From assembly GCA_002269645.1 (NCBI GenBank), contig NIVC01000048.1, positions 1 to 64,000 of the forward strand: a DNA stretch of 64,000 nt, read 5' to 3'. This document shows, piece by piece, positions 1-64,000 of this stretch (positions are counted from its first letter, which is position 1; the number at the start of each line of letters is the position of its first letter). The notes beneath the pieces are model-generated. The model was not told the DNA's origin and did no database searches. It saw only the letters and a list, made by a program, of their open reading frames with translations. The stretch comes from Macrostomum lignano. Taxonomy: Eukaryota. The position numbers were made by a program, and so were the translations under genes.

Positions 1-982
1 GGGACGCTGGAAAGCTTGGGCGACGTTCTTGAGCCCAAACGGCATTCGCAGGAACTCGAAGAGGCAAACGTGTGATGACAGCGGTCTGAAAACGTCGGCA
101 GCGCGACGGGCATCTGGTGGTAGTCTCGCACTAGGTCAATTTTGGCGAAAACCGAGCTACCCTCCAGGTGTGCCGAAAAGTCCTGAATGTGACTTTTCGG
201 CGCACTGGCAGTGACGACACTGGATAGCGGTCGGGCATCGTGGCGTCGTTGAGCTCCTGGAGTTACCACGGGCCGCCAAGGAACGACAAGTAGCCGAGAT
301 CCAGAGTTAGCTGGCAGGTACGGAGGTCCTGATCCGACTGCTCTTGGCTGCGTAGAGCGGTGGGCTTTGGAGAAAATCATATGTCTGCCCCTGCCACTGG
401 AAATATGCTGACTTCAGCGTCCGTGCTTATTAGGAAACGCCGGTCTGTCTGTAAATCCGGGATGAGGAGCAGGCTGCTGCTGCTGCCGGCCGCAGAGCTG
501 TTCACTGACACCCGCCCGTTTCCCTGAAATTGACAAAGCGCTTCACAACGTCTGGCCTTTGTGCCCGAACTTCTTATGAACGTAGCACAGATCAGTGGCT
601 TCCTCGGAGGGACGCAGTGATGGCCGGTCGCGGGAGAAACGGCTTCTACTGCTCTTGCGGGCGGCCGCAACTACTAGCTTGTCGAGCTGCTGAACTTCGG
701 CCACCAACGACTGGGCTCGGCTGGCCCAAAGCTTGTCGGCGAGGTGTGTCACTGCTTCTCCAGTACGTCCAGAAGTCGCTGACCGAATGCTGATCCAGAG
801 ATGCGTCCAAATGCTGGTATGTAGTTTTGTCTCGTGTTATTCCTTGGAGGCTCAAATGTGCCTCGGCCTGGATGAACCAAGCCCATGCCTGAGCAGGCCA
901 AAATGTCGGCAACTTGACCGCTACAGCCTTGGTGGTTGAATTTCTGAGGCGCTGCGTCTTCTGCGTGCTCAGGCATGCTCAA
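1..982 (-). mobile_element. Degenerate Ty3/gypsy LTR retrotransposon fragment (gag, protease, start of RT); runs off the left edge
   Basis: Frameshifted pieces: gag AVKLPTFWPAQAWAWFIQAEAH and CYVHKKFGHK, protease-like DLQTDRRFLISTDAEVSIFP, RT motif FEFLRMPFGLKNVAQAFQR at about 1-65. Confidence 0.8.
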
Positions 983-1701
983 ACTTGCAGTTTAAATAGT
1001 CGGGCTCACGAATGAAGTGACTCGCGATCGCGAAGCCAGTGAGAAAAGGAAAAGTGCGCTCGTTTATTTCTTTCAGCCTGTGGGCTTCTTAACTGTAAAG
1101 AGACGCGTACAAATGAGTACTGGCTATAGCTTTAAGCTGCCCAATGGTCAGCAGAGCTGACCCAACAGCCTTTACTGCTATTAATTGTTTGGAATCTATG
1201 GTAAAAGAAAAGTTATGTGCTGCACAGTAGCCGTTCCTGCCGAGCATGGCCAGCGAAATCATACGAAAAATGGATGAAAAAAGTCCTACTTATCTGCAAT
1301 GGAATGCAGCGATTCAGTTTCAGCATTCTCTGTGATGACATCATCAGTCTTAGAATCCGATGTACGCAAAATTTCCATGTTGTAGCTGATTTACTTTTCA
1401 ATAAAATGATGCACTGCTCGTATTAAGGAGGTGTAGTGCTTTCTCTTTCAAAAAGGCGTGTTTGGAGATTTTAAAGTGAACTGTAGTGTCTATAGCTAGA
1501 CATCGAGTGTACACACTGCATAATCTAATTAGAGAGCATTAAGTAAAATGCACTTTGAAACTGCTTTTTTCAACCCTAGGTTTGTCCAAGCTAAGTATAA
1601 AATGCTGCCTTCTCGGCTAGAAAGGCTTTGCACAGGGGCGCAATAAGATTCTAGCTATGGTCTATGGTCGGCATGTCGGCAGGAGCGGAGCTTTTGTATT
1701 T

Positions 1702-1990
1702 CTAGCTCCGGCGCGAAAAGGATAGACAAATGATGCACCTGTCTCTGGCCACCACAAGGCTGACAATCTTACGGCTGCCACCTAGCTGTAACTCGGCTCT
1801 GATCGTCGCACGTATGTCGTGGCAATAGTGACGGTACAGTTGAGTCAGCGTAGCCGCTTCCTCCGTCAGAAGAGACTTGCGTATCCGGGTGCTGCTCGTC
1901 CTCTGGGCCAGCTGGTCACGAATCATTTCGTCCGCCAGAACACCGTACTAGCAGGTGGCTGACAGAAAGGTTGCTGCGTCCTCTCCAGGT
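1702..1990 (-). mobile_element. Gypsy-type gag fragment
   Basis: EMIRDQLAQRTSSTRIRKSLL resembles the MIRDQL..KT..PRIRERLL gag motif. Confidence 0.5.
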
Positions 1991-2859
1991 AGCTGATAAC
2001 ATTCCCGGAATCTGTGGCGCGCAAGCATCACATTCGGCTGGTTGGCGAATACGGTCGTCAGCAGATCTTGACTAAAATCGAATTAATTTAATCAGATATA
2101 ATGCACAAAAAATTCATGTTAAGTTTCGATTATGAGCGGTAATTCTGACACGATATGTTCGACCTTGCGCTTAAAATTGTCGCAGGCTGTAGCCAAATCA
2201 GCAAGCTCAAAAGTGCGGCATCTTGGCGACTGTCTTTCTGAGCTGTGACGCGAACAGCATAAGAGTGGTTTGGAAGCGTATGATAGGTTCATATTTCTAT
2301 GGCAGCTGCCCTCCACTATAGAAGAGGCCAATATAATTTCCATAGCAACCAGTGTGTGAAGACTCGGAAATGGAAACTTAATGGTTCCGTGATGTTGGTC
2401 AGCAGTAAAATTTGAAGCCAGTAAGATTTACTTCGCTGACATAAAAGTCGTGAGTAAATTTTTCAACACTCAGGCTTAACGTGGTGTTTTAAACCGAAAC
2501 TTCTGGTCCTGATCGGCGTCTTAAAAATGCTGATAGTCAGCTATGAGGTTGACCACACTGGAGGCTGAACGCCGGCCATAGATACACTGAGCGACACGGT
2601 GTACTTTCCGTACCATAGACTAAGCCTCGAGATGCTGTAAGTAAATAAATCATGATAAAGCAAATGGTTCTTCTCGTTTCCAGTCAAATCTTTTTTGACC
2701 AGTAACAAATTGTGATGGATGTTTTTGAGACATTTAAAAACCGAAGGACATCGACGATTGCATCGGATGACCTCATGATATCTGGCAGTGGTTCAGTGGG
2801 ATCGGTGAGATTCACCAGGATTCCGTTGACAGTGTGTATTAACCTCAAACGGGGTCCCA

Positions 2860-3917
2860 GCCCGCCAAGGGTTGCCGACTCCAGGAAGGTGCATGTCTCG
2901 ATCGGGTTGGTCCGTAAGTCACTCGGACAAAGCTACGTCGGATAGGTAGGGCTATTTAATAGATGAACCACCGTTTGGGGCTCAAGGCCGCAATCTGGAC
3001 AAACCGCGGCGACGCCTTGGTTGATCCTCGACTAAAAGTCGCAGAGAAGCGGGCAGAAACCGGAGCGAAGCTGCGCCATTGTGCACCGCATGCGGCGGGG
3101 GAGGCGAACTTCGGAACGGTGGATCGCGGGCCGTTGCGCTTGAATGACACGGTTCAGTGGCAGGCTGTCCAGCATGGCCTGTACTGCCTGCGTGTGCTGG
3201 GCCCGCCTGGCGCGATCCCAGGCAGCAGCGTCGAGGACGTCCGGGGCCGGAACCGGCGTCCAATCGGCGTTGAAATGTTGAGCCGTGAAGATGGAGGCTT
3301 TCATGAATCTGCGCGGCGGAGGAAGGCTGGAAAGGTGGTGACACGGGTGTTCAGGGCGTCTGGCGCGGAGCTTGAACTGAAGCGAAAGAAGCCGGTTGTG
3401 TTGGCGGACGGTGAGCAGCTGGACTTCACTATGTAGGTCCGCTTCAGAGGTAAGGGCAGTGCAGCCGGTGATGCCGCGAATCGCTGCATTCTGGACCGAT
3501 TGAAGCCGAGTCCAGGACGAGTTGGAGATGATGGGCCCCAGACCGGCGCAGCATGGTCGAGCAGACTTCTGCCTAGCGCTTTATAGGTGGTCAGCAAAAG
3601 TTCCTTGCAGCAGCCCCGGAATGAGCAGGCAAGACAACGTAGCAGGCAGTTTCTTTTCCGGGCTTTCTCCGCAAGGATGGAGATGTGTCTCGCGAAGGAG
3701 AGTTTTGGATCGAGGGTCACGCCCAGAATTTTTGGATGGAGGGCCTGCGGTAGTAGGGAGCCGTTGATGGAAACGTTTAGCTGGCGAGAGTACTCAAGCT
3801 GGTCAGGACTGAACAGAGTGGCCGTGCACTTTGATCTAGAAATTTGGAGCTTGCGCAACTCAAGGAACGGAGCGAGGTCAGCGAGATAGCTATTCAGTTG
3901 TTGTTCAATGGAATTAC
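2860..3917 (-). mobile_element. 3' part of an APE-type non-LTR retrotransposon (RT thumb and C-terminal Cys/His region)
   Basis: ORF 3301-3948 KILGVTLDPKLSF..H and YKALGRSLLDHAAPVW; LAQLRSGFC-like motif; CPDCGLEPQTVVHL near 2960-3005; reading frame joins the 8265+ segment when the LTR element is removed. Confidence 0.88.
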
Positions 3918-4076
3918 TGTTGTGCTTTTTGGTTTTAGCCTTTAGCAATTGTCAGTCTAGCGGTCTGTTGACCTCTGACGCATCTATTATTTATTTAATA
4001 ACTCAATAGCATGGTTCAATTCATCAACGCAGTCGCGTAACAAAAATGTCTATGGCAAAGCCATCAACCCACAACA
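3918..4076 (-). repeat. 3' LTR
   Basis: Direct repeat of 8106-8264 with about 6 differences; polypurine tract ATAGAAGAGGGAGGG (minus strand, 4077-4091) abuts it. Confidence 0.96.
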
Positions 4077-4112
4077 CCCTCCCTCTTCTATAGGTAGGTG
4101 TACAATTATCAC

Positions 4113-5350
4113 TCAGGTGCGATAAAAAATTCTAGTTTTCTTGGCCAAGCGTTCGCTTTGCCTGGGTGACGGCTTGGATTGAACTCCGGCCTCAGTCTGT
4201 TGCTGTCGTGCTCTCTCAGCTTGTTCTGTTCCCGGTAGTATCTCAGTGTCTGTCGATGACGGACGCGTCTGTTGGCCGTCGTCACTTGGACCGTTGCCAC
4301 CGGGCTTGGAATCCCCCATTTCCGTAGTTCTGTGAGCCTCAGGTACCTCACCGATTCGTAGTTGATCAAGGTGGGTCTTTAGATTTCGTCCAGTCTCTGT
4401 GGTGACGACTGCTGTGTTGCTGCCAAGCATTTTTACGAATCTCACAGTTCGTGGCTCATGAGAACTCGATGCACGGTAGATGAGTGATTCTCCTGGGATC
4501 CACTTGGACTGAGTGCTGCTCTCCGAGATGGGGAGTCTTATTTGTCTGCCGTTCAACAACTCGGACGGTGATGCTTGCTGCTTCCCTTTGGCAGCTCTGT
4601 AGAACAGTAGAAATCTGTCAATACTTCTTTGGGATAAACCATTGGTCTTGATTGTCTCTTTGACTGTTTGCACCATTCGCTCTGCAATGCCGTTGCTCTG
4701 TGGATGGTAGGCGGGCGTTGTGATGTGCGAACAGCCAATCTGGGTGAGCCAGCCGGTCACCGCTTCGCTCACAAAACTAGGGCCGTTGTCTGACACGAGA
4801 CACTTGGGCACCCCCTGTTGTGAGAACAATCTTCTAAGTCTGGAAATGACTGTGTCGGCCTTCATGTCGCTCGTGATGAAGCCTTCCGGGTAGCTCGAGT
4901 GCGCATCCACAATGATGAGTAGGTACTTGCCCTCTATCGGACCGGCAAAATCAATGTGCACTCGCTCCCAGGGGTTGTCAGGTTCTGGTCACGAGTGCCG
5001 AAAGTTCTTATTTCTGGACTTGTACGCGTTGCACACGTTGCATCGTCCAATGTAGTCAGCGATGTCACTGTCCATCTGTGGCCACCAGAACTGTTCCCTC
5101 AAAATCGACTTTGACTTTTCCACCCCAAGGTGCGTTGAGTGTACAGCTGCCAGGGCAGTTTCTCTCAGGACACGAGGCAATGCAATTCTGTTCATTCTGT
5201 AAATAATTCCATCATTGACAGCTAGCTCATCTTGAACCTTTGAGTAGCTGAGTAGGTGTGGGTCGTCAAATAGTTTATTGTTAATTATGGCTGCGCCCAG
5301 GCATCTGAACTCCGGGTCCTCTCTTGTTGCGTGTGCAATGCGATCCAGCT
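4113..5350 (-). pseudogene. pol: Integrase of the LTR element
   Basis: H2C2 HSTHLG...CNVC, core HIDFAGP, SDNG, NGIAERMVQT; one in-frame TGA at 4989-4991. Confidence 0.93.
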
Positions 5351-5353
5351 GAA

Positions 5354-6631
5354 TTACTCCCGGGTTGTCAGCTTCGAGGAGTCCGATCGATGCTGTCTGT
5401 GCATTCGGCCAGGAGGCTTAGCGGGCACCAGTCGAGATAGCGCATCCGACAGCATTAGCTTTGATGGTCGATACTGTATGACATAGTCATAAGCAGCTAG
5501 CATGATTGCCCATCGTTGTAGTCGAGCTGAAACTCTGGTGGGCAGCTGTTTATCTGGCGCGAATATGTATGTGAGGGGCCGGTGATCAGTTATCAGTGTG
5601 AACCTCCGGCCATACAAGAACCGATGGCATCTTTGAATGCACCAAACCAGTGCCAGGCCTTCACGCTCTATTTGCGAATATTTTGTTTCGGCGTCAGACA
5701 GAGTCTTGCTCATGTACAGCACGACTTGACCGCTTTGTGTCAACACTCCGCCCAGAGCTCGCTGAGAACTGTCGCATTCCAGTTCAATGGGCTTCTCCGG
5801 ATCAAATATTTGAAGACTCGATTGATCAGAGAGAGTGACCTTGATTTCGTCAAATGCTATTTGACACTCCTTCGTCCACACGAAGTCCTCATTTTTCTTT
5901 CTTAGTCGATTGAGAGGCTTGGTCAGTGCAGCTAGGTTTCTGATGAACTTGCCGCTAAAATTTACGAGACCCAGGAAGGATTCAAGCTCGCCAACGTTCT
6001 GCGGTGGTGTCATGTCCTGGATTGCCTTCACTTTGGCTGGGTCCGGCTTGAGCTGATCTCCTTCCAATAAATAGCCTAGAAACTTGATCGAAGTCTTGCG
6101 GAATTCACTTTTCGCCGTGTTGATCTTCAATCCTTGCTGGTTTAGTCGATGCAATACTTCCGTCTCACGAACTGCCAATTGTTCTACGCCTTTGCCGCAT
6201 ATCAATATGTCGTCTACGTAGGCAATGACGCCAGGAATTCCTTGTAGGACTTGGCTAATGTACCGCTGGAAGATCGCAGGTGCTGCTTTCACTCCGAACG
6301 GAAGCTTGTTGAAAGCGAACATCCCAAATGGTGTTGACATTACTGTCAGCTCTTTGGAAGCTTCATTTAGTGGGATCTGGTGATAAGCTTTCTCTAGGTC
6401 CAGACGAGTGTATATCCGGCTGCCAGCAGCAGTTGCAATCACTTCGTCAGGTGCAGGCATCGGATGTGAATCGTTGATAAGATGAGAATTGATTGTCACC
6501 TTGTAGTCGACGCAAAGTCTGAGCTTTCCAGAAGGTTTCTTGACCACGACAATTGGTGAGGCCCATTCACTGAACTTGACGGGCTTGATGGTGTCTTCTT
6601 CAAGCAACCGATCGATTTCATCCTTGACTCC
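5354..6631 (-). pseudogene. pol: Reverse transcriptase and RNase H of the LTR element
   Basis: WASPIVVVKK, LCVDYK, DLEKAYHQI, PFGVKAAPAIFQ, YVDD, CDSSQ, EREGLA, TDHRPL, DALSR; in frame with the protease across a TAG at 6632-6634. Confidence 0.95.
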
Positions 6632-8105
6632 CTATCTGATTGCGAAGGGTAGCGGCCTGGGTTTGCAATGAATTGGAGTGGTTCCTTCCTTGATCTTAAG
6701 AGTTACTGGTGGAAATTTGCATGACTGGGTTGCCGATGTGCAGCTGTTGTCTACAGCGTTTAGCGTGAAATTGAGCTTGTCTTGGCCAACCAGAACAAAG
6801 TTCCTCTGCGATTCCACAATGAAGAATGTGATTGGAATGAACTCGTCATTGTACTGCAACTCAGTGTCGTGTGTTCCAAAGACCTTCATCTGCGTATCAG
6901 CGTATGTTGTCAGAACAGTGTCTGTAGGTGTCAGCTTTGGACAACCCAATCGTTTCCAGATTGTTTTTGACATTACCGAAACTCCTGCCCCAGTATCAAT
7001 TTGTGCGTTCACGCTAAGCATCGACCCGCTCGTGTTTCTGAGCCTAACAGGCACGGTGTAACTATCAACGGGATGTCGAATGTGAAAACAATCCTCCTGT
7101 TCAGCTTCGCTTGAATCTACAAAGCTTGTGGTCCTTGGCCACACTGCAGCTCGCCTAAATTGACCAGATGCTGACGGGCTTTTGAACGATTTTCGGCCTT
7201 TGCCAAAACCAGTTGATTTCGTTTTGCAAACTGTTGCGAAGTGGTTTTGCATGCCACATTTGTTGCACGTTTTTCCTTTCGCAGGACACCCTTCATTGGA
7301 GCCATGCATTGTGCCACATCTGCCACACTTGGAGCTTGTAGAGTGGGAGCCTCTGGCCACCGATGCTGAAATTTTCATTATTTAGAAGACTGCGGCTGAC
7401 TGGTGCAACCCTTTAGTATTTGCGTTTGTGATAGGTTCTGGTGCGCCTCAGCGATGTTGATAGCTGTCTCAAACGTGAAAGTGCTGAAGTCCTGTTCCAA
7501 TAACTTGCTGATGGCCACCTTGTCATTCAAACCGAATACGAGCTGATCTCTCAGTCTCTCATCTCTGGATAGGCCAAACTGACACTTGTCTGCCTGCATG
7601 CAGAGTTGCTGTGCATACTCACGAATGCTCATTGATGCCGTGCGAGTGATATGCTGGAAATTGAATCTCTCAGCCATGACGAACGTCTTTGGTTCCAGGA
7701 TGCTGGCCAGTAGTTTGGTCAGTTCATCGAAGCTCTTTTCTCCCGGCTTCTTGGGAGCGGCTCGATCTGCCAATGCGTCGTACGGCTTGGTGCTGAGCTT
7801 CATCAGCAGCAGCTTGTTTTTCGTGTCGTCCTGCCAGCCGTTGAGTTCGCTGCACAGTGTGAATCGGTCCAACCACCTCTGGAAGTTCGAGCTTTCATCG
7901 AGTTTTCGATGTCAACTTGCTGTCCTCTCGATACTTGTGCGCTTGGGTTCTGCGCTGCCGCTGTTGCCGACTTTGTCACTTGGACTGATTTCGACGAGAT
8001 CGCAAGCGGTGGTGCTTTGTCGCTCGAAACCGTTTTACCAACTCCTTTAGTTGGCGATGCTGGCGTACTTCCAGGCATTTTCGTAGCCTGTGCTTGCGAC
8101 GCCAC
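6632..8105 (-). pseudogene. gag: gag plus aspartic protease of the LTR element (frameshifted)
   Basis: AERFNF...LRDQLVFGL, CCHC knuckles CGRCGTMH..C and CNKCGMQNHFATVC, protease QIDTGAGVS; split over ORFs 7803-8105, 7378-7872, 6632-7378. Confidence 0.9.
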
Positions 8106-8264
8106 TGTTGTGCTTTTGGCTTTTAGCCTTTAGCAATTGTCAGTCTAGCGGTCTGCTGACCTCTGACGCGTCTATTATTTATTTCATAACTCAATAGCAT
8201 GGTTCAATTTATCAACGCAGTCGCGTAACAAAAATGTCTATGGCAAAGCCATCAACCCACAACA
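8106..8264 (-). repeat. 5' LTR
   Basis: Direct repeat of 3918-4076; followed on the minus strand by PBS-like TGGCGTCGCAAGCA (8104-8091), shape compatible with a tRNA-Ser 3' end (inferred). Confidence 0.96.
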
Positions 8265-10460
8265 ATTACAGCTTGGGGACGAGGCGGCAACGGTAAGATC
8301 ATCAGCGTATCCAATTAATTTAGTGGCCGGATTGGAGGGCACAGGAGCCTTAGCCAAGTAAAAGGCAAAAAAGCGGACTGATGGCGTTGCCCTGCGGAAC
8401 TCCCATGCGAACCTGCCGCCACTTCGACTTAACGTCTCGCATGACGGTCCGGGCTTGACGTCCAACAATATAGTTGGCGAGCCAGGCCTTACCAGAGTTT
8501 GGAAGATCTGATTCGGCGAGATCGGAGAGTAATTCGTAGTGGTCAACGCAGTCAAACGCCATCCGATGCGGTACGACGCACCATCGTCCTGCGGTTTGCC
8601 ATCTTTCAGAAAGGGACAGATTAAGGAGTTCTTCCAAACCGCCGGGATCTCATTGTAGGCGATCGAGCGATTGAAGAGGTTACGGAGCACAGCTCTCGCT
8701 TTCGGACCGAAGTGCCTAATAACAAGAGGGCAGATTCCATCCGGGCCGATGGCTTTGGAGGCTTTGGACCGCTTGATGGCATGCTCGATGTCGTCGGTCG
8801 AAAAGACAGGAGCGTCTCCAACGGCACGAGGAAGAGAAGAGCCTTAAGACGTCGACGGACAGCGCGCATCTGCGGGTTGGAGCAGTGAAGGCGCGGTCTC
8901 GTGAACTGACAATTGAGCCGGTCCGCAATTTCGGCACCGGAAAGAGCCGGTTTTCCGTTGAACTTTAATATAACATTCTTCTCCGCGTTTGGGCGACCGG
9001 CTAGCTTTTTAAGGGTGGACCAGATTCTGGAGGACGGGGCCGGCTGGTTGCCGTTCTCCAGGAGGAATTCGTTCCAGCGGTCCCGTCTCTCCGCTTCTAG
9101 GCTCGAGTTGATTTGTGCTTGTAGGTCCGCAATTCTGGGATCCGACGGGTTATTGGTGCGGAGAGCATCGCGTGCGGATAATAGTTGACGAATTTCCGGG
9201 GAGCAAGGATCAGGGCTCTGCTGTTTGAAGCGACCCTCCGGGATCGCAGTCTTCATGGCCGACAGGATCAGCTTACGGAAGGCAGCTTCTTGAGTATGAG
9301 CAGAACCAAGGCCGGTGAAGTTGTAAAGAGAGCTCTCAAGGGTATTGGTGAATAGCTCCCAGTCCGCCCTCCTAAAGTTGATGAAGCATCTACGAGCCGC
9401 GGTAGTCGCCATACTGGACACACCCAGCGAGATGAGGATAGGCAGATGATCACTAGATAGCGTGTGAAGAATGTCGTAGTCGGCCTTCAGGAGTAAGGAT
9501 TGGTGGGCAGCCGTAACGTCAGGTGTCGAGGGCGGTCCATTGCTAGGCCGTCTGGATTGGGCTGGCGAGGAGAGGAAGTCGAACGGAGCTTGTTCAACCT
9601 GGAGAGCAAGCAAGTCCCCGCGCGCGCGGTAGGCTCGAGCTCAGATTCCCAGGCAGGATGATGAACATTCCAGTCTCCGCAGATAATAGACGGGGAGTCG
9701 GTGAGCAAGCCGGTCAAATCCGGAGAATAGCCGGCGTCACAGCTGCTAACCGGCGGCAGTTAAACAGGCGGATGGGCGAGGTCGAGTTAATGAAAATGTC
9801 AATGCCTTGTAGTTCGCTGTGGCGGTCAGTGAGATCTGACGTGTCAACCGGCGGGAAGCGTATGATGTCTCGGACGAAGAGGACGAGACCCCGCCTTTGG
9901 AGTTAGGGTGGTCAGCACGTATGCAAGCGTAACCAGGAAGAGTAGGGGATTTCGCGTACTTAGACAGTTTAGATTCTAGGATAGCGATGACGTGCAGGTT
10001 GATGCTGCTACGGAGGTGTTCTAATTCTTTAATCTTGCCGGAGATGCCGCTGGCGTTCCATTGGAGGATGATGAGATAGTCTTGGGATTTCGGCGCTGAG
10101 GACTTGACTTTGCGATGAGGTCGGCTGTGGGAGCTACCCGTATCGATGGCGTCCTTGGTTGAGTGACGCCTGGTTGAGCCGGCCTTTCCGGCTTTTTGTG
10201 GCTGAGCCTCCAAAGCCTTGGCCATGCTGCTACCACTTCCGCAGCACGGGCCGATGAAGTTGGCGTTCCAGTTTGAGATCGTGGTGTCCGCGCAGTTAGA
10301 TCCTCTGACACGACAGTGCAACCAGCCGCTGCAGGCGGTGCACCGGACGGAGCTGCAGTTTTTAGCAATGGCCATCCCGCAGACGGAACAAAACCATGTC
10401 TGTGGGCCTGGGTTGCGCTCGACGTCGCCGGCGAGGAGAATAAGGCGGGCCAGCCAAGCT
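8265..10460 (-). mobile_element. 5' part of the same non-LTR retrotransposon: 2A-like peptide, PHD finger, AP endonuclease, RT to YADD
   Basis: LLAGDVERNPGP (10403-10429), CSVC..CTACSGWLHC..C, ILQWNASG..ILESK, GDWNVHH, SDHLPI, AFDCVDH, GVPQG, GYADD; several frameshifts. Confidence 0.92.
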
Positions 10461-10619
10461 GGCCAGGCTAATCCGCCACAGAAAAAGGTGACCTGGAAAG
10501 AGATCGAGACGTCCACGTCTGCTGGACTCGGGTCTCCCGACGAGGAGGTACCCTGGTGTAGGGAGTCGCAAAGTGCCATTTGCCAAGTGCGCCCGAGGGC
10601 ACAACAGGGTCGCTCCAAC

Positions 10620-11400
10620 TTGCCGGCAAGCCGGACGAAAGCGGTTTGCATTGGAATGCTGACAGTAAAGTTGATCAGCGAACGCTCGAAGTACCAATCG
10701 TTGACAATAACGGAGCACTGAGCCGTGTCATTGCTAACATGGTTAAATGCCATGACAGTGATTAAATATTCACCAATTGCCGGACAATCCAGCGGAAGGT
10801 GCACCATTCGGTTGTTAGCTATACTCGTATGGTAAATGAGTGAAGTTGGCACCAACTCGCATACTGTACGGCGCACAGATCCGCAGCAAAGAAAGATTAT
10901 TCAGAAGAGTTGTCACCAAAGTTGACAACAAAGCCGTGGGAGCCAAACCCAGCTATATTTGAGGTCAGATAAGATCCTTGGTGTAGAACGCAGTTACGTT
11001 TGGCTGTAAATTTCCAATGACTGCCAGGATAGCCACGACGAAACCATACTGGAGCAGTTCAAGGAAAATTTTCAAGCGCGTCGCAATGGAAGCTGCGTTC
11101 AAGCAAAGCAGATTAATTGAGCTGAGCAATACAGAGATAGCTTGAGCCAAGCTTTGCTAATCTGAACTGACAGTAAACATCTATGCATGCTGTCCCGCTT
11201 TAACTGAAATTTACAATTACTGGAGTGTACAGCACCGTGTGCGGGTATTTAACTTCGAAATTCACAATAGTTTCCTGAACAACTATTGGTCCGAACACGC
11301 GCTCCACTATGCTGACCTGATTGTAGAGCAGTAATTTTATGGTGTAGTCTTTGCGTCTGCGCATAGGCATATATGTGGTGGGTAAATTGTGTACTAGCAA
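10620..11400 (-). pseudogene. PKD-repeat-like fragments of a degenerate host gene
   Basis: GEYLITVMAFNHVS, VVNFGDNSS and YTIKLLLYNQVS..V.VQE.I match the PKD beta-sandwich pattern (G.Y.V.V.A.N.VS, FGD); stops and frameshifts present. Confidence 0.55.
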
Positions 11401-13943
11401 ACAGAGGCTATATTATTCATATCGAAGTCGGCAGGATGTGTCGAGACAAGGATATTCTGAGCCACGATCAAAGCTGAGTGCTAGGCTGAGGCTCACTGCC
11501 AGCCGGATGAGTCACCTTGCTCTGTGGACTCTTGCTTCTTGAATGCTTTGCTGACAGAGTACAGTAGCTATATAGCCTCGCTACAGCTCACCAGGTTTTG
11601 GCAGCTGAAGGTAAGGTTCCAATTAAGGTCTCGCTGTAACTGCAGGCTCGCAAGTGAAGTGAAAGTCGATCGTGAAGGATTCCACGTCCCATTTCCTGCT
11701 TTGGGCGTTCCGTTTCGTTTCAACAGGAGACATTTAGGAACAAAAACAGAACATCGGTCAGAAACTCTATAGGAAAGAAGTGGCTGAAGCAGGCTTTTTA
11801 CTGCCAGTAAAGTTACGCAGAGAATGGTACTCAAATCTGGAACAACCTCCAGCTCCAGCTGCTTTGAGACGAACCCAGCGTCGTTCCAAGCATTGCAAGA
11901 AACATTGAAGAGTGATCTCTGTACATGATCTCTGTAAAGTCAAATGAAATAGATGAAGCAATGAAGCAAAGCTGTGCATGTGACCTGCTGTGCTCCAGTT
12001 CCAAACAGACTGAACCAACTCTTTCGAATGTGACATCCGTATGAATTACAGAGCCAGATGACCAAAAAAGCAGAAGTTGAACTGTTGAGTTAAAATCTAG
12101 AATCCGTAGTATCAAAGATGGGCAGGAAATGTTGGTTACTGAAGAGTCGCGGCAAGAAATTCGTCTGCTCGAGAATAGCATTGAGTATTGTTTGCTGGTA
12201 CTCGGTGCAAGAAGCACCTGACCAGTTACCAGTTCGGAGTACAGCAGACTCAGTATTGGACATTACAGTCTTTGACACGTTGACCAAGTCACAGTCGCGT
12301 TTTGGGTGAGTCTCTGTCGCTGCTCAGCCCCGTCACAAGCTGCAGTAATCAATGACGGCCCACGGAGGGCTGTGTAGCTCGTACTCATTTGCTAAAATAA
12401 CTGAAACGCAAAGTTCGTGCGATTTGCCCCAGCTCTACTGGAACTCCAAACTGCTTGGTGGTTTAGAGGTTGACTACAAGCAAAGCCAATTATTATGAGA
12501 GACAACTTCCTATAGCCAAGAAGACTTAGGGAACTGTCCATGCTCACATCCACATAAGACGTACAGTCAGAGAAAATTGGAGTACATTGAAGTTATTTTA
12601 AGGACAAAGCCATTGTACGAGCTAGCTCGAGCCAAACGTTACTCCCATCACAGTGGTGTCTGCTGCAAAACAGTCCGAATTTTGAGATGAACATTTGCTC
12701 TTTGATAGCACTGACTTGAGCGTATAGTTTGGGCCGGTATCCTGTACCTAAGTGCAGATATTGTGAGGATTATTGTGAGCTGCTGGAGCAGCTATCAGCA
12801 GCTCCAGTCGTTCCAGATTCGGATATTTTCGGAATCGCTCGCTAACCACTATTCGCTGCCAGCAGCGATTGCTGCGTCCGCTCTGTCGCTAAAGCGCCAT
12901 TCAGCGCCGAAAAATTCAGAGCCATTGAAGTCGCCTCCGTTACAGTCAGAAGCGCTTAACATGAAGCTATCAAATTTCTGACCCACTCTGAAGCTCAATC
13001 ATTTGTGAACCGTTCTTAAGCCAAGCGTCGATTCTGAGATGCCATTGATACGTGATACGAGTACATCAGAGACACAAGCGAAGTAGCGCTGAGTCCAGTC
13101 TTGACTTTGCTTGCTTTTCTGCTCCAGAAGCCGTCAGAGTATCTCAAAATTTATTGGTTGATTTGAAAGTCTGTGTCGAAATTCTCATACCCGACAGGCC
13201 AGTTCCCAAAGTAGCGAATTCTGAGGCTGGTTTTGTTGACGCAATTGAACGCCCACAGATCCAGGGCGCAACCTTAAAGGCCGCATGAGGTTGTGAAAAT
13301 GCTCTGTCGTGACGAGTGACAATGGTTCGAGAAAACTTTAGCTCGTAAGACTGAGCCTGAGCATCTAGCTAAAATTGTAGATAAGCCTGGGCGAGTGAAA
13401 TGCTAAGAAATGAACCATATACTCGCCATACACTGGAACGCAATACGAGTAAACATGGCAAGCTGTTAAGACCTCCGCTTTCCACTTTGAAATTTCCTGT
13501 AAATTTCCTGTCTTCGATGTTTACTGTTAGCTCCGTGAAATCAGCCAAGCTGTCTTTTACGCTGTCCAGAGGCATCAATATTTCGAATATCAAAGGTCCA
13601 AAACGGGCATAGTAACTGTTCTGGCGTTATGCTGCAGCGATAAAAAAGTTGCAACTATTCAGTTTATTTTTCTTTTATCTATTCTTTTGATTTGCACACT
13701 TAAGCCTCTGGTACGGACACTGGCATCAATATATCGCTCCTCATATGAAATAATGAGCATAAAGCATAAATACTGCACTGGAGGGGCGCATTTGGCCATA
13801 GAAACTTGAACTGAGTACGAGTAAGCACGCAAGGCATGTCCATGTCCACTTTCGGTGCAAACCCGCCACCAAGCTACCAGTGCAAAAATGATTTGACGTC
13901 AAGGGCAAGCTGTTTGTCAAGGGCACACTGGCATCAATATATC

Positions 13944-14400
13944 CAGATCTTTTCTCCCTTAAAACGAAGTTACCGCCGTTGTCCGAAAAGACCTCTCTCG
14001 GTACTCTTTGCCTATTCTTCAGGCGATAGAAATCGTTTAAGAATGCGTTCGCATCCAGACTGTAAGCCGTTTCCAGGTGAACCGCCCGAGTCTCCAGACA
14101 GGTAAAGAGGGCTAAGTATCTTTTTGGCGTTTCCTTCCTCGTTCTTGTACAGTCACAAATGAGCCTCCAAAATTCACAGTCGTATAACTGAATGCTCTTA
14201 AAGATCCTTTCAACCGAATCGCTGGTAACCGTGCCATTTGCTGAAACTCTGGTCGAGCCACTGTCGCTGACACAATGCGCATATTCCCGCCCTTCCACTC
14301 TAAAATCGCTTCCCTCCCACCGATCAACAAAAACTTCTCAGACATCGCCTTTAAGACCTGGTTGGTGCTGTTGATAATGTTTTACAAGTATCTTGGTGAC
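13944..14400 (-). mobile_element. BEL/Pao retrotransposon integrase fragment
   Basis: [32 protein letters not shown]...FL and [10 protein letters not shown] are BEL/Pao integrase motifs. Confidence 0.85.
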
Positions 14401-16293
14401 CCTGGTGACCCTCCTTTGAGGCTCGCGCTAGGTATGGCGAGTATGGTATGGTATGAGATTTTTAGCTTCTTCTTTGGCGTAACATGATTTTCAATTGCCG
14501 TCTTCAATTCTTCGAATAGCTTGCTATGGGGCTTATCAGGTGCCATTAGATAAACATGGCATCAAGCTCTTATAAAAATCAACTAAGAGCAGAGCCAGTA
14601 TTATGGCTTTCTCAGCCATAAAATAGAAATAAAACATTCGCATTAAAATTCATCAGCTTGTTAACATAAGAGTTCCGATCTAGTCAGCTCGTCAGTCTAC
14701 TTTGAGCGGGTTGAGTTGCTCTGGCGATCGCTAAGATGAACTCTGAACTGCTCAGCCACTATTGATATTTTAATATATATTGATATTTTAAATAAGATTT
14801 AACTCCACCTTACCGAGCCCACTATACAAACGCTGGTTTAATGACAGCTGTCACTTGGCAGAAAGAGTCCAGCTTCGCTGGGCCAAGCCACATCCGAGCA
14901 GAGAGCTTTCGCGAATCGCCTTGAAAGCGGCTTGGCGGAGTCGGAGTGAACCAGGATGCAGCAAACTCTGAAGTATGCGTAGTTCTCTGGGCACTCTGCA
15001 AGTGTGCGCTTGTGTAGTGGCGAATACGCTTAAGATGCGCTTAGTTTGTGTTTAGCTCGCATACCTTCCGCTTGACAGCCATGCAGCTTTGCGCAGCTTT
15101 ACGATGTCGCAAGCAGCCTCTGAAGCCGCAATCAAAGCTTTTTGCTGCCGGAGGCTGTAGTTGAGCCACAGGTTTTGTCCCTCCGTTGCTAATGCTGAAG
15201 TCCTGCAGTTTAATGAAAAAGATACCTAATCTCAGTTTATATTTTTGAGTTCTAAAGGGTACTTTCTGGACTTAAATCAACGGTTAGTCTGTGGTGACCG
15301 AAGTGTGAAGCAGTGAAGCAGTATAAAAAGGAAAAGCCGGAGCGGCATATGCTATAGCGTTAACATGTTGTACTTGTGTTTCAAACGATTACTTACGAAT
15401 ATTTCAAATAATGACACTTGATGGCCGGTCACAAAACGAAGCGGTTGGGGGCCCGCCGCCGGCGATTGGTTCGATGTGGCGATGCGCCTGAAGGCTCAGC
15501 AGGGGCCACTGGGTCTTCCTGTTGTGCTTTCGGGCTGCGTTTTTTGGGTCCGCAACAGTGGCATTCCCAGAGCTACCAGCGGCATCATCCTCCGGCTGGT
15601 TTGGTACTGGCGAGACGTAGGGAATCTTCAGCCTTGGTGCATGACGTACTCTACACGTTTAGGCAGCTCATTGTTGGTTAGCTGATACAGCACGCTTTGT
15701 CCTTGTTGGAACTGCGAGACCACAGAGACTCAATTGGCCGTCCGAAAACCAACTTGGCCAGACTCTTTCCCCGAGTGTGCCACGAAACTCGGTGGTGCAG
15801 CAGAAATCTCGGCAAAAACGGGGTGAACTCCTGTGTGAGTTATGCGATCATCCCAGGCTCGCAGCCACGCTTGACAGTTTGCACGGCCCGTTCGGCAGCT
15901 TCATTAGCCTGGGGGTAGTACGTTGGCAATTCGAGTTTGCAAATCCCGTTTGCCTGCAGCCAGAGACGCACTTGGTCGCCTATGAAGTCTGAAGCGTTGT
16001 CAGAGATCAGTAGTTCAGGGATTCCGAAATTAGTGGATACAGTTCGAAGCGATGAAATTAAAGAGTTTGAGGAGCGGTCTTAGCATGGAAACGATTCAAT
16101 CCATCCAGAGAAAGTATCGACGATCAATAATATTTTTCCGCGCGTTGTACAAAGGCCCAATCCATATAGCTCGTACAGTTTTGGAAAGCATACTCGGCAG
16201 ATGGCCATGCGTTTCGTTCTTGTGATGATCTTGGTCGCAATTGATTACAGGTCGAGCAGTCACGGACGTAACGTTCCGGGCCACCAGCAGGAC

Positions 16294-17606
16294 AGGGCTG
16301 GGCAGTCGTGAGAATGTATTTAAAAAACCAGTCAGAACTATCAGAAAACACGATAACTGTACTAGTTGGTAATGTAATCTCCCCTTGCGTTAATTACAGC
16401 TTGGCAATGGTCAACGAGTCGCTGAACCTCTCTTTTCAAGCAATCTTTGTCAAGGCCTCTTGCCCATTGCAACGCAGATTCTCGAACTTTATTGTGGTCG
16501 CTGAACACTCGCCTGGAGAAATCAGTCTTCATCCAACTGAACAAAAAACGGTCGCACAAATTGAAGTCTGGGCTGTAGGGACTCTGAAACACCAGCTGAA
16601 CTCCACGGGACTCCATGTACTGCTGCACAGAACGAGCCACGTGAGGTCGCACATTGTCCCACTGCCAAAGAATATCCGAGAGTACGCCATAGGTCTCTGG
16701 TGTGCCGAATGAACTCAACTATGCCATTTGCATCAACAGTTTGCTTTGGGGCTGTGGATTCAATGGAGAAGCGCTTGTTTGGAGTAAAAGCAACCAGAAG
16801 CATTGTCTTTGCATTGCCGACTGAGTGCTTGACAACCTGGAGCCGATTATCCGGCCAAGCCAGCACCTGTTGTTTTGCTTTGTGCCAGTGTTGTTCAGGT
16901 ACACCCACGTCTCATCCTCCACCGCGTACTTGTCGCAAAAGTTTTCCATGCCCTCGTTGTAAAAAAGCCTGCGAATTTGCGTGGCACAATTGTTGCGAGC
17001 AGTCTTGTTCTCCTCGGATAGAGCATGCGGAACCCAGACAGCAGAAACGTTTCGAAGGTGCAAATCCTCAGTCAAAATTTCGTGCACTGTTGTTTTTCCA
17101 ACTTCCAAAAAGGCAGGGAGGTCTCGGACACTAACTTTTGGATCCTCTTCAATAAGAGCTCGGCAGGTTTCGATCAGTTCCGCTGTCCTTGCTGACCGTG
17201 GCCGGCCAGTCCGAGGAGTTGAGACCGGGGGAAATGCTTCGTCACGGAACTTCGAATACCATCCGTAAACCGTTGACTGACCTGGTGCAGCATCTCCATA
17301 AACTTCGAGCAGCTCGTCATGACAGCTGAGAGCGGAGATTCCAAGACGGTATCTAGCATAGGCATAACCCTGGAAGTCTTCCATTTTGAAGAACTCGCTG
17401 TCAAAATTTTCAAGCTTGATCACCGCGTTGCATTTGCTATTGAGCACTTTATACTGAGCTCGCCCCTGCCCCGAATTTTGCTACTAGAATAACAAGAATT
17501 TTCACCATAGACATCTATGAGTCTATTATTGAAAATTTCTGTGTGCCACGTAAACAGCTTGCTGCTTTCTTGCTTAATTGACACATTCTCACGACTTTCC
17601 GGACAG
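16294..17606 (-). mobile_element. Mariner (DD34D) DNA transposon, decayed
   Basis: Inverted 14-bp TIR core AGTCGTGAGAATGT at 16304-16317 and 17583-17596; TA follows the right end (17607-17608); outer part of the left TIR is degenerate. Confidence 0.9.
16362..17384 (-). pseudogene. Mariner transposase (frameshifted)
   Basis: WVPHAL, EDETW, WDNVRPH and YSPDFNLCD with 34 residues between the last two Asp. Confidence 0.92.
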
Positions 17607-19182
17607 TAGGCTAAGATGTAAGGTGGTGTGTACAGTGCGGAATGCCTTATCTTTCAGGCGAGAGTGAATAAAGATGCGACGTCCATGTACAAGCAGACTG
17701 CCTTCAATGGTAAGGCTGTCGGAAACCTGATCGAAGGGTCTTTCCGCCTGAGAGCAGCCCGTCCACTTTCCAGTTTTAACACAATAAAGCGTAAAGCGTA
17801 GACGAGAAAGCTTCCGCGCGAGGTATTTTGGATCCTGGTGTGTATTTAATATCGTAGTCAGAGTGCATAATCACAAGTGCCCATCTAGATATGCGAACAG
17901 ATGTGTTGGTGGGCACGCCACGCGACTGGCCAAACAAACGAATTAGAGATTGATGATCTGTTGTTATGGTGAATTTTCGCCTATGAGATAATGTGTGAGG
18001 CGATTGACAGCCCAGAATATGGCCAGTGCTTCCCGTTCGATGCCTGAATAATTATTTTCTGTGCTTGATTAGCAACGAAATATGAATATCACCGGGTGAC
18101 CGTCTTGTGTGACGACACCGGCAAGTGCACTTTGGGAGGCATAGGTTGTGAGTGATAACTCCTTTTCCAGTTGAATATGGTTGGACCACGGGTTCAAAGG
18201 AGACTTTCTGTTTTAGCGCTACAAACGCTCTATCGCACTCGGCTGACCAAACGAATGTGGAGTCATTACGTCGGAGGTTATGCAAGCACTTCATTTTACT
18301 AGCAAAGTGTGAAATCAGCCGGCTGAAGAAATCAGCTAGATGGAGAAACTGCTTCAGTTCCTTGCGGTTTTAAGGCGCAGCTATCCTCGGCAGCATTGAA
18401 AAGTCGCCATGCCTAAAGATTCCCTCTGTGGTCGTCACTTTTGAGAGTGCGGGTAAATTCACTCAATCTTGCAAATGACGAAACTTATCTACGCCACGCG
18501 GCAGACTTGGGCTGAGGAATCAAGTGGGGGAGCGGTGTGTGAGGGTTGGACAGAATAAAGCTAGCCTTCAAGCAGTTTTCACGCAGAAATTGCTCACTGG
18601 CGCATAGATTCAATGTTGCTGAGTACTCGTTAATGTCGAGTTTGTCTTCCGGTGGAATTCCAGAAGCAGAGACTCGAAAACCCAGAAAAGATATTTCGCC
18701 ACACTCCGCAGTGCGTTTATCATTATTGATAGTGACATTCTTTTCTCGCAGTCTGGTCTTTACGGCCTGTAGAACTTTTCTGAGTGAGGATGAGCTATCG
18801 TCAGTTATCCTGTAAAAACGAGTACGACCTTAGGGTGTTTTCCATGGCTCGTTGAAAAATAAAGGATGAATTCTTCATGTCCATTTGGACGCGGTTGACT
18901 CAAAATAAGCCATTTGACGTGTTGAGGGTTGACAGGTTCTGAGCATTCTCGTCGAGTTCGATTTGCCAGTAAGCGGATCGCAAATCGATAAAGGCAAATT
19001 TCTTTGCATTTTTCAGCTTTGTAAATAGACACTCAATATTTGGGATCGGGTGCGCGTCGGATATTATTTGGGCATTGACGTGGACGTTGTAGTCAGTGCA
19101 CATTCTGAGCGAACCATCCTTTTTTATTTGCCAAAACAGGCGATGCAGTTGTGATTCAAATTGTGTTGCAGTTGTGTGCACT

Positions 19183-20514
19183 TGTAAACAGACGGTCAAG
19201 CCAGAAAATACTGGGTTTAAGAACCCCCGGCACGCGGCGGAAGGGGGGGGGGCGGAGGAGAGGTGGGCGAAGGGGATGGGGTGGGGTTAACACACTTTAC
19301 ACTGAGGCCCACGGAGCAGGCCTAGTGTAAAGTAGACATGAATGCGATACGACTAATAGATTAGGCCCTAGACAAACCTATATTGAAGTATGTAAAGATT
19401 TTAGAGCTATTGGCCCTATTTGCCTATCGCCGGTCGGCGAGTCCTACCAGACTTTCTCCAATAGTCGCAGGTACGGTACAAGTAAATAACGAACGCGATT
19501 GAAAGCGGTTCCTGGCAGATTTAGAGAGTGATACTCCTAATTGATAGTGACCGATAAGACTTGACGCTTTAATTAGTTGATTCAAATTAGACAATCCTTA
19601 ATAACGCAACTCGCAACGCAATTAATATTTGAGAACTTATATAACGATATAATTAGCTAAGGCAGATTGGTGAGCGGATCTCAGCTCGGAAGAAGAGAGA
19701 ACCGACACAGGACCACGGAGAAAGATCCCTAACCACTCGCCTAGTTCCCAGAACCTACTCTCAGGCGAGGACCCTGACGGATTGACAGTTCAGCGGAGCT
19801 CTGGCTAAGTCCTACCAGCTCTGCCCTTCAGTGCAACACTGAGGCCCTCGGGGTCGAGGCCACGTACTATGTCAAAACCATCAGTTCCTATCTAACCGCG
19901 CTTGCCAACGACGCTCTCTGGACAAGGTTATCGCGAGCGTTACGCCAGCAAGGCTATTGCGGTTGGGCGGGGGAACAAAGCAAAGACCGGGGGTCGATTC
20001 AAATCGAGCGCCTCAAAGCGCGACAAAGGTAGAACGGCCGGGAACAGGACAAATCCAAGGCCGGAAAACAGAGGAAAAACGAGAAGAGAAACGAGAATGA
20101 GATCCGACCGCCAAAAACACACTTTCATATATAGTCACTTCCAAACCCTTCAAACCCCTCCTCAAGCCGGGTGGTGAGTGCCTGGCCGGCCGCTCGTTAA
20201 GCCGACTCGCATTGGACCCGGGGCGCTCTCTCAGGCCGGGTAGACTTGTTTTGCCGCGTGCCAGGGGTCCAGGCCGATCGTGATTGGCTGGCCGCGCAAA
20301 GCCGGGGTACACTGGAACTGTCGACACTCCGCTGAGTCACTCTTGGCTGGAAATTTGCGTCTAGCTTTCTGACCTGTTTACACTAAAATAATTCCTAACT
20401 AACAAAAAGTACATTGAAAACGCGTGACTAAAAGAAGCAAAATAATTATCAACAACAATACAATCAACTAGCTAATAGAACTCAGAAATTAACACAAGAC
20501 GCTCACACTACACA
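19183..20514. mobile_element. Probable solo LTR (1332 bp) inserted in gypsy RT
   Basis: TGT...ACA ends, flanks GCACT/GTACT (4 of 5 TSD match); removing it rejoins GVIEPVS with the TASPV region of RT; no coding similarity recognised inside. Confidence 0.55.
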
Positions 20515-22699
20515 GTACTCACAGGTTCGATGACGCCTAGAGCTTGCAATCTTTCCGGCTCGGAATTTACTGCAGCCTCCTATAAATGGGAACTATGCGG
20601 GCCCGGCAGAATCTGAGCTGAGCGCCATAATTGCATCGTTGGCTTCACACTTTTGTTTGTAGGTAGACGTGCCGGTATTGGCACTGCTGACACGCTGCAA
20701 AGGCGCTGAACACTTGGTCAGCATGAATAACGTCCCGTCAGAGTAAGCCAAAAGGCTTTGAGGCATGAACCACAGTCAGATTCATGGGGTGCAACCGCCC
20801 GCGATATTCGATAGCGGTTGACAACTGTCTCAGTACTCGCATCTCATGCCCGTCATAGGCTTGCAGACGGCGCTGGCAGCGAAGTACGCTGATTGCCGCG
20901 CCCGTGTCCAGTTGCATTGGAATCGATATTTCATTAATGATTATTTGCTCTTTGGCTTGTTCCATGGAATGGTTCGAGTCGGTGGGTTCAATGTGAAGAA
21001 TTTCGCCGCTAGACTACTCCTGTGTAAGTACAGTGAGGTTCTCAACCTGAAATTCATGGATAGCCAAAGATGACTGGCAGATGGCGGCAAATGATTCGGC
21101 TTGGAGCATTCAGCACAAGTTTTTTTTTCCATATTTTCCTGAAGCCTGCTGACGTCCACATTATCGACATGCGCGGTCTTCTGGTGCGTGCGGTTGCTTC
21201 ACGATGATCGTTATGATGCATTTCTCGAGGCTCTTCTCCAACTGAATTTTGATACGCGTATTGAGCAGAGTTTATGCTTGATCTGGTTAATACGAACTCA
21301 TTGACCTGGTCAACAAGATCGAGTATTTTGGTAATTGAGAGATCTTTGAGTTTCATGGACTCGAGTACACGCTGCTGGGTCTGAGCGCGGCTCATTCCCG
21401 CGATGAGAGCTTAAACGAAGCATTTCCTCCTCTGGACTCTTGGCATTCTCCAGTGCATCGAAATCACAGTTGAGCCACAGGTTTGGTATCTCCGTCCTGA
21501 TGCTTAAATTCTGCAGTTTAATAAAGAAGATACCTAATCTCAGTTTATATTAATGGGTACTATAATAACTTTCTTGACTTATATCAACAGTTAAAGTCCT
21601 CGGTATGAATTGAAGGCAGATGACTCTAGCAAGTACGAGTACAGAGAAGAGCCTAGGAGCAAGAGTACTCCCCTACCATTTATTTGTGTGATAGCCGACT
21701 ACAAAAATAGTCGACATGCAATTTCAAAGTATATATTGATTTGTGAGACCTTGGTAAGATCCCAGCCCTTTGACCAAAGCCCGCCCCACGAAGCAGAATA
21801 AAATCTTGGAATTCGAGCAGTTCTCAGCTTCAACCGCCATGTTAGTCAGATGAAAATGCTTCTTGAATTCAATGGTCTATCGACTTGACTGCAAAGTTTA
21901 CACACTTTGATCGTCACTAGGGATCTCTGGGCATTCAGTAAGTTCAGGTTCGGGATATCGTGGTTCTTTTTTCAAACTATTACCAATGGGAAAGCCATTG
22001 CCATATCGATCTGCATCAATGGCAAGAACTCGAGAACACTGGACACACTTGATGGCTTTATCGGTTGCTAGGTAGCCGGTGAGTTCAAGCTTTTCTGCCA
22101 GGCGGCCTCGGTTCTCGACTCCGTGAAGCCGGAACTGACGGCATTGGTTAGCTAAGATGTCATTGGTTGGCAACCTATGATAATTTAGCTAAATCTCTAA
22201 TCACCTCCTCTGGCGTCAAGGCCAGCGATTTTGTGCAGCAGCTGCCAGTCAACCATTAAATGATACAGGTTGCTTAAAGGCGTAATGCTGGTCGCAATGC
22301 AAAGCTGATTTGACATTCACTCTGAATTCTTGCAGCCAGCTGCTGTCCGTTAAACTAGGTCGGACGACAAATTGCTACGTTGTGCGACATAAAAATCCCT
22401 TTTAAGATTAATTTGTCATTTTCAAGAGAGCTATCTTCAATACAAGTTGGAGTGCATGTTTATGCATTGTTTATGTCCAGAATGCAGTTTCCTGAACATA
22501 TAAGCTTCAGTAATACTCGTAAATTCTATGCCCCAGTTATGCTTAAGAAATTGTTTAGACATCATTTATCTGATATGATAGCACCATCTTCAATGATGGC
22601 AAACTCCAGTATGAAGTGTGAGGCATGAAATGGATACGAGCACATATTATACGAGTACATATTATTATGCTGGAGTTGATGAGTCCCAGAATTTCTCTT

Positions 22700-23160
22700 A
22701 CAAGCGGTTGCCAGCATACTAAAATAGAGAAACCACTGTCTTCGCGCTCTTGTCTGCCACGGGCACGGCTTCCGTCTAGCCAGAGAAAGCATCAACCATC
22801 ACCAGGATCAGGCGACTCCTGACACATGAGTATGGTCTATGTGCATCCGCCTTCAAGGCGTCACCTCAGTAGGCCAAGTGTGCATTGTGCGAGTAGGCAG
22901 TGGTAGAATTCTCTTACATGTTGCGCACTGCTTCACAAACCGTTCAACACCCTCGCAGTGACCCTGAGCTGCTGTAGAATTTTACTACGGACAACCGCAG
23001 GCGGAACCAGCAGGTCTCCGCAGCATATGACGCCGTTTTCAATCGTCAACTGATGACGGACAAGCTTGAATGGGCGCTCCACAGCCGAGCAGTTGGACCA
23101 GACGTTTTTCTGGATCCGGCACTTGATGCTCTTGAGCACTTGATCGATGTCTGTGCCCTC
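22700..23160 (-). mobile_element. Gypsy integrase fragment (separate copy)
   Basis: PFKLVRHQLTIENGVI..LVPPAVVRSKILQQL, CATC, MHIDH, MVDAFSG. Confidence 0.75.
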
Positions 23161-23459
23161 AGTCAGCGGATCTCAGTCAGCCTCAACAGACGGACAGAAT
23201 GGCTGAGGACGGCATGAGGTCTATTGCAGCTGTTCGAACGTACAAAATACTCGTAGATCCCACACTCAGAACGCTGCCGCCAGTCCGGTCCAGTCTGTCG
23301 TCAAGGAGAAAATCCATCTTTGCTGACTTGCGGTGGCATCAACTTGTTCGTAAGCAATGTTGTCATCGCTGATGGCTGTGTGCGACAGGAGCGCTACTTT
23401 TTTCACTCCAAGCCCTGTAAATCGCAGCAATCAAAATTTTAGTACGAAACTTTAGTCCG

Positions 23460-24200
23460 AGACAGCGACTTCCTTGGCACCTGGCCAACTTGGCATGCGA
23501 ACATGAGCTTCTCATTATGCTTTGCTCCAATCAGATCGCCATAGTCGATGTCACATCCTACCGCAAATTGAGCTCAATCACCGAATCTCCAATTGCTGGG
23601 GTGAATGCTGGAGCCGTCCAGCCATTCTCAGGCACCTGCTGTGAAGTTGCGCTGCGCACTGACTTGCAGAACTGTTAACGGAGGCCTACATTTACAGCAT
23701 AACTAAGCATAACGAGCAATGGTATTCACCGGATGGATTTCTATTACCATCGATTTCAAAAACTCGTAGAAACGCTTATGACAAAGCTGTTGCATTCCAT
23801 TGAGCTACGATTCCGGCATGCAGTGGAGGCTGAGGTGGAAATTTGAAGTTTTTCTTAATACTTACACTTACACTGCAAACGCAACAGGAATTCAACTCAC
23901 CTCTATGGCCTCCATCAAATCGGAAGTAGTGACTTCGACTTGGTGGACAATGTGAGTAGGAACTCGAGTCGAGACGAACAGGCTTGTCACAGTTACTGGG
24001 TAGAGCATGCAATAGTCTGAAAGCCAAATTGACAGTCATCGCTTCACTCTGCATATTTGCTTCTCAAGAATTTTGCTCTATAAATGGCCTATAATTGAAC
24101 AATTAATTAAACGTTGGCCAACTGTCGATATTTGGGTTTATAAAGTGATTAATAATATCCCTGTTGTCACCTCGATGTAATCCTTTACTAAACCATCCTG
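23460..24200 (-). pseudogene. Further PKD-like fragments of the degenerate host gene
   Basis: NWRFGD and DIDYGD motifs plus GILLITL-type beta strands among stops; weak. Confidence 0.35.
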
Positions 24201-25529
24201 GCGCAGTCCAAAAACTCATGTAACGGTCAAAAGTGTCAAAAAAGTTACTCCTATCACAGCATTCGACATTTTGAGTTGCTGCTGTATGAGTACGAGTGCT
24301 CGTAGCAGCCTGGGATATTTCTCATGCCTTGACTATCGAGTTCTTGAAGTTCCGATGCTGAGTAGCTGATTGTCTTGCTGCTCAACTCAGTTAATACTGG
24401 CGGGCCGAGTAAGTCTGGCGTTATAGTGATACAGAGTGCCAGGTTAGTGACAAGTGAGACCCATTGGCTGACATCAGCAGCTCCTACCTGTCCTGGTATG
24501 ACGAGCAGGCAGCATCAGATCAGCGTACGGGGTATTTTAACTTTAGTGTTTAAATAACTGCAGCATGAGGCTTACATTCAGTAGAATGTTGCTCTGCCCA
24601 AAATGAGCCTCCAGTTACACCCTGTGCGTCAGCGGCTCGGGAAATCGCCTTAGAAACCTCTGCAGTGGCTGGTGATGGTGCGACTTTACTGAATGGTGCA
24701 GTGACAGATTGAAATGTGAAAACAATTCATGATTTTTACTTGTTGGATAAATTTTTCCTCGGAAAGTTTTTTTATACTTTTAACAGTAATATTAAGCGTT
24801 TAAATTCCTGTTATATCGGAGGTATAAATCGATGACTTAATTCAGGTAATTTAAAGCATTGGTTTTCTGTATTTTCATTAAGAAATGCTGATGCTGCCAC
24901 CATACTCGTCAGCACCTGCAAGTTAAGCAGGGTTGGTCGGGTTAGCAAACAGCGTCCAACCCTCATGCAGCCACTGAGAGCGATTCCCGACAGTCGCAGC
25001 ACTGCGCTCTGCTAGCTTCATTCCTTGCCAACTTGTATTGTAGAAATCATGGAGAGCATCGCTACCTACCTTAATTTCCCATCAGCCTGAGACGTTTCCA
25101 GCTGTGCCTATCGACCCAGACATTCTGCAGGAAAGCCGCGAATCTCCCAACTGGTCGACCGCGGCAAAGCAGCTGAGGCGGCGAGTCGGAGCTTGACTCC
25201 GGGTAGCTGAGCGTGACGCATTCCGTCCAGTTCTCTTAAAAGCGTCGTGAATCATGGCTGGATCTTCACAGTCAGATTGTTCGCGCTCCAAAGTTTCATA
25301 AGGATCCGTAATAAAAAATTGTTTCTTAGACAAGGCTAAACACACTAAGAGCTCTGAGACGCTGGGGCGTCGGAACGGCAAATGGGTCGTTATTAACTCT
25401 TGCACAGGTGAAATAGGTCAATGGTGTCTGATTGAACTTTTTTTAACTTTAGGAGAACTAAAGTGCTGGGCTTGGGCTCTAAAAATAAATGAGATTTTGT
25501 TGCTTAAACAGGGCCTTCTCCATGCACAC

Positions 25530-25815
25530 ACACTAGAACGACGAGAGCTGAAGATGTTTTTTCTTGAACCAGGAGCCGCACATGTCGGCTGGATTCGCCC
25601 TGAACCGGTTGTTGCATTGGGACTCGGCCACCCCGGCCATGCCGACCGTAGGAGTTTCCACAGAAGTAGTGCGCCAATCACCACTGCGTGCAAAATTACA
25701 GAAACCTTGAGCACATCCGAGTGCACACGCGGACAGTTGTGTCTGAGCTCAGTCGCCACCGTGCGCAGGTCGCGAACTCCGGAGTTTCGGAAACAGCCGA
25801 TGTAGCTGATTCCTG
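25530..25815 (-). pseudogene. WSC domain exon, frameshifted
   Basis: After an AG acceptor: SYIGCFRNSGVRDL, then VCTRMC, YFCGNSYG and QCNNRFRANPADMCGSW in shifting frames. Confidence 0.75.
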
Positions 25816-26222
25816 TCGTGGTTTAATTGTGAGTTTGTATGCTTTGCGGAAGTTTTAGGATGCAGCTTTGCAGGTGGACTACGAATACGCTCGTTATATA
25901 GGGCTTGTTCAGTGGAATGATATATTTTTGCAGCCTAAATGAAGGCCAGAGACGACCGAAGTCAGAGATTATGCAGACACATGTGGTCGAAGAACTGATG
26001 AAAAATAGCAAGGCTTGGCAACGAACGACAGTGTAAATATGCGTAAATGAATGCTGAATGTACTTTTCGTAACAAATTAGTGCTTATGGAAATATTCAGA
26101 TCTCGTGGACTATTCGAATATGTCAACTGACTAGATGTGTGGCGAATTCATTCTTGTTGAAGCAGCTGATGTCGTGTGCATGAATACCTTTGAGCACCCT
26201 CTCCAGTTCTGCCTTGACTGAT

Positions 26223-26440
26223 AGCCTGACAGCTCCCTCATGAACATTCAGTGACTGACAGCCTGACAGCTCCCTCATGAACATTCAGTGACTGACAGCC
26301 TGACAGCTCCCTCATGAACATTCAGTGACTGACAGCCTGACAGCTCCCTCATGAACATTCAGTGACTGACAGCCTGACAGCTCCCTCATGAACATTCAGT
26401 GACTGACAGCCTTACAGCTCCCTCATGAACATTGACTGAC
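26223..26440. repeat. 37-bp tandem repeat, about 6 copies
   Basis: Unit AGCCTGACAGCTCCCTCATGAACATTCAGTGACTGAC, head to tail, no spacers. Confidence 0.95.
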
Positions 26441-27242
26441 CGGACAGGCAGGTCGCGGCCCCAGTCGCCATTCATTTTTCTGTCCGATCCAAAAGCTCCG
26501 CACGCTGCTGATGAACTCAAAACTGCGGCCATTTCAATATTGCCGTCCATATTTGATGCCTGCTCTGTGCCATAAACCAAATGCACTGCTTTCGGATTCT
26601 AAATATAGAATGATGCGACCTGCCACTCGCTCTCAGTGCCAGCTCTGAGGCTCTGCAAGGGTGGCTTGAATGTCATTGAAATGTCAACCAGTGCTTTGTA
26701 GATTTGCCTCATAAAATTCACTTGATCGAGATGTGCGTGCGTTTCAGCAGCAAGGTGGATTAAGGCAGGAAGTACAGAAATAAAATAGGTCATGGGTTCG
26801 AAATATTGTGCAGAAATTCAAAAATTCAAGTCAGCAGTTTGGACTTATAATAATTTCCGTAGGCATCAGAACTTTCTAAACGAGTTTTAAAGTTCCTCAA
26901 GTACTTTTATTTTGCATTTGCACTTGCGGACATTGAAAATTCCTACTAGAACCGAATATCTGGGGCATAAAAATGAAGTGAGCTAATGTTACTACTTAAA
27001 GTAAGTGCGGTCACATACAGCTTTGATTTTAGCAGTGCTACATTAACATAACTGATTCTGTACACGAAAGCAGAAATGTAAAGCTCGGTGCAGTGAGCTT
27101 AACATTGCAAGCAAAACAATTTCGAATACAATGCACTAAGGCACTACTCAGTCAGTAGTTGGCGGGAATGTGGTTGCACTTTATTTAAAACAAAAAGACA
27201 TCAATGGCAAAAAAGACAATGCCTCGGCTGTCCTCTGATTCA

Positions 27243-27630
27243 CCCTGTTGCTATCTGGTAGCTACCCTGTTGCTATCTGGTTGCTACCCTGTTGCTATCT
27301 GGTAGCTACCCTGTTGCTATCCGGTTGCTACCCTGCTGCTATCTGGTAGCTACCCTGTTGCTATCTGGTTGCTACCCCGTTGCTATCCGGTTGCTACCCT
27401 GCTGCTATCTGGTAGCTACCCTGTTGCTATCTGGTAGCTACCCTGTTGCTATCCGGTTGCTACGCTGTTGCTATCTGGTTGCTACTGTTGCTATCTGGTT
27501 ACTACCCTGTTGCCATGTGGTTACTACCCTGTTGCTATTTGGTTGCTAACCCTGTTGCTATCTGGTTGCTAACCCTGTTGTTATCTATGTGGTTGCTACC
27601 CTGTTGCTATCCGGTTGCCATCCGGTTGCT
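27243..27630. repeat. 22-bp minisatellite directly downstream of the STIM stop
   Basis: Unit CCCTGTTGCTATCTGGTAGCTA and variants. Confidence 0.95.
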
Positions 27631-27632
27631 AG

Positions 27633-27879
27633 CTATTTATTTTTACTTCGCCGCCTTGCCGAACGCCCGGCAAAAATCGACAGCGCCCGAAGTTTTGCCA
27701 GTTTGCTGCCTGCGGCCGCCTTCGACTTCCTGGCGCCGACGGAGGCGTCGCCAGCGTCCGATGGACTCGACGGGGCAGCGGAGATCAGCGAGGCCGCGCG
27801 GCTGCTGACAGCTTCGGGACCGACGGGCTGCGACTGCTGGCGCTCCGGGGACACCCGAGGAGAGTCCACGTCTGCGTAA
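27633..27879 (-). CDS. STIM: STIM exon 10 with polybasic C-terminus
   Basis: YADVDSPRVSP...KLAKLRALSIFAGRSARRRSKNK stop; phase 2 acceptor. Confidence 0.75.
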
Positions 27880-27916
27880 CTGGGGGGGGGGGATCGATAT
27901 CGAAGGTTGGATGGGG

Positions 27917-29220
27917 ACAGACAGACAGACAGATCATAGACACAAGACGGACACAGCACAGACACAGCACGGACACAGCAGACAGCACGGACACAGCACA
28001 GACACAGCAGACACAGCAAAGACACAGCAGACACAGCACAGACACAGCAGACACAGCAAAGACACAGCAGACACAGCAAAGACACAGCAGACACAGCAGA
28101 CACAGCAAAGACACAGCAGACACAGCAAAGACACAGCACAGTCACAGCGGACACAGCAAAGACACAGCAAACACAGCACAGTCACAGCACAGAGAGCAGA
28201 CACAGCAGACACAGCACAGTCACAGCAGACAGCACAGACACAGCACAGACACAGCAGACACAGCACAGACACAGCAGACAGCACAGTCACAGCAGACACA
28301 GCACAGACAGCACACACAGCACAGACAACAGACACACAGCAGACACAGCAGACAACAGACACACAGCAGACACAGCACAGACAGCAGACACACAGCAGAC
28401 AACAGACACACACAGCAGACAACAGACACACACAGCAGACACAGCACAGACAGCACAGACAGCACAGACAACAGACACACATAGCAGACACAGCAGACAA
28501 CAGACACACACAGCAGACACAGCAGAAACAGCACAGACAGCAGACACACAGCAGACAACAGAACACACACACAGCAGACACAGCAGAAACAGCACAGACA
28601 GCAGACACACAGCAGATAACAGACACACACATAGCAGACACAGCACAGACAGCAGACACACAGCAGACAACAGACACACAGCAGACAACAGACACACACA
28701 GCAGACACAGCAGAAACAGCACAGACAGCAGACACACAGCAGACAACAGAACACACACACAGCAGACACAGCAGAAACAGCACAGACAGCAGACACACAG
28801 CAGACAACAGACACACACAGCAGACACAGCAGAAACAGCACAGACAGCAGACACACAGCAGACAACAGAACACACACACAGCAAACAGAACACACACACA
28901 GCAGACAACAGAACACACACACAGCAGACAACAGAACACACACACAGCAGACAACAGAACACACACACAGCAGACAACAGAACACACACACAGCAGACAA
29001 CAGAACACACACACAGCAGACACAGCAGAAACAGCACAGATAGCAGACACACAGCAGACAACAGAACACACAGCAGACAACAGAACACACACACAGCAGA
29101 CAACAGAACACACACACAGCAGACAACAGAACACACACACAGCAGACAACAGAACACACACACAGCAGACAACAGAACACACACACAGGAGACACAGCGC
29201 AGACAACAGACACACAGCAG
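27917..29220. repeat. CAGCAGACA/ACAC-type degenerate satellite filling STIM intron 9
   Basis: About 1.3 kb of short A/C/G-rich units; explains the spurious long ORFs. Confidence 0.95.
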
Positions 29221-29232
29221 CCGCAGCCTCAC

Positions 29233-29470
29233 CCGTCAGGCACGTGAAACTGAGCCACAGCCAGCAGCTGCTCAGGCCGCTGACCGCAGCTGTGCAGCAG
29301 CAGGTCGGAGCCGGTCTCAAATGACTGAGCCGAGGCCGCCCCTGAAGGCTGCAGCTGCGGGCTGCCGCTGGCATCCGCGGTGGCCTCCGAGCCCGCAGCG
29401 GCGGCGAGAGCGGCAGCGGAGGTCTTCGGCCAAGTGAGGCCGCTGCCGCAGGCTGCAGGGAGAGCGTCCG
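29233..29470 (-). CDS. STIM: STIM exon 9 (low-complexity tail)
   Basis: GC-rich open frame, AG/GT ends, phases 1-2. Confidence 0.7.
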
Positions 29471-29508
29471 CTGAAAAGAAGCAGCCGGATTTTTATAAAG
29501 CTGAATAG

Positions 29509-29840
29509 CCGATATGTATTGAAATAATTATAAATAACCAGTTTTAACCATTGAGTCCAAAAAGTTGTGAACTTGACACTTAAGCAGTACCCGGAAAGCT
29601 TAGATAATCAAATGCCGATACGTATCGAAATGATTATAAATAACCAGTTTTAACGATTGAGTCCAATAAATCTGTGAACTCAGCACTTAGCAGCACCGGA
29701 AAGCTTAGATAATCAACCACCGATATGTATCCAAAAAATAATAAATAACCAGTTCTGACCATAGAGTTCAATAAATCTGTGGACTCGGTACTTAGCAGTA
29801 CCCGGAAAGCTTAGATAATCAATTGCCGATATGTATCGTA
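29509..29840. repeat. About 105-bp tandem repeat, 3 copies, STIM intron 8
   Basis: CCGATATGTAT...CCGGAAAGCTTAGATAATCA recurs at about 29509, 29614, 29719, 29825. Confidence 0.9.
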
Positions 29841-29872
29841 TAAAACTTTATACACTACAAAAAGCTGCTCAC

Positions 29873-29995
29873 CAGGCCTGGCTGAAGATCTCCTGCGCCC
29901 AGCTGCCTGCCGCGGCTGCTGCATGTCGATGTCGCTGTCCAGCAGCCGAAGAGCTGCAGAGCTGATCGGGCGGGCTAGGTGGGCCGGCACTGTGG
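29873..29995 (-). CDS. STIM: STIM exon 8 (low-complexity tail)
   Basis: GC-rich open frame with AG/GT ends and matching phases 1-1. Confidence 0.7.
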
Positions 29996-30343
29996 CTGTA
30001 AGAGGCGGTTTTTTAGGAGAAATTTAATTAAAAATAGTTGCACTTTTTCAGCTTTTCTACTGAAAGTAGCTGACTGAAAAAACAAAGAAGCAAGAAAAAT
30101 TCCGGTCCGATTGTCAAAAAATAAAAATTAGGAATAATTTTCGAATAATTTCGCGTCTGCAACCAGCTCACCATCCTGCGACAGATTTCTTATGTGCAAC
30201 TGGCTTCCTGATAGGTGCCGGGAAACAAACAGGATTTGCTATTGGATTGGACTGACAAGGTGGCGAGACATTCTATTTGTCTAAGATTGTCATATTTACT
30301 CCCGCTGTTTACCCAGACTCAAAAATACCCAGCAACTCCGCAC

Positions 30344-30537
30344 CTCTGTGCCTCAGAACGGCGCCGCCAACAGCCGTGGCGGCAGCGCTGACCGCCGACT
30401 GCGGCGCCTCGGCGGCTCGCTGCGTCACCGCGACGCCTCGCGATGGCTGCTGCATCTCGACGCCCAGCAGCTCCTCGATGCGGGCCCAGCGCTGCATCCG
30501 CTCGGAGACGTCAAGCTTGACTTTGTCGGCGAATTCC
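30344..30537 (-). CDS. STIM: STIM exon 7: SOAR/CAD end
   Basis: VSERMQRWARIEELLGVEM resembles LRERLHRWQQIEILCG; donor position less certain. Confidence 0.85.
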
Positions 30538-30560
30538 CTGCGGAGTGCGGAGCCGGCTTA

Positions 30561-30978
30561 GGGGTCATTGGGGCTGAGCTGGGGCCATTGGGGCTGAGCT
30601 GGGGTCCTTGGGGCTGAGCTGGGGTCCTTGGGGCTGAGCTGGGGTCCTTGGGGCTGAGCTGGGGTCATTGGGGCTGAGCTGGGGCCATTGGGGCTGAGCT
30701 GGGGTCCTTGGGGTTGAGCTGGGGTCATTGGGGCTGAGCTGGGGTCATTGGGGCTGAGCTGGGGTCCTTGGGGCTGAGCTGGGGTCATTGGGGCTGAGCT
30801 GGGGTCATTGGGGCTGAGCTGGGGTCATTGGGGCTGAGCTGGGGCCATTGGGGCTGAGCTGGGGTCATTGAGGCTGAGCTGAGGTCATTGGGGCTGAGAT
30901 GGGGTCATCGGGCTGAACTGGGGCTGAACTGGGGCTGAGCTGGGGCTGAACTGGGGCTGAGCTGGGGCTGAACTGGGG
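30561..30978. repeat. 20-bp G-rich minisatellite, STIM intron 6
   Basis: Unit GGGGTCATTGGGGCTGAGCT. Confidence 0.95.
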
Positions 30979-31471
30979 CGCTTATTGGACCCGATGAAAA
31001 CGGTACCCAGGCTAAGAAGCGCTCCAGAGTCACTTGCGTGGCCCCAGAGTCGTTTCAGAATGGCTGCAGGTAACACAGGTAAAACAGGAAAGAAGTGACT
31101 CTAGACGACGAGATGTCACGGTACCTCAGATAGTCGCCTAAGTATCAATCTGCGACTCTGAAACGACTCTGGGGCGCTTCTATAATGACACTGAGGCCGT
31201 AGAATCGTATTTTTGAGGCGTGCTGGAGTCGTAAAATCACTGAGTTTGCGTCACTTTATAAATTAGAATCGCATTTTGCATTTATAACAATTTATAACTC
31301 GATTCAGTCTACTTGAGTTAGTAGAAAGTTAAGCGCTAACACAAAGACTCTTAAGATTCTGGAGCTCACGTGATACAAATTCACAAGAGTCGATAAAGTC
31401 ACTAGTGAGTTGATTGCAATCACTCTTTTCAGGGGTGCTAAGCTGGGGCATCAATCAGTACAGAAACTCAC

Positions 31472-31578
31472 TTGGCCTCAGCAATGCTCATCTCAAAGGT
31501 GCCAACCATTTCGGCAGAATTGAAGGCGCCCCTGAGCACGCCAATCGCTGAGTTCTGCTTCCGTCTCAGCCGCTCCAG
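31472..31578 (-). CDS. STIM: STIM exon 6: SOAR/CAD
   Basis: LERLRRKQNSAIGVLRGAFNS..AEAK; AG/GT ends. Confidence 0.88.
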
Positions 31579-31653
31579 CTGAAAGAGGATGATAGCAAAT
31601 GAGCAGTTGGAAGCCGCAGAGCAGAAAATCCTGAACAAGACAGCAGCTCTCAC

Positions 31654-31908
31654 CCCTTCAGATGCTTTGGCCAGTCTCAGCTCAGCCTGCTGCCAGTTCT
31701 GCCGGCAGTACCTGAGCTCACTCTCCCAGGTCAGCTGCAGCAGAGTCCACAGCTCCGGTGACACCGCAGCGGCTGCGGGTCTTCGCTGGGACTCAGTTTC
31801 CAGAGCGGCTCTGAGCTGGCAGACCTCCTGCTCTGCAAGACGAAGCTTCTCTGCCAGATCTGTTTCCGTGGTGTTCAGCCGCTGACTCGAGAGCCGCCCG
31901 GCCTCTGC
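31654..31908 (-). CDS. STIM: STIM exon 5: CC1 end and SOAR/CAD start
   Basis: LRLAEQEVCQLRAALE, PELWTLLQLTWESELRY..AELRLAKASEG. Confidence 0.9.
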
Positions 31909-31911
31909 CTG

Positions 31912-32718
31912 CGGTGTGGGAGTGACTCACTGCGGTGTGGGAGTGACTCACTGCGGTGTGGGAGTGACTCACTGCGGTGTGGGAGTGACTCACTGCGGTG
32001 TGGGAGTGACTCACTGCGGTGTGGGAGTGACTCACTGCGGTGTGGGAGTGACTCACTGCGGTGTGGGAGTGACTCACTGCGGTGTGGGAGTGACTCACTG
32101 CGGTGTGGGAGTGACTCACTGCGGTGTGGGAGTGACTCACTGCGGTGTGGGAGTGACTCACTGCGGTGTGGGAGTGACTCACTGCGGTGTGGGAGTGACT
32201 CACTGCCGTGTGGGAGTGACTCACTGCCGTGTGGGAGTGACTCACTGCGGTGTGGGAGTGACTCACTGCAGTGTGGGAGCGACTCACTGCGGTGTGGGAG
32301 TGACTCACTGCCGTGTGGGAGTGACTCACTGCGGTATGGGAGTGACTCACTGCAGTGTGGGAGTGACTCACTGCGGTGTGGGAGTGACTCACTGCCGTGT
32401 GAGAGTGACTCACTGCGGTATGGGAGTGACTCACTGCGGTGTGGGAGTGACTCACTGCCGTGTGGGAGTGACTCACTGCGGTGTGGGAGTGACTCACTGC
32501 AGTGTGGGAGCGACTCACTGCGGTGTGGGAGTGACTCACTGGGGTGTGGGAGTGACTCACTGCAGTGTGGGAGTGACTCACTGCGGTGTGGGAGTGACTC
32601 ACTGGGGTGTGAGAGTGACTCACTGCGGTATGGGAGTGACTCACTGCAGTGTGGGAGTGACTCACTGCAGTGTGGGAGTGACTCACAGCGGTGTGGGAGT
32701 GACTCACTTTGGTGTGGG
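31912..32718. repeat. 21-bp minisatellite, about 38 copies, STIM intron 4
   Basis: Unit GGTGTGGGAGTGACTCACTGC. Confidence 0.97.
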
Positions 32719-32759
32719 ACTAACGATCATTTCAGAGATCTACCAGCTCAAAGACTCAC

Positions 32760-32850
32760 CTTCAGACTGTCGATCTCTTTCTGATAAACATCCTGGAGGC
32801 GAAGTCGCTCCGCTCTGTCGAGCTCTCGCTGTTGCTCAGATCTGCTGAGC
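32760..32850 (-). CDS. STIM: STIM exon 4: coiled coil
   Basis: LSRSEQQRELDRAERLRLQDVYQKEIDSLK; phases consistent. Confidence 0.85.
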
Positions 32851-32886
32851 CTGATGTGGGCAGTTTGACAGGAATTGGAGACTTCA

Positions 32887-32894
32887 TCTGTCTA

Positions 32895-32933
<39 letters not shown>

Positions 32934-33002
32934 GCCCGTCTGTCTATCTGTCTGTCTGCCTGCCTGTCTGTCTGTTTCTCTGTCTGTCTCTCTGTCTGTC
33001 TC

Positions 33003-33047
<45 letters not shown>

Positions 33048-33050
33048 GTC

Positions 33051-33083
<33 letters not shown>

Positions 33084-33090
33084 GTGCCTA

Positions 33091-33133
<43 letters not shown>

Positions 33134-33154
33134 GCCTGTCTGTCTGTCAGTCTG

Positions 33155-33213
<59 letters not shown>

Positions 33214-33241
33214 AGTGTGTTTGTTTTGTCTGTCTGTCTGT
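32887..33241. repeat. (CTGT)n microsatellite, STIM intron 3
   Basis: Directly visible. Confidence 0.97.
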
Positions 33242-33610
33242 CCTATTATGCTCTTAATTACGCAAATTTCTAATAACGAGCATATTGAACCAAAAAATGC
33301 TAAGCAAGCTACGCATACACATTCAACCTGTAAGTCAGCATAGCAACTCGCAGCTTTACTCCAGGTAAACAACCGCAGTTCTAGAATGTCAACACAAATT
33401 CCATACAGTACTCAATCACCCCCAGCTCTCAACAACACCTGAGCACCCGCAGCCCCAGTTCGCTAAAACTGGTCTAAAGCGCCGACATTCACAGTCTGCA
33501 ACTGCGCATATCAGGCAGCCCTGCCCACCAAAAGCAAGCCAAAGCAGAGCTAGCAAAAGGCCAGCACTTAAATCACTGAAAGCAGCATTGAAAATGTGTC
33601 GTGAGCTCAC

Positions 33611-33785
33611 TTCTCCTGCAGGTCTCCCAGCGACCTCTCGGCATGGTGGAGGCTGTCCAGCTCCGCAAACACCCGCCTTCGCTGCCGGTCTGTCAGCCGC
33701 AGCTGCGCCCACACTGTCCAGGCACCGCCCAGACTGGCCAGCAGGCACAGCACCGTCAGGAAGTCTTTCAGGGGGTTGTGCGCTC
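33611..33785 (-). CDS. STIM: STIM exon 3: transmembrane helix and start of CC1
   Basis: HNPLKDFLTVLCLLASLGGAW...LDSLHHAERSLGDLQE; AG/GT ends. Confidence 0.92.
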
Positions 33786-33985
33786 CTGGGGATTGCAAGG
33801 GGGCTGCTGAGTGAGCTGGGGCTGGAACTGAGGCTGGGAGTGGGACTGGGACTCGGACTGGGACTCGGAATGGAAATGGGACTGGGACTCGGACTGGGAC
33901 TGAAGATGTGACAAAATACATGCAATGAACAAGAAGCCCTACAAAGAGACACAGTGCCAAGGATAACCCAGCAGCAGCCACTCAC

Positions 33986-34192
33986 TCCCCGGCGGCCCGA
34001 ACAGCACCAGGTCGGTCGCCCTGATCGTCAGCTTCCGCTTCTCCGTAGGGCTGAGCGCCTGCGCCAGCGGGCCACGGAGGGGTGCGGGCTGAGCTCTGTG
34101 AGCAGCGGCAGGTGCGGCCCGTCAATGCCGAGCTCTCTGGCCAGGGGCACCAGCTGGCCCAGGGAGGCGTGGGCTGAGAGCCAGCTGCACAC
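33986..34192 (-). CDS. STIM: STIM exon 2: SAM domain (one-base frameshift in this sequence)
   Basis: VCSWL...IDGPHLP then, in another frame, KRKLTIRATDLVLFGPP; 207 nt where 3n+1 is needed. Confidence 0.88.
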
Positions 34193-34217
34193 CTGCGGGT
34201 GGGTGGGGTGGGTGGGC

Positions 34218-34262
<45 letters not shown>

Positions 34263-34275
34263 CAGATAGCCCTAC

Positions 34276-34764
34276 CTCCTCAACAGTCCAGTTGTGCACC
34301 TCTGACGCCCGCCAGGCCCGCCAAAGGTCCAAGGCGTTGCCTTTCCCGCCGCCGCCTTTTCTGCTACCAAAAGCAGCAGCCGCGGCGGTGTCGGCGGGGC
34401 TCTGCCCGGCAGCATTGGAGCCGCTGTACACCCGCTCGAAGCTGTGCACCTGACTGAGCTCCTCTCTGGCGAAGCCGTCCAGCTCGGCGGCATCAACGCT
34501 GCCATCTTTGTCGTCGTCCAGGGCAGCGTGCAGGCGGCGCAGCGCCTCCAAGGAGGCGGCATCCAGCCGGCAGACGCGGGCATCAACCGCGAACCTGCAG
34601 GCGGCGACAGCGGCTGTTCCATCGTCCAGCGAGGACTCGGCGGGATTCGCGGGCTGCGATTGGCTGGCGAGGTAGTAGGCAGGCCGGGACTGCGAAGCCG
34701 CGGCAAGCGCCACCATCAGAACCAGCGTGCTGACTATGCCGAATGCTGACAGCCGCCGACTCAT
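34276..34764 (-). CDS. STIM: STIM exon 1: signal peptide, Cys pair, EF-hand
   Basis: Hydrophobic N-terminus, CRFAVDARVC, LDDDKDGSVDAAE EF loop, DLWRAWRASEVHNWTVEE; GT donor at 34275; 489 nt. Confidence 0.93.
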
Positions 34765-37450
34765 ATTGGAAGCATTTTTTGCTGTCTTCTTGTTAGGGAC
34801 TCTTCTAAAAGTAACTTTGTGGTGAATTGGTTCTGGGGTTCATGCAACAGAAAAAATCAATACAAAATTGTGAACTTCATTAGCATTGTAAACAGTAAAA
34901 ATGCATAATAATAAAGTTTTATACCTTAGGCTTTAAAATTGAATCCAGAGTTAACTATACTTAATTTCTATATTATAGAAAATTTTCAATCTTGCATTAC
35001 TAATATTTGTGTGATTTTTATTACTTCCTAGTTTTCTTTCACAATCAACTAACTTTGAATTTTGCCTAGCCAGTGCAATAGTTTTTCTACAAAAAATGCA
35101 ATATACTTGTATCGTTAAAGGGCCTATATCAATAGCTTTCTTTGGCTTTAAGTATTTAACAAACATACAAACCTTAGAGATTTAGTATAGTTAGATGGTT
35201 CATCTCTCTTTTAATTTTTTAATCACTGATATAAATTTTCTCTTTTTCTTTTACTTGTATGTTTTCTATTGTTTTATTCATTTTATTTCTTTGTCCTATA
35301 TATCTCTCTCATAAGTTTTGGTATTTAGTTGATTACTTTTATAAGATATATCTGCCTTGGCCATCTTCTCACCTTGCTATATTGGCTTGGCCGTATATTG
35401 CATAGGCATGATTTTGCTATCATTAAAAATATTACCTAATTTAATTTATACCTATATTTTTAACTTGCATCTTTAATGGATAAATGCAAAATACATGTGA
35501 ATGATTTGATATTTCATTAAAATAATTTGAAAGTTGAATTCTATTTAACCATAATGAATCTATACTATAATGTTTAGGTTTTTGTTTTGCTCAGAGGTTG
35601 GAAAACTATTTTAGCCATAAAGGCCAGATAGAGAATTTAGTGCATGACTAGATAATCCAGAGGAAGAAAGGAACTTTTGTGTCCCAAAAGTTCCCAGAAT
35701 TTTGGCTATAGCTTCTCAGTAAAATAACCAATTTTTATATTGTATATGTCAAACTGAAGACAATTTTTCAATGAAAACTTGTCATTTGAATTTTCTTTCT
35801 ATCTGGTTTTGGTTAAGAGTTATACCAGGAAATGTGAAGGAAGGTCAGAACTAATATTGCACAACCTCGAATGTCTGTGGTGTCTTTTTTCCATAATCAT
35901 TTTTTTGTAAAATTCAACTTTGAATTTGTCAGAAAGGTATGGAAACATCTAGGGGTAAAAACAATTAAAATTGCTGATTAGATCTAGTGGTGCCAGCGCC
36001 AGCTTATTCCATACCAATTGCTTGCTTTTGGCTTAAGGTTTAAAGATAAGTTCTCTCCATAGCCTTGAAAGTCAGTGGAGTCAAGTTTTTGCTTTGTGGG
36101 TTCAGCGAGAATGTGGCTGCTAGTCATTTAAAGTGAACTGACCATCTTTTAACTGTTAGATGTATCCTTAAATAGGTGTTTTTAATGCTGTTCTCACTGT
36201 GGATTGAGAAATTATATAGGCAATTTTAGCCCTATCCCATCCTGCAAACTATACAGTGGATAGCAGAATCAAAGATGTTGTTGTCATGAAGCAAAGTGAC
36301 TTTTATGCAGTCATTGACAACCAAAACAATCTTCTGCTTCCAACAAAAGAAGCTTTGCAGAACTACGCAATAGAAAGAAGTGTAAGTACAATTGCAAATA
36401 TAAATACTTGTATATTAACTATTAAGAAAAAATACAATCCATTTTGTTACTACCACTATCCAATCCAACAATTAGAAAAGAACAAAAATTCTGATTCCAA
36501 TATTGCCGAGCCATTTTTGGTTTGTAGCATTGTAGCAATCCTTTTTGATAAGAAAAAAATCTACTCACTGGACTCAATGAAGTGCACTGGCAGAAGAAAA
36601 AATAATAGAGTTGAGGAAATAGCAAGAAAGTGGAAGTAAGGAATATACCAAGCCTAAAATTATTTTATTAAACTCCATGCAAATCTTTGCATCCATAAAA
36701 TTCATTTTATGGTTTTAGTGCACTATTCCTATTGTTAGATATCATTATCAACAGATATTTTGGCCCACTCATTGCTAACTCCTAGAGGGAAAGCTCTGCA
36801 CTTTCCTTTTGGATTTGCATGCAGCAAATAGACTCCAACTCCTGTGGCATTTTTGTTTTGCTCTTTGGTAGAAATTTGTTGCTTGGTAGGTGCACTTAAT
36901 ATGCCTAATGTGCAACCAAAGCTCTGTTGCACAAGGCATTATGAAGACAGCAATAACCAATTTTGACAAAAGATCAAAACCAAAACACATGCCACAGTTG
37001 CCATTTAGAAGAACCCTATTCTATGAGTACAATTGAGTGGGTAAGTTACATTGAAAATTAATGCCTTGAATTGAGATAATTCATGTAAGTATCTACAAGC
37101 ATATATGGGACATAGCTATACCACATAAAATCTGCAGATTGAGTCCCCTTTGTGCCTCTTCTGGTTTCACAAGTCTTGCTAGACTTGACAACAAGACTAG
37201 AGCAACAAGGTGTGTGTCACATACATTAATTTGGACAGCTAACAGTTATATTTGTTTATACTAAATTTACATTTATATTTCCAAAAATATTCTAGCTTTA
37301 TTGTTCTTTCCTTTCAACTATGATATTAACTCTGATTATATATACATAGTGTAAGACGACATTTACATAAATATAGTTGTTTCTAATAAGTTATTATTAA
37401 TTGTTTCAAGAAAATGCTTGCAACATTTTACAATAAACTTATGTCAACAA

Positions 37451-37749
37451 CATACATGCGCAACCTCCAAAATTCGGTCGGCCATGCGACTTAGTTTTAA
37501 CAAAAATGCGACGTAGTTTTTGGCCAAAAATGCGACTTACATGTAAAAAAAACCCTAACGCAAAATTAACGCAACTTTGGGTAAACGGCAGGAGTAACTA
37601 TAACTGTCTTATTAAGTCAAAATGCCTCGTCAGCTACTTAGTACTACTACTTTGCGTTTTTTTCGGGTGGGCATTTTTGCGACTTCCTTGGTTGGCCGCC
37701 AAATCGGTCGGCCGGATCGGCCGACTCGGCCGACTGTTGCGCATGTATG
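37451..37749. mobile_element. 299-bp MITE, probably hAT superfamily
   Basis: Perfect 14-bp TIR CATACATGCGCAAC / GTTGCGCATGTATG and perfect 8-bp TSD GTCAACAA (37443-37450, 37750-37757). Confidence 0.88.
37579..37642 (+). other. 64-bp fragment resembling 28S rDNA around the R2/I-PpoI site (not a functional rRNA gene)
   Basis: Gap-free alignment to recalled eukaryotic LSU GGGTAAACGGCGGGAGTAACTATGACTCTCTTAAGGTAGCCAAATGCCTCGTCATCTAATTAGT, 52 of 64 identical. Confidence 0.8.
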
Positions 37750-39697
37750 GTCAACAATATATTTTTGCTACCAAATTTGCCAAGAAACAGACATTGTTCA
37801 AGAATAACACAAAAGCTAGGTGACTCAATGTACTTAAAGTGTCATTTTGAACCCAAAAAGCTTAGAAAATATCTTGAGAAATATGCAAATTAATCATGTT
37901 TGATCGCGTATCTTGTAGACATAGTAAATACAAGCAAAAGATGCAGCAATAGGTATAGACATAACCCATAGAATGCTTTGGAAGCAAATATCCCTAGAAA
38001 CTAGACTCTGGAAGGTTACATGCATACTAGAAAATTCCGCATACAAATTTTGGCATACAAATTCATGCAATTTTTTGGCATACAAATTTTGGTGAATAAA
38101 TTCATGCCATGCATGAAAATTGTAATATAAATTAATGTTTTTACATAAAGTAAAAGAAAATTTGTATAGTCTAGAAAGTCAGTCAAAAACTTTTTGCTTC
38201 TTATTATTCTTATTGCTAAGAGTGTCAATTTTATATATTTTTTCTATAGGTATCATTTAAGTTTGTGTAAAATGAAAATATTTATAATATTTTAGACTTC
38301 TTATATGAAAGTCCTTCATAGAAAACTCTACTTCTAAAAAACCAAATGACCTTTTGTAAAAGTCAGTAAAAGAATCAACTTCTATCTCAGGCCTTTCCTG
38401 CCTGGCCTTTGCCAATTAGTCATAATTAGGCCTTCCTTAACCACTTAACTTTCAACTATTAGGCAACTATTAGGCACCCTGCCCTTATCTAATTCCCTAT
38501 AAAGTGCATCCCTTCCATGTCAGCATTCTCTAGTTATTAAAACTTTCCACTAGTGCGCCTTATTTCCCAGGCAACTCCGATCGATCACGTAGCCCTCCCT
38601 TAGATTAGTTTAATTATTATAGAGTGTCTTGCCACTTGGACACTACGCAACTAGGAGCAACCTTTAGCTTACTCCTTTTAGTAGTAGAAATTGAATATTT
38701 TCCCCAAATCCTACAAAATTCCCAAAATAATTCTTGTGTCAGTGATAAAATTGAAGTTAGTAACCTAGACCCCTTATACTATTTAGTAACAGCAGTATCA
38801 TCTTCAACAGAGAACAAAAAGGTATGTTACAATATCATTGCAAAGCTAAGACATGCATCAGAAACTGACATAAAAATTATTAATATTATTACCATTACTT
38901 TATAAGTTCTTTGGCATAAGAATTTTTTGTTAGAATGCATGATAAAATTCATTTTGACACACTTTATATTTGTATTAATTATGCTTTTTCTTTAAGACAT
39001 AAATTTTTGTCTCAATTAAATTTTAAAGCTGAATATAATATTATAGTGTCAGATTAGGAATTCATTTTTTGTTTGAATTATCTATTTGAAAGAGAAAATA
39101 TCTGTTGGCAAATGGCAATGCCAATATCTATTGGGGAGGGGGGCAAGGGGGACCCTCATATTTAAGGCACACTAGAATTTTCAAGCAAAAAGGCTACCTA
39201 TTTGACTATGGAGCCTATATTTTAGATAAAAAACTTGCTTAACCCCTCCTGGCAATAGGCCCCTATTCCTGGGTTTCTACTAAAGCCCTAAGGCTAAAGC
39301 CAAGGGGACAATTGCCTGCCTGGCTTAGCCCTTGATATAAATGATATTTGATATTATGATATAACATTGGTTGCTAGGCATAGACAAATTTTTGAAATTC
39401 GTATCGAGAAAGGAATTTCAAAGTAAAAGTTAAACATAATAAAAGTCAAAATAGATAATAAACATTTTAGAAATGAATACAGAACCAAAATTATCTAAAA
39501 AGTGGCCACAAATTTAAATGGTAGATTTTGTTTGACCAATTCCAAGTGAATGTATTGCAAAAATTATGTGAGCAGAAATTATATAATTAACACACATCTT
39601 CTAAATATACTAAATCTCTAATATTTGTTTGTATGTTTGCTTGCTTGCTTGTCCATAACGCTCTAGAGATTGCAATTATATACTAACATTACTATGA

Positions 39698-39790
39698 CTA
39701 GTTAGGTCGAAGTGCAGTCCGGAAAAATTGCCAACGAGGAGCGAAGCGAGCGAAGCGAGCGTAGCTCCTCGTTGGCAATTTTTTCGGACA
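39698..39790 (-). mobile_element. Candidate Helitron-like 3' terminus (hairpin then CTAG|T)
   Basis: Long inverted repeat GTCCGGAAAAATTGCCAACGAGGAGC / GCTCCTCGTTGGCAATTTTTTTCGGAC around GAAGCGAGCGAAGCGAGC, 15 nt from CTAG followed by T on the minus strand. Confidence 0.45.
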
Positions 39791-40805
39791 AACGAGACCG
39801 AGATAAGATGTCCCGGAGACTCCCCCAACGTAAAATCAACGTTTTAGAAAATAAAATTGATGCAGAGTTAAAACCACTTGAGATGAAACCATGTGTGACC
39901 CCTCTATGGACGTAAAACATTTAGGGCTACAAGATGTGTGACGTGAAAGTTCCATAGCAACGCGTCTTGGTTGCCATGGCAACAAAAAAGTGACTTTTTT
40001 TAGACCCGTCCAAATCTTGAATCTCAAAAAATAAGGATTCACAATATGGAGTCAAAAATTGATTGAACCCAACTTTTGGCGAATTTTCAGACCTTCAAGA
40101 CACTGATTGGTTATTTTCCGCTAAATGCTTACCTTGATAGGTAATTCTGTAAAAGTGTGTTTTTTAAGTGTCAAAAAATGCGCATTTTTATCAACTTTCA
40201 ACTGACGCAGCTCAAAGGTCGCGCGTCAGCGCGACCTTTGAGCTGCGTCATTCTAACAATGGCACCTGGGACTCTTACATGACGCACGACTTTAACCAAG
40301 ATACTCACTTTAACTGTACATTCGCACCTGTTAATTACATTCGAATATTCGACGGGTAGGTATTCGAACCGAAATAAAGGAAATTCAACCTTGTTGCGAG
40401 ACTCTAAAAAGTACATGAATGCGGTCATTTAGGTAAGATCTACATGTTTATAATACATTTTGAGCCGTTTCGTTGCACTGACTCTGAGCCATACACTGCT
40501 AAAGTCGATAAACGTGATTTAGGCTATTTTTATGTATTTTTCATGATACAAATGTACAAAAAATAAGAAACGACGACATGCTAGGAAAATCAGACTTTTT
40601 AGGCAAGGTGCACAACTAAATTGCGCACAATATGTATATTTTGAAATTTCGTCTTAGTTTATTGAAGTCGCTGCCGGTACAGAAATGTACTTTAACGACG
40701 GTACGGGGGGCTTGCATATCGAACATACTTTTTAGCCTGTAACTTTTGAGCGGATTACCGGAGCGCGACGCGCTTGGTGTCATTGAACTACATTTTAGAT
40801 GTACT

Positions 40806-41865
40806 TTAATTTGAATGTATGTTCGCTGTCATTGCACGATGCGTTGTACACCTCAGGTCAGGTCACGTGACTTGCTGGAAATGAAATAATGACTTTGTAC
40901 CTATACTAAGGATAGGTGAAGCGTAAGAATGAACCAAAATTTGTACTTATTAGAAACACCTAGATGACTACTGTCAGAAAAAATGATATTCACGTCTGTC
41001 AGTTGCAAAATTTTGTTATAATTGACTTTTAAAATCGAAAAACGTGATTTTGTGCAAAAACAACCTATATGAGCACACATAGGGTGAAAAATTTATTGAT
41101 TTTCGCTATGAGGTTCTTAGCTTCCAAGAGCACTATTGTGCCCAGTAAACACGTACAGATGACTGCTATCTTCGTTAGTGTGCGAAAATTCGTATTTTTA
41201 CGCTAATAACATTTACCGAATTACGAGGTTCCGGTGTTATGCGTTTTTTTGCTATATTTCACGCTGCCATTTATTAACGATGCTACGCCAGGCCTTCAGT
41301 GTGGTGTCAATAGTTAGCATTTAAAAAGTGCTTTAATTTGAGTGTATGTTCGCTGGCATTGCACGATGCGTTGTACACCTCAGGCCAGGTCACGTGACTT
41401 GCTGGAAATGAAATAATGACTTTGTACCTATACTAAGGATAGGTGAAGCATAAGAATGACCCATATTAGTACTTATTAGAAACATCTAGATGAATACTCT
41501 CAGAAAAAGTGACATTCACGTCTGTCAGTTGCAAAAAAAATTTTTAATTGACTCTCAAAATCGAAAAACGTGATTTTGTGCAAAAACAACCCATTTGAGC
41601 ACTACATAGGGCGGAAAATATATTAATTTTCGCTATGAGGTTCTTAGCTTCCAAGAGCACTATTGTGCCCAGTAAACACGTACAGATGACTGCCATCTTC
41701 GTTAGTGTGCGAAAATTCGTATTTTGACGCTATTAACATTTTACCGAATTACGAGGTTCCGGTACTATGCGTTTTTTTGCTATATTTCACGCTGCCATTT
41801 ATTAACTATCCTACGCCAGGCCTTCAGTGTAGTGTCAATAAATAGCATTTAGCAAGTGCTTTAAG
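40806..41865. repeat. Tandem duplication of about 528 bp
   Basis: GTATGTTCGCTG..CATTGCACGATGCGTTGTACACCTCAGG.CAGGTCACGTGACTTGCTGG block recurs near 40815 and 41342 and stays alignable over the full period. Confidence 0.9.
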
Positions 41866-43357
41866 ATGACATCATGCGCATTGCGTTGCGTAAAAGTGTG
41901 GGTCCACAGTTTCGTAACAAGTTAAAATGACCTGATTTCGCAAAAATCTTTAAAACAAAAAATACCAAATAGGTAACTAAAAAGCCTTTTGAAACTGAAT
42001 AAAAAATGCACATAAAAGTGCTATTTTGTAACGTAAAAAGTCTTGCGTCCTGCAAAAATCTTCTATGGTGACTTTTTGGAGCCGTGAAGTGTAAAAACGT
42101 GCGCATTTTTAAAGCTGTTGAACTTACTTTTTGAGGTATATTTTGAAAATAGGCATTTTATAAATTGTATAACAAAATTTAATTGAAGAAAGCAATAAGG
42201 TAAAATAGAATTCGAAATTATTTAATTTTGAAATAATTAAACTGTACATTTCAGTCGTTCTGTTCCTTATAATTTCTACAAAAATTTAAATTTAAATCGG
42301 TTATGTTAACAGTAGTTTATTGCTGTAGGACAAATTTGACCCCAAATTTTCAAAGCAACTTATCTAAGCAAACGCTATCTAAATCTGAAATATTTTCAAG
42401 CTTCAATCTGTAGCTATAATATTCGGTTTTGTTACGCTATTTATTCGTATCCTACTACATTATATATAATTATTGTACAATATATTATATTCTACAAGTA
42501 CAAGTTTTAATTGTAATATATTCAATTGTTATCAGTTTTACACTGTAAGTGTAAGCTTCAAATTTTATTTGAAATATAACTGAAGTATAGTACTTTAATA
42601 TTATTTTATAGCTAATTAATTGTATTCTGCCAAATATTTACGTTTTTTTTCTCTGCTTTGCTTTTTGCTCCATATTTTTATAAATTATAGTCATATTTAC
42701 ATATATCTTTTAAAAGTACTCATCCTTTCACATTTTATTTTGTAGTTATCAGTCAAATTTAACTTGAATTTTCCTTTTGTTTGCATAATTTTGACTTAAG
42801 ACTTTAGTTTTGAAGTAAGTATTCTTTTTATTTCTTCATATGTTTAGCATAGTACAAATATCTGTAGTACTCTGCTTAATGGTAGAAGTTTGTGGACACT
42901 TTTTATAAATTCTGCTCAATTTATTATAAATTTAGCATTTTTGCTAGACAATATATACATGCCAATGCTCCTTATATCAAGCAATGCTTGAAAGTGCTAG
43001 ACACTTAGTTTATGGTGAATTTTTACCAAGGGATGTTTTTTTGCTGATATAGAATTCCTAGAAGCATGTACAAAAACATGGAATATGCCTGAAAAAACTC
43101 TAGAAAATATGCACTAAATCCAAGAAAAAATGTTGAAAGCACAAAAACTACATGGCACACACCGCCTATATGCCAGTATATTATGCTGCAGCATATTAAT
43201 CCACAATCCAGTAGCAGTGCTAGTGTTCGTAGTTTAACTAAATTTGCCACCAGAAAAGAGTTGAGTTAACTTGGTAAAGAGTAGCATGTTTTCTGTGTTT
43301 AGCTAATTAGTTTCTTTATCATTCTGAAATATTTACTAACATGTTTATTTAGACAGG

Positions 43358-43436
43358 ATGGGCAACGACAAAAACAGCATCAAGGACAACACTAGCATTA
43401 ACAAGGATACAAGTGCTTCTTCTGTTGCTGCCAATA
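43358..43436 (+). CDS. Predicted exon 1 of the Helitron-like gene
   Basis: ATG, MGNDKNS..., GTAAG donor, phase 1 matches next exon. Confidence 0.55.
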
Positions 43437-44215
43437 GTAAGTTTTGTACATTTGTTGCAACTTGCAGGTGATAGGTGCTACTTTCAGGAATAGTTTCAAA
43501 GCAATCCTACCTTTATTATTAATATTCACACCTTAGGAAACCAGCTTTTACTAGCATTCTTGGCTGCCCATTTGGGCAACAGACAAACTAAAAAGTTCCT
43601 GCACTACACAATTTATTTACCAAACAATAAATCTCAATTGTTCACACTATAACTCACACTGAATAGTTCACAGGTAATTCTGTAAAAAAGTGTTTTTCAG
43701 ATGTCTAAAAATGTGAATTTTTCAAACTCTTAACTGACGCAGCTCAAATCAATAGTTCACACTCAATAGTTTAGATTGAATAGTTTCGCCTGAATAGTTT
43801 TGACAGACAGAATAATTTCAACTGAATAGTTACAACTGAATAGTTTAGACTTAATAATCTTGACTGAGTAGTTTTGACTGAATAGTGTGAACTCAATAGT
43901 TTCGACTGAGTAGTTTCGACTGAATAGTTTCGACAAAGGGAATAAATTCAATTGGAATCTGACCTTGTTTGACAGATCATTAAAATAATTATAGAAACTC
44001 TATTTTCGAATGTTTAACACCCTTAGAATTTGAGCAGATTTAAGAAATTTTGACCACTGTATAATCAGTGCAAAATCTGCAATAGTTTAGAAAAAACGCT
44101 ATCAAAATTGATCAAGAATGGCACGCTCTAGAGCGAAATAGATGGACAGACATATATATATATATATATATATAGGTAGATTTATAAATTTCTTTTTTAC
44201 TGTGACTTTAAACAG

Positions 44216-44587
44216 GTGCGAAAAAGTGCGGACGGCCGAAGAAGAAAAACTGGAGCCGCTCCAAGAATAATATTAAAGTTGCTGCTGTCGGTGATTTAAC
44301 TGCTGGCGAAGAACAGATTCAAGAGCCAGATGTACAACCGGAAGCTGCTGCTGCCTCTTCTATTGCCGCTGCTGGGACTAAAGCTGGTGCTTCTGCTGAT
44401 GCTGCTGCTAAAACTGAGTCTGTGATTAAGCTGGACGAGGCTGGTCTGGCTGCCCTGCTAGCTGAACATGATGCTGCTCTGGCCGACGCTCTGGCTGCTT
44501 CGGAATACCCCGTGGTCGAAGGTGATGCTGAAGTGCCCAATTCTGGTGCTGCTTACAATGAGCAACTTATAGGCTACTTGAGTGCTG
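44216..44587 (+). CDS. Predicted exon 2 of the Helitron-like gene
   Basis: AG/GT ends, open frame with KKCGRPKKK (AT-hook-like) and Ala/Glu-rich tract, phases 1-1. Confidence 0.7.
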
Positions 44588-44772
44588 GTGAGAGTTTTAT
44601 TTTTTATTGAATTTCTATGCATAGTACAAGTTAATTTTCTTTCTTACATCTGACTTTGCTTGCGAATATTGAAAATTAGATTTTAGTGTTTACGACTTGT
44701 GCAAAATACAATTAATGCTCAATTCCTTAAAATTATCATACCTCACTGTTTAAGAGTTGTATTCTTTTACAG

Positions 44773-47700
44773 ATGAAACAGGTGCTACTGCAATGGATTT
44801 TGCCGAAGGTCATGTAACTGCTGCTGTACAAGTCCAACCTGTATGGGTTCCTTTTTCTTCGTGTCGCGTTGAGAATGTACGAGGTGACGGCAACTGTTTT
44901 TTCACGGCCATATTGAGACAATTACAAGAACTGCCAGGTTTTTCCGCCTATCAATCGCTAAGCGTAGAAGATTTTCGAGATGCGGTTGCTGCAGAATTCG
45001 AGCAATGGGTGCATCGCGATGTCAATAATCAGGAAAGAATTATGCAAACAGGACTGAATTGGGAAAAAGTGCGCGACGATACAAGGCGTCCCCGTATGTA
45101 CGTGCCATGCGGAGTTCCAGAACTAATTGGTGAACTGTTGCGGCTAGAAGTGTTTATTTATCAGTCAAACATGCTTAATCTAGCGCGGCCTGGCCATTAT
45201 TCCCGACCGAATATTGGAGAACGTTTGGCTACTATTCGATTGTTGTTTAATCCTGGTAGTCAACACTACGAAATCGTTCGTGTCAATGATTTGGAAGTTA
45301 ATGAAGCAAGCTCAGTTCGGCCGACTGGCCAAGGAGATTTGAGCGCCAAGAATGTGGAAATGCCCCCTCTCAACGAGAATGTTCATGTTGTCGAAGATCC
45401 TGTTGTAATGATGCCACCTCCAGCTCCACCAATGACGCCTTTTGAAAAGGTTGCAGACTGGACCCGAGTTCAAAGTAGGCATTGGAAGGGACGTTGTAGA
45501 AATCAAGCAAAGTCCTTGGAAAATAATACGAGTTTGTTTGCGCATCCGAATTCATATGAAGTGCTTCGGGATCGGAACAACTCTGTCTGGAATTGGAATG
45601 TCGATCTTGACGCGGAGGATAGCGCAGAGTCAGTTGAAATTGAGCATGTGTCAGAGTCAGTTAAAAGTGATCGTGTGTCAGAGTCCGTGCCATCAAATGT
45701 TCCGCGGCGCAGTCGGCGTAAAAAGGATGTTGGGAAGGCAAGTTGCGCTACGCGTCGGAGTAGTCGACTGAGCGCTAAAGCAAACACATTAGAGTCTGTG
45801 TCTGTTGCAGCCTCTAGTGTATCTGGTCAGAGCTTATTGAGAAGAAGCAGTCGCACTCGGAGAGCACCATGTTGCAGTTGCATCGGTTGTGGCGACTCAG
45901 TTTCGGCGGTTTCAAGCGTTTCTTGCCATTTGGAAAAAGGAAGAGGTCGAGAAAAGAAGAGCGACGTTGTACCAAGTGCTCCTACTCGTCGCAGCGAGCG
46001 TTTGAAAAACCAGCAGCAAGTGGTCAACTATGCAAATTCTTTACCACGGAAACAGAGATTGACAAACGCAGAAAATCATATCTGCGAACCCGTTCGATCG
46101 TCGCCTAGGAAGACGGCACCTTTGCAGCAGGAGCAGCAAGATAAACGTCAGTCTGATAATATTCCAGCTACTTCTACGTATTCATCACCACGAAAGACAC
46201 GTGCTACTCAGGAGAAGCCTGATGAAGCGATCCGTTCGTCACCCAGAAAGCGGCCTACAATGGAGCAGCAGCCAGCTAAAGAAAATGTTCCGCAGAGCAG
46301 CACTTCAGAAGAGAGCGCTCAAGATGCTCCAATTGTTGAAGATGAAATCGGAGATCCTAATCTGCCAAAGTGCCTTCGCAATCCGTTCACAGACCAGTTC
46401 AAAAAGATGAGGCAAGACTTTTTCAATGAAAACATAACAAAAGTATCACATTTGAAACAGTGCTACGTGTGTAGGGAAAAGTTTCCTGGAAAATATTTTA
46501 GCATCGATTCTGAAGACATGTGCGATCGTTGTTTCAGAGATGACAATGAGCCGAAATCGTTTAGCCAAGAAAACAATGCGATTCCGATGTTGGAGCAGCC
46601 AGAAGATTTGCAAGATTTGAGTGTAGCAGAGCAAATGTTGATTTCGCCAGTTTTGTCGGTTATTGTTGTGGTACAAATTTTTCCCCAAAAGCAAACAAAA
46701 TCGAGAGGACACGGAATCATGTTGCCTCAAGATCAGTCGCACGTTTTGCGAGAGCTGCCAAGACGATCTCTGCCAGTTGTTTTAATGTACGACGAAAGAG
46801 CCCGTGTTCAGCCTGGAGAAGCGCAAAGCGGCACAATGAACAATTTGCGAGTTCGACGCGACAAAGTGACTAATGCGATGCGCTATTTAATGGCAAACAA
46901 CAAGTACTTTAGACAGTATCAGGTTTCAATGAATAATGATGCGTTGCTACATCTGCCTGAAGATGGTTATGCTCATCAAGTAGAAGGTATGATTGTCGAA
47001 ATGCAGTCTGACAATGAAGTGAATTTCGAGGCGGCACAGCAAGAAGGCGGCTCAGCCAGAGCTGAGCGATTGCAGCAACAAGTAGAAAAAAATGCGGACG
47101 AGACGAACGAGCTCGAGGAAACAATTAGTTCGCTGTTGGAGACTCCTTTGCGTCGATTGGAATCGGCAGTACGAGACAAATTTTTGAGTGAAAAATTGAA
47201 ATGGCCAGCAAGAAGCAACGAGCCGGTAAACGAATTTCAGGATGAAGGATATTTTACATTGGCTTATCCTCATCTCTTTCCGGATGGAGCAGGAGATTAT
47301 AGTACGCCACGTAATTTTGGACTAAGTTTGGGCGACTATGCAAAGCATTTGATGCAATTCCGGTGTCCAAGATTTCGTACCGATTTGCGGTTTAAATTTT
47401 ACATTGAAAATATGGTGATGCGTTGGAGGGCGCTGGAAGTTGGTCGCGTGTTTGTACACGACAACAAGTATGCTGGATTAAGTGCCAAGGAAATGATTGA
47501 AGCACTAAATGACCCGGCAGTATTGGCTAGCGTGTCAGTTCGAGCATCAGATTTGCGAGGCACAAGCGCTTATTGGCAGAGTAAAGGACGGCAATTGGAA
47601 GCCATGATTCGAACGCTTGGTGTTCCTCATTTTTTCGTGACACTATCGGCAGCAGATGTACATTGGCCAGAGTTGCAGCATGCCTGGGGAATCGATGCAG

Positions 47701-50600
47701 AGCAATATGAAAGCAATGTAGAACTAAGAGCAGAAATGTTGTCAAAGTTGCAAAAAGATCCCGGAATGGCAGACACTGTGTTTTGGTTGCGATTTGAAAC
47801 ATGTTTGAAACGTTTTTTGGTCGAGCACTGGAAAGTAAACGATTATTGGTTTCGCATAGAATATCAGAGTCGCGGAAGTCCACACGTTCACGGTTGCATT
47901 TGGATGCCAGATGGTGTTGATGTGACATCGAATACATTGAATGCAGAAGAATTGACGAGCTTTGTTGACAAGTACATCTGTAGTTGGAATTTGGCCATGG
48001 ACGAATCGTCCAGTCAGCGACCATCCAGTCGGCAACCATCCAGTCACAACCATACGTCCAGTCAGCAACCATCCAGTCAGCAACCATCCAGTCAGCAACC
48101 ATCCATCCATTCAGCAACCATCCAGTCAGCAACCATCCAGTCAGCAACCATCCAGTCAGCAACCATTCGTCCAGCAACCATCCATCCAGTCAGCAACAAT
48201 CCAGTCAGCAACCATCCAGTCAGCAAACATCCATCCAGTCAGCAACCATTCGTCCAGTCAGCATCCATCCAGTCAGCAACCATCCAGTCAGCAACCATCC
48301 AGTCAGCATCCGTCCAGTCAGCAGCCATCCAGTCAGCAACCGTCCATCCAGTCAGCAACAATCCAGTCAGCAATCATCCAGTCAGCAACCATCCAGTCAC
48401 AACCATCCAGTCAGCAGTCATCCAGTCAGCAACCATCCGTCCAGTCAGCAACCATCCGTCCAGTCAGCAATCATCCGTCCAGTCAGCGACCATCCAGTCG
48501 GCAACCATCCAGTCACAACCATACGTCCAGTCAGCAACCATCCAGTCAGCAACCATCCAGTCAGCAACCATCCATCCATTCAGCAACCATCCAGTCAGCA
48601 ACCATCCAGTCAGCAACCATCCAGTCAGCAACCATTCGTCCAGCAACCATCCATCCAGTCAGCAACAATCCAGTCAGCAACCATCCAGTCAGCAACCATC
48701 CAGTCAGCAACCATCCATCCAGTCAGCAACCATCCAGTCAGCAGCCATCCTGTCAGCAGCCATCCAGTCAGCAGCCATCCAGTCAGCAACCGTCCATCCA
48801 GTCAGCACCCATCCAGTCAACAACCATCCAGTCAGCGACCATCCAGTCAGCAACCATCCAGTCAGCAACCATCCAGTCAACAACAGTCCATCCAGTCAGC
48901 AAACATCCATCCAGTCAGCAACCATCCAGTCAACAACAGTCCATCCAGTCAGCAACCATCCATCCAGTCAGCAACAATCCAGTCACAACCATACATCCAG
49001 TCAGCAACCATCCAGTCAGCAACCATCCGTCCAGTCAGCAACCATCCAGTCAGCAGCCATCCTGTCAGCAGCCATCCAGTCAGCAGCCATCCAGTCAGCA
49101 ACCGTCCATCCAGTCAGCACCCATCCAGTCAACAACCATCCAGTCAGCGACCATCCAGTCAGCAACCATCCAGTCAGCAACCATCCAGTCAGCAAACATC
49201 CATCCAGTCAGCAACCATCCAGTCAACAACAGTCCATCAAGTCAGCAACCAATCATCCAGTCAGCAACAATCCAGTCAGCAACAATCCAGTCAGCAACAA
49301 TCCAGTCACAACCATACATCCAGTCAGCAACCATCCAGTCAGCAACCGTCCATCCAGTCAGCAACAATCCAGTCAGCAACAATCCAGTCAGCAACCGTCC
49401 ATCCAGTCAGCAACTATCCAGTCAGCAACCATCCATCCAGTCAGCAACCGTCCAGTCAACAACCATCCAGTCAGCGACCATCCATTCAGCAACCATCCAG
49501 TCAGCAACCATCCAGTCAACAACAGTCCATCCAGTCAGCAACCATCCATCCAGTCAGCAACCATCCAGTCAACAACAGTCCATCCAGTCAGCAACCATCC
49601 ATCCAGTCAGCAACAATCCAGTCACAACCATACATCCAGTCAGCAACCATCCAGTCAGCAACCATCCGTCCAGTCAGCAACCATCCAGTCAGCAGCCATC
49701 CTGTCAGCAGCCATCCAGTCAGCAGCCATCCAGTCAGCAACCGTCCATCCAGTCAGCACCCATCCAGTCAACAACCATCCAGTCAGCGACCATCCAGTCA
49801 GCAACCATCCAGTCAGCAACCATCCAGTCAGCAAACATCCATCCAGTCAGCAACCATCCAGTCAACAACAGTCCATCCAGTCAGCAACCATCCATCCAGT
49901 CAGCAACAATCCAGTCACAACCATACATCCAGTCAGCAACCATCCAGTCAGCAACCGTCCATCCAGTCAGCAACAATCCAGTCAGCAACAATCCAGTCAC
50001 AACCATACATCCAGTCAGCAACCATCCAGTCAGCAACCGTCCATCCAGTCAGCAACAATCCAGTCAGGAACAATCCAGTCAGCAACCATCCAGTCAGCAA
50101 CCATCCAGTCAGCAACCGTCCATCCAGTCAGCAACAATCCAGTCACAACCATCCGTCCAGTCAGCAACCATCCAGTCAGCAAACATCCATCCAGTCGGAA
50201 ACCATCCAGGCAGCAACCATCTAGTCAGCAACCATCCATCGAGTCAGCAACCGTCCAGTCAGCAACCATCCAGTCAGCAGCCATCCTGTCAGCAGCCATC
50301 CAGTCAGCAAACATTCATCCAGTCAGCAACCATCCATCCAGTCAGCACCCATCCAGTCAACAACCATCCAGTCAGCGACCATCCAGTCAGCAACCATCCA
50401 GTCAGCAACCATCCAGTCAGCAAACATCCATCCAGTCAGCAACCATCCAGTCAACAACAGTCCATCCAGTCAGCAACAATCCAGTCAGCAACAATCCAGT
50501 CACAACCATACATCCAGTCAGCAACCATCCAGTCAGCAGCCATCTAGTCAGCAGCCATCGAGTCAGCAGCCATCCAGTGAGCAACCGTCCATCCAGTTAG
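44773..50600 (+). CDS. Helitron-like Rep protein: OTU protease, Cys cluster, HUH nuclease motifs I-II, then satellite-encoded tail; no Tyr motif or helicase
   Basis: VRGDGNCFF..QHYE (OTU); CYVCREKF..MCDRC; AEQMLISP, AYPHLFPDG, LRGTSAYW, PHFFVTLSAADVHWPEL, IEYQSRGSPHVHGCIW. Confidence 0.9.
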
Positions 50601-50822
50601 CAACCATCCAGTCAGCAACAATCCAGTCACAACCATACGTCCAGTCAGCAACCATCCAGTCAGCAACCATCCGTCCAGTCAGCAACCATTCCAGTCAGCA
50701 ACAATCCAGTCACAACCATACGTCCAGTCAGCAACCATCCAGTCAGCAACCGTCCATCCAGTCAGCAACCATCCAGTCAGCAACAATCCAGTCACAACCA
50801 TACGTCCAGTCAACAACCATCC
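48009..50822. repeat. 2.8-kb satellite based on the 15-mer CCAGTCAGCAACCAT
   Basis: Directly visible, with 4-nt CATC insertions and longer repeated blocks. Confidence 0.97.
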
Positions 50823-52119
50823 AATTATTTACGATAAATTGCGTAATTTGCGTTGCAGTGGCTGCTGAATTCTCATAAGCAAAGCACTTAAAAAGCTAAT
50901 GTCTGCTCGAGTTACAATTTAAATATTCTTTCCAAAAACGAACACTCTATTGAGTGGGTACTGCGCGCATGTTTGCCGTTTGGCGGTTTTGATACAAATT
51001 TGCGAAACTATTATTGCGCGCAGCACCGCCCACAAAATGTGCAGTGAAAGTCCCTAAAAGTGTGAGTAGCATTGATTAACCTTTCACAGTGTAAAAAAAT
51101 TTACAGTGTAAAAAATGGTGTAAAGTTTCCATAAAAATATCTTTGTTTTTAATTCTCATTGCACTGTGTGAGGTTAGTTAAATGCTCGACGCTTTTTGTT
51201 TTAGACACGGCAGTATTTTTCTCATATAATAGTTTACATATTTATTGATTAATTCGTTTTTTCGGAGTTTTGAAAGCTGCTGTGCCTAATTATGGATTTA
51301 GCTAAATGATCAGGCTACCTAATGTTGGGTAACTTGTATCAAATGGCAAAGCATTTCACTGCAAAGTCGCATCCGGTGGTTTCACGTACCTGTGGGCGTT
51401 AAACTGTACATTTGAAATGCTGAATTTCTAGGAAAATCTCATTTCAAATTACAGTGAACAGAATCGGAGCGGCGAAAATTTTTTTTAACTAATTTCGTTG
51501 TTAATTGCAAGATTATTTTTCGTAAGTCCAAATGTCCAAGATATTTATTATGAGTATTATTTCTTGGACCTTAGTATATGATGTTAATTCATGTGTCTCA
51601 GTTTGATTTTTTGAGTCTATTTAATAGAACTTTGTGATTAAAAAATTAATGAATGGTAAATTATAATTAATTAGTCACATAGGACATATGTAACTAAAAT
51701 ACGTAGCATCTAAGTAGTTTACAATAGTTTAACATTTTTAGGGTTTTATGTGTTGCAAAACTGTACTCAAAGAAATCAAAAATAATTTCGAAATATTGAG
51801 CAATTAATGCACTTCGACCTGCTAAGGTGGCACACCTTCAATCTAGTTAAGACACCGATGTAGAAGCAGAGAAATATATATTCGAAATGTCGTTATGCAG
51901 CATAAATTTTTAATTTGCGCAAAAGTATATAATAACAAATTATAGAACGGAATTTAGATACAACTTAATAGATATAGATAGCTAATTAATTATGATGCAT
52001 CTATACTTATGCGAGTTACAATAGAACCAATGACAAAATTTCTAAGCATAGCATGCTAGACAAAAAGGGTTGCGGCATCTGTCAAATGGTTTAAATTAGG
52101 CTTGGCGCAGTTGCATGAC

Positions 52120-52960
52120 ATTTTGTGGCGGATTCTCCCGCTGAATTTTGCGCTTCAGAAAGTCCCACACATGTTCGATCGGGTTCATATCCGGGGACCG
52201 GGAAGGCCAGCGAAGCGTGCGTAGCTGCAGCTGCTCCTTCAGTTGTGTCACAGCGGCAGCTCGATGTGGCGGCGCATTGTCATCCTGAAGGGTGTGCAGT
52301 TTGCAACGCCTCCAAAGGCTGCGTTGACAAGGGGCAAAAAATGAGCCTGCAGAAGATATGAGTGTAGGAATCGGCGTTTACATTTGTGTCCAGAAAGACA
52401 ACTTCCGTCCTCGAGTGTAATGAGATTCCAGCCCAGACATGGATAGACACTGACTGTCCGCACATTGCACAATGCACATGCTTCTGCACCATCTCCTGTC
52501 GTGGTTCTCGCCACACACAAGTGCGACCGTCAGCTCGGAAAAGGCGAAACCGGCTCTCATCGGTGAATACGACACGCCGCCACTGCTGCTGCCTCCAGTG
52601 AATGCGCTGCATAGCCCACTGCTCACGACAGGCAAAATGAGCAGGACTTAGCCGCGGTCGCATGCGCATCTTTCGGAAGTGCAGCCCAGCTTCTCGGAGA
52701 CGCCGTCGGATGGTCTGAGCACTCAGGATGTTTCCTCCGCCTGCTTCTCTCGCCCCACATCAGACGGAGCAGATCGAGTGGCTGGGAGAGTTGGGAGTCC
52801 TCTGACAGTTCGCAGCAGTCGTCGATCCGCCCTAGCAGTTGTGCTGCGAGAACGGCCACGCTGGCCTCGACTTGCGTGAGCCACACTGCCTGTCTCTCTC
52901 GACTTAATCATGATCAGCAACTTCTGGATGGTCTTATGGGTTCGGCCGAACTAGCGAGCC
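52120..52960 (-). mobile_element. Tc1-family transposase remnant
   Basis: GRSRSTTARADR, VVFTDESRF, VWAGIS, QDDNAPPHRA, SPDMNPIEHVW across frameshifts. Confidence 0.88.
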
Positions 52961-53279
52961 ACTGCTCTAATAGACATCCTGGCTTCGATCATGCCTACAG
53001 CCGCCCGCCATCGCTCAGCATCTGTCATCTGCCGGACCATTTTGACATACAACAGTAAACGAAGTGCGCACATGAAAACTGAGTTGGAGCTTTAACTCGC
53101 CCGTCACTCCCACCTCTATTTATTACACAGCTCAAATCCATAGTATGTCTATTTAATCTATTATATTACATGTATATGCCCCCGCGGTGTAGAGAATGAC
53201 TTGCAAGTGAGATCCGAGAGAAATCGCTCGGCAACTCTCAAGCAACGCTCAAGAACCAAAACTGCTTGCACTTGTCCTG

Positions 53280-53490
53280 CACCCAAACCGGCCGCAAGCC
53301 TCCGAATGGTGGGAGGGGCAGCTCGCCGCTCCATCGCTTGTCTCTTACGTCACCATCTACAACAGGCAGGACTGCTGCGCTGAACGACTCAAAAAATTCT
53401 CGCTGCAGGTGGACGGCGTCGAGTGCAACCGAGTGAACCTGACGGAGCCGTTCTATGTGGCCAACTTCAGCTGCAACGCCTTTGGCAAGC
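53280..53490 (+). pseudogene. F-type (fucose-binding) lectin domain fragment
   Basis: H..SEWWEGQL..VSYVTIYNRQDCCAERL..F...C fits the H-x26/27-R-x-D-x4-R motif; upstream of the ORF-track start but in the same frame. Confidence 0.75.
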
Positions 53491-56400
53491 CGGGTTCAAG
53501 TGACGAACCTGCTCAGCCACTCCTTGACCATTTGCGAGATCGAGGCTTACACTCTGTAACTGAGCCGATGGCAAATGGCCTCAGCGACCAGCACAATGGA
53601 ACTGGAAGCAGTTACGAGTATTTTGAGAAACTGAACGGCTGTAACGGAAACCGGAGCAATGAATAAAACTTTAAGTCGTCTTTAGAACCATTCAAGCATT
53701 CAAAATTGATATTCCTTGCGACTTGATTTGCTGCTTTTGAGTATGGGACCTCGGAAACAAGTTGGCATGTAGTCATGACTTGGTTGTTAAATCCAGCAGC
53801 ACTGAGACACCATTTATAATGAGGCTTTTGACAGCAAAGTCTTCTTGCACATCCTGCATCACCTGCACGATGCGTGCCTTAAGCTGAAGTACAGAAGATA
53901 CCTCAGTTATAGTGAAACGAAAGAGAATTGGAGGATTGACTCACTGCAATATCTGATGTAATATTTAGCTAAAGTTCTAGATGTACTTTTCAAGGCGTAT
54001 TCTAGGACTGCATAATTATGCTCATAGATGCGAAAGTCAGTCATCACAGTCTTCTAAACTTCAAAAGCTCAAAATCATTTATAATTGCAGGCTCATACAC
54101 TGTCTCACTAAAAGTCCAAAAACATCGACCAAGTTCAGTTTTCCTCTCTGACACTGCCAACTGCTTGCTGCCTTCTAAAAGGTGTCAACATGCTAAAGCC
54201 TGATGATGAGTTTCGACCTTCGGGCCCCTTTGTGGGGAAGCCTTCGGGATTCAGGCCTCAGAAATAAATCAATTAGAGTCCTGGCCCCCCACTCCTGTCA
54301 GATGGTCAGCCCCATGGTAGCTTGATCGTGTGGCGAGCAGTCTAGGTCCTATAGCTAAGAGAGGGACAGCGAGAGACAAGCAGGGAGACTTTTGAAGGTA
54401 GAAATTAGCCAATCCGCAGACTAAGCTAACTCGCTGCCACCAGCCCGTACGTCCTGGCACCACACCGGGACTCTCGAAATCGGGCTTCCGACTAGAAGGG
54501 GCTTTGCATTTACCTGCCAACTAGTGTCTTTTTGCTGTCAATCTCGAAGTCAAAGAGGATGATAAGGGACACTGCTGGGACTAGATTGCATTGGCCATGC
54601 AGGTACAGAGGGGGCTTGTGCAGGGGATTCTTGCAGTGGCGAGTCTATGGGGTAGCTACATGTACTATTACATTGCTAAATACGAGGAATTCTACTTTTG
54701 GCCTTCAACGCGCCAACTAGCCTCTCATAGCGCTGATGATAGGCTAACTCGAACATCAGAGACCGAATGATTCATTACCCGAGCCGCTTGGCGAACCTAG
54801 AGTGCACAGAGTACATCTCTGGCGCCGATTCTGCACTACTGGCAGATTTGCTCAGTGATTTGATAGATTGATCGACTGAGAACTGCCTTGCCATTGGTCT
54901 ACTGTGACCGGCGCCTACTAGCTTAGCTACTCATCTGAGCCATCGGCGAACAAAGAAATAAAACCGATAAAATAACTGTTAGATTTAACCTTCTCCTCAA
55001 ATCACTTCGCACTTCAGATTGAATTGGAGTTTTTAGACTACTAGCAGTATTGTTGAATGACTTCTGCCTCAGCAACAGCACTACTGAACAAAATGAGCAA
55101 AAGTGTGCGCCTAATTCAGCTACTGAAACAGGGGACAGATAAGGGATCACCCAATCAAGCAAGTCTAGGTAGCCTCTCACCCAACCAATCAGAAACTCAA
55201 CAGCCGGAGACCAGGTAATCCACAGTGACCGAATCGGCTTAGTGCTTCGCAGCTGTAGACTCGGGATGATGCTGATGTCACAATCTTCGCTGATAGCTAG
55301 CAGGTGATGCTCTTCACTTTGATGTTCACTGCTGATGACCCGGGGAATTCGTCCTTGATGATGATGGGGGGAAGTCGCAATCTGGGGATCAAGAAACGAC
55401 GGTCAGTTCCTGGCCGGTGAGACACGGGTCAACCGGTCGCAGGAAGGTTGCAGTCCGAGCGGGCTAAAAACACCGGTTTAAATAGCCGCCAACTGGACCG
55501 TAGTTTTTTATAATGGAACACGTCGATTCTTATTGGCTGAGCCGATTTGTTAAAATGAGCGCCGAATTTTCCGATTGGATGAGCTAGTTGCCACCCAAAA
55601 TCACGTGACCGAGAGACCCTATCAGTCCCCACAGGGTCGTAAAAACATGACAGGTGCGGCCATAAATCAATCAAAATCGCAACAAAATGATTTATGACTT
55701 TTCGCGTAGGATTGACAGAAATTAATGAAACAATATACATTAGATTGCTCTTATTAAATAGAAAGTGAAGATAATGAAGAGAAATCGCTAATCGCTAATC
55801 CCAAAGTACTTTTAGGGGTAAAACGCATAGCTGTCAAAGCTGTCACACGCTTGAGTGAACCCGAACAATAGGCTCTGACCTCATAAATCTGATGGCCTGT
55901 CAAATATTATGAGAAAAAAGCTATCGTTCGCATCCCCTCAGACCATCTGGCGCCCGCTTCAACACTGAGCGAGACGCAGGTGGCTGTCAGACCAGCTTTG
56001 AAAGCGATGATTTATGACCCAAAAAGCTGCGCCTATGTTATTATGACTACCAGTATGACCAAACATTATATCTAGTATAGATTCTATGACAATTCGCAGA
56101 AATAGGATAAAAAATGCCCACAGTCTGCTGTTAGTAGGCTAGTAAGTTTAGAGCCCATGTGCTAGCGCGGGATTTGGAAAAAAGTGCGTCCTCATCACTG
56201 AAAAAAAGGCCGCTTAATTGTTCAGTAGCTGTCAGGTTCTTGAAAAAATGAAAAAAATGATTGCCCACTTGAAAGTCTTATCCAATGCAGCGCAATTTCC
56301 CTCCGATCCACCTGCTCCAGCTTCACCCGATGCATGGGATGAGATGCATCTGCCAACCTGGCAAACCATGACTAGCACAGTCTTTGCTATGGTTACGGTC

Positions 56401-56969
56401 CTGTATAAAAAATTCCCACACTGGCTATCACAGAGTCAGCGCACCTGTTCGCTGATTCTACAGCCTGCGTGTTTTATGCTGAGTGCAAGAGCTGCCAGTT
56501 TGAAATTTTGCCCACTACAGGCTTGAGATACAGAAGCTAAAATAGGATATTAAGCAAGAAAAGTGATGCCTTAAAGATAAAAGTCTCGACTTTCAGAACT
56601 GAATCGGATTTTTGAGGCATCCATAGGAATAAAGCTTGAGTTTTAGAATCCAGATGTGTAGTTCAGACTAAAGGACGTTGGGTTAAAAATAAAAGATTTT
56701 GCTTTCGCTTTGCTTTGAGACAAGAACAAATAGATAAGTGCAGCCTGTTCCTTACAAATTAACTTGAAAATGGGCCAAGAATGCTTACTTTTACTGCATC
56801 TCTTTGCGATCGCAGTTTCCGTTGTCATGGCGACGCCGAAGATGTACTCGGCAGTTCGAATGCGCAGCATCTTGACTCCATCTGCCATGGAGTCTGCGCC
56901 GGGACTCGGCAGGATGAAATGCGCCGAGTAGAAGGCATGAGGGGGCTTCTGGGACAAAATTTTTCACGT

Positions 56970-57253
56970 CCTCCATAATCCCATTAAATCCATCCATATT
57001 ATCCCCGACAGAATCAGAAAAAAAGGGGGGTCGCACTTGCTCCAAAAACTTTGAACGTAATCCCATTAAATCCATCCATATTATCCCTGACAGAATCAGA
57101 AAAAAGGGGGGTCGCACTCGCTCACAAAACATCCTCCATAATCCCATTAAATCCATCCATATTATCCCCGACAGAATCATGAAAAAGGGGAGGGGTCGCA
57201 CTCGCTCACAAAACATCCTCCATAATCCCATTAAATCCATCCATATTATCCCT
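56970..57253. repeat. 81-84-bp tandem repeat, about 3.4 copies
   Basis: TAATCCCATTAAATCCATCCATATTATCCC recurs at 56976, 57058, 57139, 57223. Confidence 0.92.
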
Positions 57254-57638
57254 ATATCCATATTGTCCACTAACACCTGTTATGCTCACTGACACTGAAA
57301 TCCACCCATAGCATCTTCGAAACAATCAGAAAAAAATCTGCATTCTTCTCCCCACATTCAATTCGCAACATGAAACCAGATCCCTAAGACTTTAAATCAT
57401 CAGCGCAGGGTCCTTACCCTTGGAAAAAAAATTAAATTTTCAATAAAAATGCTTCCAATCATCTCTCCAGGTTCTTATTATAGTAACTCACGCTGAACAG
57501 TTCTGCCAAGCTTGTTAATGTCTACTAAGATCTATTCATACACAATGCGCTTACATCTAAAATCAACCGCTTGCAACTGTTTATCTAAGGGAAAAATGTA
57601 AAACTACCCTCTAGGGCACCAGCTACAGAGCCAGCTAC

Positions 57639-57775
57639 AAATGTTCCTCAGCCGAACAAATGTTCCTCAGCCGAACAAATGTTCCTCAGCCGAACAAATG
57701 TTCCTCAGCCGAACAAATGTTCCTCAGCCGAACATTTGTTCCTCAGCCCAACAAATGTTCCGCCGCCGAACATGT
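57639..57775. repeat. 19-bp tandem repeat, about 7 copies
   Basis: Unit AAATGTTCCTCAGCCGAAC. Confidence 0.92.
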
Positions 57776-58192
57776 ACAGAGCAAATATCTCTTCCCCCAT
57801 GCAAAAGCTTCATGCCCTCACTAACTCAGAGTACGCAGGCCCCGTATACAGAGAGAACCTCTCTTCCTATGCACAAGCTTCTCCTCACCGCGAGCATTTA
57901 TTTCTACATAACAAGTTCTCTCTCTTTCCACTTCTCTACCTACAGTCAATCCCGCAGCACGTATGGGTATGCTACGTATGGCACACGTATGGCCAACCAA
58001 AACCATACCCCCCGATCCTCCATTGTCCCTCGTCCCACAGCTCTTCTCAGTCTACTCAATTCTCTCCCCTTATCCCCAAAGCCAAGTCGTCTCGCCGCTA
58101 TCAGGCGGACCACCCCCCCCCCCCCCAAAGTCTGTCGGGTAAGGAAGAAAGCTTATTTATACAACTACTTTTGAAGAGTTACTCGGTTAAAA

Positions 58193-58960
58193 ATGTCTGA
58201 CTTGTCTGTCACACCAGATCTATCTCTTTTCTCTAAAATTTTACAGCTAAATAAGTTAGCAAAAGATAACAATAAACACGAACTACTCTTATCTGAAGAT
58301 GATTTAATTCATTTAAAAGTTACATTAGATTGCCCCTTAGTACCTAGTTGTGGCAATTTAGAAGATCGATCAAAAAAATTAAATGAAGAGCGCATGGATG
58401 TAGATGAGGATCAAGATCAACCAGCAAGAAAGAAAGTAAAAGTAAAGAAGCAAAAACTACGGCCAACTGGTGAGACGCTTCATCAATATCTTTGCGAAAA
58501 AGTATTTGAATTTGAAGGGGTCGATGAATTTAATTACCCCTATTCTATTGTTGATACGAATATACCGTTATCTGTAGAAGAACAACTACAGACGGCAGTC
58601 ACAAGTTTAAAAAGATGTAATAATCGTATGCTCATTGCCACATACATCTGTGGTGTATGGCTTAACCACAACGCAGCGAAACATATAATAGAACATCCTG
58701 AAGAAACTGTTAAATGTAAAAGTTGTGATGATCAGGTTTAGGAGTTTTTGCAACGACATGGGATAACATATGCTAAAAGCACTATTAGAAAAATGTTGTC
58801 TCTTAGTAAAACATTACATGATTATCCTCGTTTTTTAAAGCTAAATATAACATTTGAGGAACTTTACACCTTAAAAAATGATATTGAAGACATGTTAATG
58901 TGTTCAAATAAATATAAAACCTATTGGAGCATGGGTGTTATTCAAATAAAAAAAGAATAG
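58193..58960 (+). pseudogene. Uncharacterised Polinton/adintovirus-like ORF with one in-frame TAG
   Basis: ORFs 58193-58741 and 58748-58960 are in frame across TAG; C-terminal YPRFLKLNITF..L...I..W; assignment rests mostly on context. Confidence 0.5.
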
Positions 58961-59356
58961 TAAATAAAAATAGTAAAAATAGTACATAAATATAACTTTT
59001 CTTTTCTTTATCTTCTTAATAATAAGAAGATAATTCTCATCTTCTCTAAATCTTCTTCTTCTTCTTCTTCTTCTTCTTCTCCTCCTCTCTTCTCTTATCT
59101 TCTCTTTCTTGTTTCAGACAAGTTAATTTTTTTCCATCTTTAAAAGGAAAAAGAAAGTAAGGAGATTGCTAATATCAAATTACTTTTTTTCTTCTTTTAA
59201 AGATGCGCGGGCTGTAGCAGCGGCCTTCGAGTGGCAGCCTGTGTGAGTACCAAATTTGGGAAACTAACTGCTGCTCAAAAGTATATCATGTCATCCATTT
59301 ATTTTTCTTTTGCTGTTATTTTCTTAAAAAGTTTCTCTTGAATTTTCTTGCTTGAA

Positions 59357-59806
59357 TCATTCTGCTCTCTCAACCCCCAGCTCTTTCAGCAGTATTCCTA
59401 GTTCTTTACTTGGCGCATGCAATGCAAAGCCCACCCCACCCTCGCCGTCGATCCCCAACCCCAGCTTTTTCTTACCAAAAATAACCGCCTTGACTAATTT
59501 CCGAGCAATCGACTCACGAAATCCGCTTGAAATCCCCATATTGTCGAGTCTCCTAAGCATTTCTTTGTCCCAGCGATTCTTCTCCTCAGGAAAATCTCTA
59601 TATTTAACGTCGTGCCACATGCAGACAGAGTCTAGCTCGTTCACAGGCTCATGCCCAGGATTTGGATTATTGTTTTTATCTAACTGTATTTCAAGTGGAT
59701 TCAAAGGCCCGCAATATTTATAGCCGGGAAGTGTCCAGCCTTTGTTTGGATGAGGAAGCTTTTCTATCAGTCCATGTGAGTCTAACTTACCACCAGAGCG
59801 TTGCAT
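59357..59806 (-). CDS. Parvovirus VP1-type phospholipase A2 (adintovirus/Polinton PLA2)
   Basis: LPGYKYCGPLN Ca loop and NELDSVCMWHDVKY catalytic helix; KKKLGLG tail. Confidence 0.9.
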   Translation of the reverse strand: MQRSGGKLDSHGLIEKLPHPNKGWTLPGYKYCGPLNPLEIQLDKNNNPNPGHEPVNELDSVCMWHDVKYRDFPEEKNRWDKEMLRRLDNMGISSGFRESIARKLVKAVIFGKKKLGLGIDGEGGVGFALHAPSKELGILLKELGVERAE

Positions 59807-60538
59807 TATTTTATTTAAAATTTTCTTTTTAAAAAAAATGACAGATCAGAAACTTAAAAAACTCTACTACAGCGACAAAGGATTCTTTGTAGGAAAAAAT
59901 GCAGTCACCAAACTCACAGAACTAATTAAGGAACCAAAAGCTAAAGTAGAAAAGTGGCTCTCTAAGCAGGCTGTCTTTCAAGTCTATTTCCCACCAGTTT
60001 AATTTACAAGACCTCACTTTAACATCTATAAACCTAACGAGGCACAACAAGCAGACCTTTTGTTTCTCCCCAATGACTCGGGCTACAAGTATGCTCTTAC
60101 AATTATAGACATTGCCTCCAGATATAAGGAAGCGAGACCGCTTAAGACGAAGAAGTCAGAAGCAGTTGCAGCCGCCCTCCAAGATATTTATAAAAACTCA
60201 CCCCTTAGTTACCCTGAAATCTTTATGACCGACCCGGGTAAAGAATTCTATGGGGCAGTCAAATCCCTTATAGAAAAGAAAAATACAGAGATTCGCTATG
60301 GCAGAACTGAGCTCCACAGAGACCAGGCTTTTGTGGAAAGATTCAATCTAACTCTAGCCAAGAGGCTATTCACTAAGCAGACAGCTGAGGAGCTGAAACT
60401 AAAAAGTGGCCAATACTATACCAAGTGGACAGAAAGACTCCCCACTGTTATAGAGCAACTGAACAATGAAGTCACACGCATGACTGGATTGAAACCGTCC
60501 CATGCAATTAAACAAGACACTGTCGAACTTAAGTCATC

Positions 60539-62146
60539 TCAAGCGGAGGCAAGCAAGCTGGTTGGCACATAGCAGGTGCCATAGAAGCGAAACAGAAAGT
60601 TGGCAAGCTGGCTGGGGTCATGCGCTCTGGACAGCGGGTCTGCGAGCAGCTGGAAGCGGCCAGGCACATGGTGCGCGCGGACGATGATGTCGCGTTGAAT
60701 GCAGGTCAGGGCGACGCGCTTCTGCAGGTCGGCAATACCTTGGTGCTTGGGGGAGCCAGAGTTAATGATGCCGCAGGCGGCGGTGCTGTCAGTGTAGACT
60801 GCAACCGAGCAGCCGCTGAAGGCTTCTTGGTGCTGCAGAATCGCAACCAGCGGGGCGGCGCACTCCTTGAGGTTGATGTGCAGCTCCTTGAACGCGCCAT
60901 CACAGTCGGACTGCCAGTCGATGTAGAGCCAAACCGGTTCTCTGTCGACGAAATGCAGCACAGCACCGCCTCCAATGTCACAGGCGTCAGACTCAATCGC
61001 TCCAGCCGGCCGACGCGAGGGCCAGGCAGCTCTAGGCGGCAGCGTGCTCAACGCGGTCATCCACCACCTCAGCTGCGGCTGGAGCTCCTCCGTGACGCCG
61101 ACCCTGTCGGACGGATGCGCCAGGCTGTTGACCAGCTCGATCAGCGGCCGCAGGAAAGTTCGCCCGTGCTGGGCGGCAGTGCACAGGTGGCTGAGGTGTC
61201 CGAGCAGCTTCTGCAATTCCGCCTTGCACAGGCTCCTCCGCGAGAGGCAGGTGTCAAGGAGAAGCTGAAGCTTTTCGGCTTTGTCGGCTGGGAAGGAAAG
61301 ACTGGCTTGCACGGTGTCGATGTCAAAGCCGAGGAATCGCAGCTTTGTCGTCGGCGGCACCGACTTTTTCTCGTTGATGGTGAAGCCAAGCCTGGTGAGC
61401 AGGTTGCGCAGCTCGTGGTAGGCCCTGTCGCACTCGGCTTTCGTCCTGGCCATGACGAGGAAGTCATCGATGAAAACGACGGTTGCCAGGAACCCCTTGC
61501 GACACATCATTCGCCGGGCCGCTTGCGTGAGGCGATGGAAAATGCTGACGGAGGCTCTGCTGCCGAATGGTAACCGCGTATCCACCAGGAAGGTTGAGCA
61601 GCCGTTGCCGAAGTCCCAGTGGATGCCGGTGGCTTGGTAGCACTGCGGAGAAATTGGCACGCTGCGGTAGGCTGACGCGATGTCCACCTTTGCCATAAAC
61701 CAGCCGGGCTGCATCATCCTGACGGCCTCGTCGACGGAGGTGAAGCGGAGACGCCGTTGTTGGGCATAGTGATCGTTCAGGCTGCAGCCGCGAGGGACGG
61801 AGCAATCATGGATTAACCGGATGCCGGAGCTGTCTTTCGGAATGGCTCCCAGCGGACAGACCATCGCAGGCTTGTCCACGACTGGGACGTACCTCCCGAG
61901 CCGGATTTCTTCTCCGATAACAGCTTGGACTTGGTCGCGATTCCGGTTGACGGACTGGTAGTTGCTGCAGAGACACGGCGTAAAGTCGAAGTCATCGACA
62001 ATGGAGAAGCCGCTCTCGATGCCGTCGAGAATAAAATCAGCGTCGGGGTCGCCAACAAGCTCGGAGCGCCAGGCGTCGATGCAGAGATCGCCCACTGGCT
62101 GCGTCAGATCGGACATCCGCACTGGAGGCTTGACGATGCAGGGCAC
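60539..62146 (-). CDS. DIRS/Ngaro-type reverse transcriptase-RNase H, open frame
   Basis: RLIHDCS, KVDIASAYR, LPFGSRAS, FIDD, FLGFDID, ESDAC, HINLKE, YTDS, HVPG..ADPLSR. Confidence 0.93.
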   Translation of the reverse strand: MPCIVKPPVRMSDLTQPVGDLCIDAWRSELVGDPDADFILDGIESGFSIVDDFDFTPCLCSNYQSVNRNRDQVQAVIGEEIRLGRYVPVVDKPAMVCPLGAIPKDSSGIRLIHDCSVPRGCSLNDHYAQQRRLRFTSVDEAVRMMQPGWFMAKVDIASAYRSVPISPQCYQATGIHWDFGNGCSTFLVDTRLPFGSRASVSIFHRLTQAARRMMCRKGFLATVVFIDDFLVMARTKAECDRAYHELRNLLTRLGFTINEKKSVPPTTKLRFLGFDIDTVQASLSFPADKAEKLQLLLDTCLSRRSLCKAELQKLLGHLSHLCTAAQHGRTFLRPLIELVNSLAHPSDRVGVTEELQPQLRWWMTALSTLPPRAAWPSRRPAGAIESDACDIGGGAVLHFVDREPVWLYIDWQSDCDGAFKELHINLKECAAPLVAILQHQEAFSGCSVAVYTDSTAACGIINSGSPKHQGIADLQKRVALTCIQRDIIVRAHHVPGRFQLLADPLSRAHDPSQLANFLFRFYGTCYVPTSLLASA

Positions 62147-63522
62147 GGGAGCGGGCTGAGCGAGGCAGTTAAAAGCAGGAGGGGTAAAATCGGTTTCGCG
62201 CGCCGTGTCGGCGCGCTTGCTCAGTTTTTTGCGTGATTTTGCTCGGAGTGGCTGCCCTCACAGATTCGGCAGGCATGGAGGAATCGGCAGTTGCTCCTCA
62301 TGCAGCCGTTGGTGCTGTTGAAGGACAAGCACAGCTCGCGGCCTGAGGATGTCCGCGGACCCATGACGCGGCTCTTGTTGCTAGGCTGGTTTCGCTTGGC
62401 TGTCTGGTTGTACTGGTCCGTCTTAATGCTGAGCAGGTGCCTGATCGACATCTGGGCGCAGTCTTTGCCCCAGCGAAGGCTGTTGGCTGCGCGGTGCTGG
62501 CGGTAGTCATGGTCGAATCTGATCACCCGGTGCGCTGGGAATCTGTCGAATAGCTCGGCCACCTGGACATTGTACTGGGCGTAATCTTTGACTTGCTCAG
62601 TTGTGCTGTACACTTGGCCCTTGCTGGTCACCTGCGGCGCTGTGTCTTCAAGTATCTGAAGCAGGACCTTCATACTGCCGGCGAACCACTGCCCAATTGT
62701 CATGCCGTCCAGCTTGGTCGTCGACTTTTTGAGCACGAGGCCGCCAGAGCTGCCCCTGGTGAGCAGCTCATCAGCCTGGCCTGACAGATCATCGACAAAG
62801 TCTCTGACGAGTAGACACGGCTGCCCGACCGGCCGGGGTTGGCTCTAGCGGTGACGGGGCCTGTTGGGTTGATAAGTTCAGCGAAAAGATTTTGCTGCTC
62901 ACCTGATTCTGTACGAGCAGTCACGACGGCGCGTTCCCGAAGCTCTCGCTCGCGTGTTTGAAGCTCTAGGAGCTGCAGCCGTTTCTGCGCCCGCCGAATC
63001 TCGCCGTCCAGGTCCGCCTCCCGTGGTCCCGGCCTTGGTCTTGGAGCTCCTCCTGCGCACAGGGCGATGCCGATGCCGATGTCAATGCCGATGTCCCGCC
63101 GTCTTGAAGCTGTGACTGCCCCTCGTGTTGTCTCAGTCTGGCTTGCAAGGCCGACTTATTGCCTGCGGTTGAGAGGCCTCGGCTACCCAGCTCACTCTTG
63201 AGTTGTTTGACTGTTAGTCGGTCTACACGATGCATGATAGCCAGAGCCAGAAAGTCGCAAAGAAAATTTTACGAGCCAAAAAAATTTTACGAGCCAAAGC
63301 GCTCTCGCAGCGCGCACGAGAGAGCGTGAACGCACAAATAAAAGGGGGCCGACGCAACCCACCCCCAACCCAACACCCCCGCCTGCCGGCCGGCACCCAG
63401 CACCCCACCTTGCGGCAGGGATGCACACGCGCGGGCCGCACGCACAGACGGGCGGAGGGGGCGGCCCCGTCGGCTAAACACGATTACAGAGCCGGTTAAA
63501 ACCGGCCCCTGAAATCGCAACC
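60542..63522 (-). mobile_element. Ngaro/DIRS-type retroelement lacking a tyrosine recombinase, flanked by a 32-bp direct repeat
   Basis: ORF1 plus RT-RNase H; identical AAACAAGACACTGTCGAACTTAAGTCATCTCA at 60510-60541 and 63523-63554. Confidence 0.88.
62221..63235 (-). pseudogene. ORF1/gag of the Ngaro-type element with N-terminal SAP domain (frameshifted)
   Basis: LTVKQLKSELGSRGLSTAGNKSALQARL (SAP); QWF..DY..Y..FDHDYR..WG; CLSFNSTNGC..CRFLHAC Zn finger. Confidence 0.8.
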
Positions 63523-63862
63523 AAACAAGACACTGTCGAACTTAAGTCATCTCATAGAACAGACACCTCAAACTACCCTAAGCTTCCAGGAGTTGAATCA
63601 CCATACATACTGACAAACTCTGAGCTTCTACGCTTTTTATATCTACCTGGAGAGCTAGAGAAGGACACTAAAAGAAGAGCTACAGATCCATACTTCAGCC
63701 TTGATGTACATAAAATAGACAGACATTTTACCTCCGACTCTGGTGACTATTACTTTTTATCTCAGGCCTTTAACCCTAAATCCCCCACGCGGTCATTCAC
63801 TAGAGCTGAACTCCTAGTGATACCAGCTGACACGGAAATTAATTAAAATATTAAAACAAAAA

Positions 63863-64000
63863 ATGACAAAGATAGAAACCAGAACCATCAGTAAACTCAA
63901 TAAAATCATTGAATCAAAGAAACCAGGTCTTATATCAATTAAAGGTATCAAAGTTAAGTTTGATCCCACACAGCAAATAGTTGAGTGTAATGAACAAAGA
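63863..64000 (+). CDS. Start of a further ORF of the Polinton-like cluster (truncated by window edge)
   Basis: MTKIETRTISKLNK... begins 16 nt after the integrase stop with an A-rich leader like its neighbours. Confidence 0.45.
   Translation, partial: MTKIETRTISKLNKIIESKKPGLISIKGIKVKFDPTQQIVECNEQR

What the first reader, a model, noticed from the sequence alone, without database searches (positions are those of the whole stretch)
60510..63554. Recombinase-less Ngaro/DIRS-type retroelement with a perfect 32-bp target duplication
Seen: a 2981-bp insert with ORF1 and an uninterrupted 535-aa RT-RNase H is bracketed by an identical 32-mer, and removing insert plus one copy restores the host integrase frame. 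There is no tyrosine recombinase ORF, no poly(A), no LTR or TIR, and the RT-RH stop codon is supplied by the target duplication itself. Established: DIRS/Ngaro elements integrate through a YR and do not normally make TSDs; retroviral-type integrases make 4-6 bp TSDs. Inference: either a YR-independent integration route for this RT family (staggered-nick priming or use of another element's nuclease) or a one-off capture at a DNA break.
Basis: partly seen in the sequence, partly recalled or inferred. Interest (0 to 1): 0.85.

Follow-up and report, generated by a model that had tools for sequence, protein, structure and literature searches.

The report
Truncated Ngaro retrotransposon with 32-bp duplication
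A broken-off, recombinase-less piece of a Ngaro-type retrotransposon sits inside the integrase gene of a Maverick/Polinton virus-like element, flanked by an exact 32-bp duplication of the host gene, which means it probably entered at a chromosome break rather than by the family's usual recombinase route.

Summary
An exact 32-mer (60510-60541 and 63523-63554) brackets a 2,981-bp, 60% GC insert in 37-38% GC DNA. The insert carries, on the minus strand, a 287-nt leader, a gag-like ORF1 (SAP domain and CCCH finger, broken at least twice) and an open 535-codon RT-RNase H frame whose stop codon lies in the duplication. It has no recombinase, poly(A), LTR or TIR.

The RT belongs to the Ngaro lineage. 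Relatives at 36-43% identity have the canonical gag / RT-RH / tyrosine recombinase (YR) layout with A1...B1A2...B2 split repeats and no long flanking duplication. The nearest relatives also carry a YR. The window copy stops inside the conserved tail of the RT ORF, so "recombinase-less" reflects a 3' truncation, not a new YR-less lineage.

The host gene is a Maverick/Polinton-type integrase, and both flanks map collinearly onto uninterrupted homologues.

Most likely this was a YR-independent, break-associated insertion. Either reverse transcription was primed at a nick, or an incomplete cDNA was captured at a break with 32-nt staggered ends.

One coral (Oculina) Ngaro copy that lacks its last repeat and is flanked by a perfect 67-bp duplication hints that this may recur. 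Copy number in the source genome and read support could not be checked.

The parts
60510..60541 (.). Left copy of the 32-bp target-site duplication. It is host integrase coding sequence (KQDTVELKSS); its last three bases serve as the stop codon of the insert's RT frame on the minus strand.
63523..63554 (.). Right copy of the 32-bp target-site duplication, identical to the left copy and read in the same codon phase of the host integrase.
60542..63522 (-). Ngaro-derived insert of 2,981 bp at 60.4% GC: leader, ORF1 and RT-RNase H. It is 3'-truncated, with no YR, no split direct repeats and no poly(A).
63236..63522 (-). 5' leader of 287 nt. It is GC-rich and strongly structured as RNA (z -3.7), and it holds an 18-nt tandem duplication. 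Its length fits the A1 repeat-plus-leader of relatives (inference only).
   Evidence: lengths in relatives
62221..63235 (-). ORF1, gag-like, and broken: at least two frame changes or stops are needed to read it through, whereas the nearest relative L003 has one 339-aa ORF. It has an N-terminal SAP domain (63122-63226) and a C-terminal CX8CX4CX3H finger (62275-62331).
60542..62146 (-). RT-RNase H frame of 535 codons with no internal stop. RVT_1 lies at 61319-61741 and RNase H at 60752-60997. The frame is cut off inside its conserved C-terminal tail.
59838..63846 (+). Host gene: a Maverick/Polinton-type rve integrase. It is broken by this insertion (insert plus one duplication copy) and by one in-frame stop. 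Both flanks are collinear with uninterrupted homologues.
59357..59806 (-). Neighbouring host-element gene: a parvovirus-VP1-type phospholipase A2-like ORF, a gene class described in Polinton/adintovirus virion modules.
   Evidence: PMC8502044

Best explanation
This is a defective, 3'-truncated copy of a tyrosine-recombinase (Ngaro) retrotransposon from a lineage whose Gag carries a SAP domain. It is inserted in the integrase gene of a Maverick/Polinton (adintovirus-like) element in an animal genome. It did not arrive by the family's normal route, which is recombinase-mediated insertion of a circular copy and leaves no duplication.

Instead, an incomplete copy was joined at a chromosomal break whose two strand cuts lay 32 nt apart. 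That copy ran from about the element's 5' end to a point at the RNase H / recombinase boundary. Filling in the two single-stranded overhangs produced the 32-bp duplication.

Two versions fit equally well. In (a), a free 3'-OH at a nick primed reverse transcription at an internal site of the Ngaro RNA and copied it to its 5' end, much like target-primed or endonuclease-independent LINE insertion. In (b), a ready-made incomplete cDNA was captured by end-joining.

Shown: the anatomy, the truncation, the family, and that the duplicated 32-mer is host sequence. Inferred: the break, the stagger and the template.
For: - The truncation is inside ORF2. The window RT ends 34 residues after ADxxSR, against a median of 52 in 100 homologues. 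The closest relatives continue with a conserved motif and then a YR.
- There is no YR, no A/B repeats and no poly(A).
- The 32-mer is host coding sequence. It aligns to integrase homologues and is matched twice by one homologue, at residues 163-177.
- Of the nine relative loci that have flanking DNA, seven have canonical split repeats and no long flanking duplication. L005 has only a possible 8-nt flank match. The window's insertion signature is therefore atypical for the family.
- The literature describes recombination at a 3-bp junction without TSDs for the related DIRS1-like YR elements (PMC3266345).
- A second atypical copy exists. L004 (Oculina patagonica) begins exactly at the A repeat, ends 33 nt after A2 without B2, and is flanked by a perfect 67-bp duplication that resembles B1 no better than chance.
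- Extrachromosomal linear cDNA and trans-acting proteins are documented for the related DIRS-1 (PMC7192593).
- Insertion of 3'-truncated, tail-less copies at pre-existing lesions is documented for L1 (PMC1920257).
Against: - Documented endonuclease-independent L1 insertions lack TSDs and usually delete target DNA (PMC1920257). A clean 32-bp duplication is therefore not their usual signature.
- Nothing in the sequence shows what made two nicks 32 nt apart.
- Junction microhomology is weak: 4 of 6 bases beyond the duplication, p about 0.04.
- Whether the insert's 5' end is the true element or RNA 5' end is unknown, because no full-length copy of this lineage was available.
- The best database RT is only 45% identical, so copy number in the source genome is unknown.
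- No reads were available, so an assembly error cannot be excluded.
Confidence: 0.6

Rival explanations
1. A true YR-less Ngaro-derived lineage (gag plus RT-RH only) that regularly inserts by staggered-nick priming or by borrowing another element's nuclease, making long duplications.
For: - The RT frame is fully open over 535 codons.
- YR-less derivatives do exist in the family: L006 comes from a 24-member cluster.
- A second copy with a long flanking duplication exists (L004).
Against: - The RT frame ends inside a conserved tail motif rather than at a natural stop.
- ORF1 is broken.
- L006 keeps the canonical A1/B1A2/B2 repeats and has no long duplication.
- L004 still encodes an open YR.
- The nearest relatives carry a YR.
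- There is no second copy in the window.
Confidence: 0.12
2. Replication-based template switching (FoSTeS/MMBIR type). A stalled fork copied 3 kb from a chromosomal Ngaro copy and returned 32 bp behind its point of departure, duplicating the 32-mer.
For: This mechanism produces a templated insertion flanked by a short duplication of the target without any element-encoded nuclease (established knowledge of the mechanism). The truncated 3' end falls at an arbitrary internal position.
Against: The other end of the insert lies 287 nt upstream of ORF1, where relatives have their A1 start. In the analogous L004 case the insert begins exactly at the A repeat boundary. That is unlikely for a random template switch into chromosomal DNA.
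Confidence: 0.1
3. A retrocopy of a Ngaro transcript made in trans by a LINE's endonuclease and reverse transcriptase (processed-pseudogene type).
For: Variable-length duplications of tens of bp are typical of target-primed reverse transcription (PMC1920257). The window is rich in transposable elements.
Against: - There is no poly(A), microsatellite or LINE 3' tail at the 3' junction; the longest A/T run near either end is 4.
- The copy is 3'-truncated and apparently 5'-complete, the opposite of the usual LINE signature.
- No LINE sequence adjoins the insert.
Confidence: 0.07
4. Assembly or gap-closing artefact: the retroelement piece and the duplicated 32-mer were introduced when contig ends were joined.
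For: An exact duplication of a round k-mer-like length (32) at both sides of a repeat-derived insert is the kind of pattern mis-joins can give. No reads were available to me.
Against: Both junctions are clean, and the host frame continues in phase on both sides. A comparable structure with a 67-bp duplication is present in an independent chromosome-level assembly (L004).
Confidence: 0.06
5. An ordinary YR-mediated Ngaro insertion that later lost its 3' part by deletion.
For: Deletion derivatives and copies lacking B2 occur among relatives (L006 and L008).
Against: A YR insertion would not create the 32-bp duplication. A later deletion would also have to end exactly at the host boundary, leaving the second 32-mer and the host frame untouched.
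Confidence: 0.03

Closest known systems
Ngaro retrotransposons inserted in endogenous mavirus-like virophages (EMALEs) of Cafeteria burkhardae (Hackl et al. 2021, PMC8547959)
   Same: In both cases a GC-rich Ngaro-type element interrupts an AT-rich Maverick/virophage-related virus-like element, sometimes within genes. Both have an ORF1 / RT-RH gene order.
   Different: The Cafeteria elements are about 6 kb and carry a YR and A1-[ORFs]-B1A2B2 repeats. Their truncations are at the 5' end, and no flanking duplication is reported. The window copy is 3 kb, 3'-truncated, lacks a YR and repeats, has a 32-bp duplication, and lies in an animal-type Maverick integrase.
Canonical animal Ngaro elements recovered here (L001, L005, L007, L009, L011, L012)
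   Same: They share a homologous RT-RNase H (36-41% identity), a gag with the same CX8CX4CX3H finger, and the same gene order.
   Different: They have a Cre-like YR, split direct repeats, and no long flanking duplication.
Oculina patagonica Ngaro copy L004 (CM126647.1, in a FANCL intron)
   Same: It starts at the 5' repeat, lacks the normal 3' terminus, and is flanked by a perfect long duplication of AT-rich host-like DNA (67 bp against 32 bp).
   Different: It keeps an open YR and A2, and only B2 and most of the spacer are missing. All three of its ORFs are open. Its RT is only 38% identical to the window's.
Endonuclease-independent (non-classical) L1 insertions (Sen et al. 2007, PMC1920257)
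   Same: These are 3'-truncated retroelement copies without a poly(A) tail, attributed to use of pre-existing DNA lesions.
   Different: They involve a different RT class. They were defined by the absence of TSDs, usually carry target deletions, and are mostly also 5'-truncated.
YR-less Ngaro deletion derivative L006
   Same: It has gag plus RT-RH with no recombinase.
   Different: It retains A1, B1A2 and B2 and has no long duplication, so it can still use a recombinase supplied in trans.

Membership tests
Ngaro (tyrosine-recombinase retrotransposons, DIRS order) | RT-RNase H belonging to the Ngaro lineage | tested here: met
   RVT_1 scores 8.5e-17. There are 279 homologues, the best at E 4e-128. 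Those with flanking DNA have the Ngaro architecture. No tree against named DIRS/PAT/VIPER references could be built, because the tools hold no such reference sequences.
Ngaro (tyrosine-recombinase retrotransposons, DIRS order) | Tyrosine recombinase ORF downstream of RNase H | tested here: not met
   tblastn with two relatives' YR proteins gives no hit in the window. In relatives, ORF3 is present and its profile matches Cre recombinase at 7.7e-9, including the HxxR...Y region.
Ngaro (tyrosine-recombinase retrotransposons, DIRS order) | Split direct repeats A1 ... B1 A2 ... B2 | tested here: not met
   The only long repeat around the insert is the 32-mer in host DNA, and there are no internal or terminal repeats. 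Seven relative loci have these repeats. The definition is from PMC4157794 and PMC13465315.
Ngaro (tyrosine-recombinase retrotransposons, DIRS order) | No methyltransferase domain between RNase H and the YR | tested here: inconclusive
   That region is missing from the window copy. In relatives the YR follows RT-RH directly, for example L002 (RT to 1858, YR from 1897) and L004.
Ngaro (tyrosine-recombinase retrotransposons, DIRS order) | Gag-like ORF1 upstream of RT, often with a zinc finger | tested here: met
   ORF1 is homologous to the gag of L003, L001 and L004 (E 3e-20 to 1e-16) and has a CX8CX4CX3H finger, but it is broken at least twice.
Ngaro (tyrosine-recombinase retrotransposons, DIRS order) | Insertion by site-specific recombination, without target-site duplication | tested here: not met
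   The insert is flanked by an exact 32-bp duplication of host coding sequence. The no-TSD statement is for DIRS1-like elements (PMC3266345).
DIRS1-like / PAT elements | Methyltransferase domain; inverted terminal repeats plus an internal complementary region (DIRS1) or split repeats (PAT) | tested here: not met
   Pfam finds only RVT_1 and a weak RNase H. There are no terminal inverted repeats. Relatives have no room for an MT domain.
LINE-mediated processed retrocopy | 3' poly(A) or LINE-type tail next to the duplication; usually 5' truncation | tested here: not met
   The longest A/T run within 60 nt of either end is 4. The copy is truncated at the 3' end, not the 5' end.
LTR retrotransposon / retrovirus-like element | Long terminal repeats, an rve integrase of its own, 4-6 bp duplication | tested here: not met
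   The insert has no LTRs and no integrase. The duplication is 32 bp.
Maverick/Polinton (host element of the interrupted gene) | rve integrase together with protein-primed PolB, packaging ATPase and capsid genes | tested here: inconclusive
   The window ends 150 bp after the integrase. A homologue of the integrase (59% identity) lies next to DNA_pol_B_2 and Pox_A32 ATPase genes in L010. A PLA2 gene of the kind described for adintoviruses is adjacent in the window.

The most novel reading that the evidence does not exclude
Ngaro-type elements have a second, recombinase-independent way into chromosomes. Reverse transcription would be primed at widely staggered nicks, or linear cDNA captured there. 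The resulting copies would be complete at the 5' end, cut short at the 3' end, and flanked by unusually long perfect duplications (32 bp here, 67 bp in Oculina). The pathway would recur across genomes and might be steered to AT-rich Maverick DNA by the SAP-domain Gag.
Probability: 0.3. Interest if true: 0.65.

Novelty: new member of a known kind. Interest (0 to 1): 0.4.

Why it matters
YR retrotransposons are the least understood retroelement order, and their integration is assumed to depend wholly on the recombinase and to leave no duplication. A clean case, and possibly two, of a 3'-truncated copy with a long perfect duplication shows that their RNA or cDNA can also enter DNA by a break-associated route. 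That matters for annotation: such fragments will be missed or misclassified by repeat-structure-based finders. It also matters for how these elements decay and spread.

The finding extends the "Ngaro inside Maverick/virophage" nesting seen in a protist to what looks like an animal genome. As a single locus without read support or a genome-wide census, it remains a curiosity rather than a demonstrated pathway.

Tried and rejected
- Other copies in the window: blastn and tblastn of the insert and the RT found only the insert itself.
- Other copies elsewhere: the best RT in 5.8 billion proteins is 45% identical and the window's own protein is absent. Exact scans of metagenome contigs for a 24-mer from the insert's 3' end and for the 32-mer gave 0 hits. 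A scan of viral contigs with the RT alignment found no relatives. Copy number, sister termini and empty sites could therefore not be examined.
- Is the 67-bp flank repeat of L004 really the element's B repeat? Its local similarity to the B1 region is no better than shuffles (960 of 2,000 reach the observed score). This idea was rejected.
- L008 as a third example: it lacks B2 but has no flanking duplication above chance. It was not counted.
- RNA families or a ribozyme in the insert: Rfam gave only a chance-level miRNA hit at E 0.46.
- Pfam on the relatives' ORF3 gave at best weak SAM-like hits. A profile search against solved structures was needed to confirm Cre-like recombinases.
Architecture of homologous loci was used instead.
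- Short palindromes inside both duplications were considered as nick or hairpin signals. They were dismissed as expected in AT-rich DNA (my estimate, not a formal test).
Full report
**1. What is in the sequence**

The 32-mer AAACAAGACACTGTCGAACTTAAGTCATCTCA occurs exactly twice in the window, at 60510-60541 and 63523-63554. Between the copies lie 2,981 bp at 60.4% GC, set in 37-38% GC DNA. The repeat can be extended to 38 nt with two mismatches. Four of six extra matches has a chance probability of about 0.04 by my binomial estimate, so this is at most a hint of 4-nt microhomology.

The insert's genes are on the minus strand:
- a 287-nt GC-rich leader (63522-63236) that folds much better than shuffled controls (z -3.7) and holds an 18-nt tandem duplication;
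- a gag-like ORF1 (63235-62221) with an N-terminal SAP domain (Pfam 3.5e-13) and a C-terminal CX8CX4CX3H finger;
- an RT-RNase H frame of 535 codons (62146-60542) with no internal stop.

The RT's TGA stop is at 60539-60541, the last three bases of the left 32-mer. ORF1 is not intact. Its start and its stop are in different frames, and at least two frame changes or stops are needed to read it through. The nearest relative has a single 339-aa ORF1.

There is no recombinase anywhere in the window (tblastn). No A or T run longer than 4 lies near either end. The insert has no terminal direct or inverted repeats and no Rfam family.

**2. The host gene**

The flanks encode an rve-type integrase (59838-63846, Pfam rve 1e-6). 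Its homologues are 260-280-aa proteins, some named from the coral Oculina patagonica and the anemone Actinostola. One homologue (P0125, 59% identical) lies in locus L010 between a Pox_A32-type packaging ATPase gene and a protein-primed DNA polymerase B gene. That is a Maverick/Polinton setting.

The window also has a parvovirus-VP1-type phospholipase A2 ORF next to the integrase (59357-59806). This gene class has been described for Polinton/adintovirus virion modules (PMC8502044).

Without joining the halves, I checked continuity in two ways:
- Both 32-mer copies are read in the same codon phase, as KQDTVELKSS.
- The uninterrupted L010 integrase matches the left flank with residues 26-177 and the right flank with residues 163-263. 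The overlap is the duplicated stretch.

So the 32-mer is host coding sequence and a true target-site duplication, with no loss of host DNA detectable at the protein level. The integrase additionally carries one in-frame stop.

The rest of the window holds Gypsy-type retroelement genes, a mariner-type HTH, a Helitron Rep-like ORF and a STIM1-like EF-hand exon. That is a transposon-rich animal genome. A cnidarian source is only an inference from the named homologues.

**3. What the insert is related to**

A search of 5.8 billion proteins gave 279 RT homologues. The best are 41-45% identical, and no identical or near-identical protein was found.

I recovered twelve loci, nine of them RT relatives with flanking DNA. 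Six are canonical (L001, L005, L007, L009, L011, L012). They have gag, RT-RNase H and a third ORF, an A repeat before gag, and B1-A2-spacer-B2 after ORF3. None has a long flanking duplication. L005 shows only a possible 8-nt flank match.

A profile of six ORF3 proteins matches Cre recombinase (7.7e-9), including the HxxR...Y catalytic region. The recombinase follows RNase H directly, leaving no room for a methyltransferase domain. This is the published definition of Ngaro (PMC4157794; PMC13465315).

The closest relatives of the window RT also carry a recombinase:
- L002 has a YR directly after the RT.
- P0003 from Macrostomum is fused to a phage-integrase SAM-like domain.
- L003 shares the SAP-domain ORF1.

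**4. Why the window copy lacks the recombinase**

In an alignment with eight homologues, the window RT stops inside the conserved C-terminal tail. Relatives continue there with a conserved motif and then the recombinase. It has 34 residues after the ADxxSR motif, against a median of 52 in 100 homologues.

The copy is therefore truncated at its 3' end, at about the RNase H / recombinase boundary. The "stop codon supplied by the duplication" is the point where the open frame runs into host DNA.

A YR-less derivative does exist among the relatives (L006). It keeps A1, B1A2 and B2 and has no duplication. The window copy has none of these repeats. "Recombinase-less" is thus a property of this copy, not evidence for a new kind of element.

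**5. How it got there**

The literature describes DIRS1-like YR elements as recombining a circular copy with the target at a 3-bp junction sequence, without creating duplications (PMC3266345; PMC7192593). A 32-bp duplication next to a truncated end cannot come from that reaction. It also cannot come from a later deletion, which would have to stop exactly at the host boundary.

The simplest reading is a break-associated, recombinase-independent insertion at cuts staggered by 32 nt, followed by fill-in. Either a nick's 3'-OH primed reverse transcription at an internal position of the Ngaro RNA and copied it to the RNA's 5' end, or an incomplete cDNA was captured by end-joining.

Supporting background is documented. 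DIRS-1 makes linear extrachromosomal cDNA and its proteins act in trans (PMC7192593). 3'-truncated, tail-less L1 copies are attributed to pre-existing lesions (PMC1920257). Those L1 events, however, lack duplications and usually delete target DNA, so the match is to the principle, not the signature.

**6. A second case**

Locus L004, from a chromosome-level assembly of Oculina patagonica and lying in a FANCL intron, holds a Ngaro with open gag, RT-RNase H and recombinase frames. Its A1 and A2 are identical at 288 of 288 positions.

It begins exactly at the A repeat and ends 33 nt after A2. It has no B2, and it is flanked by a perfect 67-bp duplication of 21% GC DNA. That 67-mer resembles the B1 region no better than chance (960 of 2,000 shuffles), so it is not a displaced B repeat.

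L004 shares three things with the window copy: a 5' end at the element's start, a non-canonical 3' end, and a long perfect duplication. L004's 5' end falls exactly at the repeat boundary. That argues against random template switching into chromosomal DNA and for an intermediate with a defined 5' end.

One further locus (L008) lacks B2 but shows no duplication and was not counted.

**7. Rivals**

- A regular YR-less lineage is disfavoured by the truncation point, the broken ORF1 and the YR-bearing relatives.
- LINE-mediated retrocopying is disfavoured by the missing tail and the 3' rather than 5' truncation.
- Replication template switching remains possible for the window copy, because its 5' end cannot be verified as the element's terminus.
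- An assembly artefact cannot be excluded without reads, though the in-phase host frame and the independent Oculina case speak against it.
- Canonical insertion followed by deletion does not explain the duplication.

**8. Comparison and verdict**

The closest published situation is the set of Ngaro insertions in endogenous virophages of Cafeteria burkhardae (PMC8547959). The nesting is the same: a GC-rich Ngaro inside an AT-rich Maverick-related element. Those copies, however, are full elements with a YR and split repeats.

The window feature is a new and divergent member of the Ngaro family (SAP-domain Gag, at most 45% RT identity to anything searched). It is preserved as a defective 3'-truncated copy with an atypical insertion signature. 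It fails three defining Ngaro features as an element: the recombinase, the split repeats and the absence of a TSD. It is therefore best called Ngaro-derived rather than a Ngaro element.

Interest is moderate. The locus on its own is explained by known kinds of process. Together with the Oculina copy, it raises a testable possibility of a recombinase-independent entry route for this retroelement order.

Noticed in passing
L004:6641-11431 (Oculina patagonica CM126647.1, FANCL intron): A Ngaro copy with open gag, RT-RH and YR frames and identical A1/A2 (288/288). It lacks B2, ends 33 nt after A2, and is flanked by a perfect 67-bp AT-rich duplication that is not B-like.
   Followed up: partly
L006:5097-10102: A Ngaro derivative with no recombinase (RT stop is followed about 295 nt later by B1) that keeps canonical A1/B1A2/B2 repeats. 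Its RT cluster has 24 member sequences, so it may be a trans-mobilised non-autonomous form.
   Followed up: partly
window:63122-63226 (-) and L003:40-1059: A SAP (DNA/scaffold-attachment) domain sits at the N-terminus of the Ngaro Gag in the window lineage and its nearest relative. No paper in the searched library pairs 'SAP domain' with Ngaro. It might bias insertion towards AT-rich DNA such as Mavericks (speculation).
   Followed up: partly
window:59357-59806 (-): A parvovirus-VP1-type phospholipase A2-like ORF (HD..Y motif present) lies beside the Maverick/Polinton integrase. This gene class is already described for Polinton/adintovirus virion modules.
   Followed up: partly
window:44757-50600 (+): A 1,947-aa Helitron Rep-like ORF (DUF6570, Helitron_like_N). 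Its C-terminal third is a proline-rich extensin-like repeat with strong negative GC skew (48-51 kb). No PIF1 helicase domain was reported by Pfam.
   Followed up: no
window:4113-7872 (-): Gypsy-type LTR retroelement genes in order: gag, aspartyl protease, RT-RNase H and rve integrase.
   Followed up: no
window:33982-34764 (-) and 16719-17447 (-): A STIM1-like EF-hand exon, which points to an animal host genome, and a mariner/Mos1-type HTH ORF.
   Followed up: no
window:28000-29500: A stretch with extreme AT skew (0.97) and several long overlapping ORFs on both strands without Pfam hits. It is probably a low-complexity or tandem-repeat region.
   Followed up: no
window:35000-44000 and 51000-52000: AT-rich blocks (26-41% GC) without any ORF of 150 aa or more. 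Their relation to the AT-rich Maverick segment at 58-64 kb was not examined. No L010 Maverick protein other than the integrase matched the window.
   Followed up: partly
window:63236-63522 (-): The insert's 5' leader folds far more stably than shuffled controls (-139.6 kcal/mol, z -3.7) and starts with a perfect short hairpin. No Rfam family matches it.
   Followed up: partly
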